Virus genome (UHGV): UHGV-0093339
Length of the DNA: 31,149 bases
Origin: a virus
Reading direction: 5' to 3' (one strand)
The notes under the pieces are model-generated. The model saw only the letters and a list, made by a program, of their open reading frames with translations. It was not told the DNA's origin and searched no databases. Position 1 is the stretch's first letter. Each line of letters opens with the position of its first letter. Position numbers and translations under genes: made by a program. This document shows, piece after piece, positions 1 to 31,149 of the stretch.

Positions 1-29
1 GCGCTCCGGATGAATATGATGATCTCATA

Positions 30-209
30 TCAGGAACTTGTTCGCACCTTCCCTATCACCTGTGTACGATTAATCGTTATCTCCCCATCTTCGGTCTTTA
101 TCGTTTTGTTATGATTAACGACCGTACGATCAGAGATCTTAGTCTTGTTCTGGTTGATAACGTAAATAATCACCGCAACCACACCAACAACTATCCAGAA
201 AACTTCCAT
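30..209 (-). CDS. hypothetical small membrane protein (59 aa)
   Basis: Read by hand on the minus strand: ATG at 209-207 with GAGG about 8 nt upstream, stop TGA at 32-30; N-terminus MEVFWIVVGVVAVIIYVI is a probable TM helix; below the ORF-track length cutoff; dyad at 230-244 lies just upstream. Confidence 0.4.
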   Translation of the reverse strand: MEVFWIVVGVVAVIIYVINQNKTKISDRTVVNHNKTIKTEDGEITINRTQVIGKVRTSS

Positions 210-229
210 TGCTTTTCCTCACAATAACA

Positions 230-244
230 TTACCTTAAAGGTAA
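230..244. promoter_or_regulatory. operator-like dyad TTACCTTAAAGGTAA
   Basis: Perfect 15-bp palindrome of the TTACC-N5-GGTAA class, about 20 nt upstream of the start of the minus-strand small gene. Confidence 0.45.
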
Positions 245-293
245 TATCTTGCTTTCAGGTGATCAAGCGTTAAACGCAATCAACCAAATACGG

Positions 294-337
294 TTGATTT
301 TAATGTTTCTTCGCGCTTATCATTACCTTTACGGTAA
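294..337 (+). promoter_or_regulatory. candidate promoter (TTGATT -35 at 294-299, TATCAT-like -10 about 318-323) with overlapping dyad TTACCTTTACGGTAA at 323-337
   Basis: Sigma70-like hexamers with about 18-nt spacer read by eye; perfect TTACC-N5-GGTAA dyad immediately downstream of the -10. Confidence 0.35.
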
Positions 338-430
338 ATTTACATCGCACTCCTCTTGTGCCATAGTAATCGGGCACTGGCAAAATCCAGTGCCGGGATT
401 GGCGTCCCGGATTACTACAGAGGCACATAT

Positions 431-451
431 GCCGCATAAGCGGTTTTTTTA
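431..451 (+). terminator. putative intrinsic terminator in the antirepressor leader
   Basis: Short GC stem (ccgc/gcgg, loop ataa) followed by a run of seven T; preceded by nested dyad symmetry at 365-416. Confidence 0.4.
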
Positions 452-603
452 TGTGTAAAGCGCACCTATTCTATGGTGGGCTGTGTGGGGGCACCGAAAG
501 GTGCGCCGGGTCCTTTGTAGCCGGTTACGCCAACCCTGCACAGTTCACCACCAACCGATTGGCGTCGGTAGTGGTGATTAACCTAACTACAAAGGTGATC
601 ACT

Positions 604-1290
604 ATGACTGCTAACGTAACCCCATCTGTTTTTCATTTTGAATCAGAAGCAACCATTCGAGCCATTGTTATTGATGGAAATCCTTGGTTTGTTGCCAAAG
701 ACGTTATTAAAGCTCTTCAACTGACAAACCCCACTATGTCAATAAAATCTCTTGATGATGATGAAAGGGCTAAATTTAACTTAGGCCGTCAAGGCGAAAC
801 CAATATTATCAACGAGTCAGGCCTCTACACACTGATCCTCCGCTGCCGCGATGCGGTGACACCAGGCACTATCCCATACCGCTTTCGTAAATGGGTTACA
901 GGTGAGGTTCTTCCTCAGATCCGCCGCACCGGAAGTTACATTAAAAACTCGCTCCCGCAAGAAGAACGCATAAAGATGGTTGCCGACCAGGTAGCCAACG
1001 CCACGGCGTCAGCAGTGATGCAGGCAATGAAGATAGAGAACAAAACCTACAGCGCCCCACTGAAGCCCGGCTACCGTAGCCTGATTCATTCGCCGTCTGG
1101 TGTTCTCGGCCTGACGGAGAACTCACTGCTGATGAATCTGCTGAACCAGTTACAGGACGACGGGCACGACGTATCGGGAGCGGCGGCGGAGCTGACCACC
1201 ATGTTCTGCTACATCGTTGGTGTGAGCAAATGCCTGCGTGATATCCAGACCCACGCGGAGTACATCAACGACAAAGCAGGGTTCTTCTGA
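604..1290 (+). CDS. Bro-N domain protein, antirepressor-like
   Basis: ORF-track 451..1290, start trimmed to the ATG at 604 preceded by AAGGTGA; N-terminal segment FESEATIRAIVIDGNPWFVAKDVIKALQL matches the Bro-N pattern as I recall it. Confidence 0.7.
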   Translation: MTANVTPSVFHFESEATIRAIVIDGNPWFVAKDVIKALQLTNPTMSIKSLDDDERAKFNLGRQGETNIINESGLYTLILRCRDAVTPGTIPYRFRKWVTGEVLPQIRRTGSYIKNSLPQEERIKMVADQVANATASAVMQAMKIENKTYSAPLKPGYRSLIHSPSGVLGLTENSLLMNLLNQLQDDGHDVSGAAAELTTMFCYIVGVSKCLRDIQTHAEYINDKAGFF

Positions 1291-1356
1291 CGGGCGGCGG
1301 CACAGGGATGTGCCTTTAAAATAATCATTGGCGATGTGATGTAGATTCGCGTAATA

Positions 1357-1371
1357 TTACCTTAAAGGTAA
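1357..1371. promoter_or_regulatory. operator-like dyad TTACCTTAAAGGTAA abutting the RBS of the 1384 ORF
   Basis: Identical 15-mer to the site at 230-244; immediately followed by AGGAGG and the ATG at 1384. Confidence 0.45.
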
Positions 1372-1383
1372 AGGAGGCGCGAT

Positions 1384-1551
1384 ATGACAGCGTTGAAAAA
1401 TCGTACTCAGCACAATGAACAAGCCAAGCAATGCTGGGATGTCATTGGAAAAGTTATGCTTGGTCGCGCAAGCAAAGAGCGCGACAAGGATATGGTTTAC
1501 CAGACAGGAACATCTTTTAGCGACTTCAAGGCGGCATTTCGCTCCAAATAG
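1384..1551 (+). CDS. hypothetical small protein (55 aa)
   Basis: Read by hand: AAAGGAGG RBS 6 nt upstream of ATG 1384, stop TAG 1549-1551; translation MTALKNRTQHNEQAKQCWDVIGKVMLGRASKERDKDMVYQTGTSFSDFKAAFRSK; not in ORF track (short). Confidence 0.5.
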   Translation: MTALKNRTQHNEQAKQCWDVIGKVMLGRASKERDKDMVYQTGTSFSDFKAAFRSK

Positions 1552-1571
1552 AAGCACATCAGGAGTTTTCC

Positions 1572-2015
1572 TTGAAGTTTAACATTAGAATATCTAATAG
1601 TTTTCTACATGGGGAAAGCAACACCCCTTTCGCTGTAGACGGACCTTTCCTTACTGATGATGAAATAAAAATCATACAAAGGTTTTTAGAGGATGTTGCC
1701 AATGGAAGGGCGCTTGTTGGAAAAAACAAGCCCTCGTGGGTTGATGATAACCATGATAAAATTCCCGGCTCAGACAATTATGAGCAAGAGAATTATTGGC
1801 ATTATCATTGTGGGCCAACATGGTATCCAAACACATTTAAGAATTATACCATTAACTTAAATTTCAACCCTGGCGGAATGCATTCTAATGAATGCATTCA
1901 TTATGCAAAAAATGATAATGAAATTGTCATTGTTGGATTTTCAAGAGAACACATACCTTTCCTTTCATCAGATGGAAACAACAATCCGCTTTTTAATGAT
2001 GAAGAAGAAGAATAA
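1572..2015 (+). CDS. hypothetical protein (147 aa), AT-rich moron gene
   Basis: ORF-track 1572..2015 with TTG start 7 nt after AGGAG; markedly AT-rich codon usage compared with neighbours (by eye); acidic EEEE tail; terminator directly downstream; no family recognised. Confidence 0.6.
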   Translation: MKFNIRISNSFLHGESNTPFAVDGPFLTDDEIKIIQRFLEDVANGRALVGKNKPSWVDDNHDKIPGSDNYEQENYWHYHCGPTWYPNTFKNYTINLNFNPGGMHSNECIHYAKNDNEIVIVGFSREHIPFLSSDGNNNPLFNDEEEE

Positions 2016-2037
2016 GCCCGCGCTGCGGGATTTTTTG
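2016..2037 (+). terminator. intrinsic terminator after the AT-rich gene
   Basis: cccgc-gct-gcggg hairpin followed by TTTTTT, directly after the stop at 2013-2015. Confidence 0.6.
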
Positions 2038-2108
2038 TGGACGAAACAAAAGTCAGTGCTACACTCATTGACGCCACATTGAGGTGGCTTATAGATGGAA
2101 ATTTCACA

Positions 2109-2270
2109 ATGAAAAAAGCATTTGCTGCACTGTTCGTTTTGTTGTCTCTGGTAGCTTCAACTCAGGCCTTTGCCGGTCGTTGTCAGCACGACAGCGATAC
2201 TGCCGCTGACGGCTCCCGCTGCGGTGGGCGTTCTGCGGATTCCCGCCCGGGAGGCGGTGGCATTCGTTAA
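2109..2270 (+). CDS. hypothetical small secreted protein (53 aa) with signal peptide
   Basis: Internal ATG of ORF-track 2037..2270 (the listed start is a GTG inside the terminator); MKKAFAALFVLLSLVASTQAFA looks like a Sec signal peptide with an AFA cleavage site; Gly/Arg/Asp-rich mature part. Confidence 0.45.
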   Translation: MKKAFAALFVLLSLVASTQAFAGRCQHDSDTAADGSRCGGRSADSRPGGGGIR

Positions 2271-2301
2271 AAACAAGGCCGCGAAAGCGGCCTGTGACAT
2301 G

Positions 2302-2598
2302 TCACGTTCCTTTTCTGAATGCTAGCCATTCGAAAAATGATGACATTCCACCGCAGACAATAGCAAAGATGATCCCACCAAAGAAGAGAAGGCCAGCCTG
2401 CCACCACTCCCACCGCCATACATCCACAGCGCCAACCATACCAACAATCGCTCCAACAAATGGAATATAGCTCACGATGAAAGCAATGGGGGCTGCAATT
2501 ATCCAGTGCAATCCCCACCATGATTCAAGCCCAGCCATAATTGCTGCCAACTGAAAAAGACCAACGACGATATAAACAATGAATCCTATAGCTTGCAT
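2302..2598 (-). CDS. hypothetical integral membrane protein (98 aa)
   Basis: ORF-track 2302..2751 trimmed to the ATG at 2598 with AGGTGA 5 nt upstream; several hydrophobic helices and W-rich loops; last gene of the leftward virion operon. Confidence 0.55.
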   Translation of the reverse strand: MQAIGFIVYIVVGLFQLAAIMAGLESWWGLHWIIAAPIAFIVSYIPFVGAIVGMVGAVDVWRWEWWQAGLLFFGGIIFAIVCGGMSSFFEWLAFRKGT

Positions 2599-2794
2599 GT
2601 AGTCACCTAATTTACCCAGTAAAAATAAGAGGCCTCCCCTCAATAAGGCTTGCAACAAGAACGACTCCCTGCACAACAAAGATGAACCAGCAAATAGCTT
2701 GAGTCTGAGGGTTAAGAAAATATTTGTAGCGGTCAATAAATAACAATCCACCAGAAATTATCACACTCAAAATAATTAAAAACACAACACTTCC

Positions 2795-5269
2795 TTATTG
2801 CGGAGTGACATCCTGTGGTCGCCACCAGTATGTCTGGTTAAACTCTTTCTTCGAACGTTGCTCCATTTTACGCAAATAACCTGGTGAAAAATACTCCTGC
2901 ATCTGGTTAAAGATCATGTGATCGAGAGCCGCCTTTAAGTACCAGAGATTCGCACCTGGCATCAGACCTTTCCCCAGCTTAACCAGATCACCACCAGTCT
3001 GCTCATTCTTCCCTTCCACAGCATTTAACGGTATGCCCTGAGCAATCTTCACTACGTCATCAACCAGACCAGCTACCGGGCCAAGCATCGACGCCAGCGC
3101 GCCGCTTCCGTACCTAGTGTGATCTGACAATAAAAAGTCACCGTAAAGGCCAAGACCACCACCTTTCAGTAGAGCACCAAGCCAAAATTTAGCAGCATCT
3201 TCTCCTGTCATCTCGCGAGGATTACGACCAGACGCAAGGTCGTTAAGTTGCTGCGACAAAGCGCCAAGAATGGTCGTACTGGCAATAAACGTCGCAATAT
3301 ATGCCGCACGCCCACCAGCAGACGGCATACCCATAGCGCGTGACCAGTGACGCATAACCACCGAGATAGGGAACGATTTAAACAGGAAAACACTTCTCGT
3401 TAATTCACCTTTCCATGTTCCACGCTGAATACCAGAACCGGTTATCAGTTGCTCACGTGCTCCCGGTGTAATAACAGCCATATCAACTTCTTCAGTTACG
3501 GCACCGAGCAGTTTACGCATTGCCTCAAATTTCACGCGTTCAGGCTCACCAAGATGTTTAACTGCTGAATCAGGGATACGCATAATGCTTTCCGGTGTCA
3601 GCATCGTATTATTGCCGTTCCCCCAGTCCTCCTGTTGCGCCAGCTTCCATACGCTCCAGTCTGTGTCAGTAATCCCTTTGCTTTTCAGGATACGAAAATC
3701 AGAATCATCGAGGCTACGAAGGTCTGGTGTCCGTGACACTACTTCTCCCAGGCTTCCCATCATGGTTACGCCATAGGCGCGCTTGTGCGCATCTGACCAT
3801 GCTGTAAGCCCACTGGCACGCATCACCGCCGTTGCAGCCCAACGAGACACAGACGGCCCCATATTATCCATCGCCCAGCGGTTAACGCTGCCAAGTAGAG
3901 ATTCCATCGCCAGACCAGCGCGGCGCGCCCGCGCAAGTTCTGTACGGTTCGTTGGGTCCATAGCTTCAAGCTGGTTGCGGAATAACTGGTTCATTGGAAG
4001 GTTGGTAACCTTCGCAGACAGATACATGGTTCCAAGATCAGAGAACGATGACAGCAACGCGGATCCGAGTCTGCTGGCAACCAGCCAGTTGCGGATATTG
4101 TCAGACCATCGCGCGATGTGCGGATTCGCTACAGGCTGTGTCTTTCCGGAAATAAAGTTGTACAGATTCTCTGTGTTGTTCGCCAGCCGCTCGACTTTAC
4201 CGGTTTTACTCGGGTTAGCTGTTGCCGTTTCTGCCTTCACCTGATCAAGAAGAGAGCGGAAAACATGATCGGGGTTTGGGCCATATGTTTCCACCAATGC
4301 AATATCTTTACTGATACCTTCAAGGTGACCGACCATGATTTCCCATAGAGAGCGATCGCCATAAAGTTGCTGATATTGCAGATAGGAATCTGCATCTTTG
4401 AAATGTATCTGTCGTGATGCATTACCACGGTTAGCACGTGCGCCGGAAATTCGCATTCCGGTATCAGTAAGCTTATTCAGCCCACCAGTAGCGATCGTGT
4501 TATAAGCCTCTCCAAGAAATGCAGACAACTCGGCATCGTTCATCAGTTGTCCATCGGCTAGGGTATAATATTTGCGATCCAGCTTACCTATAACATCGCT
4601 AACCCATTTATCTTTTGATACCGCCCCAACCTTTTCCATAGAATGATGTTGAGGGATCCCCCAGTTTTCGAGATAGCCAGTGTCCCCACCAGCATCATTA
4701 AACCGGCGGCGCAGCAGCTCTGTAACTTCTCTCCACGCCTTAGCACCTTTTCTTGCTTTAGCATTGCCAGTATTTTGCCCCCGCATTTCATATACCAGGT
4801 CACGTACGCCCGCTTCATCTTCAAACAGACCAAAAAAGCGAGGATCAACTGCTTCGAATGCCTCCTGCAATTGACTCAATGCATAATCACGGGTGGCTTT
4901 TGTTCTGGATTCAACAGAGAGGAAATTCGATTTACCGTCTGCATTAAAAGCAATAGTACGGTTAAGAGCGCCAAGTTTCCCATCAGCCCCTTGATAGCTA
5001 TTGATAAATTTATCCAATCTCTGACGTGCGGCTATAGTGAGGGCCACACGACGTTTCTTTAATGCCGCTTCTCGCTGTAATTCTTCAGATGCCAATTGTG
5101 CTGCACGATACAACCGTTCTGATTCGGAAAGTTGTCGCCACGACATCGGGTCATCACGAGCAATGGAGCGCATATTTCGATAAATGCGGTCTTCAATGTT
5201 CTGTATTTCTCGCGCCGTTAACGTGCGCTGCGCCGCCTGCTGGACCGCTTGTATACATTCCTGTCTCAT
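2795..5269 (-). CDS. virion internal/ejection-type protein (824 aa), putative
   Basis: Long ORF with GAGAGG RBS; position after the other large virion genes in a T7-like order; assignment by position and size only. Confidence 0.5.
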   Translation of the reverse strand: MRQECIQAVQQAAQRTLTAREIQNIEDRIYRNMRSIARDDPMSWRQLSESERLYRAAQLASEELQREAALKKRRVALTIAARQRLDKFINSYQGADGKLGALNRTIAFNADGKSNFLSVESRTKATRDYALSQLQEAFEAVDPRFFGLFEDEAGVRDLVYEMRGQNTGNAKARKGAKAWREVTELLRRRFNDAGGDTGYLENWGIPQHHSMEKVGAVSKDKWVSDVIGKLDRKYYTLADGQLMNDAELSAFLGEAYNTIATGGLNKLTDTGMRISGARANRGNASRQIHFKDADSYLQYQQLYGDRSLWEIMVGHLEGISKDIALVETYGPNPDHVFRSLLDQVKAETATANPSKTGKVERLANNTENLYNFISGKTQPVANPHIARWSDNIRNWLVASRLGSALLSSFSDLGTMYLSAKVTNLPMNQLFRNQLEAMDPTNRTELARARRAGLAMESLLGSVNRWAMDNMGPSVSRWAATAVMRASGLTAWSDAHKRAYGVTMMGSLGEVVSRTPDLRSLDDSDFRILKSKGITDTDWSVWKLAQQEDWGNGNNTMLTPESIMRIPDSAVKHLGEPERVKFEAMRKLLGAVTEEVDMAVITPGAREQLITGSGIQRGTWKGELTRSVFLFKSFPISVVMRHWSRAMGMPSAGGRAAYIATFIASTTILGALSQQLNDLASGRNPREMTGEDAAKFWLGALLKGGGLGLYGDFLLSDHTRYGSGALASMLGPVAGLVDDVVKIAQGIPLNAVEGKNEQTGGDLVKLGKGLMPGANLWYLKAALDHMIFNQMQEYFSPGYLRKMEQRSKKEFNQTYWWRPQDVTPQ

Positions 5270-5274
5270 TTAAT

Positions 5275-7077
5275 TTAACCTCTCAAGAAACACGCCACAG
5301 CAACATCAAACAGGCTGGAATCCTGTATTGCCTGCTCACTTTCCCTGTTCGCTTCATCCAGTACTTCACGCGCACTGCGCGATTGTGGATTACCATCATC
5401 ATCCAGCACGGTGATTATCATGTCAGGTGATTCAAGCAGCGAGTCTTCAGCTATGCGCAGATCAATATCTCCTGCCTGATCTGACATCATTTTTTGTTCT
5501 GCCTGTTGCAATATTTTATCAGGCTCAAAAGGAGCTACTTCGTCTGGCGTCCTGACCTCTGCTGTTTTATAGAATGAAACAGCCTGAGCATTAAGTTCAC
5601 TTTCTGCCTGCTGTCTCCGAGCCAGTTCTGCTCGAGCTTCAAAAAACTGACCGCCAGGCTCGTGCGGTGCCAACGCGTTACGGGAAAATTCCAGGCGTTC
5701 TTGTGCCTGCCGGATTCGTTGATCAATATCGCGAAGTCTGGCCTGTTTATCTGATCGAGCACGAGACAAAGCTTTACCGCTACCGGTTGGCTCTTCTGCA
5801 AGAATTTGTGCACGCTGTTCAGTGAGATTTTCAATAATTCGTTGGCTATTAGCGATTTCAGACTGGTAAACCTGTCTATCTCCACGCGGCAAAAGCTGCG
5901 CGGCCTGTTCTTCAAGCAACCGATTTTCTATAGCGCGCGCCGTTACTCCATCATCTACAGATGACAGAGCCTCATTAACTGCCTGAGACAGCAGACTCTT
6001 GCGCCCAGGAATTTCACTGAAAGATGCAGACTCAACAATGCTGGCAACGTCTACAGGTCTCCCCTGGCTAACATCAGACATAGCTTTTCGCAGAGCCTGA
6101 ATGTGAGAATTGCGCGAAAGCACGTTGATCGGCACGCCGGGCGCAATATCAATTTCAGCATGATGAGCGGCATTCGCCGCCAGTGCAGCATCGATATCAA
6201 CTGGTGAAAAATTTGGTGCGTTTGTAGACTCGCCGCGAGAGTTAATAAATCTGCCGACACCACCAAACGCCACCCCAAGAACAGCATCAATAGCAATTGC
6301 CTGTCGATCCAACACATCATACTGGTTAGCCATTTCGCTATAGCCACCATCACGAAGTGTTTTTGCAGTAAGCCCACGCTGTGCCATACCGAACGCAATA
6401 TTTGTACCTGCGGCATAGGCAATATCTGGCGTTGCACGTACTGCTGTTGCTGCGGCGCGTCGCACTGAACTCTCACCCGTCCGCGCAAGCTGAGCCGCCA
6501 CACCTTCCGCCAGCGCACCACCAGCACGTAACCCGAGGCTCATAGGGATCAGCGTTCCGGCACCAGCAGTAATGCCCTGCACTAATCCCGCTTCCTGCGC
6601 CGTCCTGAAATCAACACCCTGTGCTGTCAGCCGTTCAAACTCAGAAAAACCCTGTAGCGAAGTTACCGCCGCTGCACCTCCGGCAGGACCACCGAGCGTT
6701 GTACCGACAACAGCCTGCCCGCCCATATCGAACAACCCATAAAGAACCTGCCCAGCGGTTCCGGTTGTCGCGGCATCAGGCGTCAGCCGCTTAACCTGCT
6801 GCTCTGCTAGTTTTCTCTGCTCGGCAATGTATGAAACTGAAGTATCATTGAGCGAGGTGTTTTCGTTAACAAACTGAGCAATCGGGGATACGATTTTATC
6901 CATCCCTGCCCATAGCAACTGATCTGGCTTTGCCACCAGCCCGGAGTACAAACCAGACAATGCCGCTCCTACAGCATTGTCGAAAAAACCAACATCGCTG
7001 TTAAAGCCAGCTGGATTTGATGCTGCTTCGTCAAGCTGCTGATTCTGGTTTACTGGATTAAGGCCAAAGTAACTCAT
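5275..7077 (-). CDS. virion internal/ejection-type protein (600 aa), putative
   Basis: ORF-track; start ATG overlaps the upstream stop (ATGA); Ala/Gly-rich with coiled-coil-like C-terminal part. Confidence 0.5.
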   Translation of the reverse strand: MSYFGLNPVNQNQQLDEAASNPAGFNSDVGFFDNAVGAALSGLYSGLVAKPDQLLWAGMDKIVSPIAQFVNENTSLNDTSVSYIAEQRKLAEQQVKRLTPDAATTGTAGQVLYGLFDMGGQAVVGTTLGGPAGGAAAVTSLQGFSEFERLTAQGVDFRTAQEAGLVQGITAGAGTLIPMSLGLRAGGALAEGVAAQLARTGESSVRRAAATAVRATPDIAYAAGTNIAFGMAQRGLTAKTLRDGGYSEMANQYDVLDRQAIAIDAVLGVAFGGVGRFINSRGESTNAPNFSPVDIDAALAANAAHHAEIDIAPGVPINVLSRNSHIQALRKAMSDVSQGRPVDVASIVESASFSEIPGRKSLLSQAVNEALSSVDDGVTARAIENRLLEEQAAQLLPRGDRQVYQSEIANSQRIIENLTEQRAQILAEEPTGSGKALSRARSDKQARLRDIDQRIRQAQERLEFSRNALAPHEPGGQFFEARAELARRQQAESELNAQAVSFYKTAEVRTPDEVAPFEPDKILQQAEQKMMSDQAGDIDLRIAEDSLLESPDMIITVLDDDGNPQSRSAREVLDEANRESEQAIQDSSLFDVAVACFLRG

Positions 7078-9587
7078 TGCGGAATATCTCCGGAGAATCT
7101 CTGACGCTTCTGTGTCAGATTAAGAACAACGGGAGAACCATCATCTTTCAGCAGATAACCAGTACCAAGTTTCACCAGGTACTGACTATCGCCGTAACTT
7201 TGCAAACCATACTGACCAGGCGGTGTTTTTATCCCAGAGCCGACAACTTGTTCATTCCAAGCCTGATTAACCTGCTTATCGAATTGCTCTGCAGACATTC
7301 CCCACGGCAAAAGGACATTCCCCATTCCGTTATAGTCATGCACGCCACCTGTAGCTACGTTAACAGCCTGTTTCCAGACATCATTGTCAATTTCGCCTGA
7401 TACCACGCCTTTTTTCGCCATCACACCAGCGTAATAATCCTTTGCGATCTCGTATGCCATTGATGCCCCCTGAGCGTCACCAGCAAATGCATCCTTCACC
7501 ATGTCAGAAAACTCAAGGCGAAGATCAGCATCTTTAGGCATCGGAATACCTTTCGCATCATCAGTACCTTTACGAGCCGCCGCGCCAGCAAGAATTGTCT
7601 GCGCAGCGGTTTCAGGAGACACGGAAACATCCGGATTAAACCAGTTTTTTTCTGCCAAAATACCACCGGGCTTATCCATCAGTATCCCGGCAACGGCAGC
7701 AGATGGAGCGTTGGCACTGATCTGCTGTAGTGCTGACATATACACCTGCCCACCACCAGTGCTCTGCCTGATGGTATCGAGATATGCTGCCTGTTGGGAA
7801 ACTGGAGCATCACGAAAGAAAACACCGATCTGATTGGCCTCGTCTTTGGAAAAGAACGTCAGTGGAGTGCCATATGACTTAGCAAGGTCACTGACCTGAG
7901 CGGCACGCAAGGCAACGCTCTGTCCAAAGTTATCCTTATTGCTCATGTCGATAGGCTTTGCCTGTCCGGAGGCAAGAGAGAACTGCACAGGATCCGACTG
8001 CCGCTGCTTTATCACCTGATTTGCAGCCGAAACAACGTTGTCATAAAGAGCTGCGCGTGCCGCATACCCCTCCCCTGTATCACCAGTATCCGGGCGTAAT
8101 TGCTCAACATATGCTGTAATGCTGCTTGTCGGCATGTTGCGGAAAGAGCCTATATACTGTCCGGCGATTTGCGTATTTCTGAACTCGGTATATCGCAGGC
8201 TTCCTTCTCTTACTCCATAAGCTGCAATAAAATCAGCCTCACCAGGTGGGTTAGGAAATTCAACGCCACGCATATACGCAGCTGTCGCATCGCGAACCTG
8301 GCTGTCAATCATCGTTTTATATTCAGCCTGCTGCTGCCGACGCAGTTGATCCGCCTGTCGCATAAAACTTGCCTGCGCCTCAGGAGATGCCGCATCGAAT
8401 GCTGCATTACCGGTATAGCGTTTGGTGTTGGTTGGAATTGTTGATAAACCAAGTGCTGCACTGACACCAGCAGTTAACTGCTGATCACTGTATGGCTGGC
8501 TACCGTTCTCATGATGGATAATGGCTGCACAAAGCGCCTTCAGGGTATCAGGATTAGATGCATCGAGAGGCTCATCAGCAGAAACGCCAAGTTGTTCGCA
8601 CACTGCTTTGATATACGACATAGTGTCATTTTTATCAGTAGGCGGTGCCCAGCGATTAATTATCTCGCTGACGGTATCAATACCCTGCCTCTGATACGAC
8701 ATCAGGTTTCGCCCTAATGCACGAATCCCGTGTTCAGGTGTTTCGAATTTAGCAAATCGACCATCATCACCGGTCTGGCCTACCCACGGATTAGTTTTGC
8801 TGTATTCGAGATTTCCTGGGTTATTGTTGCGTATGCCACGGGCACGCTCGGAAGAGTCACTATCTGCTACAGCACGGCGAGCTCCAGCAGCAGTATCACT
8901 TAACTCGCCATTACTTTGGATGAATGCGGTCGCATTGTTTGCCGACCACTGGGACAATGCGGCATCAGCAACCTTCTCTTTAAACTCGACTTTCTTGGCC
9001 TGGATTTGCTCGTCGCTCCAGCCATGCGCAATGCCGTAATCCTCAATTTGCTGGAAAGTTTGCTTATTAGCCAATACGTATGCGGCGTTGTCGCCATACA
9101 ATGCTGCGGCATTTTTACCATTGTTCAGCAGCGTAGCCTGAAACTGGCCTTCTTCGTAGGCGTTTATTTGCCCTATCTCGTGCCGCCCTGCCTGCGTAGT
9201 GAACTGAATGCGCTGCTGCTGCGCCTGCTGCATGAAAGCATTACGAGCCTGTTCATCCGGCAGCGACATAGCCAGTTGTTCGACCTGAGCATCAAACTGC
9301 TGCGTATACTCATGGCCTTTTCCAATAGCATTTTTCCCTTTCAGGTTAAGCAACCCTGTTTCAGGGTTATTCAGCAGATCGCTGCTTATCTGACTGAGGT
9401 TAAGAGATGCCTCCTGAGCCAGAGCGATATTGGCACGCTGTTTTGCCTGACCAAAAACATCAATAGTCTCTGCCCCTGCCCGAACAAAAGCATCACCAAT
9501 ACCTGGCTGAGAAAACGTCTGCAAGCCTGCTGACTGAACTCCACGGCTCTCAACCTGACGTCCGGATACTGTTGGTACGACTGGCAT
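7074..9587 (-). CDS. virion internal protein (837 aa), putative
   Basis: ORF-track 7074..9662 trimmed to the ATG at 9587, which overlaps the upstream stop (TAATG) and follows GGAGGA; contains the segment GIRNNNPGNLEYSKTNPWVGQ that I could not assign to a family. Confidence 0.5.
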   Translation of the reverse strand: MPVVPTVSGRQVESRGVQSAGLQTFSQPGIGDAFVRAGAETIDVFGQAKQRANIALAQEASLNLSQISSDLLNNPETGLLNLKGKNAIGKGHEYTQQFDAQVEQLAMSLPDEQARNAFMQQAQQQRIQFTTQAGRHEIGQINAYEEGQFQATLLNNGKNAAALYGDNAAYVLANKQTFQQIEDYGIAHGWSDEQIQAKKVEFKEKVADAALSQWSANNATAFIQSNGELSDTAAGARRAVADSDSSERARGIRNNNPGNLEYSKTNPWVGQTGDDGRFAKFETPEHGIRALGRNLMSYQRQGIDTVSEIINRWAPPTDKNDTMSYIKAVCEQLGVSADEPLDASNPDTLKALCAAIIHHENGSQPYSDQQLTAGVSAALGLSTIPTNTKRYTGNAAFDAASPEAQASFMRQADQLRRQQQAEYKTMIDSQVRDATAAYMRGVEFPNPPGEADFIAAYGVREGSLRYTEFRNTQIAGQYIGSFRNMPTSSITAYVEQLRPDTGDTGEGYAARAALYDNVVSAANQVIKQRQSDPVQFSLASGQAKPIDMSNKDNFGQSVALRAAQVSDLAKSYGTPLTFFSKDEANQIGVFFRDAPVSQQAAYLDTIRQSTGGGQVYMSALQQISANAPSAAVAGILMDKPGGILAEKNWFNPDVSVSPETAAQTILAGAAARKGTDDAKGIPMPKDADLRLEFSDMVKDAFAGDAQGASMAYEIAKDYYAGVMAKKGVVSGEIDNDVWKQAVNVATGGVHDYNGMGNVLLPWGMSAEQFDKQVNQAWNEQVVGSGIKTPPGQYGLQSYGDSQYLVKLGTGYLLKDDGSPVVLNLTQKRQRFSGDIPQ

Positions 9588-10132
9588 TATAATCCTCCGG
9601 GTAATCTGGTTCCTGCTGCTGCCCCGATTGGCGCAGGAGTGCTTTGAGTAAACGGACTCCACGTCCCACCAAACATCTGGTACGCACCGTATGCCTTCAG
9701 AGGCGCAGTGAGCAATGTTGTTGCTGCTCCCACATTCCCCTGTTTACGGGCTGAACTGGCTTCTGCTTTATAGTTGGCAGCCTGAACCTGATAACCGTAA
9801 GCCTCGCGTTGCGCGTTATTCACCGTCGTCAGCGAATCAAGAGCGCCAAACTGGGCAGTGTCGCCAAATATATCCAGCGCGTTACCTGTAGATAAATCAG
9901 CGCCGGTAGCCCCCATTGTCGCCGCTTGTGTACCAAGCCGCTGTCGGGTCTCTCTGCGCCGTTGCTCAGCTTCAGCGTTACCTCTGTTTATTGCATCATT
10001 TGCCTGAGCAGTGGCTATATCTGCGTTCGCTTCTGCAACCTTCGAGGCATACTTTCCCTGTTGGTACTGGGTGTATGCCTGAATGCCACTCATGGCGAGC
10101 ATTGCGCCACCAGCAATAACCGGATCGCACAT
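9587..10132 (-). CDS. virion internal protein (181 aa), putative
   Basis: ORF-track; TAATG start/stop overlap with both neighbours; size and position comparable to T7 gp14. Confidence 0.45.
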   Translation of the reverse strand: MCDPVIAGGAMLAMSGIQAYTQYQQGKYASKVAEANADIATAQANDAINRGNAEAEQRRRETRQRLGTQAATMGATGADLSTGNALDIFGDTAQFGALDSLTTVNNAQREAYGYQVQAANYKAEASSARKQGNVGAATTLLTAPLKAYGAYQMFGGTWSPFTQSTPAPIGAAAGTRLPGGL

Positions 10133-10596
10133 TATTTTCTCTCCATGTGAAATCTGTGGAAATTAAGACCAAGAGCACCATAAGGCGCGGCTTCTTCAAG
10201 CCTGAATCCAAGCCAGTGCAGCCATGCTTTGGCAACATGGTTTCGCTCGTCGACATAGTTTTCCAGGCGCGGATAAACTGCCAGCATCTGCTGCAATACA
10301 GGGCGGCAGTGGCGAAGAAATGTCTTCTGATATTTTTCGATACGGCTGGTTCCGACCAGCCAGGGCGTACCATTGCCACCGATCATTGACGCCGGAGATA
10401 CGCCAAACATGGTTACCAGTTCTCCGTTCGCGAACCCTGACCAGGCCATAGTCGCAGTGCGAAGACCAACACGCAGCGCATCTTCGGTAGTCATCAGCGA
10501 TACCGCATACAGTTCGTCAATATCAGCCTGACGAACATCCGGCAAAATCATCTGAAGATGCTCTTCGGTGGCGGGAATAATTCGAACATCGATCAT
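10132..10596 (-). CDS. virion internal protein (154 aa), putative
   Basis: ORF-track; start overlaps the nozzle gene stop; size and position comparable to T7 gp13. Confidence 0.45.
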   Translation of the reverse strand: MIDVRIIPATEEHLQMILPDVRQADIDELYAVSLMTTEDALRVGLRTATMAWSGFANGELVTMFGVSPASMIGGNGTPWLVGTSRIEKYQKTFLRHCRPVLQQMLAVYPRLENYVDERNHVAKAWLHWLGFRLEEAAPYGALGLNFHRFHMERK

Positions 10597-13067
10597 CAGA
10601 ATCCCCCAACAGTAAGGCGAGGAATAACGGCAAGAACAGACAGCGGCAACGGGTCAAGCTGACGGATTCTTACACGTCCGTTTTTGCCCCAGTTACTGTC
10701 CAGTTTCACTTCTACTTTTCCGGTAGCGTCATCAACAGGATCATCGTAGAACTCGAATTCACGCTGTGGATATTCGTACCATTTACCGCCGGGCGTAGTC
10801 GCCCAGATGCCGCGGCTGGCATTCACAACCAGAGTAACGGATGGGATCACCTGTTTTTTGTCCAGCAGCGTTTCCTGTCCGTTAATGTTGATATCCAGTG
10901 TTTCGAATTCAGCAGTTATTGGCAGGCCGATGTGCACTACAGCCCCCGGTGATTCCAGCGTAACGGCACCTCCGAAAACTACTTTCTGTGGTTCCACGTT
11001 CGCATCAGAGAGGATGTTTACGGTCTGTCCTTCAAGATGAGACAGGCCTCCAAATGTCCGGCGCGCCATCTGCCAGTTCGTGGTGGCCACATTCCTGAGG
11101 AATGGTGGGACGTTCCTGTTAGCACGAACCACTACAGCGGTATTGCTGGTTACAGAAATAATGTCGCAACGTAATTCTTTTGACACTTCATCTCCAGTAT
11201 CAGGAACAGTTCCGGTATAAGGGAACTGTAGTTGCGCGCCGACATCACTACTGGTGAAGTACGCACCACCAGAAACACTGATTGTATATTCCGCACGGTA
11301 ATCCCATTCACCAGAACCACCAGTGATGGTCATCGTTCTGTCAGACGTATTTCTTCCATCATAGCTAAGGCCAGAATCAACAAAGAAAGCATCTTCATCG
11401 CTGGTAAATAAACGGCTGGACAGTCTCTCGATGTATCTCACTGTTTGCCCGTTAACGGTTCTGTTAACGACGAAATACACCGCATCTTCATTGCCTTCGC
11501 TGATACTGCATGTGCTTTCATATTTTCCGGTACTGGATTGTGGTGCCCATGCAAAAACCTGCTGATCACGCAAATAGGTCATCACCAGTAATTTACCGTC
11601 ATCACGAATGCAGAAGGCGCTGGAGTAAGGGACAATAGAGAAGCACCAGTCAACAATGCTGTGCTTCTGAAAAAGATGATTGGCAAGGATGGTCAGGTCG
11701 TTCCCCTGATAGCCGTCAACATCGAATGAGTAGGCCAGATCACGGACAACACTGCCTTTCTCCTGGACGAACAGAGCAATATTCGCCACGGCAATTGGTG
11801 GGACATTGCTCGAGCCATTTGATCCCTGAGAGCTGAATGCAAATGATGATGGGGTTAACACTTTGTTCTGGTCGCCGGTGATGACGTACTCACCTCCGGA
11901 AGTCAGTGCCACCAGCGAACCGACATCAATCAGGTGGCGGATCTCATTAACCTGACGCCCGGCATAGGTGTAGATAATTCTGTCGTCATCCTGCGTAGGA
12001 TTGCTTTTGCCAAAATCCTTATAATCCCCGGTACGGCTGGCCCAGATAGTCTGAGGGAACGCAGTCGATGCGGCGAAGTAAAGACGTTGTTGATAATAAA
12101 CAACAGTGCCAGGATAACCATTAACACTGTTCCAGGCATATTTAGCCCATTTATAGCTGGCATTATCCTCGCCAACTACCTGCGAAGGGATATAGGAAAT
12201 CACCTCGGCAGTTGCAGTAGTTCCATTTGCAGCAGTGATACGGGCAATGCCAAAACCACTGTGCAGATATTCCCACTCAATGCCAGTATCATCATCACCG
12301 GATCCGCCCCAGCCATCCCATGATGTGCCTTCTGTATGCGAAGGGCGCAAAGTACCTGTTTTGCCTGCTGTAACGGCGCGATAGTAGTTACTGTCTGCAC
12401 GGCGAATATCGCCAATCGACGTACTCTTACTGGTTTCCCATACCGGCACAGAATCCACTGCAGGCTGTTCCAGATAGAACAATTTGCCTACCAGCTCCGC
12501 GCCAAAAATAGAGGCGCTTGCCGTTAGCGTAATTGTCCCGGTGCTGGCGCTGGCATAAACCGTCACTGACTCGTCAATATTGATATCTTCAAATGGCCCG
12601 TTCTTCGTTACCACATCAACCAGTTGCCAGTTGTCATGCGCATAGCGGCGCAACTCTTTCGGCGGGTATGCCGGATGAACCAGCGTAAGCACGTCTGCGC
12701 TTTGCGTGAATTTAATTCGGAACAGATCGGCTTCAGTATATGGCGTGGCAATTTCATAAATAACATTGCTGCTGTTCAGCACCAACGCACTATCTTTGAT
12801 AACGCGCATGTACTGGTGTCCGAACTCCAGAGCATAAGTCTGAACCGTCGAGAACTGGAACGGGATCAGGCGGCATTTCCGATTTGGGTATTTGGCGGCA
12901 CCGACAAAACGCGTACCAGGTCGATTCTCAACGCCGCCATACTGCCGCACGATAAAGTTATCGCACTTGCGCAATGCCACCTGGTACTTCGCCATGTCGA
13001 TACGTCCGTACAACGACGGTCCAATCTCACCACCGGCAAAGCTGGGCTGGATCCAACTGATAGCCAT
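10596..13067 (-). CDS. tail nozzle protein (T7 gp12-like tail tubular protein B)
   Basis: 823-aa ORF; N-terminus MAISWIQPSFAGGEIGPS...VENRPGTRFV resembles the T7 gp12 N-terminus MALISQSIKNLKGGISQQP...LQKRPPLVF as I recall it; directly follows the adaptor-like gene. Confidence 0.6.
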   Translation of the reverse strand: MAISWIQPSFAGGEIGPSLYGRIDMAKYQVALRKCDNFIVRQYGGVENRPGTRFVGAAKYPNRKCRLIPFQFSTVQTYALEFGHQYMRVIKDSALVLNSSNVIYEIATPYTEADLFRIKFTQSADVLTLVHPAYPPKELRRYAHDNWQLVDVVTKNGPFEDINIDESVTVYASASTGTITLTASASIFGAELVGKLFYLEQPAVDSVPVWETSKSTSIGDIRRADSNYYRAVTAGKTGTLRPSHTEGTSWDGWGGSGDDDTGIEWEYLHSGFGIARITAANGTTATAEVISYIPSQVVGEDNASYKWAKYAWNSVNGYPGTVVYYQQRLYFAASTAFPQTIWASRTGDYKDFGKSNPTQDDDRIIYTYAGRQVNEIRHLIDVGSLVALTSGGEYVITGDQNKVLTPSSFAFSSQGSNGSSNVPPIAVANIALFVQEKGSVVRDLAYSFDVDGYQGNDLTILANHLFQKHSIVDWCFSIVPYSSAFCIRDDGKLLVMTYLRDQQVFAWAPQSSTGKYESTCSISEGNEDAVYFVVNRTVNGQTVRYIERLSSRLFTSDEDAFFVDSGLSYDGRNTSDRTMTITGGSGEWDYRAEYTISVSGGAYFTSSDVGAQLQFPYTGTVPDTGDEVSKELRCDIISVTSNTAVVVRANRNVPPFLRNVATTNWQMARRTFGGLSHLEGQTVNILSDANVEPQKVVFGGAVTLESPGAVVHIGLPITAEFETLDININGQETLLDKKQVIPSVTLVVNASRGIWATTPGGKWYEYPQREFEFYDDPVDDATGKVEVKLDSNWGKNGRVRIRQLDPLPLSVLAVIPRLTVGGF

Positions 13068-13672
13068 CAGGACAACCTCGCAATGGTAAACTCGTCAACC
13101 GGTGGCTGTGGTTCCTGTGATTCATTCTGGCTATGCGAGCCAGCACTAAGAATCACGCGATTGTACATATTGAGGGCAAACGTACCGAGGTCTGCATTCC
13201 CAGTCAGCGCCATGTTAATAGCTGCCGCAAGACGCCAGGCCAACGCCTCCATAAAAATGGCATCAAACATGTTCACATCTGTAACGCGAGAGACATACTT
13301 GAGCCATGCCTGAGGCTGGTCTGTGTAGATCAACTTTCCTGTTCCGTTGGTGTCTGCACCAACTTCGTACTGAACGCGCATTGCTGCTGTTGGATTGCGT
13401 ACACCAGGAAGCATAATTTCAGTAATGCGCAGACAATCTGACGGGTACTGGTACGCATATTCCCAGTCAGGCGGTGGATTGCTCGTATCTGCAAGCGCCA
13501 CGCGTTTGGTAGCAAAGTTCCAGTCAAAATCAGAAAGCACAGCATCACGGCAGGCCTCAAAGTGCAGCGAACATTCCCCCGCTTCCTTGCTGGCTTCCGT
13601 CAGGCTGTTAATGCTGCGGCTATTGCCAATATTGGACAGCGCACGATTACAGATCTCTACTACAGAGGCCAT
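13067..13672 (-). CDS. head-to-tail adaptor protein (T7 gp11 / P22 gp4-like)
   Basis: ORF-track 13067..13675, ATG at 13672 overlapping the upstream stop (TGATG) and preceded by GGAGGTGA; N-terminal pattern EICNRALSNIG...DW resembles adaptor proteins from memory. Confidence 0.55.
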   Translation of the reverse strand: MASVVEICNRALSNIGNSRSINSLTEASKEAGECSLHFEACRDAVLSDFDWNFATKRVALADTSNPPPDWEYAYQYPSDCLRITEIMLPGVRNPTAAMRVQYEVGADTNGTGKLIYTDQPQAWLKYVSRVTDVNMFDAIFMEALAWRLAAAINMALTGNADLGTFALNMYNRVILSAGSHSQNESQEPQPPVDEFTIARLS

Positions 13673-13995
13673 CACTCACCTCCGTTACCGTACAGAGTTT
13701 CAGCCGCTGATTTTTCTACATCCCCGGAAACAGGAGCGATCGCCATATCAGTGATCTGCAGATCGGCGCTGCGATTAACACCATCGTCAGTTTCTCTGGC
13801 AGACAGGCCTCGAATAACAGCCTTTGCAGTTATCATCACTTCTGTTCCGACGCCCTGAGGTTGCACCTTCAGCCTATTCAATGTGTCGTTATTAAGAGTG
13901 ATGCACAGTCCCCACGGGTATTCATCGCGAGTTCTGGTTTCTCCGCTCTCATCCTGGTAGCTGTCAGTGCCGGTTTTGAGGTTTACGAGTTCCAT
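13672..13995 (-). CDS. hypothetical virion-module protein (107 aa)
   Basis: ORF-track 13672..14001 trimmed to the ATG at 13995 with CAGGAG 5 nt upstream. Confidence 0.5.
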   Translation of the reverse strand: MELVNLKTGTDSYQDESGETRTRDEYPWGLCITLNNDTLNRLKVQPQGVGTEVMITAKAVIRGLSARETDDGVNRSADLQITDMAIAPVSGDVEKSAAETLYGNGGE

Positions 13996-14006
13996 ATACA
14001 CTCCTG

Positions 14007-14029
14007 CAATAAAGGGGCCGAAGCCCCTT
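14007..14029 (-). terminator. putative intrinsic terminator inside the virion operon
   Basis: aggggc-cgaa-gcccct hairpin followed on the minus strand by TTTATT, between the 111-aa and 107-aa genes. Confidence 0.45.
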
Positions 14030-14045
14030 GTCTGATCCGCGAGGC

Positions 14046-14381
14046 TTACACGCCCAGTTCTTTACGCTTATCTGCGATCTTCTCGCGGAGCGTTTCGGCT
14101 TTGGCGTTATGGTGTGGCTTCTCGTTAAAGAGCAATTCGTACTCTTCACGGAGCTTATCCAGTTCACCATCATCTGACACATCGTTGATGATTTTGGTGC
14201 TGGTTGCTGCCATAGACACCTTTCCTGCTACCTTTGCTTTTGCCTGTCTGGCTGCATCGTTAACAGGTTCCAGTGCGCTACCAGGCTCACCTTCGTATTC
14301 GATTTCTGCCCCCTCCGGCCACAGTGTGTTATGGATATGAGAGAGGCGCAGAACGCGGTATCTTGGTTTCTCACCTGACAT
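14046..14381 (-). CDS. hypothetical head-module protein (111 aa)
   Basis: ORF-track 14046..14390 trimmed to the ATG at 14381 with AAGGTGA upstream; coiled-coil-like C-terminus. Confidence 0.5.
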   Translation of the reverse strand: MSGEKPRYRVLRLSHIHNTLWPEGAEIEYEGEPGSALEPVNDAARQAKAKVAGKVSMAATSTKIINDVSDDGELDKLREEYELLFNEKPHHNAKAETLREKIADKRKELGV

Positions 14382-14391
14382 CGATATCACC

Positions 14392-14829
14392 TTAACCAGT
14401 TACTTTTGAGCGGATCGGATACGGCGTATTGGCATCAACATCAAGACTGATACCAGCAGTGAATTCGCCAGCCGTTAGTGGGCCAGTTGCGACGGAGTAG
14501 TTAACACGCAGATATCGCTGAACACCGGCAGGCACCTTTGCAGAAACAACTCGTTTACCTGCTGTCAGGGCGGTCTTTGCCAGTGCGCCACTATCATAAA
14601 TAGTGGTCCATGAGCTGTTATTCTCACTCGTCTGCAACTGGATGTTTACAGTTGCATCACCGCTTGCCGCGGCGGCTGTGTTAACCAGCGCCCAAAACTC
14701 AAGCGGGTAACCCACGCCGATATCACGACGTTTTCCGTCAATTGGACCGAGATCGATTACGTCAGTAGAAGCCGCGGTATTCGTAACCGCCTGAGCTTCG
14801 GAGAACATCAACAGTTTGTCGGTGATCAT
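14392..14829 (-). CDS. head decoration-like protein (145 aa), putative
   Basis: ORF-track; GGAG RBS; C-terminal segment TAGEFTAGISLDV resembles the lambda gpD C-terminus (AFAGTAISIV) from memory; low-confidence family call. Confidence 0.4.
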   Translation of the reverse strand: MITDKLLMFSEAQAVTNTAASTDVIDLGPIDGKRRDIGVGYPLEFWALVNTAAAASGDATVNIQLQTSENNSSWTTIYDSGALAKTALTAGKRVVSAKVPAGVQRYLRVNYSVATGPLTAGEFTAGISLDVDANTPYPIRSKVTG

Positions 14830-14880
14830 CTTCTTTCTCCATTAGTGGGTCTGTTACGACCCACAGGTTAATAACAGGCG

Positions 14881-16450
14881 TTACACCACGCGGGCTTCTG
14901 TTTCCAGAAGCGCATCAGTTTCACGGATTGGTACACCACGGAATGAAGTCCACCACTCGCCTTCTGTCTCTTTTACGCTGATCGCCAGAGATGTTTTCTC
15001 CAGAGATTGCAGATCAAGAGCCTGGCCTACAGTGCGGTTCATGTAGAACACCGGGCGACCCATGCCACGGTTTGGAATTCGATGCAGTGCTTTAACCATC
15101 AACTTCGCAATATTTGCGGCAGAGGAAGGTTCTGAAAGATTGCTGACATCGATGTTTGCAATGCGAACAACATAACGCCAGTCACGCAGAGCAAGTCCGT
15201 TATCCCATTTGTAATGGGTGCGATAGCCTTCGTACTTGCCGCCATTAGCATCTTCCAGTGTCACCTGGCCTTTATCTTCCATCTGGATGCCAGCCTTCTG
15301 CCCTTTCGGGAAGATGCCATGCACGGTGTTTTCGCCCCACACCACTAACCAGATTGAGGTGTTATCTGTACCCGTGCCACCAGCATCAATGATGTTCTGA
15401 GCATTACCCGCAGACAGGCTGGAATAGCGGGAGGACAGTCCCATAAACTGCTGAGGGTTAACGCTGGAATCACCATAAAACAGCGTCTGCGCCATCTGCT
15501 GATTCATCGCTTCAATAAATGCGCGGTCTTCAGACAGGCGGAATTCGGCGGTATTGCCGTTCAGATCAGCCAGTGACTTATCGACTTCAGCATAGGTTTC
15601 CAGCATGCCCACGGAATCGGTTACCCGGGCATGATGATCCATAAACATCTTCGCCGTTAACTTCCCAGCGCGGAGCCATAATTGGAAACTCATCGAATCC
15701 GGACTCACGCAACAACTTGTCGTTATCGCCACCAACCTCGTAATAAACCGATTTGAATGGCTTGTTCTTGCTATCCAGCTTCGATGTATCGCGGTCAATG
15801 TTCGGGTAAACCGAATGCATCACTTCAATCCACTTCTCGTAGGTGCCGCTTTCCCACATGCTTTTTACGGATTCGCTGACGTTATTTAGCCCGAACTCCT
15901 GAACAAGCTGACGAACAGTCATAGCGAACTTGCGAAAACAGGTGTCCACACTGCCACGAGGTGAGTTAGCCAGGTAGTAACTGCCTATCGGGAATGGCAT
16001 TGTGCGAATGATGTCCTCGTCATCTTCCAGCACTGCCATTGCACCAGTGCTGTATGTGCCGAGGCTTCCGTATAACTGCGGCAGCGACTGATAGAGATTC
16101 GACTTATTGAACATATCGTTCATGCGGTTCTGCACCGCCTCAAGCCACAACTTAACAGGGCCATAATCCATCATTTCAGGATCTGGCGTAGCCAGGCGAA
16201 ACCACGGACGCGCGGGGCTTGTGATGCCTGACACCATGCCGCTGGCGAGAGTGCGCGCCGCCATAGTCCCGGTCGAATCAATAATGCGTGTATTGCGTCG
16301 ATCGTTACGGTTGACCTCAGAAGTCAGAAAGCGGGAACCACGCGGGTTGATGTAATCACTCAACTCGCGCCAGTGCGGCTCGAACGACTGACGCTCGCTT
16401 TCAAGTTGTGCGAACTGTTTGTTCAATCGCTCTTTAGTTGTTTCCGCCAT
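14881..16450 (-). pseudogene. portal-like head gene split between two reading frames near 15620-15650
   Basis: ORF-track 15587..16450 and 14881..15798 overlap by about 70 codons in different frames; protein-like sequence ends in one frame at ...PRWEVNGEDVYG and resumes in the other at ...ARVTDSVGMLETYAEV; N-terminus and the GE(D/S)YG region resemble the T7 portal from memory; the listed start of the second ORF is a TTG. Confidence 0.45.
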
Positions 16451-16464
16451 TTCAATGACTCCGG

Positions 16465-16671
16465 TTACTGACCAAGCAGCGTTTTACCGCTGGTATTAGC
16501 GGTTGATGTGTCGCCCTGAGAACCGGTAAGCAGCGTAGAACTACGACCAGCAGCAGCGCGACGGCGACGAGTTTCTTCGTCGCGGGCATCAACAACGGCG
16601 GCATCCTGCTCCTGTGGTGCTGCCTGAACTTCTGGTGTTGCAGGCACTGACGGTGAGCTACCCATGCACAT
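16465..16671 (-). CDS. hypothetical low-complexity small protein (68 aa)
   Basis: ORF-track; ATG preceded by the same cggagtcattga element that precedes the portal-like start at 16450. Confidence 0.35.
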   Translation of the reverse strand: MCMGSSPSVPATPEVQAAPQEQDAAVVDARDEETRRRRAAAGRSSTLLTGSQGDTSTANTSGKTLLGQ

Positions 16672-16761
16672 ATCAATGACTCCGTACGCAATTAAATTAT
16701 TACCAATTTAACCACATATGATTTATTTATCGTAGATAGTTGACATTTAACGCACAAATTA

Positions 16762-16776
16762 TTACCTTTCAGGTAA
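16762..16776. promoter_or_regulatory. operator-like dyad TTACCTTTCAGGTAA upstream of the head operon
   Basis: Perfect TTACC-N5-GGTAA; a TTGACA hexamer on the plus strand lies at 16740-16745. Confidence 0.4.
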
Positions 16777-17098
16777 CCAAAGAGTTCATTCCGGTTACTA
16801 ACCTGACTGGCTTGTCGTTAAATTGAACAGGTGGAGTGAGCTTTTATTTTGAGCAGTACGGCGTATGGCACATGCGCCGATAGCGGTCTGGATACGTTTA
16901 AGGGGCACCCTCCCTTGCTCGGGCAAACGAACCAGGTAGCCGGAATGTGCAAGTCGAGCGGTTTTATTCCGCGCACGGGGATTCACCATCCCGGCGATTC
17001 GGTGTGACGCCTCGGAAGAGACGAGGGTACAACGATGAGAGCATTTATGGAGCCGCGACAAAGTGTGGTGCCTTAACAGGCTAAGTGCTCTCAGCGTT

Positions 17099-17175
17099 GT
17101 GGCATTAGCTCAGTTGGACAGAGCAACCGCCTTCTAAGCGGTTGGTCGCAGGTTCGAATCCTGCATGCCACGCCA
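17099..17175 (+). tRNA. tRNA-Arg (anticodon TCT)
   Basis: Cloverleaf folded by hand: 7-bp acceptor stem gtggcat/atgccac, D-arm gctc-agttggaca-gagc, anticodon stem accgc/gcggt with loop cttctaa (anticodon TCT at 17133-17135), T-arm gcagg-ttcgaat-cctgc, discriminator G and encoded CCA. Confidence 0.85.
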
Positions 17176-17218
17176 GAATCACGCCTAAGGACCGTGATGC
17201 CAGAAGTTCCAGGGGCTT

Positions 17219-17260
17219 GGCGGTGATGGTTTCCCTTGAAGGACTATCACCGCCCTTTTT
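17219..17260 (+). terminator. putative intrinsic terminator downstream of the tRNA
   Basis: ggcggtgat...atcaccgcc stem followed by TTTTT. Confidence 0.5.
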
Positions 17261-17338
17261 ACAGCAGGACGCCATTGCGATGACTTCATGCTGTAAACCA
17301 GTACAGCCACGGAAGGCATAACTCATTGCTTCCAGTTC

Positions 17339-17362
17339 GCCCGGTTCGCCGGGCATTTTTTT
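17339..17362 (+). terminator. intrinsic terminator
   Basis: gcccgg-ttcg-ccgggc hairpin followed by seven T. Confidence 0.6.
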
Positions 17363-17378
17363 AAGGTGAGATTAGACT

Positions 17379-17750
17379 ATGAGTGACAAAGACATTGAAT
17401 CTGAAATTCAGGCTAAAGGTTTAGCCGCGCCGCGCGTTACGCCAGACCATATCGAGAGCATTATTGCTCAGGAGGCATATTTCACAGCAGAAGATGGTGC
17501 CTTTGGCGTAGCCATAAAAGCGAAACATACTGGCGGAGAGGTAAACTACCAGCCGCACGAATCACTTTCTCTGCTGACGTTCTGCGTCCTGGTGCTGCGC
17601 AACGGCTTCACCGTCACCGGAGAGAGCGCCTGTGCAAGCCCGGAAAACTTTGATGCAGAAATTGGTCGGAAGATTGCCCGACAGAATGCTGTAAACAAAA
17701 TCTGGATGCTTGAAGGTTACTTGCTGAAGCAGAAGTTAAGCGAGCAATAA
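17379..17750 (+). CDS. hypothetical protein (123 aa), moron gene
   Basis: ORF-track; AAGGTGAG RBS; plus-strand gene embedded between the terminase gene and the head genes, both on the minus strand. Confidence 0.6.
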   Translation: MSDKDIESEIQAKGLAAPRVTPDHIESIIAQEAYFTAEDGAFGVAIKAKHTGGEVNYQPHESLSLLTFCVLVLRNGFTVTGESACASPENFDAEIGRKIARQNAVNKIWMLEGYLLKQKLSEQ

Positions 17751-17840
17751 CACCGTGACATATCACAAACAGCCAGCCTATGAGCTGGCTTTGTTTTATC
17801 CTCATCAGAGGATATCAACAACATTATCCCCTCAAGCGGA

Positions 17841-19316
17841 TTAAGCATAGGGATCGTAATCTGTGATGGCCTTGCCTTGCTGGTTCTGCTGCCCGGGAAT
17901 TCGCAGACGCTTAGACACAGGGAACGCAAACGTCAGCAGTAGCGCATCGCCTTTACCCGGCGAACGCCCAAGCCGCTCCTTGATATCTTCCTTCGGTTCG
18001 ATAACGATTTTACCGTCCACGCGAACTTTGTACTCTGCCGCCGACAGATCGTCCGCTGTTTCCTGGTCATCCAGCATCCCTCCCAACCTCAGCCATGTCT
18101 TGCATGAGTTGAACATCTCCCCACGCTTGTTAAGCATCTGCGGGTCAGTGGACGCACCGCCGAACGGAACAAGTTGCCATGTACGACCCCAGCCATCACC
18201 GATTGACTTCAGACCGGTTCCGTAACCGAAGTCAATGAACACCGCGTCAGCATTGTACTGGTCTTCAAAGTCAGCGATACGCTTCGCCATAATCAGATCG
18301 TCAGTGGTCTTGTTGCCAGTCCATAGCATCTTACTATGCAACCCCTGCCGCAGGTATATCACCGCGTCATCAACGCCGGAGTATGCCGGGTCAACGCCGA
18401 TTATCACCGGAGCATGTGCAACCTGCGCAGCGGTTACCACCCGTTTCATTGCCTCATCAGTAAGACCGGTAGGGATAAACTGCAATTCAGATGCATCAGG
18501 GAATATGCCGCGCACACGGATTTTAACGAAGTCGCTGTCTTCCCCGTAGTCATCAACCCATTTCTGCAACTGCTGTTTGTTAGTGCCTTCCACCGTCCGG
18601 CTGTCAATCTGCGCAGTTTTCCAGCGGTGTTTATATTTGCGGAAACATTCGCGGAAACGCCCGGTATTACGCGTCGGGTTCCCGAACGCCACCCAGATGA
18701 TTTCGGTGTCTTCGTCCGTCAGCGCACCCTCTGCTACCTCCCACACCAGATCGGCAATGTTGGATGCTTCGTCGAAAACCACGATGATGCGTTTGCGCTC
18801 GTTGTGTAGTCCGGCGAATGCCTCAGTGTTGTGCTCAGACCAGGGGATTGCGTCAGCTCGCCACCGCTTGTCGTGCCCAGGATCATTGCTGTACATCGCG
18901 GTAGCGGTACAGGTAAACCAGTCTTTCGTGATGGCAAGGTTCGACCACTTGATAATTTCCGGCCAGGTCTTCGTTCGTAGCTGGTTGTCGGTGTTGGCGG
19001 TCACCACGACCTTACAATCCTCGCAAGTGGACATGCCCCAGTTGATCAGCATTGAGATGAATGCGGATTTACCAATACCGTGACCAGAAGCGCGTGCCAG
19101 CATAAGCGGCTGATAGCGCGTCTCTGGATTCTGCAGGTGATCACGTATCTCTCGGAACGCATCGGCCTGCCACTGACGTGGACCGGTAGCATGTGCCAGT
19201 TCAGTCCCCTCTTCCCCCCAAGGGAACGCATAGAGGGCATAGCCAAGCGGATCGTGAGTGAACCCTGCAATATCTTCGATTAACTGCTCTTCAGGAGATA
19301 ACGCTGCATCTGTCAC
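17841..19316 (-). CDS. terL: terminase large subunit
   Basis: 491-aa ORF with an N-terminal ATPase-like region (GHGIGKS P-loop-like, VVFDEAS Walker B-like) and a C-terminal nuclease-like half; overlaps the small-subunit gene stop. Confidence 0.8.
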   Translation of the reverse strand: MTDAALSPEEQLIEDIAGFTHDPLGYALYAFPWGEEGTELAHATGPRQWQADAFREIRDHLQNPETRYQPLMLARASGHGIGKSAFISMLINWGMSTCEDCKVVVTANTDNQLRTKTWPEIIKWSNLAITKDWFTCTATAMYSNDPGHDKRWRADAIPWSEHNTEAFAGLHNERKRIIVVFDEASNIADLVWEVAEGALTDEDTEIIWVAFGNPTRNTGRFRECFRKYKHRWKTAQIDSRTVEGTNKQQLQKWVDDYGEDSDFVKIRVRGIFPDASELQFIPTGLTDEAMKRVVTAAQVAHAPVIIGVDPAYSGVDDAVIYLRQGLHSKMLWTGNKTTDDLIMAKRIADFEDQYNADAVFIDFGYGTGLKSIGDGWGRTWQLVPFGGASTDPQMLNKRGEMFNSCKTWLRLGGMLDDQETADDLSAAEYKVRVDGKIVIEPKEDIKERLGRSPGKGDALLLTFAFPVSKRLRIPGQQNQQGKAITDYDPYA

Positions 19317-19945
19317 TGATTACCATCCTGACGTTCTTTGAGTCGCTTCCTGGCTGCTGCTATGCGATCAGCAATTGTCACATTCACATTAACATCCAGG
19401 CGTTCTTTGAATGCGTTGACGTCGACGTGCTTACCGATGAGCTCGAGGTTTTTCACCTTGTCGGGCCATTTCACCTTCTTCAGGATATGCTCGACATCCT
19501 CAACAGAGAGATCCGCCTCGCCATTCTCTTTTTGCAGGGAAGCCTGGGTTGTCTTGATGGTAGCGATATCCATAGCACTGAGAGAGGTACGCCAGACCTT
19601 CGGCCATTCAGCGATCGGCTTCATCCCGCCGTCATCGTTCAGTATATCCAGCACGTCCATCTGGTCTATTTCCACCAGGCGCATGAGAACGTAATCAGCA
19701 CTGACGCGCATTCGTTTGTTGCGCTCCTCCATCAACTCGGCAATCCGTTTTTGAATGCGTTCATCGCGCATCATGACACTGGCTTTAACTGCCGCTGTAT
19801 TTGGGGAGAATCCTGCATTAATCGCTGCCTGAGTCTGGTTTTCAGGCGTTTTGATGTATGACTGGCAATAAGCCTCCTGCATTGCTGTTAGTGGCTTAAA
19901 TTGCGTTGATTTGCGTTTATAGGTTTTAGGTTCAGCAGGCATCAT
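19313..19945 (-). CDS. terS: terminase small subunit
   Basis: ORF-track 19313..20023 (listed start is a TTG) trimmed to the ATG at 19945; sits immediately upstream of terL; resembles small-terminase proteins from memory. Confidence 0.65.
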   Translation of the reverse strand: MMPAEPKTYKRKSTQFKPLTAMQEAYCQSYIKTPENQTQAAINAGFSPNTAAVKASVMMRDERIQKRIAELMEERNKRMRVSADYVLMRLVEIDQMDVLDILNDDGGMKPIAEWPKVWRTSLSAMDIATIKTTQASLQKENGEADLSVEDVEHILKKVKWPDKVKNLELIGKHVDVNAFKERLDVNVNVTIADRIAAARKRLKERQDGNQ

Positions 19946-19952
19946 AACCACC

Positions 19953-19984
19953 GTGGTAATAGTTACCGTTGTGGTAATAGTACC
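19953..19984. repeat. tandem 14-bp repeats GTGGTAATAGT(T)ACC upstream of terS
   Basis: Two near-identical copies at 19953-19967 and 19971-19984; each has internal dyad symmetry (GGTAA-TAG-TTACC and TGGTA-ATAG-TACCA). Confidence 0.5.
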
Positions 19985-19986
19985 AT

Positions 19987-20014
19987 GCAAAATAAAGCCG
20001 CCATAGTTGGCGGC
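19987..20014 (-). terminator. intrinsic terminator upstream of the packaging genes
   Basis: gccgcc-aactat-ggcggc hairpin followed on the minus strand by TTTATTTT. Confidence 0.55.
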
Positions 20015-20063
20015 AGTATTCAAAACCCATCAAATTCATCATGCATAATCTACTCGTGACATG

Positions 20064-20402
20064 TCACACTATTAATTTCGTTTCATGCCAGCCTTTAGTC
20101 ACCCAGCATTGCGAGTCACCATTACACGGGCATGAATTCACAGGAACTCTCTCGCCGCACTTACCGCAACGTTTTCTGCTGATCGATTTTATACGCCCGT
20201 GCGCGCGAGCATCATCCTGGCGGATAAGTAACGCAATATACTCACCAAATTCGTAAGGCACACGCCCGGGGCGACGCGTGGCGCAGTTCCGCTCCAGCAT
20301 TTCAATTTCCTGAGCATCAAGCACAATCTCCAGCTTACGTACACCGGATGCAGCTTGTCTGGCTCTCTGAGCGGCTTTGCGCTCTGCTGCTGATTTAGCC
20401 AT
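20064..20402 (-). CDS. hypothetical Cys-rich protein (112 aa), possible late-gene regulator
   Basis: ORF-track; basic N-terminal helix plus C-terminal cluster CGKCGERVPVNSCPCNGDSQC; sits directly upstream of the terminator and the terS repeats. Confidence 0.5.
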   Translation of the reverse strand: MAKSAAERKAAQRARQAASGVRKLEIVLDAQEIEMLERNCATRRPGRVPYEFGEYIALLIRQDDARAHGRIKSISRKRCGKCGERVPVNSCPCNGDSQCWVTKGWHETKLIV

Positions 20403-20760
20403 TCTGATTTTCCTGCATCATGAGAAATACAATCATGGCGGCTCGGAGGGGATTTTCATGTATAGCTCGCTTAGATTTACAGTAGGCCACACCGCGTGCA
20501 CCCCACTCGTCTTCATCGAGATTGATAATGCTAATCCTGTATTTTTCAATAATCGGCCATGCGTCTGCTGGGTTTGCGCATGGGTTAAAGGATCCGCGCT
20601 CAACTTCTACTTCAACTGCGTCTCCGTTTACAATGTCTCCCTCAAATGAGACAAACACCATATCGCCATTCTCACCTTCTTTGTAATCCGGTGATCCGTT
20701 ATGAATGGCTTCGAATACCGCCACGTTAATTTCAAAATCACTTAACTGTGAATAGTCCAT
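20395..20760 (-). CDS. hypothetical protein (121 aa), possibly DUF2591/NinX-like
   Basis: ORF-track 20395..20763 trimmed to the second ATG, which overlaps the upstream stop; N-terminus MDYSQLSDFEIN recalled from lambdoid nin-region proteins; family name uncertain. Confidence 0.5.
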   Translation of the reverse strand: MDYSQLSDFEINVAVFEAIHNGSPDYKEGENGDMVFVSFEGDIVNGDAVEVEVERGSFNPCANPADAWPIIEKYRISIINLDEDEWGARGVAYCKSKRAIHENPLRAAMIVFLMMQENQNG

Positions 20761-21944
20761 CACTTAACCTCCTGCTGCGGTGCTGCTGGCATTTCACGCC
20801 AGTGCGTAACTGAGTGCGGATCCGGATATTCGGTGCCATCATCCCAGCGATTGCCATTCCACATTGCAGACCACATCTCACCGTCTTCATACATGACCAT
20901 TACCGGAATTAACTTATCCGGCATTCGCTCACTACAGCTTATCCAACCATCCGGAATTACCGGAGAGTTGCCATTTACCAAGTCAGCTCGAACATATAGC
21001 GTGTCATCATGGTGCTGATTGTGGCTGCACCATGTTAATTCGCTTAACTCGCCATCTTCTGGCCATACTCCAGCTGTTTGCAGCCAGATATGGGCTGGCG
21101 CATCCTGGCAAGGTGTATTAACTGGAAACTTGTAAGTTTGGCTTACAGGTTGGCTACCCTGAAGCATGGCAGCGTGGCAGGCATACTCAACGCCCTTAAC
21201 TGCATCTGCGCAGTAGTTATAGCGATTGCATTCCACTAATTTCCGTTTGAGTTTTTCAATTGCCTGCGCGACATCAGCCTGTATTACAGGAACTGGCGGA
21301 ACGGCTGTTTGCTCTCGAACGTCATTAGTCGCTATCGGTTCTGCTGCCAACTGACTGGCATATTTGTTAATGGTAACGATAAGCTCTTGCTCAGCCTCAT
21401 CCAGACAATCACCGATACCTCGCCTGTCACCGTCAAAATCATCGAAATCGGCACGAATCTTGGCAACCTTCAGGATTGCGGACAACACCTCACTAGGAAT
21501 TACCGGATAGTTGGTTGACGTTTCCGCGATTTCCCGAAAATTATTGGTTGACGAATTCTTGTTTTCCCGAAAGTTTCCGGACTGAAGCATGGCGGCGCGA
21601 TAGGCGTTCCAGCCGACAGCTTTTCCGTGTTCAAACGCGCTGTCAAAGTCATCATCAATTTCCATCGCAGCGGGCACAGATACCGGCGCCGGATGGGCGG
21701 TGTACAAGCGAGTTCCATCCTTGAAGTTTTCCCAATCAGCCTGTCCATCAGCGGCTATGCACACCACCTTCGCATCCGGGTGGCATCCGCAATCGTCATA
21801 CTCACCGAGGACAACCTCGCCAACAGCCTCCGCTTCGAGCAATGCCAGCGCGATACGCGCCAGCTCTGCAATTTCTTCGCCGAGAATAGCCCCGACATTT
21901 TCACGTCTGGATAATTCCGTCAGTCTCTCTTTGGTGAATGTCAT
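20760..21944 (-). CDS. DUF551 domain protein with Ea22-like N-terminal region
   Basis: ORF-track; GGAGG RBS; C-terminal segment ...WISCSERMPDKLIPVMV...THWREMPAAP resembles DUF551 from memory. Confidence 0.55.
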   Translation of the reverse strand: MTFTKERLTELSRRENVGAILGEEIAELARIALALLEAEAVGEVVLGEYDDCGCHPDAKVVCIAADGQADWENFKDGTRLYTAHPAPVSVPAAMEIDDDFDSAFEHGKAVGWNAYRAAMLQSGNFRENKNSSTNNFREIAETSTNYPVIPSEVLSAILKVAKIRADFDDFDGDRRGIGDCLDEAEQELIVTINKYASQLAAEPIATNDVREQTAVPPVPVIQADVAQAIEKLKRKLVECNRYNYCADAVKGVEYACHAAMLQGSQPVSQTYKFPVNTPCQDAPAHIWLQTAGVWPEDGELSELTWCSHNQHHDDTLYVRADLVNGNSPVIPDGWISCSERMPDKLIPVMVMYEDGEMWSAMWNGNRWDDGTEYPDPHSVTHWREMPAAPQQEVK

Positions 21945-21947
21945 GGG

Positions 21948-22478
21948 TTAGTCCTCCCCGTTGATGCGGATGCCAGCGTCGTGCAGCGCCTCAAGCACTT
22001 GATGCTGCTTATAAACCATTTCCGCTTGATACGGCTCGTCGAAATCAGTTCTATGAAGCATGCTGTAGCGCTGCGGGAGCTTCACCTCGCGCGCCTCCAG
22101 CTCGGCCACGCGCTTCTCTGAGTCTTCTGTTTTTCTCCTTAACGCCTCGCTACAACCCTCAGCTTTTCGGATTGCTAACTCCAAGTGTTTATTCAGTGCT
22201 TCTGCGGCTTCCAGCTCATCCAGCAGTGCCAGCACGGTAGCCGGATTGGCTGCGGCGATGAATTCAGCATTGGCCTGCTGTTCCATTTGAAAATCTTCAT
22301 CGAAACCGCTTTCAGGATGCGCCCCTTCAATTCTGCAAATGGGAAGATATCCAACAACTTCACGATGAATTAGCGCATCACCAGCATCAAATCTCTCCTC
22401 TCCATATTCGAGCGACCACACACCACACGTTGCTTTCTCTGCCTTTTCACGCAGTGCCTGATAGTTAATTTTGGTCAT
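21948..22478 (-). CDS. Ead/Ea22-like family protein
   Basis: ORF-track; motifs QALREKAEKAT and AANPATVLALLDELEAAE recalled from lambdoid Ea22-like proteins. Confidence 0.55.
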   Translation of the reverse strand: MTKINYQALREKAEKATCGVWSLEYGEERFDAGDALIHREVVGYLPICRIEGAHPESGFDEDFQMEQQANAEFIAAANPATVLALLDELEAAEALNKHLELAIRKAEGCSEALRRKTEDSEKRVAELEAREVKLPQRYSMLHRTDFDEPYQAEMVYKQHQVLEALHDAGIRINGED

Positions 22479-22479
22479 A

Positions 22480-23142
22480 TCACATCACCCTGAAGCCGTT
22501 GCATTTACGTAAAAAATCGCAGATATAGCCCTTCATTTTTTCTTGCCAATCTCGATCATTCCCATTGCACCAACCATCAGGTGGAGTCCAGTTTTCTATC
22601 AGAGCAGCCATTTTCTTTGCTTTCGTCGGAGTAGCTGTTGCGGTATCACATACGACCCAGTACATAACCGGATGTCGCCACGGGAATCTTTCGGGACCAC
22701 CAGGATATAAACTTTTTTCCTTGCTGTACCGGTGAAACTCCGCCATCACATCGTCAATGGTGACGCCAAGAACCATCTTGCTGTCTTTACACCACTTGAT
22801 GAATTGCCCTGGCGACGGCCAGAACGGAGACTCACTGGCGCGGGCGTGGCGCATACCAGCAGAAACCTGTTCACGGGTTCGGATCCCCCCTTCGGCAAAC
22901 GCAGCAATCCACTGCTGTTTTGCAGCAACTTCCTGCTCTGGCGTCTTCAGGTTGGTTACCACTGCCGCCGGAAACAGTTGTTTCAGCTGTTTGAAAAGGG
23001 CATCAACAAGCCTCTCTGCTGACATGTTCACCACGTTGTCATTGTTGGTGTACTGATGCTCATAACCTGACATGCGAGAAAGGGCTTCTCCGTCACGGTT
23101 TTGTATCGCGGTAAAAACGTTGTTCACAAGAAATCCTCCCAT
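22480..23142 (-). CDS. replication protein P homolog (helicase loader)
   Basis: Segment QLFPAAV...QQWIAAFAEGGIRTREQVSAGMRHARASESPFWPSPGQFIKWCKD parallels lambda P (...QWVLAFRENGITTMEQVNAGMRVARRQNRPFLPSPGQFVAWCRE) from memory; start overlaps the O-like gene. Confidence 0.75.
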   Translation of the reverse strand: MGGFLVNNVFTAIQNRDGEALSRMSGYEHQYTNNDNVVNMSAERLVDALFKQLKQLFPAAVVTNLKTPEQEVAAKQQWIAAFAEGGIRTREQVSAGMRHARASESPFWPSPGQFIKWCKDSKMVLGVTIDDVMAEFHRYSKEKSLYPGGPERFPWRHPVMYWVVCDTATATPTKAKKMAALIENWTPPDGWCNGNDRDWQEKMKGYICDFLRKCNGFRVM

Positions 23143-23939
23143 GCTTCAGGGCTGTTCCAGTGCGGAACGTTGTTATCAGGTAATGTTGATTGCTTCTGTC
23201 TGCTAATCTGCAGCCGCCTTGCCAGCTTCTGCTCCCACTGTGCCTGATGGTATGCCTTACCCTCAGCCATCCAGTAAATTCTGAACTCTGCAAGTTCCTG
23301 TGCCGTTGGCAGACTGTCCAGGTAGATCCCCTGCAATGAGCTTTTCCGAAGAAAGTCATCTGATGGCTGCCATTGTTCATGCATGACAAATTTGCCTAAT
23401 TGCCCTGGCCCACCAGGAGGAACAAAGTTATTCATCACGGCGTTGTTTGCGCCGGGGTCATGATGCACAGAATCCCCGTTTTTTGTCCTGCTCTCCCTCT
23501 CTTGGTTAAATGACTGGTTATATGACTGGTTCTGGATCCCGTTTTTGGGATCATTCAACATCCCGTTTTTGGGATCATTCAACATCCCGTTTTTGGGTAT
23601 ATTCCCGTTTTCGGTAACATTACCGTTTTCGGGTTCATTGCCCCCCTCCCGGTTGCCTTTAATGTTCCCGTTTTTGGTTATATTAAGAGAGAAAACCCGC
23701 ACTCTTTTTGTCGCTCCCTTTCTCTCTCCGGTATCTGAAATAAGCCCCATTTTCATGAGCGATATAAGCCCGGCCTGCACGGTTTTTTTATTCAGGCAAG
23801 TGTCTTTAACGAGGCGTTCTATGCTGGGGTAGCAGAGGTTATATTCATCGGCTCTGTCAGCCATCGAGAGCAGTATGAGCTTTAATGATGAGCTACCTGG
23901 ATCTGTCTCCCAGGCCCAATCTGTTGCATGTCTGCTCAT
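23124..23939 (-). CDS. replication initiator, lambda O-like
   Basis: ORF-track; GGAG RBS; N-terminal HTH-like region; central peptide repeats (PKNGMLNDPKNGMLNDPKNG) encoded by the DNA iterons at 23536-23684; immediately upstream of the P homolog. Confidence 0.65.
   Translation of the reverse strand: MSRHATDWAWETDPGSSSLKLILLSMADRADEYNLCYPSIERLVKDTCLNKKTVQAGLISLMKMGLISDTGERKGATKRVRVFSLNITKNGNIKGNREGGNEPENGNVTENGNIPKNGMLNDPKNGMLNDPKNGIQNQSYNQSFNQERESRTKNGDSVHHDPGANNAVMNNFVPPGGPGQLGKFVMHEQWQPSDDFLRKSSLQGIYLDSLPTAQELAEFRIYWMAEGKAYHQAQWEQKLARRLQISRQKQSTLPDNNVPHWNSPEAWEDFL
23536..23684. repeat. candidate replication origin: iterons with core CCCGTTTTTGG
   Basis: atcccgtttttgggatcattcaac at 23536-23559 and again at 23560-23583, then degenerate copies (cccgtttttgggtatatt, ccgttttcgg twice, ttcccgtttttggttatatt), all inside the O-like gene. 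Confidence 0.6.
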
Positions 23940-23954
23940 GATTAATCTCCGCTA

Positions 23955-24155
23955 TCAGCTTGAATGTTGTGGGGAGGAATTAATCATGATCTGCTTAATC
24001 TCTGCCCTGATGCGACGGTTTGATTCCATGGTGCACTCAACACAGTGTCCGTTGTAAACCCAGCGTTCACTGTCATGTCCGTGCTTACATGGTTTTCCGG
24101 TGTAGTAGCGTTTAAGTCCGCGCTTTGCGGCATCAATACGTGTAATGATTTCCAT
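23955..24155 (-). CDS. hypothetical Cys/His-rich small protein (66 aa)
   Basis: ORF-track 23955..24218 (listed start is a TTG) trimmed to the ATG at 24155; motif KPCKHGH...GHCVEC; occupies the cII position between the Cro-like and O-like genes. Confidence 0.45.
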   Translation of the reverse strand: MEIITRIDAAKRGLKRYYTGKPCKHGHDSERWVYNGHCVECTMESNRRIRAEIKQIMINSSPQHSS

Positions 24156-24235
24156 GGTAAGCCCTGTTATTAGTATTGGGATTACGGTTATTTTGTGCTG
24201 ACACAAAAAAAAGATCAACCAGATTTGGTTTTTTA

Positions 24236-24250
24236 TTACCTTTGAGGTGC
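24236..24250. promoter_or_regulatory. operator-like half-conserved dyad TTACCTTTGAGGTGC
   Basis: Left half-site perfect, right half GGTGC as in the OR site at 24604-24618; lies between the Cro-like gene and the 66-aa gene next to a gaccg...cggtc hairpin. Confidence 0.3.
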
Positions 24251-24305
24251 GAATAGATATGAAAAGACCGCCGGATGACGGTCTACAGAGGGTTGTGGCT
24301 GGATA

Positions 24306-24536
24306 TCATGAGTAGAAGAAGTATGCCAGTTCTGCTTTTGAGCGCAGCCATTGTCTTGTTTTACAGGCTTTAAAAAGCCCATTCATCAATACCTTACCTG
24401 GCATTTTGCGCTTACCTGTTAAGTGAGTCTGGATATAGTGACTCGTCGTTCCGGCTTCCTGTGCGAAGGCTTCACGCTCATCCGGAGTAAGTGCAAGCCA
24501 GTGCTTTTTGAAATCGAAATGTCCGTTATCGCTCAT
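24306..24536 (-). CDS. Cro-like HTH regulator (76 aa), putative
   Basis: ORF-track; HTH-like segment REAFAQEAGTTSHYIQTHLTGKR; transcribed divergently from the CI-like gene across the operator cluster. Confidence 0.55.
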   Translation of the reverse strand: MSDNGHFDFKKHWLALTPDEREAFAQEAGTTSHYIQTHLTGKRKMPGKVLMNGLFKACKTRQWLRSKAELAYFFYS

Positions 24537-24572
24537 AGCTATTGCCTGATATTTATTTCAGATAATAAATAT

Positions 24573-24635
24573 TCACCCATAAGGTAACAAAAATCAAGGA
24601 TAGTTACCCATGGGGTGCATTTACCTGTTGGGTAA
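24573..24635. promoter_or_regulatory. OR-like operator cluster, three dyads between the divergent Cro-like and CI-like genes
   Basis: Sites at 24573-24587 (tCACC-cataa-GGTAA), 24604-24618 (TTACC-catgg-GGTgc) and 24621-24635 (TTACC-tgttg-GGTAA); a leftward TTGATT -35 candidate at 24597-24592. Confidence 0.6.
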
Positions 24636-24690
24636 TATTGCTTTAAATTGAATCATCTACTGATTCATATATGAGGCGATTTTCCAGAAA

Positions 24691-25275
24691 ATGAAAAGTA
24701 TCCAGGACGTCCGCAGGCAAAATCTCAACGACTTGATCGACCGTGAATTCAATGGTGTTCAGACGCGGATGGCAGAAAAACTTGGAACTCAGGCAAATCT
24801 GGTAAACCGCTGGGCTCTTGGCAAGAAGGTTATCGGCGACCAGGTTGCGCGAAAAATTGAAGCTGCCGCCAATAAACCCCGTAACTGGCTTGATATCGAT
24901 CGCTCGCTTTCTCAGGAAGGTTTTCAGCCTGTCGGACCAAGCGACATTGGTCAACTGGCGGCTCACAACCTGGAACGCTGGATGAGCGAAAGCCGCGACC
25001 TTTCAACACAGGGAAAACTTCACCGCGCATCCGGCGTCGCCCAGGTGACAATCAGCCGCCTGTTAAACAATGAGGTCAGCGTTTCCATTTCCACCCTGGA
25101 GAATGTTGCATCCGCATTCGGGCGTCACGGCTATGAATTACTGATTCACCCGCACGACCCTGCGACCATCAACTATGACCGCTCGCGCTACGCATTGTTA
25201 CCCGAAACCGAGAAAGCAAAGATCGAAAGTTACATTGAATTTGTCATCAACCAGAACGAAAAAAACAAACAATAA
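24691..25275 (+). CDS. CI-like prophage repressor with two HTH domains and no peptidase domain
   Basis: ORF-track; two XRE-type HTH-like segments (QTRMAEKLGTQANLVNRWALGKK and LHRASGVAQVTISRLLNNEVSVS); no Ser/Lys autocleavage module seen; flanked by operator clusters and followed by a terminator. Confidence 0.6.
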   Translation: MKSIQDVRRQNLNDLIDREFNGVQTRMAEKLGTQANLVNRWALGKKVIGDQVARKIEAAANKPRNWLDIDRSLSQEGFQPVGPSDIGQLAAHNLERWMSESRDLSTQGKLHRASGVAQVTISRLLNNEVSVSISTLENVASAFGRHGYELLIHPHDPATINYDRSRYALLPETEKAKIESYIEFVINQNEKNKQ

Positions 25276-25297
25276 AATCATACTTTTCAGTAAGTAA

Positions 25298-25320
25298 GCC
25301 GCCTTCTGGCGGCTTTTTTA
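25298..25320 (+). terminator. intrinsic terminator after the repressor gene
   Basis: gccgcc-ttct-ggcggc hairpin followed by TTTTTTT. Confidence 0.7.
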
Positions 25321-25332
25321 CTGCCTGTTCGA

Positions 25333-25409
25333 TTACCTGTCGGGTAATTTTTTTAACTCATATCTATTGACATCAAACCAAATACGAATAATCATTACCT
25401 CAACGGTAA
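25333..25409 (+). promoter_or_regulatory. PL-like early promoter with two flanking dyad operators
   Basis: Perfect dyads at 25333-25347 (TTACC-tgtcg-GGTAA) and 25395-25409 (TTACC-tcaac-GGTAA) bracket TTGACA at 25367-25372 and an A/T-rich -10 region around 25387-25395. Confidence 0.6.
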
Positions 25410-25428
25410 CAAACCGAGGTAACAAGTT

Positions 25429-25581
25429 ATGCAGTGGAAAATCATCAACGGTTGGTACTGCGTTACTGCATGCGGATTCATGAGCTGGAAGTTCCGCACC
25501 TTACAGGAAGGTATTAAGTGGGCTTTCGTCAGCAAAGAAGCTCGCGATGTGGCCAACGATAACGAGATATGGGAGGGCTGA
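25429..25581 (+). CDS. hypothetical early small protein (50 aa)
   Basis: Read by hand: ATG at 25429 after GAGGT, stop TGA at 25579-25581; translation MQWKIINGWYCVTACGFMSWKFRTLQEGIKWAFVSKEARDVANDNEIWEG; first gene after the PL-like promoter. Confidence 0.45.
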   Translation: MQWKIINGWYCVTACGFMSWKFRTLQEGIKWAFVSKEARDVANDNEIWEG

Positions 25582-25583
25582 TA

Positions 25584-25883
25584 ATGAACGTTAATCAGCA
25601 GAAAAATCTTCAAAAAATCATGCTGGCATTCGACAAGGACTACCGCCTGTCAGAACAGCTATATGACCGACAAGTTGAACTGATCGAAAGCATCCGGCTT
25701 CATCAACTGGCCTCAACTTTTGACGCTGTAACAGTTAAAGGCGTTCGCCAGGAAGTGCTGGAGGCAGCTAAAGACAGCCCTGAGTTCGAAGAACTGATGG
25801 ATGCCTACCGGCGCGAGGCAATGGCAATTATCGCCCGCTGGGATCTGGCGGATCGGATTGATGGGCAGAGGGAAGCGGCATGA
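25584..25883 (+). CDS. hypothetical early protein (99 aa)
   Basis: ORF-track 25569..25883 trimmed to the ATG at 25584, 2 nt after the upstream stop; stop overlaps the exonuclease start. Confidence 0.55.
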   Translation: MNVNQQKNLQKIMLAFDKDYRLSEQLYDRQVELIESIRLHQLASTFDAVTVKGVRQEVLEAAKDSPEFEELMDAYRREAMAIIARWDLADRIDGQREAA

Positions 25884-26701
25884 AACCGGGAATTTATTTC
25901 GACATCAGCAACGAAGACTACCACGCCGGTGACGGCGTGAGTAAGTCGCAACTGGACATGGTTGCCAAGAATCCGGCGCTTCTTAAATGGGTTCAGGCAG
26001 CACCAGAAGACGAAGAGAAAAAGTCTGCACTGGATATGGGAACCGCATTGCACTGTCTGCTTCTGGAACCTGGAGAATTCGACAAACGCTTCATCGTTTC
26101 ACCGAAATTCGATCGTCGGACAAAACAAGGTAAAGCTGACGAAGAAGCATTTCTTCGTGATGTGGCGGATATGGGTATTACGGTACTTGATGTCGAGCAG
26201 TGGCGAAAACTGGAGCTGATGCGTGATAGCGCAATGGCTCATCCGGCGGCACGCTGGATGTTGGAAGCACCTGGTTACTGCGAAGCATCAATGTACTGGA
26301 ACGATGAAGATACGGGTGAGTTGTGCCGAATTCGTCCAGACAAATGGCTGAACGAGCACAACGTGATCGTCGACGTGAAAAAGGTTGCAGATATGGACCG
26401 TTTTGCACGTCACATCGAGGAATTCCGCTACCACGTGCAGGACGCAATGTACCGCGAAGGCGCAATGAGAGTTACTGGTCAGCCGCATGGTTTTTTCTTT
26501 CTTGCCGTGAGCGAAAGCATTGATTGTGGTCGGTATCCGGTACGCGTGTTCGAGCTGGATGCGCCGGATGTCGATGCCGGGCACGCTCTGTTCCGCCGGG
26601 ATCTGAATACCTATCACGAATGCCGCATCAACGATGAATGGGGCGGTGTGGAAATCATTAAACGCCCTGAGCGGGCACGCAAACAGGATATGTACATATG
26701 A
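25880..26701 (+). CDS. PD-(D/E)xK-type exonuclease, recombination partner of the RecT-like protein
   Basis: ORF-track; GAGGGAAG RBS; putative catalytic motifs IRPD and IVDVKK; ATGA overlap with the recombinase gene. Confidence 0.65.
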   Translation: MKPGIYFDISNEDYHAGDGVSKSQLDMVAKNPALLKWVQAAPEDEEKKSALDMGTALHCLLLEPGEFDKRFIVSPKFDRRTKQGKADEEAFLRDVADMGITVLDVEQWRKLELMRDSAMAHPAARWMLEAPGYCEASMYWNDEDTGELCRIRPDKWLNEHNVIVDVKKVADMDRFARHIEEFRYHVQDAMYREGAMRVTGQPHGFFFLAVSESIDCGRYPVRVFELDAPDVDAGHALFRRDLNTYHECRINDEWGGVEIIKRPERARKQDMYI

Positions 26702-27639
26702 GCAACGACATCGCAAACATCAACGCACCAGTAGACACAGCAATCGCTGGAACTGCTGCAACTATTTTCAGCCCAGACGGCTTGAACCAACTGATGAAAT
26801 TCGCCGAGGTAATGGCGCAAAGCCGCGTAACGGTACCGGCGCACCTCGCCGGGAAACCAGCTGATTGCATGGCCGTGGCAATGCAGGCTGCGCAGTGGGG
26901 AATGAACCCGTTTGCCGTGGCTCAGAAAACCCATGTTGTGAACGGCACGCTAGGTTATGAAGCCCAATTAGTAAACGCAGTTATCTCAACGATGTCGCCA
27001 ACAAAAGATCGCATCAACTACGAGTGGTTCGGGCCGTGGGAACGCGTGATCGGTAAGTTTGTTGAGAAAACATCCAAAAACGGCAATCCATATATCGCAC
27101 CAGGCTGGACTCTAAAAGACGAAGAAGGCTGCGGTGTTCGCGTATGGGCAACCATGAAGGGCGAGGATCAACCTCGAGTGCTTGAGTTAATGCTGTCTCA
27201 AGCACAGGTAAGAAACTCCACACTTTGGGCCAGTGATCCGAAACAACAACTCGCATACCTTGCGACAAAACGCTGGTCTCGCCTGCACTGTCCTGACGTA
27301 ATCATGGGCGTCTACACCCCAGACGAATTACAGGAAACGGCACCGCGCGTTGAGCGAGACATTACTCCGCAAACGACCACTGCTGCGGGAATGAACAGTC
27401 TGATCAACGCTAAACCAGCGAAAAAGCCTGATGAGCAAACGCGTAAAGCGGATAGCCGTGATCCAGAAGAAATGCTGATGGCCTTTACCAGCGCAGCGAT
27501 GAATTACAGCACTGTCTCCGAACTGGATAAGGCTTACAAATACATTGCACAAAAACTTTCAGATGATGACGAACTGCTGGCAAAAGCCACCGACGTTTAC
27601 AGCGTTCGTCGGGAAGAATTAAACGAAACATCTATGTAA
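26698..27639 (+). CDS. single-strand annealing recombinase, Bet/RecT family
   Basis: Segment CMAVAMQAAQWGMNPF parallels lambda Bet (FIALLIVANQYGLNPW) and VERDITP parallels Bet PERDITP, from memory. Confidence 0.7.
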   Translation: MSNDIANINAPVDTAIAGTAATIFSPDGLNQLMKFAEVMAQSRVTVPAHLAGKPADCMAVAMQAAQWGMNPFAVAQKTHVVNGTLGYEAQLVNAVISTMSPTKDRINYEWFGPWERVIGKFVEKTSKNGNPYIAPGWTLKDEEGCGVRVWATMKGEDQPRVLELMLSQAQVRNSTLWASDPKQQLAYLATKRWSRLHCPDVIMGVYTPDELQETAPRVERDITPQTTTAAGMNSLINAKPAKKPDEQTRKADSRDPEEMLMAFTSAAMNYSTVSELDKAYKYIAQKLSDDDELLAKATDVYSVRREELNETSM

Positions 27640-27688
27640 CCACCACCGCGGCGACACGCGCGCCGCACTGCAACCAAGAGAGGTATTT

Positions 27689-27937
27689 ATGAAAGGTGCA
27701 TTAGGTAAGAAGGAACTCCTGGCGGTGGTGCCACTGTCATGGAGCACTATCGATCGTATGGAGCGCGCAGGTGAATTTCCTAAACGCTGGTATATCACTG
27801 ACAAACGCTGCGCATGGAACCGTGACGAAGTTGAGCGTTGGCTTGATGAACGTCAGGCAGCAAGCCCGGCAGAGTTCCAGGGTAAAAAGCCTCCTGTTCA
27901 GCAACGTGTATATCGTCCTGTGAGCAACGCTGCATGA
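27689..27937 (+). CDS. AlpA-family phage transcriptional regulator / excisionase-like protein
   Basis: 82-aa ORF; pattern LSWSTIDRMERAGEFPKR...WNRDEVERWL matches the AlpA/Vis family as I recall it. Confidence 0.7.
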   Translation: MKGALGKKELLAVVPLSWSTIDRMERAGEFPKRWYITDKRCAWNRDEVERWLDERQAASPAEFQGKKPPVQQRVYRPVSNAA

Positions 27938-28094
27938 GTGTGCTGCTAAGGCACTGGAGCAAATGGTCAGGATGGTACTTATTCCTGGCCTCTGTTTCAG
28001 CATGGCTTTATCTGCTGGCATTAATTTTAAGAGAGGGTTTGATTAAGTGAGAAAGTTAAGCCGACTTGAAAAATATCACATGAATAAGGTTTCA

Positions 28095-28346
28095 ATGCGT
28101 AGTCCGTCAAAGATTGTCGCCGTTACTCCTGCGGCGATAGAGATCGAAAAACGCGCGATTGAAAGAGAGAAAAAAGGGCAGTTCCGCATTGCCGCTCACC
28201 TTTGGCTTCAGTGTATGGATGTTGCTTCTGGTGATGTTGAACGTGCAAGGATCGCGGTTCGCAGGGACCAATGTATCACAAAAGGTAACGGCCTTCGCCG
28301 TGGCGACTATAGCGGCATAGGATGTTGTGGGGTGGTTTATGACTAA
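28095..28346 (+). CDS. PerC-family transcriptional regulator (Pch-like)
   Basis: ORF-track 28047..28346; start placed at the ATG at 28095 with AAGG upstream (28047 or 28080 also possible); segment IEREKKGQFRIAAHLWLQCM...RRDQC matches the PerC/Pch pattern from memory. Confidence 0.55.
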   Translation: MRSPSKIVAVTPAAIEIEKRAIEREKKGQFRIAAHLWLQCMDVASGDVERARIAVRRDQCITKGNGLRRGDYSGIGCCGVVYD

Positions 28347-28989
28347 GAAATACACACTAATCTATGCAGATCCACCCTGGGTATACCGGGACAAAGCCGC
28401 AGATGGTAATCGCGGGGCCGGTTTTAAATATCCGGTTATGAGTGTGCTGGATATCTGCCGCCTTCCTGTGTGGGATTTGGCCGATGAAAACTGTCTGTTG
28501 GCCATGTGGTGGGCGCCAACACAACCACTCGAAGCACTAAAAGTTGTTGAAGCCTGGGGATTCCGTCTGATGACCATGAAGGGCTTCACGTGGATAAAAT
28601 GTGGTAGTCGACAACCAGATAAACTGGTTATGGGTATGGGTCACATGACTCGCGCCAATAGTGAAGATTGCCTGTTTGCAGTAAAGGGAAAACTACCTAC
28701 GCGCATTAATGCAGGGATCGTTCAGTCATTTACCGCACCGCGGCTTGAGCATTCAAGAAAACCAGATATCGTTCGTGAAAAACTTGTGCAATTGTTAGGC
28801 GATGTTTCTCGCATTGAACTGTTCGCCCGCCAGTCGTCTCATGGTTTCGATGTTTGGGGTAATCAGTGCGAAGACCCGGCAGTGCAACTACACCCTGGAT
28901 ACGCGTTGGATATTGCCAGATTAACAAATGCATTCAGCAATGCTCCGCTGTCACCAACAGACAACCAGGGGCGGGAGCGTGCAGCATGA
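28339..28989 (+). CDS. MT-A70 family DNA adenine methyltransferase (orphan)
   Basis: ORF-track 28327..28989 trimmed to the ATG at 28339; DPPW motif in [10 protein letters not shown]; no adjacent restriction endonuclease gene. Confidence 0.7.
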
Positions 28990-29645
28990 ACCTATATCAA
29001 CGCATCAATGGCGCTGACTGGTGCAATATCTTCGTCGTCGGCGATCTGCATGGGTGCTACACGCTGCTGATGAACGAACTCGACAAAGTTTCATTCGACC
29101 CGGCGCGCGATTTGCTTATTTCCGTTGGTGACCTTGTTGACCGCGGCGCTGAAAACGTCGAATGCCTGGATTTGATTACTATGCCGTGGTTCCGAGCTGT
29201 TCGTGGCAACCATGAGCAGATGATGCTGGATGCACTGGTCAACGGCGGAAGTTTCGGACATTGGATGTCAAACGGCGGTGGATGGTGGCACCAACTTGAT
29301 TCTGAGCAGGATGTGCAACTCAAATACCTTCTGCCAAAGGTTACCAACCTCCCGATGATTATCGAACTGGTTACCGGCAATAAGAAGGTCGTCATCTGCC
29401 ACGCAGACTACCCGCACAACGAATACGCATTCGATAAGCCAGTACCGGAAGAAATGGTGATATGGAATCGTGAGCGGGTTAGCGACGCGCAGGACGGTAT
29501 TGTCTCGGAGATAACCGGTGCCGATTTGTTCATCTTCGGTCATACGCCAGCACATCACCCACTGGTGTATGCAAACCAAATGTACATCGACACCGGCGCA
29601 GTGTTCTGCGGAAATCTGACGCTTACCAAAGTCCAGGAAGGATAG
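28986..29645 (+). CDS. Ser/Thr protein phosphatase (lambda-type metallophosphoesterase)
   Basis: ORF-track 28866..29645 trimmed to the ATG at 28986, which overlaps the methyltransferase stop; motifs GDLHG, GDLVDRG and GNHE. Confidence 0.75.
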
Positions 29646-29647
29646 AA

Positions 29648-30904
29648 TTATTTATTACTGTCTTCCATCCACTTCTCAAACTTCGACGGGGAGAACGGAA
29701 TCAGATCCGTATGCTCCCCGTCAATCCAGGAATCAATCATATCTGCCCACTGCTGCAACATGTAGGCGCGCTGTCTGGCGTATTCCGCTTTGTTATATAC
29801 GGCGCGCACACCTTTCTGCTCATGTGCCAGAGCCTTTTCAATCCAGTCTGAAGGATAACCAGCCTCATGCAATAACGTACTGGCTGTACGGCGCATATCG
29901 TGTACGGTGAAGTCCTGAATATGCTCACCATTTTCATTTATTATTTTCACCGTTCTGTCGATCAGAGAGTTCAGCGCGGCATTAGATAATGGCTTCCGGA
30001 AGTTGTAACGACCAGGAACCAGATATTCACTTCCACCAGCGCACATCTGCAGCCCGACCAATATATCCTGTGCCTGTTTAGGCAGGTAAATAACGTGCGC
30101 CCGGCTTCCCTTCATGCGGTCTGAAGGAATTGTCCATGTCCATTTTTTAAAATCTATTTCATCCCACGTTGCATTGGTGAACTCGCCTTTACGAACCATA
30201 GTGATAAGCACCAGCTTTAAAGCCATTTTCATAGTGCCCATAGCACCAATGGCATCCAGCGTGCGGAAGAACAGGCCAATTTCTTCTGGTGTCAGTGTTC
30301 GCTCTCTTGGTTTAAATATGGCGATAGACGAAGGTTTAATGTCAGCCGCAGGATTAAACAAACCATGACCACGGTCATTGGCGTGACGGTATACGCTGCT
30401 GATGATCTCCCTTGCCTGTACTGCTGTTGCCCGACCACCGCGTTCGACAATCCGGTCACACAAATCACGAACCATCGATGTGGTAATTTCAGTCATCATT
30501 TTGTTGCCAAGAACTGGAAGTATGTCACGGTCGATCACCGCCTGCTTCATTGCGCGGGTACTGTCAGCCAGGATGACGTGTTTCATATAACTGTCGGTAT
30601 GTACCGTAAACGTCTCGGCACCACGAATCTTTTTGATACCGTCACGTTTAGCCGCAGCCGGTGACTGGCCTGCTTTAAGCAGCTTCTTTGCAGCAATCAG
30701 TTCTTCTCGCGCTTCTGCCAGGCTGATACCGTCACGCCCATACTGCCCGATTACCAGTGTTTCGCGGCGACCGTTGATACGGTAGTCATAGCGAAACGAG
30801 ACCGTACCTGACGTAAGCACAGCTACATACAGCCCGTCACGATCGGAAACTTTGTACAGTTTGTCCTGTGGCTTGAGGTTCTTTAATTTTGTATCGGTAA
30901 GCAC
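29648..30904 (-). CDS. int: site-specific tyrosine integrase (P4-like)
   Basis: 418-aa ORF with GTG start preceded by GGGTGA; C-terminal catalytic region with HDMRRT...LAHEQKGVRAVY (His/Arg/Tyr); convergent with the early operon at the right end of the element. Confidence 0.8.
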   Translation of the reverse strand: MLTDTKLKNLKPQDKLYKVSDRDGLYVAVLTSGTVSFRYDYRINGRRETLVIGQYGRDGISLAEAREELIAAKKLLKAGQSPAAAKRDGIKKIRGAETFTVHTDSYMKHVILADSTRAMKQAVIDRDILPVLGNKMMTEITTSMVRDLCDRIVERGGRATAVQAREIISSVYRHANDRGHGLFNPAADIKPSSIAIFKPRERTLTPEEIGLFFRTLDAIGAMGTMKMALKLVLITMVRKGEFTNATWDEIDFKKWTWTIPSDRMKGSRAHVIYLPKQAQDILVGLQMCAGGSEYLVPGRYNFRKPLSNAALNSLIDRTVKIINENGEHIQDFTVHDMRRTASTLLHEAGYPSDWIEKALAHEQKGVRAVYNKAEYARQRAYMLQQWADMIDSWIDGEHTDLIPFSPSKFEKWMEDSNK

Positions 30905-30946
30905 AATTCACCCGTATAGAAACCATTTTCATGACGGTATGAGAGT

Positions 30947-30961
30947 ATACCTTTAAGGTAA
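30947..30961. promoter_or_regulatory. operator-like dyad ATACCTTTAAGGTAA upstream of int, nested in a longer inverted repeat
   Basis: One mismatch to TTACC-N5-GGTAA; flanked by tgacggtat / ataccgtca inverted arms (30932-30969); about 45 nt upstream of the int start. Confidence 0.4.
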
Positions 30962-31028
30962 TACCGTCACCTGTACCGCCAAAAAATATGGTGTAGAGTG
31001 AATAGAAATGAATACATAAAAACAAAAA

Positions 31029-31048
31029 CCCTCTGCAAAAACAGAGGG
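31029..31048. terminator. GC-rich hairpin, possibly a bidirectional terminator
   Basis: ccctctg-caaaaa-cagaggg flanked by A/T runs on both sides. Confidence 0.35.
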
Positions 31049-31149
31049 TTGAATTAGTATCTGAATAGGAATGAGTTGCTATGAGTTAGCTGTTAATCAT
31101 TCCCACTCAATGGTAGCTGGCGGCTTGCCGCTGATGTCATACACCACGC

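Follow-up and report, generated by a model that had tools for sequence, protein, structure and literature searches.

The origins closest to the one described here are lambda ori and those of the Stx phages 933W and P27, in which, as at our locus, the central part of the initiator gene holds 4-6 or more iterons of roughly 16-19 bp that have internal dyad symmetry. In lambda these iterons fall between the DNA-binding N-terminal domain and the C-terminal domain of the encoded protein, are spaced by about two helical turns (20-24 bp) and are accompanied by a clear A-rich block, and the gene for the P-type loader overlaps the initiator stop codon. Iteron number varies in lambda and Stx phages and alters protein length, with extra iterons lengthening O by 13 aa in Stx phages, and in both the most important iterons are those closest to the AT-rich side (PMC7466680). 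Gene 18 of P22 and gene 18 of phage L encode distantly related or unrelated initiators with in-gene iterons of their own, inferred from sequence (10.1101/2020.10.05.325894); these initiators act with a helicase of the DnaB type (gene 12) and not with a P-type loader.

At DnaA-oriC and in iteron plasmids (RepE, pi, TrfA) there is likewise an array of double-strand sites beside a short-repeat unwinding element, and in such origins the initiator also contacts the unwinding element as a single strand (PMC4081077). E. coli DnaT (primosomal protein I) is localised at forks by PriA/PriB and has DnaC as its partner. Its C-terminal domain forms filaments, polymerising on ssDNA, and a parallel between DnaT and DnaA has been drawn (PMC13377028).

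Here we report an array of repeats at 23536-23680 of the viral genome UHGV-0093339, which was analysed over its whole length of 31,149 nt (the window). We are fairly confident that this array supplies the predicted origin iterons of a phiV10-type (Uetakevirus-like) prophage, placed inside the linker-coding part of its initiator gene, and judging from sequence the repeats are very probably the binding sites of such an in-gene origin. The arrangement is ordinary, as in phage lambda, apart from a DnaT-like ssDNA-binding domain in the initiator. Our literature search turned up no experimental work on the origin here or on other members of the family, and no paper describing the origin or its motif; the epsilon15 and phiV10 genome papers may mention it.

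A repeat array inside the initiator gene

The initiator gene and the repeat elements within it are as follows.

23124..23939, minus strand: replication initiator gene, 271 aa, supported by its ORF and by Pfam, PHROG and PDB matches
23665..23680, minus strand: iteron 1, degenerate and closest to the promoter, TTCCCGTTTTTGGTTA on the plus strand; core nearly invariant in 48 haplotypes
23636..23664, minus strand: decayed spacer that may be a dead unit; SNPs are concentrated here, mostly at gene nt about 290-300, in haplotypes that otherwise hardly differ
23620..23635, minus strand: iteron 2, TTACCGTTTTCGGGTT on the plus strand, from the repeat and core searches
23602..23617, minus strand: iteron 3, TTCCCGTTTTCGGTAA on the plus strand, from the repeat and core searches
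23584..23599, minus strand: iteron 4, ATCCCGTTTTTGGGTA on the plus strand, from the repeat and core searches
23560..23575, minus strand: iteron 5, full palindrome ATCCCGTTTTTGGGAT within a perfect 24-bp unit; no polymorphism in 48 haplotypes
23536..23551, minus strand: iteron 6, full palindrome ATCCCGTTTTTGGGAT, the last unit, adjoining the second repeat; no polymorphism in 48 haplotypes
23499..23534, minus strand: second repeat element, in gene orientation CAGAACCAGTCATAT AACCAGTCATTT AACCAAGAG, with a 12-nt period and 61% AT
23472..23488, minus strand: isolated degenerate copy, ATCCCCGTTTTTTGTCC on the plus strand, from the core search

The array comprises two perfect 24-bp units, a third that is near-perfect and three that are degenerate. 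Tandem Repeats Finder reported 23536-23597 (period 24, 2.6 copies, 100% match) and 23585-23639 (period 18, 3.1 copies), and a repeat search registered six copies starting at 23536, 23560, 23584, 23602, 23620 and 23665, whose identities to the 24-mer are, in that order, 100, 100, 75, 67, 71 and 67%. Spacings between the six units are 24, 24, 18, 18 and 45 nt. Allowing at most one mismatch, the core CCCGTTTTYGG matches eight times in the whole 31-kb window, with seven of the eight matches clustered between 23475 and 23677; 0.98 matches were expected, and none of 100 shuffles reached eight.

A preliminary description had reported two perfect 24-bp copies followed by degenerate copies sharing a core, all inside the initiator coding sequence and encoding a linker. 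These repeats and their place in the minus-strand ORF are borne out by the searches above. The order given applies to the plus strand, on which the array as written is the complement of the coding strand; read along the gene, the degenerate copies precede the perfect ones. The array occupies gene nt 256-404, and the repeat region of the ORF encodes ...NIPKNGMLNDPKNGMLNDPKNGIQ....

Each of the good units forms a short palindrome that reads ATCCC-AAAAAC-GGGAT in the direction of the gene, and the ATCCC/GGGAT arms are present in three of the six units. The unit resembles that of lambda (ATCCCTCAAAACGAGGGAT in lambda, ATCCCAAAAACGGGAT here), with the arms 3 bp closer together than in lambda, and the 18-24-nt spacing again amounts to about two helical turns. 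Array polarity also matches that of lambda and Stx phages, the best iterons adjoining the second repeat. As in Stx phages, variation in array length is tolerated, with 1-5 copies and proteins of 263-295 aa. The core of the isolated copy at 23472..23488 varies among close relatives (AAAAACGG, AAAAGCGG or AAAACCGG), and this copy is probably not a functional iteron. Terminator-like hairpins on the plus strand at 23546-23589 were considered as a separate feature and rejected as a by-product of neighbouring iteron arms and a T-run.

The initiator joins a winged-helix domain to a DnaT-like domain

The initiator carries an N-terminal HTH_36 winged-helix domain (aa 18-67; Pfam, 1.8e-10) and a C-terminal DnaT-like domain (aa 180-265; Pfam DnaT, 1.1e-15), with the repeat-encoded linker at about aa 86-150 between them, and it matches PHROG phrog_1032, 'replication initiation protein', at 1.4e-108. 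Residues 180-265 align with DnaT 85-170 at E = 7e-21 (PDB 9zbt, 6aep, 4ou6). All six ssDNA-binding residues of DnaT (PMC4132743) scored as conserved in this domain, with Y222, W223, K228, Y230, K238 and R241 of the initiator corresponding to DnaT Y127, W128, K133, F135, K143 and R146. The N-terminal oligomerisation domain of DnaT and its linker for PriB have no counterpart in the initiator. Because only DnaT 85-170 aligned and the N-terminus is HTH_36, the initiator is classed by alignment as a DnaT-domain fusion, not a DnaT orthologue. Where DnaT has its N-terminal domain, the initiator has a sequence-specific winged-helix domain; iterons instead of PriA/PriB would localise the protein, and its partner is a P-type loader instead of DnaC.

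The protein had been called O-like, a label that suits its function and architecture and fails at the level of sequence. BLASTP against lambda O was not significant, hhalign gave a probability of 1.8%, and a permissive scan with Pfam PF04492 (Phage_rep_O) returned no match even at E <= 10, compared with 5.7e-36 for lambda O itself. Membership in the lambda O family is rejected on these results, and because no homology is detectable the likeness to lambda O rests on architecture: the N-terminal domain here is HTH_36, not Phage_rep_O, and the C-terminal domain is DnaT-like, not the P-interacting domain found at about residues 160-299 of lambda O. The initiator also differs from those of DnaA-oriC and iteron plasmids, having no AAA+ domain and no Rep_3-type Pfam (WH1-WH2) match; there are no DnaA boxes in the 31-kb window, and the iterons lie inside the coding sequence, whereas in iteron plasmids they lie upstream of the rep gene. 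In every record inspected the initiator is called 'primosomal protein' or 'DnaT-like', and the origin is marked in none.

The loader gene and the state of this copy

The preliminary description also placed a P homologue directly downstream of the array.

22480..23127, minus strand: lambda-P-type helicase-loader gene, its ATG overlapping the initiator stop codon (ATGA), as in lambda

A lambda-P family gene does follow the initiator, with the array about 400 nt upstream of it, not immediately adjacent, and the gene is truncated in the window after about aa 169. Its product matches Pfam Phage_lambda_P at 3.4e-46 over profile positions 2-130 of 162, matches DUF7739 as well, and is 33% identical to lambda P. 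Up to about aa 169 it matches phiV10 P and then switches to a foreign 51-aa DUF7739-like tail, and the window lacks about 1.45 kb that ML35 and phiV10 carry. The junction had no match among 5,426 complete E. coli genomes and 50,697 phage records.

With its loader gene cut short, this copy may be inert. That the array in this element is an inactive relic, its loader having lost the C-terminal third, falls just short of an even call. The foreign tail and lost DNA, the unmatched junction and the restricted Pfam match all speak for a relic; against this, neither the initiator gene nor any iteron is damaged and all match those of viable phages exactly, the chimeric loader ORF remains in frame, the lost part may be dispensable in this P subfamily, and loader could come from a co-resident phage. 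The origin is probably intact in cis, and without a helper it may not fire.

The array and the N-terminal domain in related phages

We gathered family members by an N-domain alignment search of viral contigs and scored an array where an 8-mer was repeated at least three times at gene nt 200-700. An array is present at the same place in 34/39 diverged N-domain homologue clusters, whereas the controls scored 2/37 and 2/37 upstream, none downstream and 8/760 in shuffled sequences. Family units are palindromic, of the TCCCAAA/TTTGGGA type (for example GTCCCAAATTTGGGAC, ACCCAAATTTGGGT and GTACCAATATTGGTAC), and N-domain lineages differ in their core (TCCC, TACC, CCCC or GCAGGTGCA). The phage L unit TGTCCAACGGA resembles family units such as AGTCCCAACAACGGAAC in cluster L121.

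Natural domain swaps show the array travelling with the N-terminal domain, and the iteron type linked to it, because Edwardsiella phage GF-2 keeps both and TL-2011b is without both. In GF-2 this N-domain and iteron type are joined to a lambda-O C-terminal domain that shares 62% identity with residues 156-299 of lambda O, a combination found in one of the 39 clusters. TL-2011b retains the DnaT-like C-domain and flanks, with another N-domain and none of these units. Given the GF-2 hybrid, the array therefore sits exactly where ori lies in lambda. The lambda ori arrangement that had been proposed for this locus is thus supported by comparison, with iterons between the N- and C-terminal domains, a P-type loader gene next and the natural hybrid.

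The second repeat and a predicted course of initiation

Tandem Repeats Finder reports the second repeat at 23503-23531, and phiV10 has one additional 12-mer in it. Homologous GAAYC repeats, in different reading frames, stand directly 3' of the last iteron in most family clusters, as described from printed sequences (automatic tandem-scoring performs poorly here), and the counterpart reaches 70-78% AT in several other lineages. At our locus the 48 haplotypes differ at a single site in the element. AT content over the 36 bp that follow the final iteron is 61%, compared with 50% for the window, and a nearest-neighbour profile puts this stretch about 1.4 sd below the mean in stability. A strong AT-rich unwinding block beside the iterons was looked for and rejected, as only this mild dip is found there; where lambda has its A-rich block, this locus has the 12-nt repeat in place of 40 bp of strongly AT-rich DNA. 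Our candidate for the site of unwinding or of ssDNA loading is the second repeat.

Two further features bear on transcription through the array.

24562..24590, minus strand: sigma-70 promoter-like site TTGTTA-17-TATTAT, upstream of a cro-like gene, 9/12 consensus match
24265..24284, minus strand: terminator-like hairpin between the cro-like gene and a small gene upstream of the initiator, a tR1 analogue

The first could be the counterpart of pR and would then drive transcription across the origin; this evidence is weak because the match is 9/12 and the number of promoter-like sites is not above that in shuffles. At the site of the hairpin, the phiV10 record annotates a putative rho-independent terminator.

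From this layout we infer how the units would be bound, where the DNA would open and how the origin would fire. Rightward-type early transcription from the immunity region would yield the initiator together with the P-type loader, whose translation is coupled to it. The N-terminal winged-helix domain would bind the palindromic units ATCCCAAAAACGGGAT as a dimer, most strongly at the three best units adjoining the second repeat, and the bound initiator would form an O-some-like nucleoprotein complex that places several DnaT-like C-terminal domains near the 12-mer (GAAYC) element at 23499-23534. The DNA would open there and the single strand be captured, after which the P-type loader would deliver host DnaB.

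A bolder version, which we hold only tentatively and think rather unlikely, casts the initiator as a miniature DnaA assembled from borrowed parts: winged-helix dimers bound to iterons would tether several DnaT-like domains that polymerise on one strand of the neighbouring GAAYC 12-mers, opening and holding the origin before handover to P-DnaB. If so, the phage would have recruited a replication-restart ssDNA filament for sequence-specific initiation, the second repeat would be a strand-specific loading signal common to initiators with different C-domains, and an origin without a classical AT-rich element would be opened by a DnaT-like filament.

It is improbable that the initiator-binding units instead act in autoregulation, in copy control or in excluding related phages, with the true origin elsewhere, for instance at 24546-24672. 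That immunity-region promoter tract, and not the DNA beside the iterons, is the least stable within 2 kb; plasmid iterons also function in copy control, and the lambda ori region on plasmids produces an inhibition phenotype towards related phages (PMC3349717). The tract lies, however, between divergent repressor-like and cro-like genes and holds the promoter-like site, so its AT-richness is expected. The GF-2 hybrid has its array exactly at the place of lambda's proven ori, and the second repeat is conserved after the last iteron family-wide and, at 70-78% AT in several lineages, is like an unwinding element. Both argue for the array as origin.

Conservation of the repeats as DNA

Comparative evidence says that the repeats are DNA-level elements rather than a protein repeat, because relatives have out-of-frame periods and inverted units, the units are palindromic and synonymous sites are frozen. 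In 16 homologue clusters the periods of 17-26 nt place copies in different reading frames (for example Bcep176, 22 nt), and in homologous arrays the same DNA unit at a 22-23-nt period is read in three frames, giving unrelated peptides. Some family arrays, such as those of clusters L097, L098, L201 and L223, contain inverted units. 

Polymorphism was compared among 48 haplotypes of the allele, which are not independent samples, leaving one register-shifted haplotype out of the count. Third-codon positions are polymorphic at 0/35 sites in iterons 4-6 and the 12-mers, compared with 34/176 in the flanking domains (Fisher p = 0.0018), and the deficit is limited to these three best iterons and the 12-mers; over the whole array, core and non-core sites do not differ significantly (5/78 vs 10/75, p = 0.18). 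Gene conversion among copies of shared ancestry could contribute to the absent polymorphism. The core Gly codon is GGG in five of six units, compared with a background GGG use of 18.5%.

A slippage-generated, low-complexity protein linker (KNG/NDP) with no DNA function would account for periods in the window that are all divisible by three (24, 18), for a length tolerance that leaves near-identical relatives with 1-5 copies and proteins of 263-295 aa, and, by recent duplication alone, for the two perfect 24-bp copies, but it is highly improbable, being largely refuted in sequence comparisons by the out-of-frame arrays and opposed by the inverted and palindromic units, the frozen third-codon positions and the N-domain exchange that removes the array while linker and C-domain stay.

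Distribution and uses

The origin reading provides an origin grammar for the family, in which TCCCAAA/TTTGGGA-type palindromes are followed by short GAAYC repeats; this grammar could help to annotate origins, predict replication incompatibility of prophages and design phiV10-based reporter phages and vectors. The recently proposed DnaT-DnaA parallel could also be tested in a simple setting, with an origin-binding domain coupled to a DnaT-type ssDNA-filament domain. The probable origin is thereby located for the module in phiV10-type phages and several hundred E. coli prophages. Family phages come from Escherichia, Edwardsiella, Vibrio, Acinetobacter and Burkholderia, and most of this segment is found in 388 of 5,426 complete E. 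coli genomes.

Repeat array within the initiator gene

The preliminary description had placed an iteron array inside an O-like initiator gene, and both Tandem Repeats Finder and the registration of six copies bear out that position. The relevant features of the window are as follows.

23124..23939, - strand: initiator ORF, 271 aa, contains the repeats
22480..23142, - strand: lambda-P family gene, next downstream (Pfam 3.4e-46; 33% identity to lambda P)
23536-23597: tandem repeat, period 24, 2.6 copies, 100% match (Tandem Repeats Finder)
23585-23639: tandem repeat, period 18, 3.1 copies (Tandem Repeats Finder)
23536, 23560, 23584, 23602, 23620, 23665: starts of the six registered copies (repeat search)
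23503-23531: smaller tandem repeat, 12-nt period (Tandem Repeats Finder)
23499-23534: second element, CAGAACCAGTCATATAACCAGTCATTTAACCAAGAG

A good unit in gene orientation reads ATCCCAAAAACGGGAT, a small palindrome. Allowing at most one mismatch, the core CCCGTTTTYGG has 8 matches in the 31-kb window, 7 of them within 23475-23677, against 0.98 expected; none of 100 shuffles reached 8. Perfect copies precede degenerate ones on window coordinates, as had been described, but the ORF is on the minus strand, so that in the gene the degenerate units come first and the perfect ones last, beside the 12-mers.

The gene containing the array is a replication initiator (best PHROG 'replication initiation protein', 1.4e-108), with a HTH_36 winged-helix domain at aa 18-67 and a DnaT DNA-binding domain at aa 184-252 (Pfam). 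The label "O-like" holds for function and architecture, whereas no homology to lambda O is detectable and a DnaT-like domain is found instead: the protein has no PF04492 hit up to E = 10 (lambda O: 5.7e-36), BLASTP is not significant, and hhalign gives a probability of 1.8%. Orthology to DnaT is ruled out as well, since the C-terminal domain alone matches. The true ATG of the P-like gene overlaps the initiator stop as ATGA, the same overlap as in lambda O/P; in the window this P homologue is truncated. On the upstream side, the initiator is preceded by a small gene, a cro-like gene and a two-HTH repressor gene in divergent orientation. This region also has a promoter-like site and a terminator-like hairpin, both on the minus strand; the terminator is likewise marked in the phiV10 annotation.

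DNA elements versus a repetitive linker

As all repeat periods in the window are multiples of 3, the array could be merely a repetitive protein linker, and the key question is whether the repeats act as DNA. We gathered N-domain homologues by tblastn against phage records, from six annotated loci and in four scans of viral contigs, obtaining 235 complete genes in 39 N-domain clusters at 90% identity. Defining an array as an 8-mer present at least 3 times within 300 nt in gene nt 200-700, we found one in 34 of the 39 clusters, compared to 2/37 and 2/37 for upstream segments, 0 for the locus segment 700-1200 nt and 8/760 for shuffles. In 16 of these 34 the spacing between neighbouring copies is 17-26 nt (mostly 22-23 nt), which puts one and the same DNA unit into different reading frames, where it specifies unrelated peptides. 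Burkholderia phage Bcep176, for example, repeats AACAGTCCCAAA with a 22-nt period, in frames 2, 0, 1 and 2. Inverted units are also present in the arrays of some relatives (such as loci L097, L098, L201 and L223), and the units share one general palindromic form: GTCCCAAATTTGGGAC in Bcep176, ACCCAAATTTGGGT in Acinetobacter phage AB1, ATCCCAAAATTGGGAT in Edwardsiella phage GF-2, and GTACCAATATTGGTAC and CCCCCAAAAACGGGGG in relatives L210 and L136. Binding sites of a dimeric winged-helix protein would be expected to show out-of-frame copies, inverted units and palindromes; a protein repeat predicts none of the three.

Variation within the allele is informative on the same point. Among 80 viral contigs with an N-domain 99-100% identical to that of the window, the AATGATCCCAAAAACGGGAT unit is present in 1-5 copies, 18-nt units are gained or lost, and the 12-mers number two or three, yielding proteins of 263-295 aa. 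The encoded linker therefore tolerates length changes, as does O of Stx phages, in which two extra iterons add 13 residues (PMC7466680). Across 48 haplotypes of the 816-nt form, none of 35 third-codon positions in gene nt 343-447 (iterons 4-6 and the 12-mers) is polymorphic versus 34/176 in the N- and C-terminal domains (Fisher p = 0.0018), and the core glycine codon is GGG in 5 of 6 units versus 18.5% in the window's other phage genes (p = 0.0013), values to be read with the common ancestry of copies and haplotypes in mind and with gene conversion, which could help homogenise perfect units. The polymorphic sites cluster in the decayed spacer 23636-23664 and in an isolated iteron-like copy at 23472-23488, downstream of the 12-mers. 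Near-identical relatives differ in the core of this copy (AAAAACGG / AAAAGCGG / AAAACCGG). The copy is probably a unit in decay, and because of this variation we left it out of the functional set.

Linkage of the array to the N-terminal domain

Two natural exchanges served as controls and indicate that the array travels with the N-terminal domain. The N-domain of phage GF-2 is 57% identical to that of the window (54% over a 93-residue alignment), and its gene (locus L005, 1501-2343) has three ATCCCAAAATTGGGAT units at the same position as the window array. The C-terminal 144 residues match lambda O 156-299 (62% identity, E = 2e-67), and a P gene is next. By sequence, the GF-2 initiator is a natural hybrid of a phiV10-type N-domain, ATCCCAAAATTGGGAT iterons and a lambda-O-like C-domain, placing the array exactly where lambda's experimentally defined ori lies relative to the P-interacting domain. 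Together with the P family gene downstream and the DNA-level arrays across clusters, this supports the lambda-ori-like reading first proposed.

The converse exchange is phage TL-2011b (locus L003, 1949-2773, - strand), whose gene has the same flanks as in the window and a homologous DnaT-like C-domain joined to an unrelated N-terminal domain, and which we read as an alternative initiator allele. It has no TCCC-type units of the window's array family. It instead contains two 28-nt repeats (nt 149-176 and 358-385, 209 nt apart) built on a different palindrome, GTAACGC(N5)GCGTTACAAAAGGAGT, which may be its own binding sites. Among the 39 clusters, the C-domain attached to the N-domain/array module is DnaT-like in 9, lambda-O-like in 1 and of another kind in 29; a P-like gene follows the module in 14 and a DnaB-like helicase gene in 8.

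Relation to known origins

The array is very probably a further case of a well-known kind of origin. The lambda unit ATCCCTCAAAACGAGGGAT resembles ATCCCAAAAACGGGAT, with arms 3 bp closer in the window. Inferring origins from repeats within distantly related initiator genes is accepted practice, as for P22 gene 18, with four ~20-bp repeats, and phage L gene 18, with six copies of TGTCCAACGGA (10.1101/2020.10.05.325894); the window's array follows this pattern. The 11-bp phage L iteron TGTCCAACGGA also resembles units of the window's initiator family, such as AGTCCCAACAACGGAAC in relative L121, which suggests that L gp18 may be a member of the same HTH_36 family. An origin is annotated in none of the records inspected, in which the initiator goes by the name 'primosomal protein' or 'DnaT-like ssDNA-binding domain-containing protein', and we found no paper on this origin or motif in the literature searched.

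Second element and working model

In most clusters C(A/G)GAA(C/T)C directly follows the last, most palindromic iteron, and two to four more GAAYC-containing copies follow at 9-13-nt spacing. Besides that of the window, examples include:

Vibrio phage Her: CAGAACCAGTCATTAGAACCAGTCATAGAACCAAG, copies in different frames
Bcep176: GAACAGTAG, four times
Relatives L121, L210 and L223: GAATCTTTCAAAGAATCTATCAATAGAATCTAAAAATAAAAA

Copy number varies, with one extra 12-nt unit (NQSY) in phiV10 (locus L001, 2362-2409; 275 vs 271 aa) and in one IMG/VR haplotype, and the window's element has one polymorphic site among the 48 haplotypes. We take this element as the putative counterpart of lambda's AT-rich tract, where the duplex would open. 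The 50 nt past the last iteron are 70-78% AT in several lineages; in the window the element has 61% AT, and its stability is only ~1.4 sd below the local mean. The weak AT bias counts against a simple melting element.

The initiator C-terminal domain aligns to E. coli DnaT 85-170 (E = 7e-21; PDB 9zbt, 6aep, 4ou6). Mutating DnaT Y127, W128, K133, F135, K143 and R146 impairs ssDNA binding (PMC4132743); the aligned initiator residues are Y222, W223, K228, Y230, K238 and R241. This DnaT domain assembles into a helical filament on ssDNA in the preprimosome, and the authors draw a parallel to DnaA (PMC13377028). From the observed anatomy and homologies we infer binding, opening and loading, most likely according to the following working model: N-domain dimers would sit on the iterons, above all on units 4-6; the strand laid bare at the neighbouring 12-mer element would be captured by the tethered DnaT-like domains; and the P-type loader would then bring DnaB. 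The window contains no DnaA box, consistent with a putative DnaA-independent origin. A DnaA-like mechanism, in which the winged helix and DnaT filament domain act on the GAAYC repeats, is a more novel reading that seems to us rather unlikely.

Distribution and state of this copy

Phages phiV10, phiv142-3 and PAS61 share the segment at 98-99% identity, and 388 of 5,426 complete E. coli genomes contain it at >=80% coverage. Up to ~residue 169 the window's P-like protein is identical to that of phiV10; the 51 residues that follow are foreign and match DUF7739. Relative to strain ML35 and phiV10, ~1.45 kb is absent, comprising the 3' end of P, a DUF1064 gene and hypothetical genes. None of the complete E. 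coli genomes or phage records searched has this junction (~22640) as contiguous sequence. Both the initiator and the iterons are intact. Judging from the sequence, the loader may be dead, so that without complementation this element's origin may stay silent. The prophage also carries a tRNA-Arg gene (anticodon TCT; 17099-17175, + strand) between structural and terminase region genes.

Three GATC (Dam) sites (23535, 23549 and 23573) lie within 42 bp, each on an arm of one of the best iterons. An adenine methyltransferase gene is found just upstream of the initiator in several relatives (Vibrio phage Her, Acinetobacter AB1 and AP22), whose iterons are mostly without GATC. On the + strand, neighbouring iteron arms (GGGAT...ATCCC) and the T-run of the next unit form terminator-like hairpins at 23546-23565 and 23570-23589, which are probably a by-product and could hinder antisense transcription across the origin.

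Follow-up and report, generated by a model that had tools for sequence, protein, structure and literature searches.

Do the three small genes lying between the recombination genes and the integrase of this prophage form a lysogenic-conversion cassette able to influence host virulence, or do they belong to the early program of the phage itself? The question arises in a window of 31,149 nucleotides (the whole stretch of viral DNA analyzed, UHGV-0093339), in which positions 28047-29645 of the + strand encode a PerC-family protein, an MT-A70 methyltransferase and a lambda-type Ser/Thr phosphatase. The reading which we regard as probable, including the gene roles proposed below, is that the three genes and their setting represent the last, promoter-distal part of the early-left operon in a prophage of the phiV10/epsilon15 type (Uetakevirus) located beside guaA in E. 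coli ML35.

Identity and Distribution of the Block

A phiV10/epsilon15-like prophage adjoining guaA in E. coli ML35 matches the window with 100% identity, and phiV10-like phages do so with ~98% DNA identity. This level of identity holds for phiV10 p36-p31, which encode AlpA, a membrane protein, a PerC-family activator, an adenine methylase, a DUF1382 protein and the integrase. The AlpA, 38-aa, PerC-like, MT-A70 and convergent integrase genes occur in the same order, on the same strand and with the same overlaps in phiV10 and epsilon15 (gp33-gp29), although epsilon15 has a 35-aa ORF between the PerC-like and methyltransferase genes and a 60-aa gene adjoining int, neither of which arrangements is found in the window.

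The first-pass annotation had placed the three genes on the + strand and assigned them to the PerC-like, MT-A70 and lambda-type phosphatase families, and both placement and names are borne out by Pfam and by alignment with lambda NinI. The overlapping stop and start codons which it described are also present: the PerC-like ORF, with its TAA stop at 28344-28346, overlaps by 8 nt the methyltransferase gene, which starts with ATG at 28339, while an ATGA at 28986-28989 is common to the methyltransferase stop and the phosphatase start. Likewise, int is convergent, ends 2 nt past the phosphatase stop and is followed by guaA at the window end. An Rfam scan of 25000-31149 matched no family and, in PADLOC, neither the PerC-like protein nor the phosphatase matched a defence system.

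The three genes are thus real and correctly named, but ordinary and already annotated: RefSeq gives all three the same family names in ML35, as does the phiV10 record for its PerC-like and methylase genes. The significance of the locus is small, as these names are already in RefSeq and the block, in either of its cassette versions, is present in 534 of 5,426 complete E. coli genomes (about a tenth). The useful yield consists of corrections: a probable new start for the PerC-like gene, a 38-aa ORF missing from the annotation, the assignment of the block to a repressed early operon and a caution over the meaning of the PerC family label.

Table 1. Features of the probable early-left operon and of its surroundings (positions in the window).
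Feature	Position	Strand	Basis
Terminator-like hairpin after the repressor-like HTH gene	25296..25315	+	8-bp stem, 6 G-C pairs, then T run
Promoter-like site and flanking palindromes, early-left operon	25333..25409	+	TTGACA-17-AATCAT at 25367-25395
PD-(D/E)XK recombination exonuclease gene	25880..26701	+	Pfam DUF3799, 77 bits
RecT recombinase gene	26698..27639	+	Pfam RecT, 151.9 bits
AlpA-family excisionase/regulator gene	27689..27937	+	Phage_AlpA, 24.2 bits; PHROG 66 'excisionase and transcriptional regulator'
38-aa membrane ORF	27934..28050	+	PHROG 17484, residues 1-38 of 38, E 2e-24
PerC-family small protein	28047..28346	+	99 aa from GTG 28047, or 83 aa from ATG 28095
MT-A70-family N6-adenine methyltransferase, 216 aa, no partner nuclease	28339..28989	+	PF05063, 80.7 bits
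Lambda NinI-type Ser/Thr protein phosphatase, 219 aa	28986..29645	+	Metallophos, 58.9 bits; PHROG 246 'NinI-like'
P4-type tyrosine integrase, convergent with the operon	29648..30904	-	Arm-DNA-bind_3, Phage_int_M and Phage_integrase domains

Position in a Probable Early-Left Operon

The block is the end of a longer series of genes (Table 1). All neighboring genes from the AlpA-like gene through the phosphatase gene overlap, and the coupled chain begins upstream of the three-gene block, which contains no intergenic gap. The 38-aa membrane ORF, which is without annotation in ML35 and is homologous to phiV10 p35 and epsilon15 gp32, overlaps both the AlpA-like stop (ATGA) and the PerC-like GTG start (GTGA). 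The epsilon15 homologue of the AlpA-like gene is annotated as an excisionase. Further upstream, the exonuclease gene, named PD-(D/E)XK nuclease-like protein in RefSeq, overlaps the recT start by ATGA.

The only sigma-70-like + strand site upstream of the block in a consensus scan lies at 25367-25395, downstream of a terminator-like hairpin at whose equivalent position a terminator is annotated in phiV10. This promoter-like site has a TTACC-N5-GGTAA palindrome on either side (25333-25347 and 25395-25409). The window contains 11 copies of the motif, with 0.41 expected, and those at 24573 and 24621 fall in the repressor/cro-like intergenic region, which suggests that these palindromes are operators. 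From 25400 to 29645, a simple + strand scan, which is consensus-level only and could miss a weak internal promoter, returned no promoter-like or terminator-like site, and folding of the phosphatase/int junction was no better than that of shuffled sequences (z = -0.98). Since there is one promoter, bearing palindromes such as those of the immunity region, and no other site, the three genes have the appearance of repressed early lytic genes.

Transcription would start at a repressor-controlled promoter near 25367-25395, probably running through two small ORFs and the exonuclease, RecT, AlpA/Xis-like, 38-aa, PerC-like, methyltransferase and phosphatase genes before ending head-on against int. The three products would be made early after infection or induction and not in the stable lysogen. 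The block had been described as occupying a typical lysogenic-conversion position, a view which does not fit this arrangement: a lysogenic-conversion moron has a promoter and a terminator of its own, the consensus scan found neither for the block, and the operon promoter is flanked by operator-like palindromes. As judged from the sequence, the block is probably not a self-promoted conversion cassette but the distal part of an early-left operon with operators at its promoter. In epsilon15, the gene in the slot adjoining int carries a serotype-conversion factor annotation, so expression in the lysogen from the end of this operon is possible in some relatives.

This organization is reminiscent of phage lambda. 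The lambda equivalent of the operon would be the pL operon, and that of its tail the exo-xis region (orf60a, orf63, orf61, ea22 and ea8.5), whose small genes lie, as here, between the recombination genes and xis/int and are described as early, conserved and non-essential. Lambda Orf63 and Orf60a correspond to DUF1382 and DUF1317, respectively (PMC10695390), and homologues from these families sit in the corresponding operon tail of phiV10-like phages, including phiV10 and sister prophages, and of the Stx phage PA28. Compared with lambda, the window has lost the orf60a-like and orf63-like genes and has the PerC-like, MT-A70 and phosphatase genes instead. Moreover, int is convergent in the window, whereas it is co-directional in lambda.

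Start and Family of the PerC-Like Protein

The 83-aa PerC-like protein predicted by the first-pass annotation, and also by RefSeq, from ATG 28095 probably lacks its first residues. In epsilon15, Leu and Gln codons stand in place of the two internal Met codons, and the ORF begins at the site equivalent to GTG 28047; in the window, a GAGGG Shine-Dalgarno sequence is located 9 nt before this codon. The first 16 codons differ from those of epsilon15 by 6 synonymous and 5 non-synonymous changes, and PHROG 868 matches residues 1-99 of 99. From these comparisons, GTG 28047, giving a protein of 99 aa, is most likely the start.

Family assignment relies on a short core. Pfam PerC (PF06069) matches with 30.1 bits (cut-off 22.6), residues 35-80 aligning with profile positions 5-50 of 90, and the epsilon15 homologue scores 24.2 bits; the ANR family gives a below-cut-off match over the same core. 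Within it, A37, E41, A49, W53 and C76 are invariant in two alignments. An AlphaFold2 model contains four helices (6-18, 28-43, 46-59 and 63-82) and lacks a helix-turn-helix. A fold search with this model, used only to describe the protein as helical with no helix-turn-helix, gave nothing at E <= 0.001, the best matches being MIT/TPR-like bundles at E ~0.3-0.6, and a sequence search against solved structures gave nothing meaningful. The protein would belong to the PerC/ANR group as a small member consisting of helices only. The gene was present in every epsilon15-like phage examined, and 134 close homologues were found with identity down to 55%, those with a named source all coming from Enterobacterales.

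Relationship to the LEE Activators

The similarity to PerC and Pch proposed initially holds for the core and fails beyond it. The PerC-like protein shares 40% identity over 60 aa with EPEC PerC (pMAR2; pairwise E 2e-10) and 40% over 40 aa, restricted to the core, with a Pch-type protein of E. coli O26, the latter sequence being taken from a partial phage record. EPEC PerC and the O26 protein are themselves 47% identical over 87 aa. The ~45-residue core, which bears the motif LE.KG.YR.AA..W ... ER ... R..C, is shared with EPEC PerC and with Pch group 1 of EHEC, which activate LEE1 and counteract H-NS, while the C-terminal stretch of 25-40 residues which PerC and Pch have in common is missing and replaced by an unrelated tail. 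This tail (DYSGIG..GVVYD) is specific to epsilon15-like phages, and the PerC-like protein also has a 32-residue N-terminal extension. The genomic setting of the EPEC PerC and Pch genes is also unlike that of the window. When EPEC PerC was used as a query for Pch genes, the protein search returned 3 matches and the DNA search only pEAF plasmids, while a scan of viral contigs returned none.

These features bear on the proposal that the block is a lysogenic-conversion cassette whose PerC-like protein switches on the LEE genes of the host as PerC and PchABC do. Membership of the Pfam PerC family, the 40% identity of the core to that of EPEC PerC, the conversion-type gene adjoining int in epsilon15 and the occurrence of the block in O26 strains, which carry the LEE, speak for it. 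The subfamily is nevertheless kept in phages of Salmonella, Klebsiella, Enterobacter and Erwinia, hosts which are not known to carry the LEE; the block has no promoter of its own in the scan, the operon promoter has operator-like sites, and both the missing C-terminal segment and the distinct N-terminal extension separate the protein from PerC and Pch group 1. Only these proteins are LEE activators, divergent relatives such as PchD, PchE and the PerC-like proteins of phage-inducible islands (PICI) being inactive or repressing (PMC6265319, PMC11773190). LEE activation is unsupported because only the ~45-residue core is shared and the C-terminal part of PerC/Pch is missing, and the proposal of a conversion cassette acting on the LEE appears very improbable. 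A PerC family label should therefore not be equated with LEE activation.

What the protein does for the phage can be approached from its relatives. Pch is an anti-H-NS factor (PMC4764244), and characterized PerC/ANR relatives loosen H-NS silencing or act by protein-protein contact rather than as classical DNA-binding activators. Phage-directed regulation would be the likeliest job of the PerC-like protein.

The MT-A70 Methyltransferase

The second gene of the block appears to encode an intact enzyme. The PF05063 match covers the full profile (positions 1-172 of 172), YADPPW is found at residues 9-14 with the catalytic motif IV (DPPW, 11-14) intact, and the closest solved structures are MT-A70 family proteins of the ciliate MTA1 type and METTL3. 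PADLOC matched it to a type II methyltransferase model. As first proposed, it has no cognate nuclease: its neighbors are the PerC-like and phosphatase genes, and a restriction endonuclease is absent from the RefSeq annotation of the prophage stretch viewed.

Its closest studied relatives are enzymes of Stx2 phages. Over residues 1-187, it is 82% identical to gp05 of the Stx phage PA28, an enzyme of the M.EcoPA8orf6770P type, and M.EcoPA8orf6770P/M.EcoGV share its DPPW motif. Mutation of this motif to APPA abolished the function of the Stx-phage homologue, and the relative M.EcoGV methylated GATC in vivo when overproduced (PMC10810198); many similar enzymes are labelled GATC-specific in REBASE. 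The genetic context is also comparable, as the Stx2-phage gene also belongs to an exo-xis-type region close to int, its start is overlapped by a small gene and, in relatives, a DUF1382 gene lies downstream. In epsilon15-like prophages of Erwinia and Kosakonia, the methyltransferase slot is occupied by an unrelated Dam-family enzyme (PF05869), which points to a shared role in DNA methylation. The window enzyme may thus be viewed as an active-looking, Dam-like N6-adenine methyltransferase which most probably acts on replicating phage DNA.

A different target is conceivable. The closest studied methyltransferase is reported to favor 16S rRNA once it has bound a small partner protein (PMC10810198), which conflicts with a simple reading as a DNA-acting Dam. 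Under this alternative, the window enzyme would act mainly on 16S rRNA and tune spontaneous prophage induction, as reported for M.EcoPA8orf6770P of the Stx phage PA8. The 82% identical catalytic core and the published data on the holoenzyme, which cover both its 16S rRNA preference and its effect on induction frequency (PMC10810198), are consistent with this possibility, although the paper does not say which rRNA base is modified. In contrast, PNB-2, the partner needed for 16S rRNA activity, is absent from the window. The alignment with the Stx-phage enzyme stops at residue 187, and the C-terminal ~27-29 residues, proposed to bind PNB-2, are unrelated in the two enzymes. PNB-2 itself, a 62-aa protein encoded upstream of the Stx-phage enzyme, belongs to no Pfam family and is unrelated to the PerC-like protein: the two were considered as homologues, and BLASTP against PA28 gp06, taken as PNB-2 from gene order, gave no alignment at E <= 100. 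With a Dam-family enzyme filling the slot in sister prophages as a further argument against it, a principal action on 16S rRNA seems unlikely. The exchange of MT-A70 and Dam enzymes in one slot in turn bears on the disagreement over whether the Stx-phage MT-A70 enzymes act on DNA or on rRNA.

PerC-Domain Genes and DNA-Modification Genes

A more specific role of the PerC-like protein is also conceivable. It might be a dedicated partner or regulator of the adenine methyltransferase, either an accessory subunit like PNB-2 or a controller of its expression, the pair forming one module. The 8-nt overlap of the two genes, and the presence of a PerC-like gene upstream of an adenine methyltransferase gene in all 10 of the epsilon15-like loci inspected, even where Dam replaces MT-A70, suggest such a link, as does the 82%-identical Stx-phage enzyme, which binds the product of the small gene immediately preceding its own in a 1:1 complex (PMC10810198). 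The methyltransferase C-terminal tail also differs between the PNB-2-linked and PerC-linked types.

Similar associations are found outside the epsilon15-like phages. In a second PerC subfamily, represented by YfdN of the K-12 prophage CPS-53 and by SfV orf40, 72 of 80 loci show an overlap between the PerC-domain gene and a gene for Dam (PF05869), the PerC-domain stop overlapping the N6-adenine methyltransferase start in YfdN-YfdM and orf40-dam as in the window. These systems differ from the present one by an N-terminal winged-helix domain on the PerC-domain protein, by a partner of the Dam rather than MT-A70 family and by a location after the replication genes, not near int. In a third subfamily, a ParB-like gene comes next, sometimes followed by a DpdA-like gene. 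Fusions of PerC to methyltransferases were considered as further evidence of linkage; only rare, single-member PerC+Dam and PerC+RusA fusions were found, and they were not counted because they are probably frameshift or deletion products.

Several observations weigh against a dedicated pair. PNB-2 and the PerC-like protein have no sequence similarity, most epsilon15-like phages have one to three genes (DUF1317, NinX, a 180-aa ORF) between the PerC-like and methyltransferase genes, and 8 of the 80 YfdN-type loci lack Dam. The genes for PerC, Pch and the PerC protein of the N4-like phage Pollock have no methyltransferase neighbor, and other phage MT-A70 genes are preceded by unrelated small ORFs. 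For the distant MT-A70 genes of HK639, Klebsiella phage 2 LV-2017, PEp14 and a Mannheimia phage, no PerC domain was found upstream. Furthermore, the loci within each PerC subfamily are closely related, so these counts are not independent. We therefore think it doubtful that the PerC-like protein is a dedicated methyltransferase partner. The broader proposition, that PerC-domain proteins of temperate phages are dedicated partners or controllers of phage DNA-modification enzymes rather than general virulence regulators, the LEE-activating PerC and Pch being a later offshoot, is equally tenuous. If true, the PerC-like and MT-A70 proteins would together form either an enzyme of two components or a module that regulates itself, comparable to the PNB-2/M.EcoPA8orf6770P pair of Stx phages. 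The recurrence of PerC-domain genes upstream of phage DNA-modification genes can be kept as a speculative lead.

The NinI-Type Phosphatase and the Cassette Slot

The last gene of the block is the one which varies among relatives. In its place, phiV10 has a 64-aa DUF1382 (lambda orf63-like) gene, and the two versions have exact boundaries, the cassette starting just after a shared ATGAAC and ending in the last int codons. Among the 5,426 complete E. coli genomes, 143 carry the phosphatase version and ~390 the DUF1382 version. Judged from these alignments, only the slot between the methyltransferase gene and int behaves as a variable cassette site. The first-pass annotation had considered the block unnecessary for phage development and, for the phosphatase, this agrees with its replacement by the DUF1382 gene in phiV10 and in the ~390 E. 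coli prophages, and with the non-essential character of lambda ninI (PMC10695390).

The phosphatase aligns with lambda NinI (structure 1G5B) over 217 aa, without gaps and with 67% identity, and the metal-binding and catalytic motifs of the latter (GDLHG, GDLVDRG, GNHE, CHAD and GHT) are all conserved. With 266 bits against 326 for the NCBIfam equivalog PrpA and 221 against 332 for PrpB, it is, on these scores, a relative and not an orthologue of the chromosomal E. coli enzymes PrpA and PrpB. While lambda NinI is encoded in the nin region, between the replication genes and Q, the window gene closes the early-left operon, next to int. The nearest nin-region genes (HK225 and phi80) have only ~78% DNA identity to it. 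The window gene would represent a relocated, non-essential NinI orthologue carried in a swappable cassette slot.

Gene content of the block beside the integrase

The sequence comes from a phiV10/epsilon15-like (Uetakevirus) prophage adjoining guaA and matches the E. coli ML35 chromosome at 100% identity. Between 27689 and 29645, on the plus strand, five ORFs follow in a row, with stop and start codons overlapping at each junction. In Pfam, the PerC-like protein matches PF06069 at 30.1 bits (cut-off 22.6), the methyltransferase matches PF05063 at 80.7 bits over the entire profile, and the phosphatase ORF matches Metallophos at 58.9 bits. PHROGs are concordant (868, transcriptional activator; 359, DNA methyltransferase; 246, NinI-like phosphatase). 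These three family assignments are solid, and the ML35 RefSeq annotation already carries them ('PerC family transcriptional regulator', 'MT-A70 family methyltransferase', 'serine/threonine protein phosphatase'), as does the phiV10 record for the PerC-like and methylase genes.

Features of the early-operon tail and repeated palindromes (window numbering)
Feature	Position	Strand	Observation
AlpA-family excisionase/regulator gene	27689-27937	+	first of five overlapping ORFs
38-aa membrane ORF	27934-28050	+	ATGA overlap with AlpA-like stop; PHROG 17484
PerC-family ORF	28047-28346	+	GTGA overlap with 38-aa ORF; PF06069
MT-A70 methyltransferase gene	28339-28989	+	8-nt overlap with PerC-family ORF; PF05063
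Ser/Thr phosphatase gene	28986-29645	+	ATGA overlap with methyltransferase gene; Metallophos
P4-type integrase gene	29648-30904	-	ends 2 nt past phosphatase stop
TTACC-N5-GGTAA sites	230-244, 323-337, 1357-1371, 16762-16776, 19945-19977, 24573-24635, 25333-25409, 30947-30961

The first-pass annotation had described three translationally coupled genes next to a convergent integrase, and the families, the overlapping codons and the convergence are all observed. While gene identity and coupling thus hold, the roles in virulence regulation and lysogenic conversion that were read into them over-reach: the block, the accessory tail of a phage early operon, is ordinary and has been annotated before.

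The 38-aa membrane ORF, which is absent from the ML35 RefSeq annotation, is a homologue of phiV10 p35 and epsilon15 gp32 and bridges the AlpA-like and PerC-like genes. Elsewhere in the prophage, a tRNA-Arg gene lies at ~15647-15723 (L001:21647-21723 in the ML35 locus), between the portal/head and terminase genes. Two truncated pseudogenes according to RefSeq, one of DUF551 and one ead/Ea22-like, occupy ~19887-21026 (L001:25887-27026), where the prophage may have undergone partial decay.

Probable control of the early operon

Upstream of the block lie a repressor-like HTH gene and a terminator-like hairpin (25296-25315). A simple scan of the plus strand found a sole sigma-70-like site upstream, TTGACA-17-AATCAT at 25367-25395, and no further promoter-like or terminator-like site up to 29645. 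This site is bracketed by copies of a 15-bp palindrome, TTACC-N5-GGTAA, at 25333 and 25395; the divergent repressor/cro-like intergenic region has it too, at 24573 and 24621. The whole window holds 11 copies with at most one mismatch, against 0.41 expected by chance; four flank the immunity-region promoters, one is upstream of int and the rest are within or close to structural and late genes. We infer that the palindromes are operators and that the promoter-like site is the counterpart of lambda pL. The PerC-like/MT-A70/phosphatase block would then close, at its far end, a repressed early operon to which the exonuclease (25880-26701) and RecT (26698-27639) would also belong. These last two are separate genes overlapping by ATGA (25880-27639), while a single fused RecE-RecT protein (1,761 nt) is annotated in phiV10 (L002:1280-3040).

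The operon tail shows kinship with the exo-xis region of lambda, in which Orf63 is a DUF1382 and Orf60a a DUF1317 protein (PMC10695390). Both families are found at this end of the operon in phiV10, in sister prophages and in the Stx phage PA28. Exo-xis genes are described as early, conserved and non-essential. This setting weakens the notion that the block as a whole sits in a lysogenic-conversion position. A caveat to the early-operon reading comes from epsilon15, where the gene in the slot beside int is annotated as a serotype-conversion factor and has a gap of ~120 nt before it.

The operon and int converge at 29645-29648 with 2 nt between their stop codons, and neither scanning nor folding detected a terminator-like structure at this point; read-through past 29645 would be antisense to int.

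The phosphatase cassette

Aligned without gaps to lambda NinI (PDB 1G5B), the phosphatase shows 67% identity and retains all catalytic motifs; its scores against the NCBIfam models of the chromosomal enzymes PrpA and PrpB are below cut-off. Identity to phiV10 extends two codons (ATGAAC) into the downstream gene and picks up again in the last codons of int; between these points, phiV10 has a 64-aa DUF1382 gene where the present element has the 219-aa phosphatase, which is a cassette. Among 5,426 complete E. coli genomes, the methyltransferase-phosphatase-int junction is found in 143 and the DUF1382 version in ~390 (the 534 genomes with the block minus 143, in agreement with the two-piece matches listed). 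Outside the lineage, the closest phosphatase genes are those in the nin regions of HK225 and phi80 (~78% DNA identity), and ninI of lambda is non-essential (PMC10695390).

The PerC-like protein and LEE activation

Both RefSeq and the first-pass annotation start the PerC-like gene at ATG 28095 (83 aa), but several lines of comparison favour GTG 28047 (99 aa). The epsilon15 ORF begins with ATG exactly at the GTG position, while the window's two internal ATGs align with Leu and Gln, and a comparison with epsilon15 across the 16 extra codons shows six synonymous and five non-synonymous changes. GTG 28047 overlaps the stop of the 38-aa ORF and follows a Shine-Dalgarno sequence, GAGGG, 9 nt upstream. 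The PHROG 868 match spans residues 1-99 of 99, as do tblastn matches in Salmonella and Enterobacter BUCT554 phages; those in Tyrion and Klebsiella start at residue 3-4.

By Pfam, this protein is a true PerC family member. The proposed similarity to PerC/Pch stands, with 40% identity to EPEC PerC over 60 aa and to a Pch-type protein of E. coli O26 over 40 aa, but it is limited to the core. PerC and Pch share an additional C-terminal segment (47% over 87 aa) which the PerC-like protein lacks. It has instead two elements peculiar to epsilon15-like phages, a conserved N-terminal extension of 32 residues and the tail DYSGIG..GVVYD. The subfamily is tight (134 clusters, 55-99% identity), and its source-named members are all from Enterobacterales. 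A match to the ANR family over the same core is below cut-off (23.6 bits versus 32). The AlphaFold2 model (mean pLDDT 75.6, core 84-91) has four helices and no helix-turn-helix, and its fold matches, of MIT/TPR type, are insignificant. Pch works by relief of H-NS silencing (PMC4764244). LEE is activated only by PerC and Pch group 1; the effect of PchD, PchE and the PerC-like proteins of phage-inducible islands on it is nil or repressive (PMC6265319, PMC5931665, PMC11773190). Since published activation is confined to PerC and Pch group 1, the suggestion that this protein would activate LEE appears, from sequence comparison, unsupported: the C-terminal segment is missing and divergent relatives are inactive or repressing.

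The methyltransferase and DNA-modification neighbours

In METHYLTRANSFERASE (MT-A70 gene, 28339-28989), the DPPW motif is intact. The closest solved relatives of the protein are ciliate MTA1-type proteins and METTL3, and its residues 1-187 are 82% identical to the Stx2-phage enzyme (e.g. PA28 gp05), beyond which the two tails are unrelated. In the Stx-phage enzyme M.EcoPA8orf6770P, DPPW mutation abolishes the effect on spontaneous induction; the enzyme co-purifies 1:1 with PNB-2, a small protein encoded directly upstream, and in a SAM-consumption assay 16S rRNA is the preferred substrate of the complex (PMC10810198). Overproduced by itself, the near-identical M.EcoGV methylates DNA at GATC (PMC10810198), and many similar enzymes are labelled GATC-specific in REBASE. 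The window's small upstream protein is not a PNB-2 homologue.

The epsilon15-like prophages of Erwinia dacicola (L175:3484-4035) and Kosakonia (L176:4819-5373) carry a Dam-family gene (PF05869) in the slot that MT-A70 fills here, after the PerC-like and DUF1317 genes and before int. Since the two enzyme families are unrelated, the exchange suggests that MT-A70 and Dam supply the same service, which would most simply be adenine methylation of replicating phage genomes.

That the PerC-like protein is itself a partner or regulator of a DNA-modification enzyme is a lead which we consider improbable. It lies upstream of MT-A70 or Dam in 10/10 epsilon15-like loci inspected, YfdN-type genes pair with Dam in 72 of 80 IMG/VR loci (Dam being absent from the other 8), and a ParB-like gene is downstream in 74/75 loci of the Pantoea AH07-like subfamily, sometimes with a DpdA-like gene next, but the loci in each subfamily are close relatives and these counts are not independent. 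In K-12 YfdN-YfdM and SfV orf40-dam, the PerC-domain gene overlaps the start of the Dam PF05869 gene. Against this, other genes are often inserted between the PerC-like and methyltransferase genes; PerC, Pch and the PerC gene of Pollock (N4-like phage) have no DNA-modification neighbour, and the small ORFs upstream of other phage MT-A70 genes are unrelated.

AH07 gp46 represents a third PerC-domain subfamily (L008:2282-4906; L100-L174), in some loci of which the gene following the ParB-like one is queuine tRNA-ribosyltransferase-like (DpdA-like), an arrangement that presumably resembles a 7-deazaguanine DNA-modification module. YfdN and SfV orf40 carry a winged-helix domain, called from a MarR-type match of SfV orf40 that is weak and below cut-off, and a C-terminal PerC domain. 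The Dam gene overlapped by yfdN is truncated in K-12 (yfdN-yfdM, L009:8113-8882; SfV orf40-dam, L006:2210-3351). SfV 'dam' (L006:2698-3351) is named 'phosphoadenosine phosphosulfate reductase' in RefSeq, a product name that looks wrong given its matches to Pfam Dam PF05869 (156 bits) and PHROG 111 'DNA methyltransferase'.
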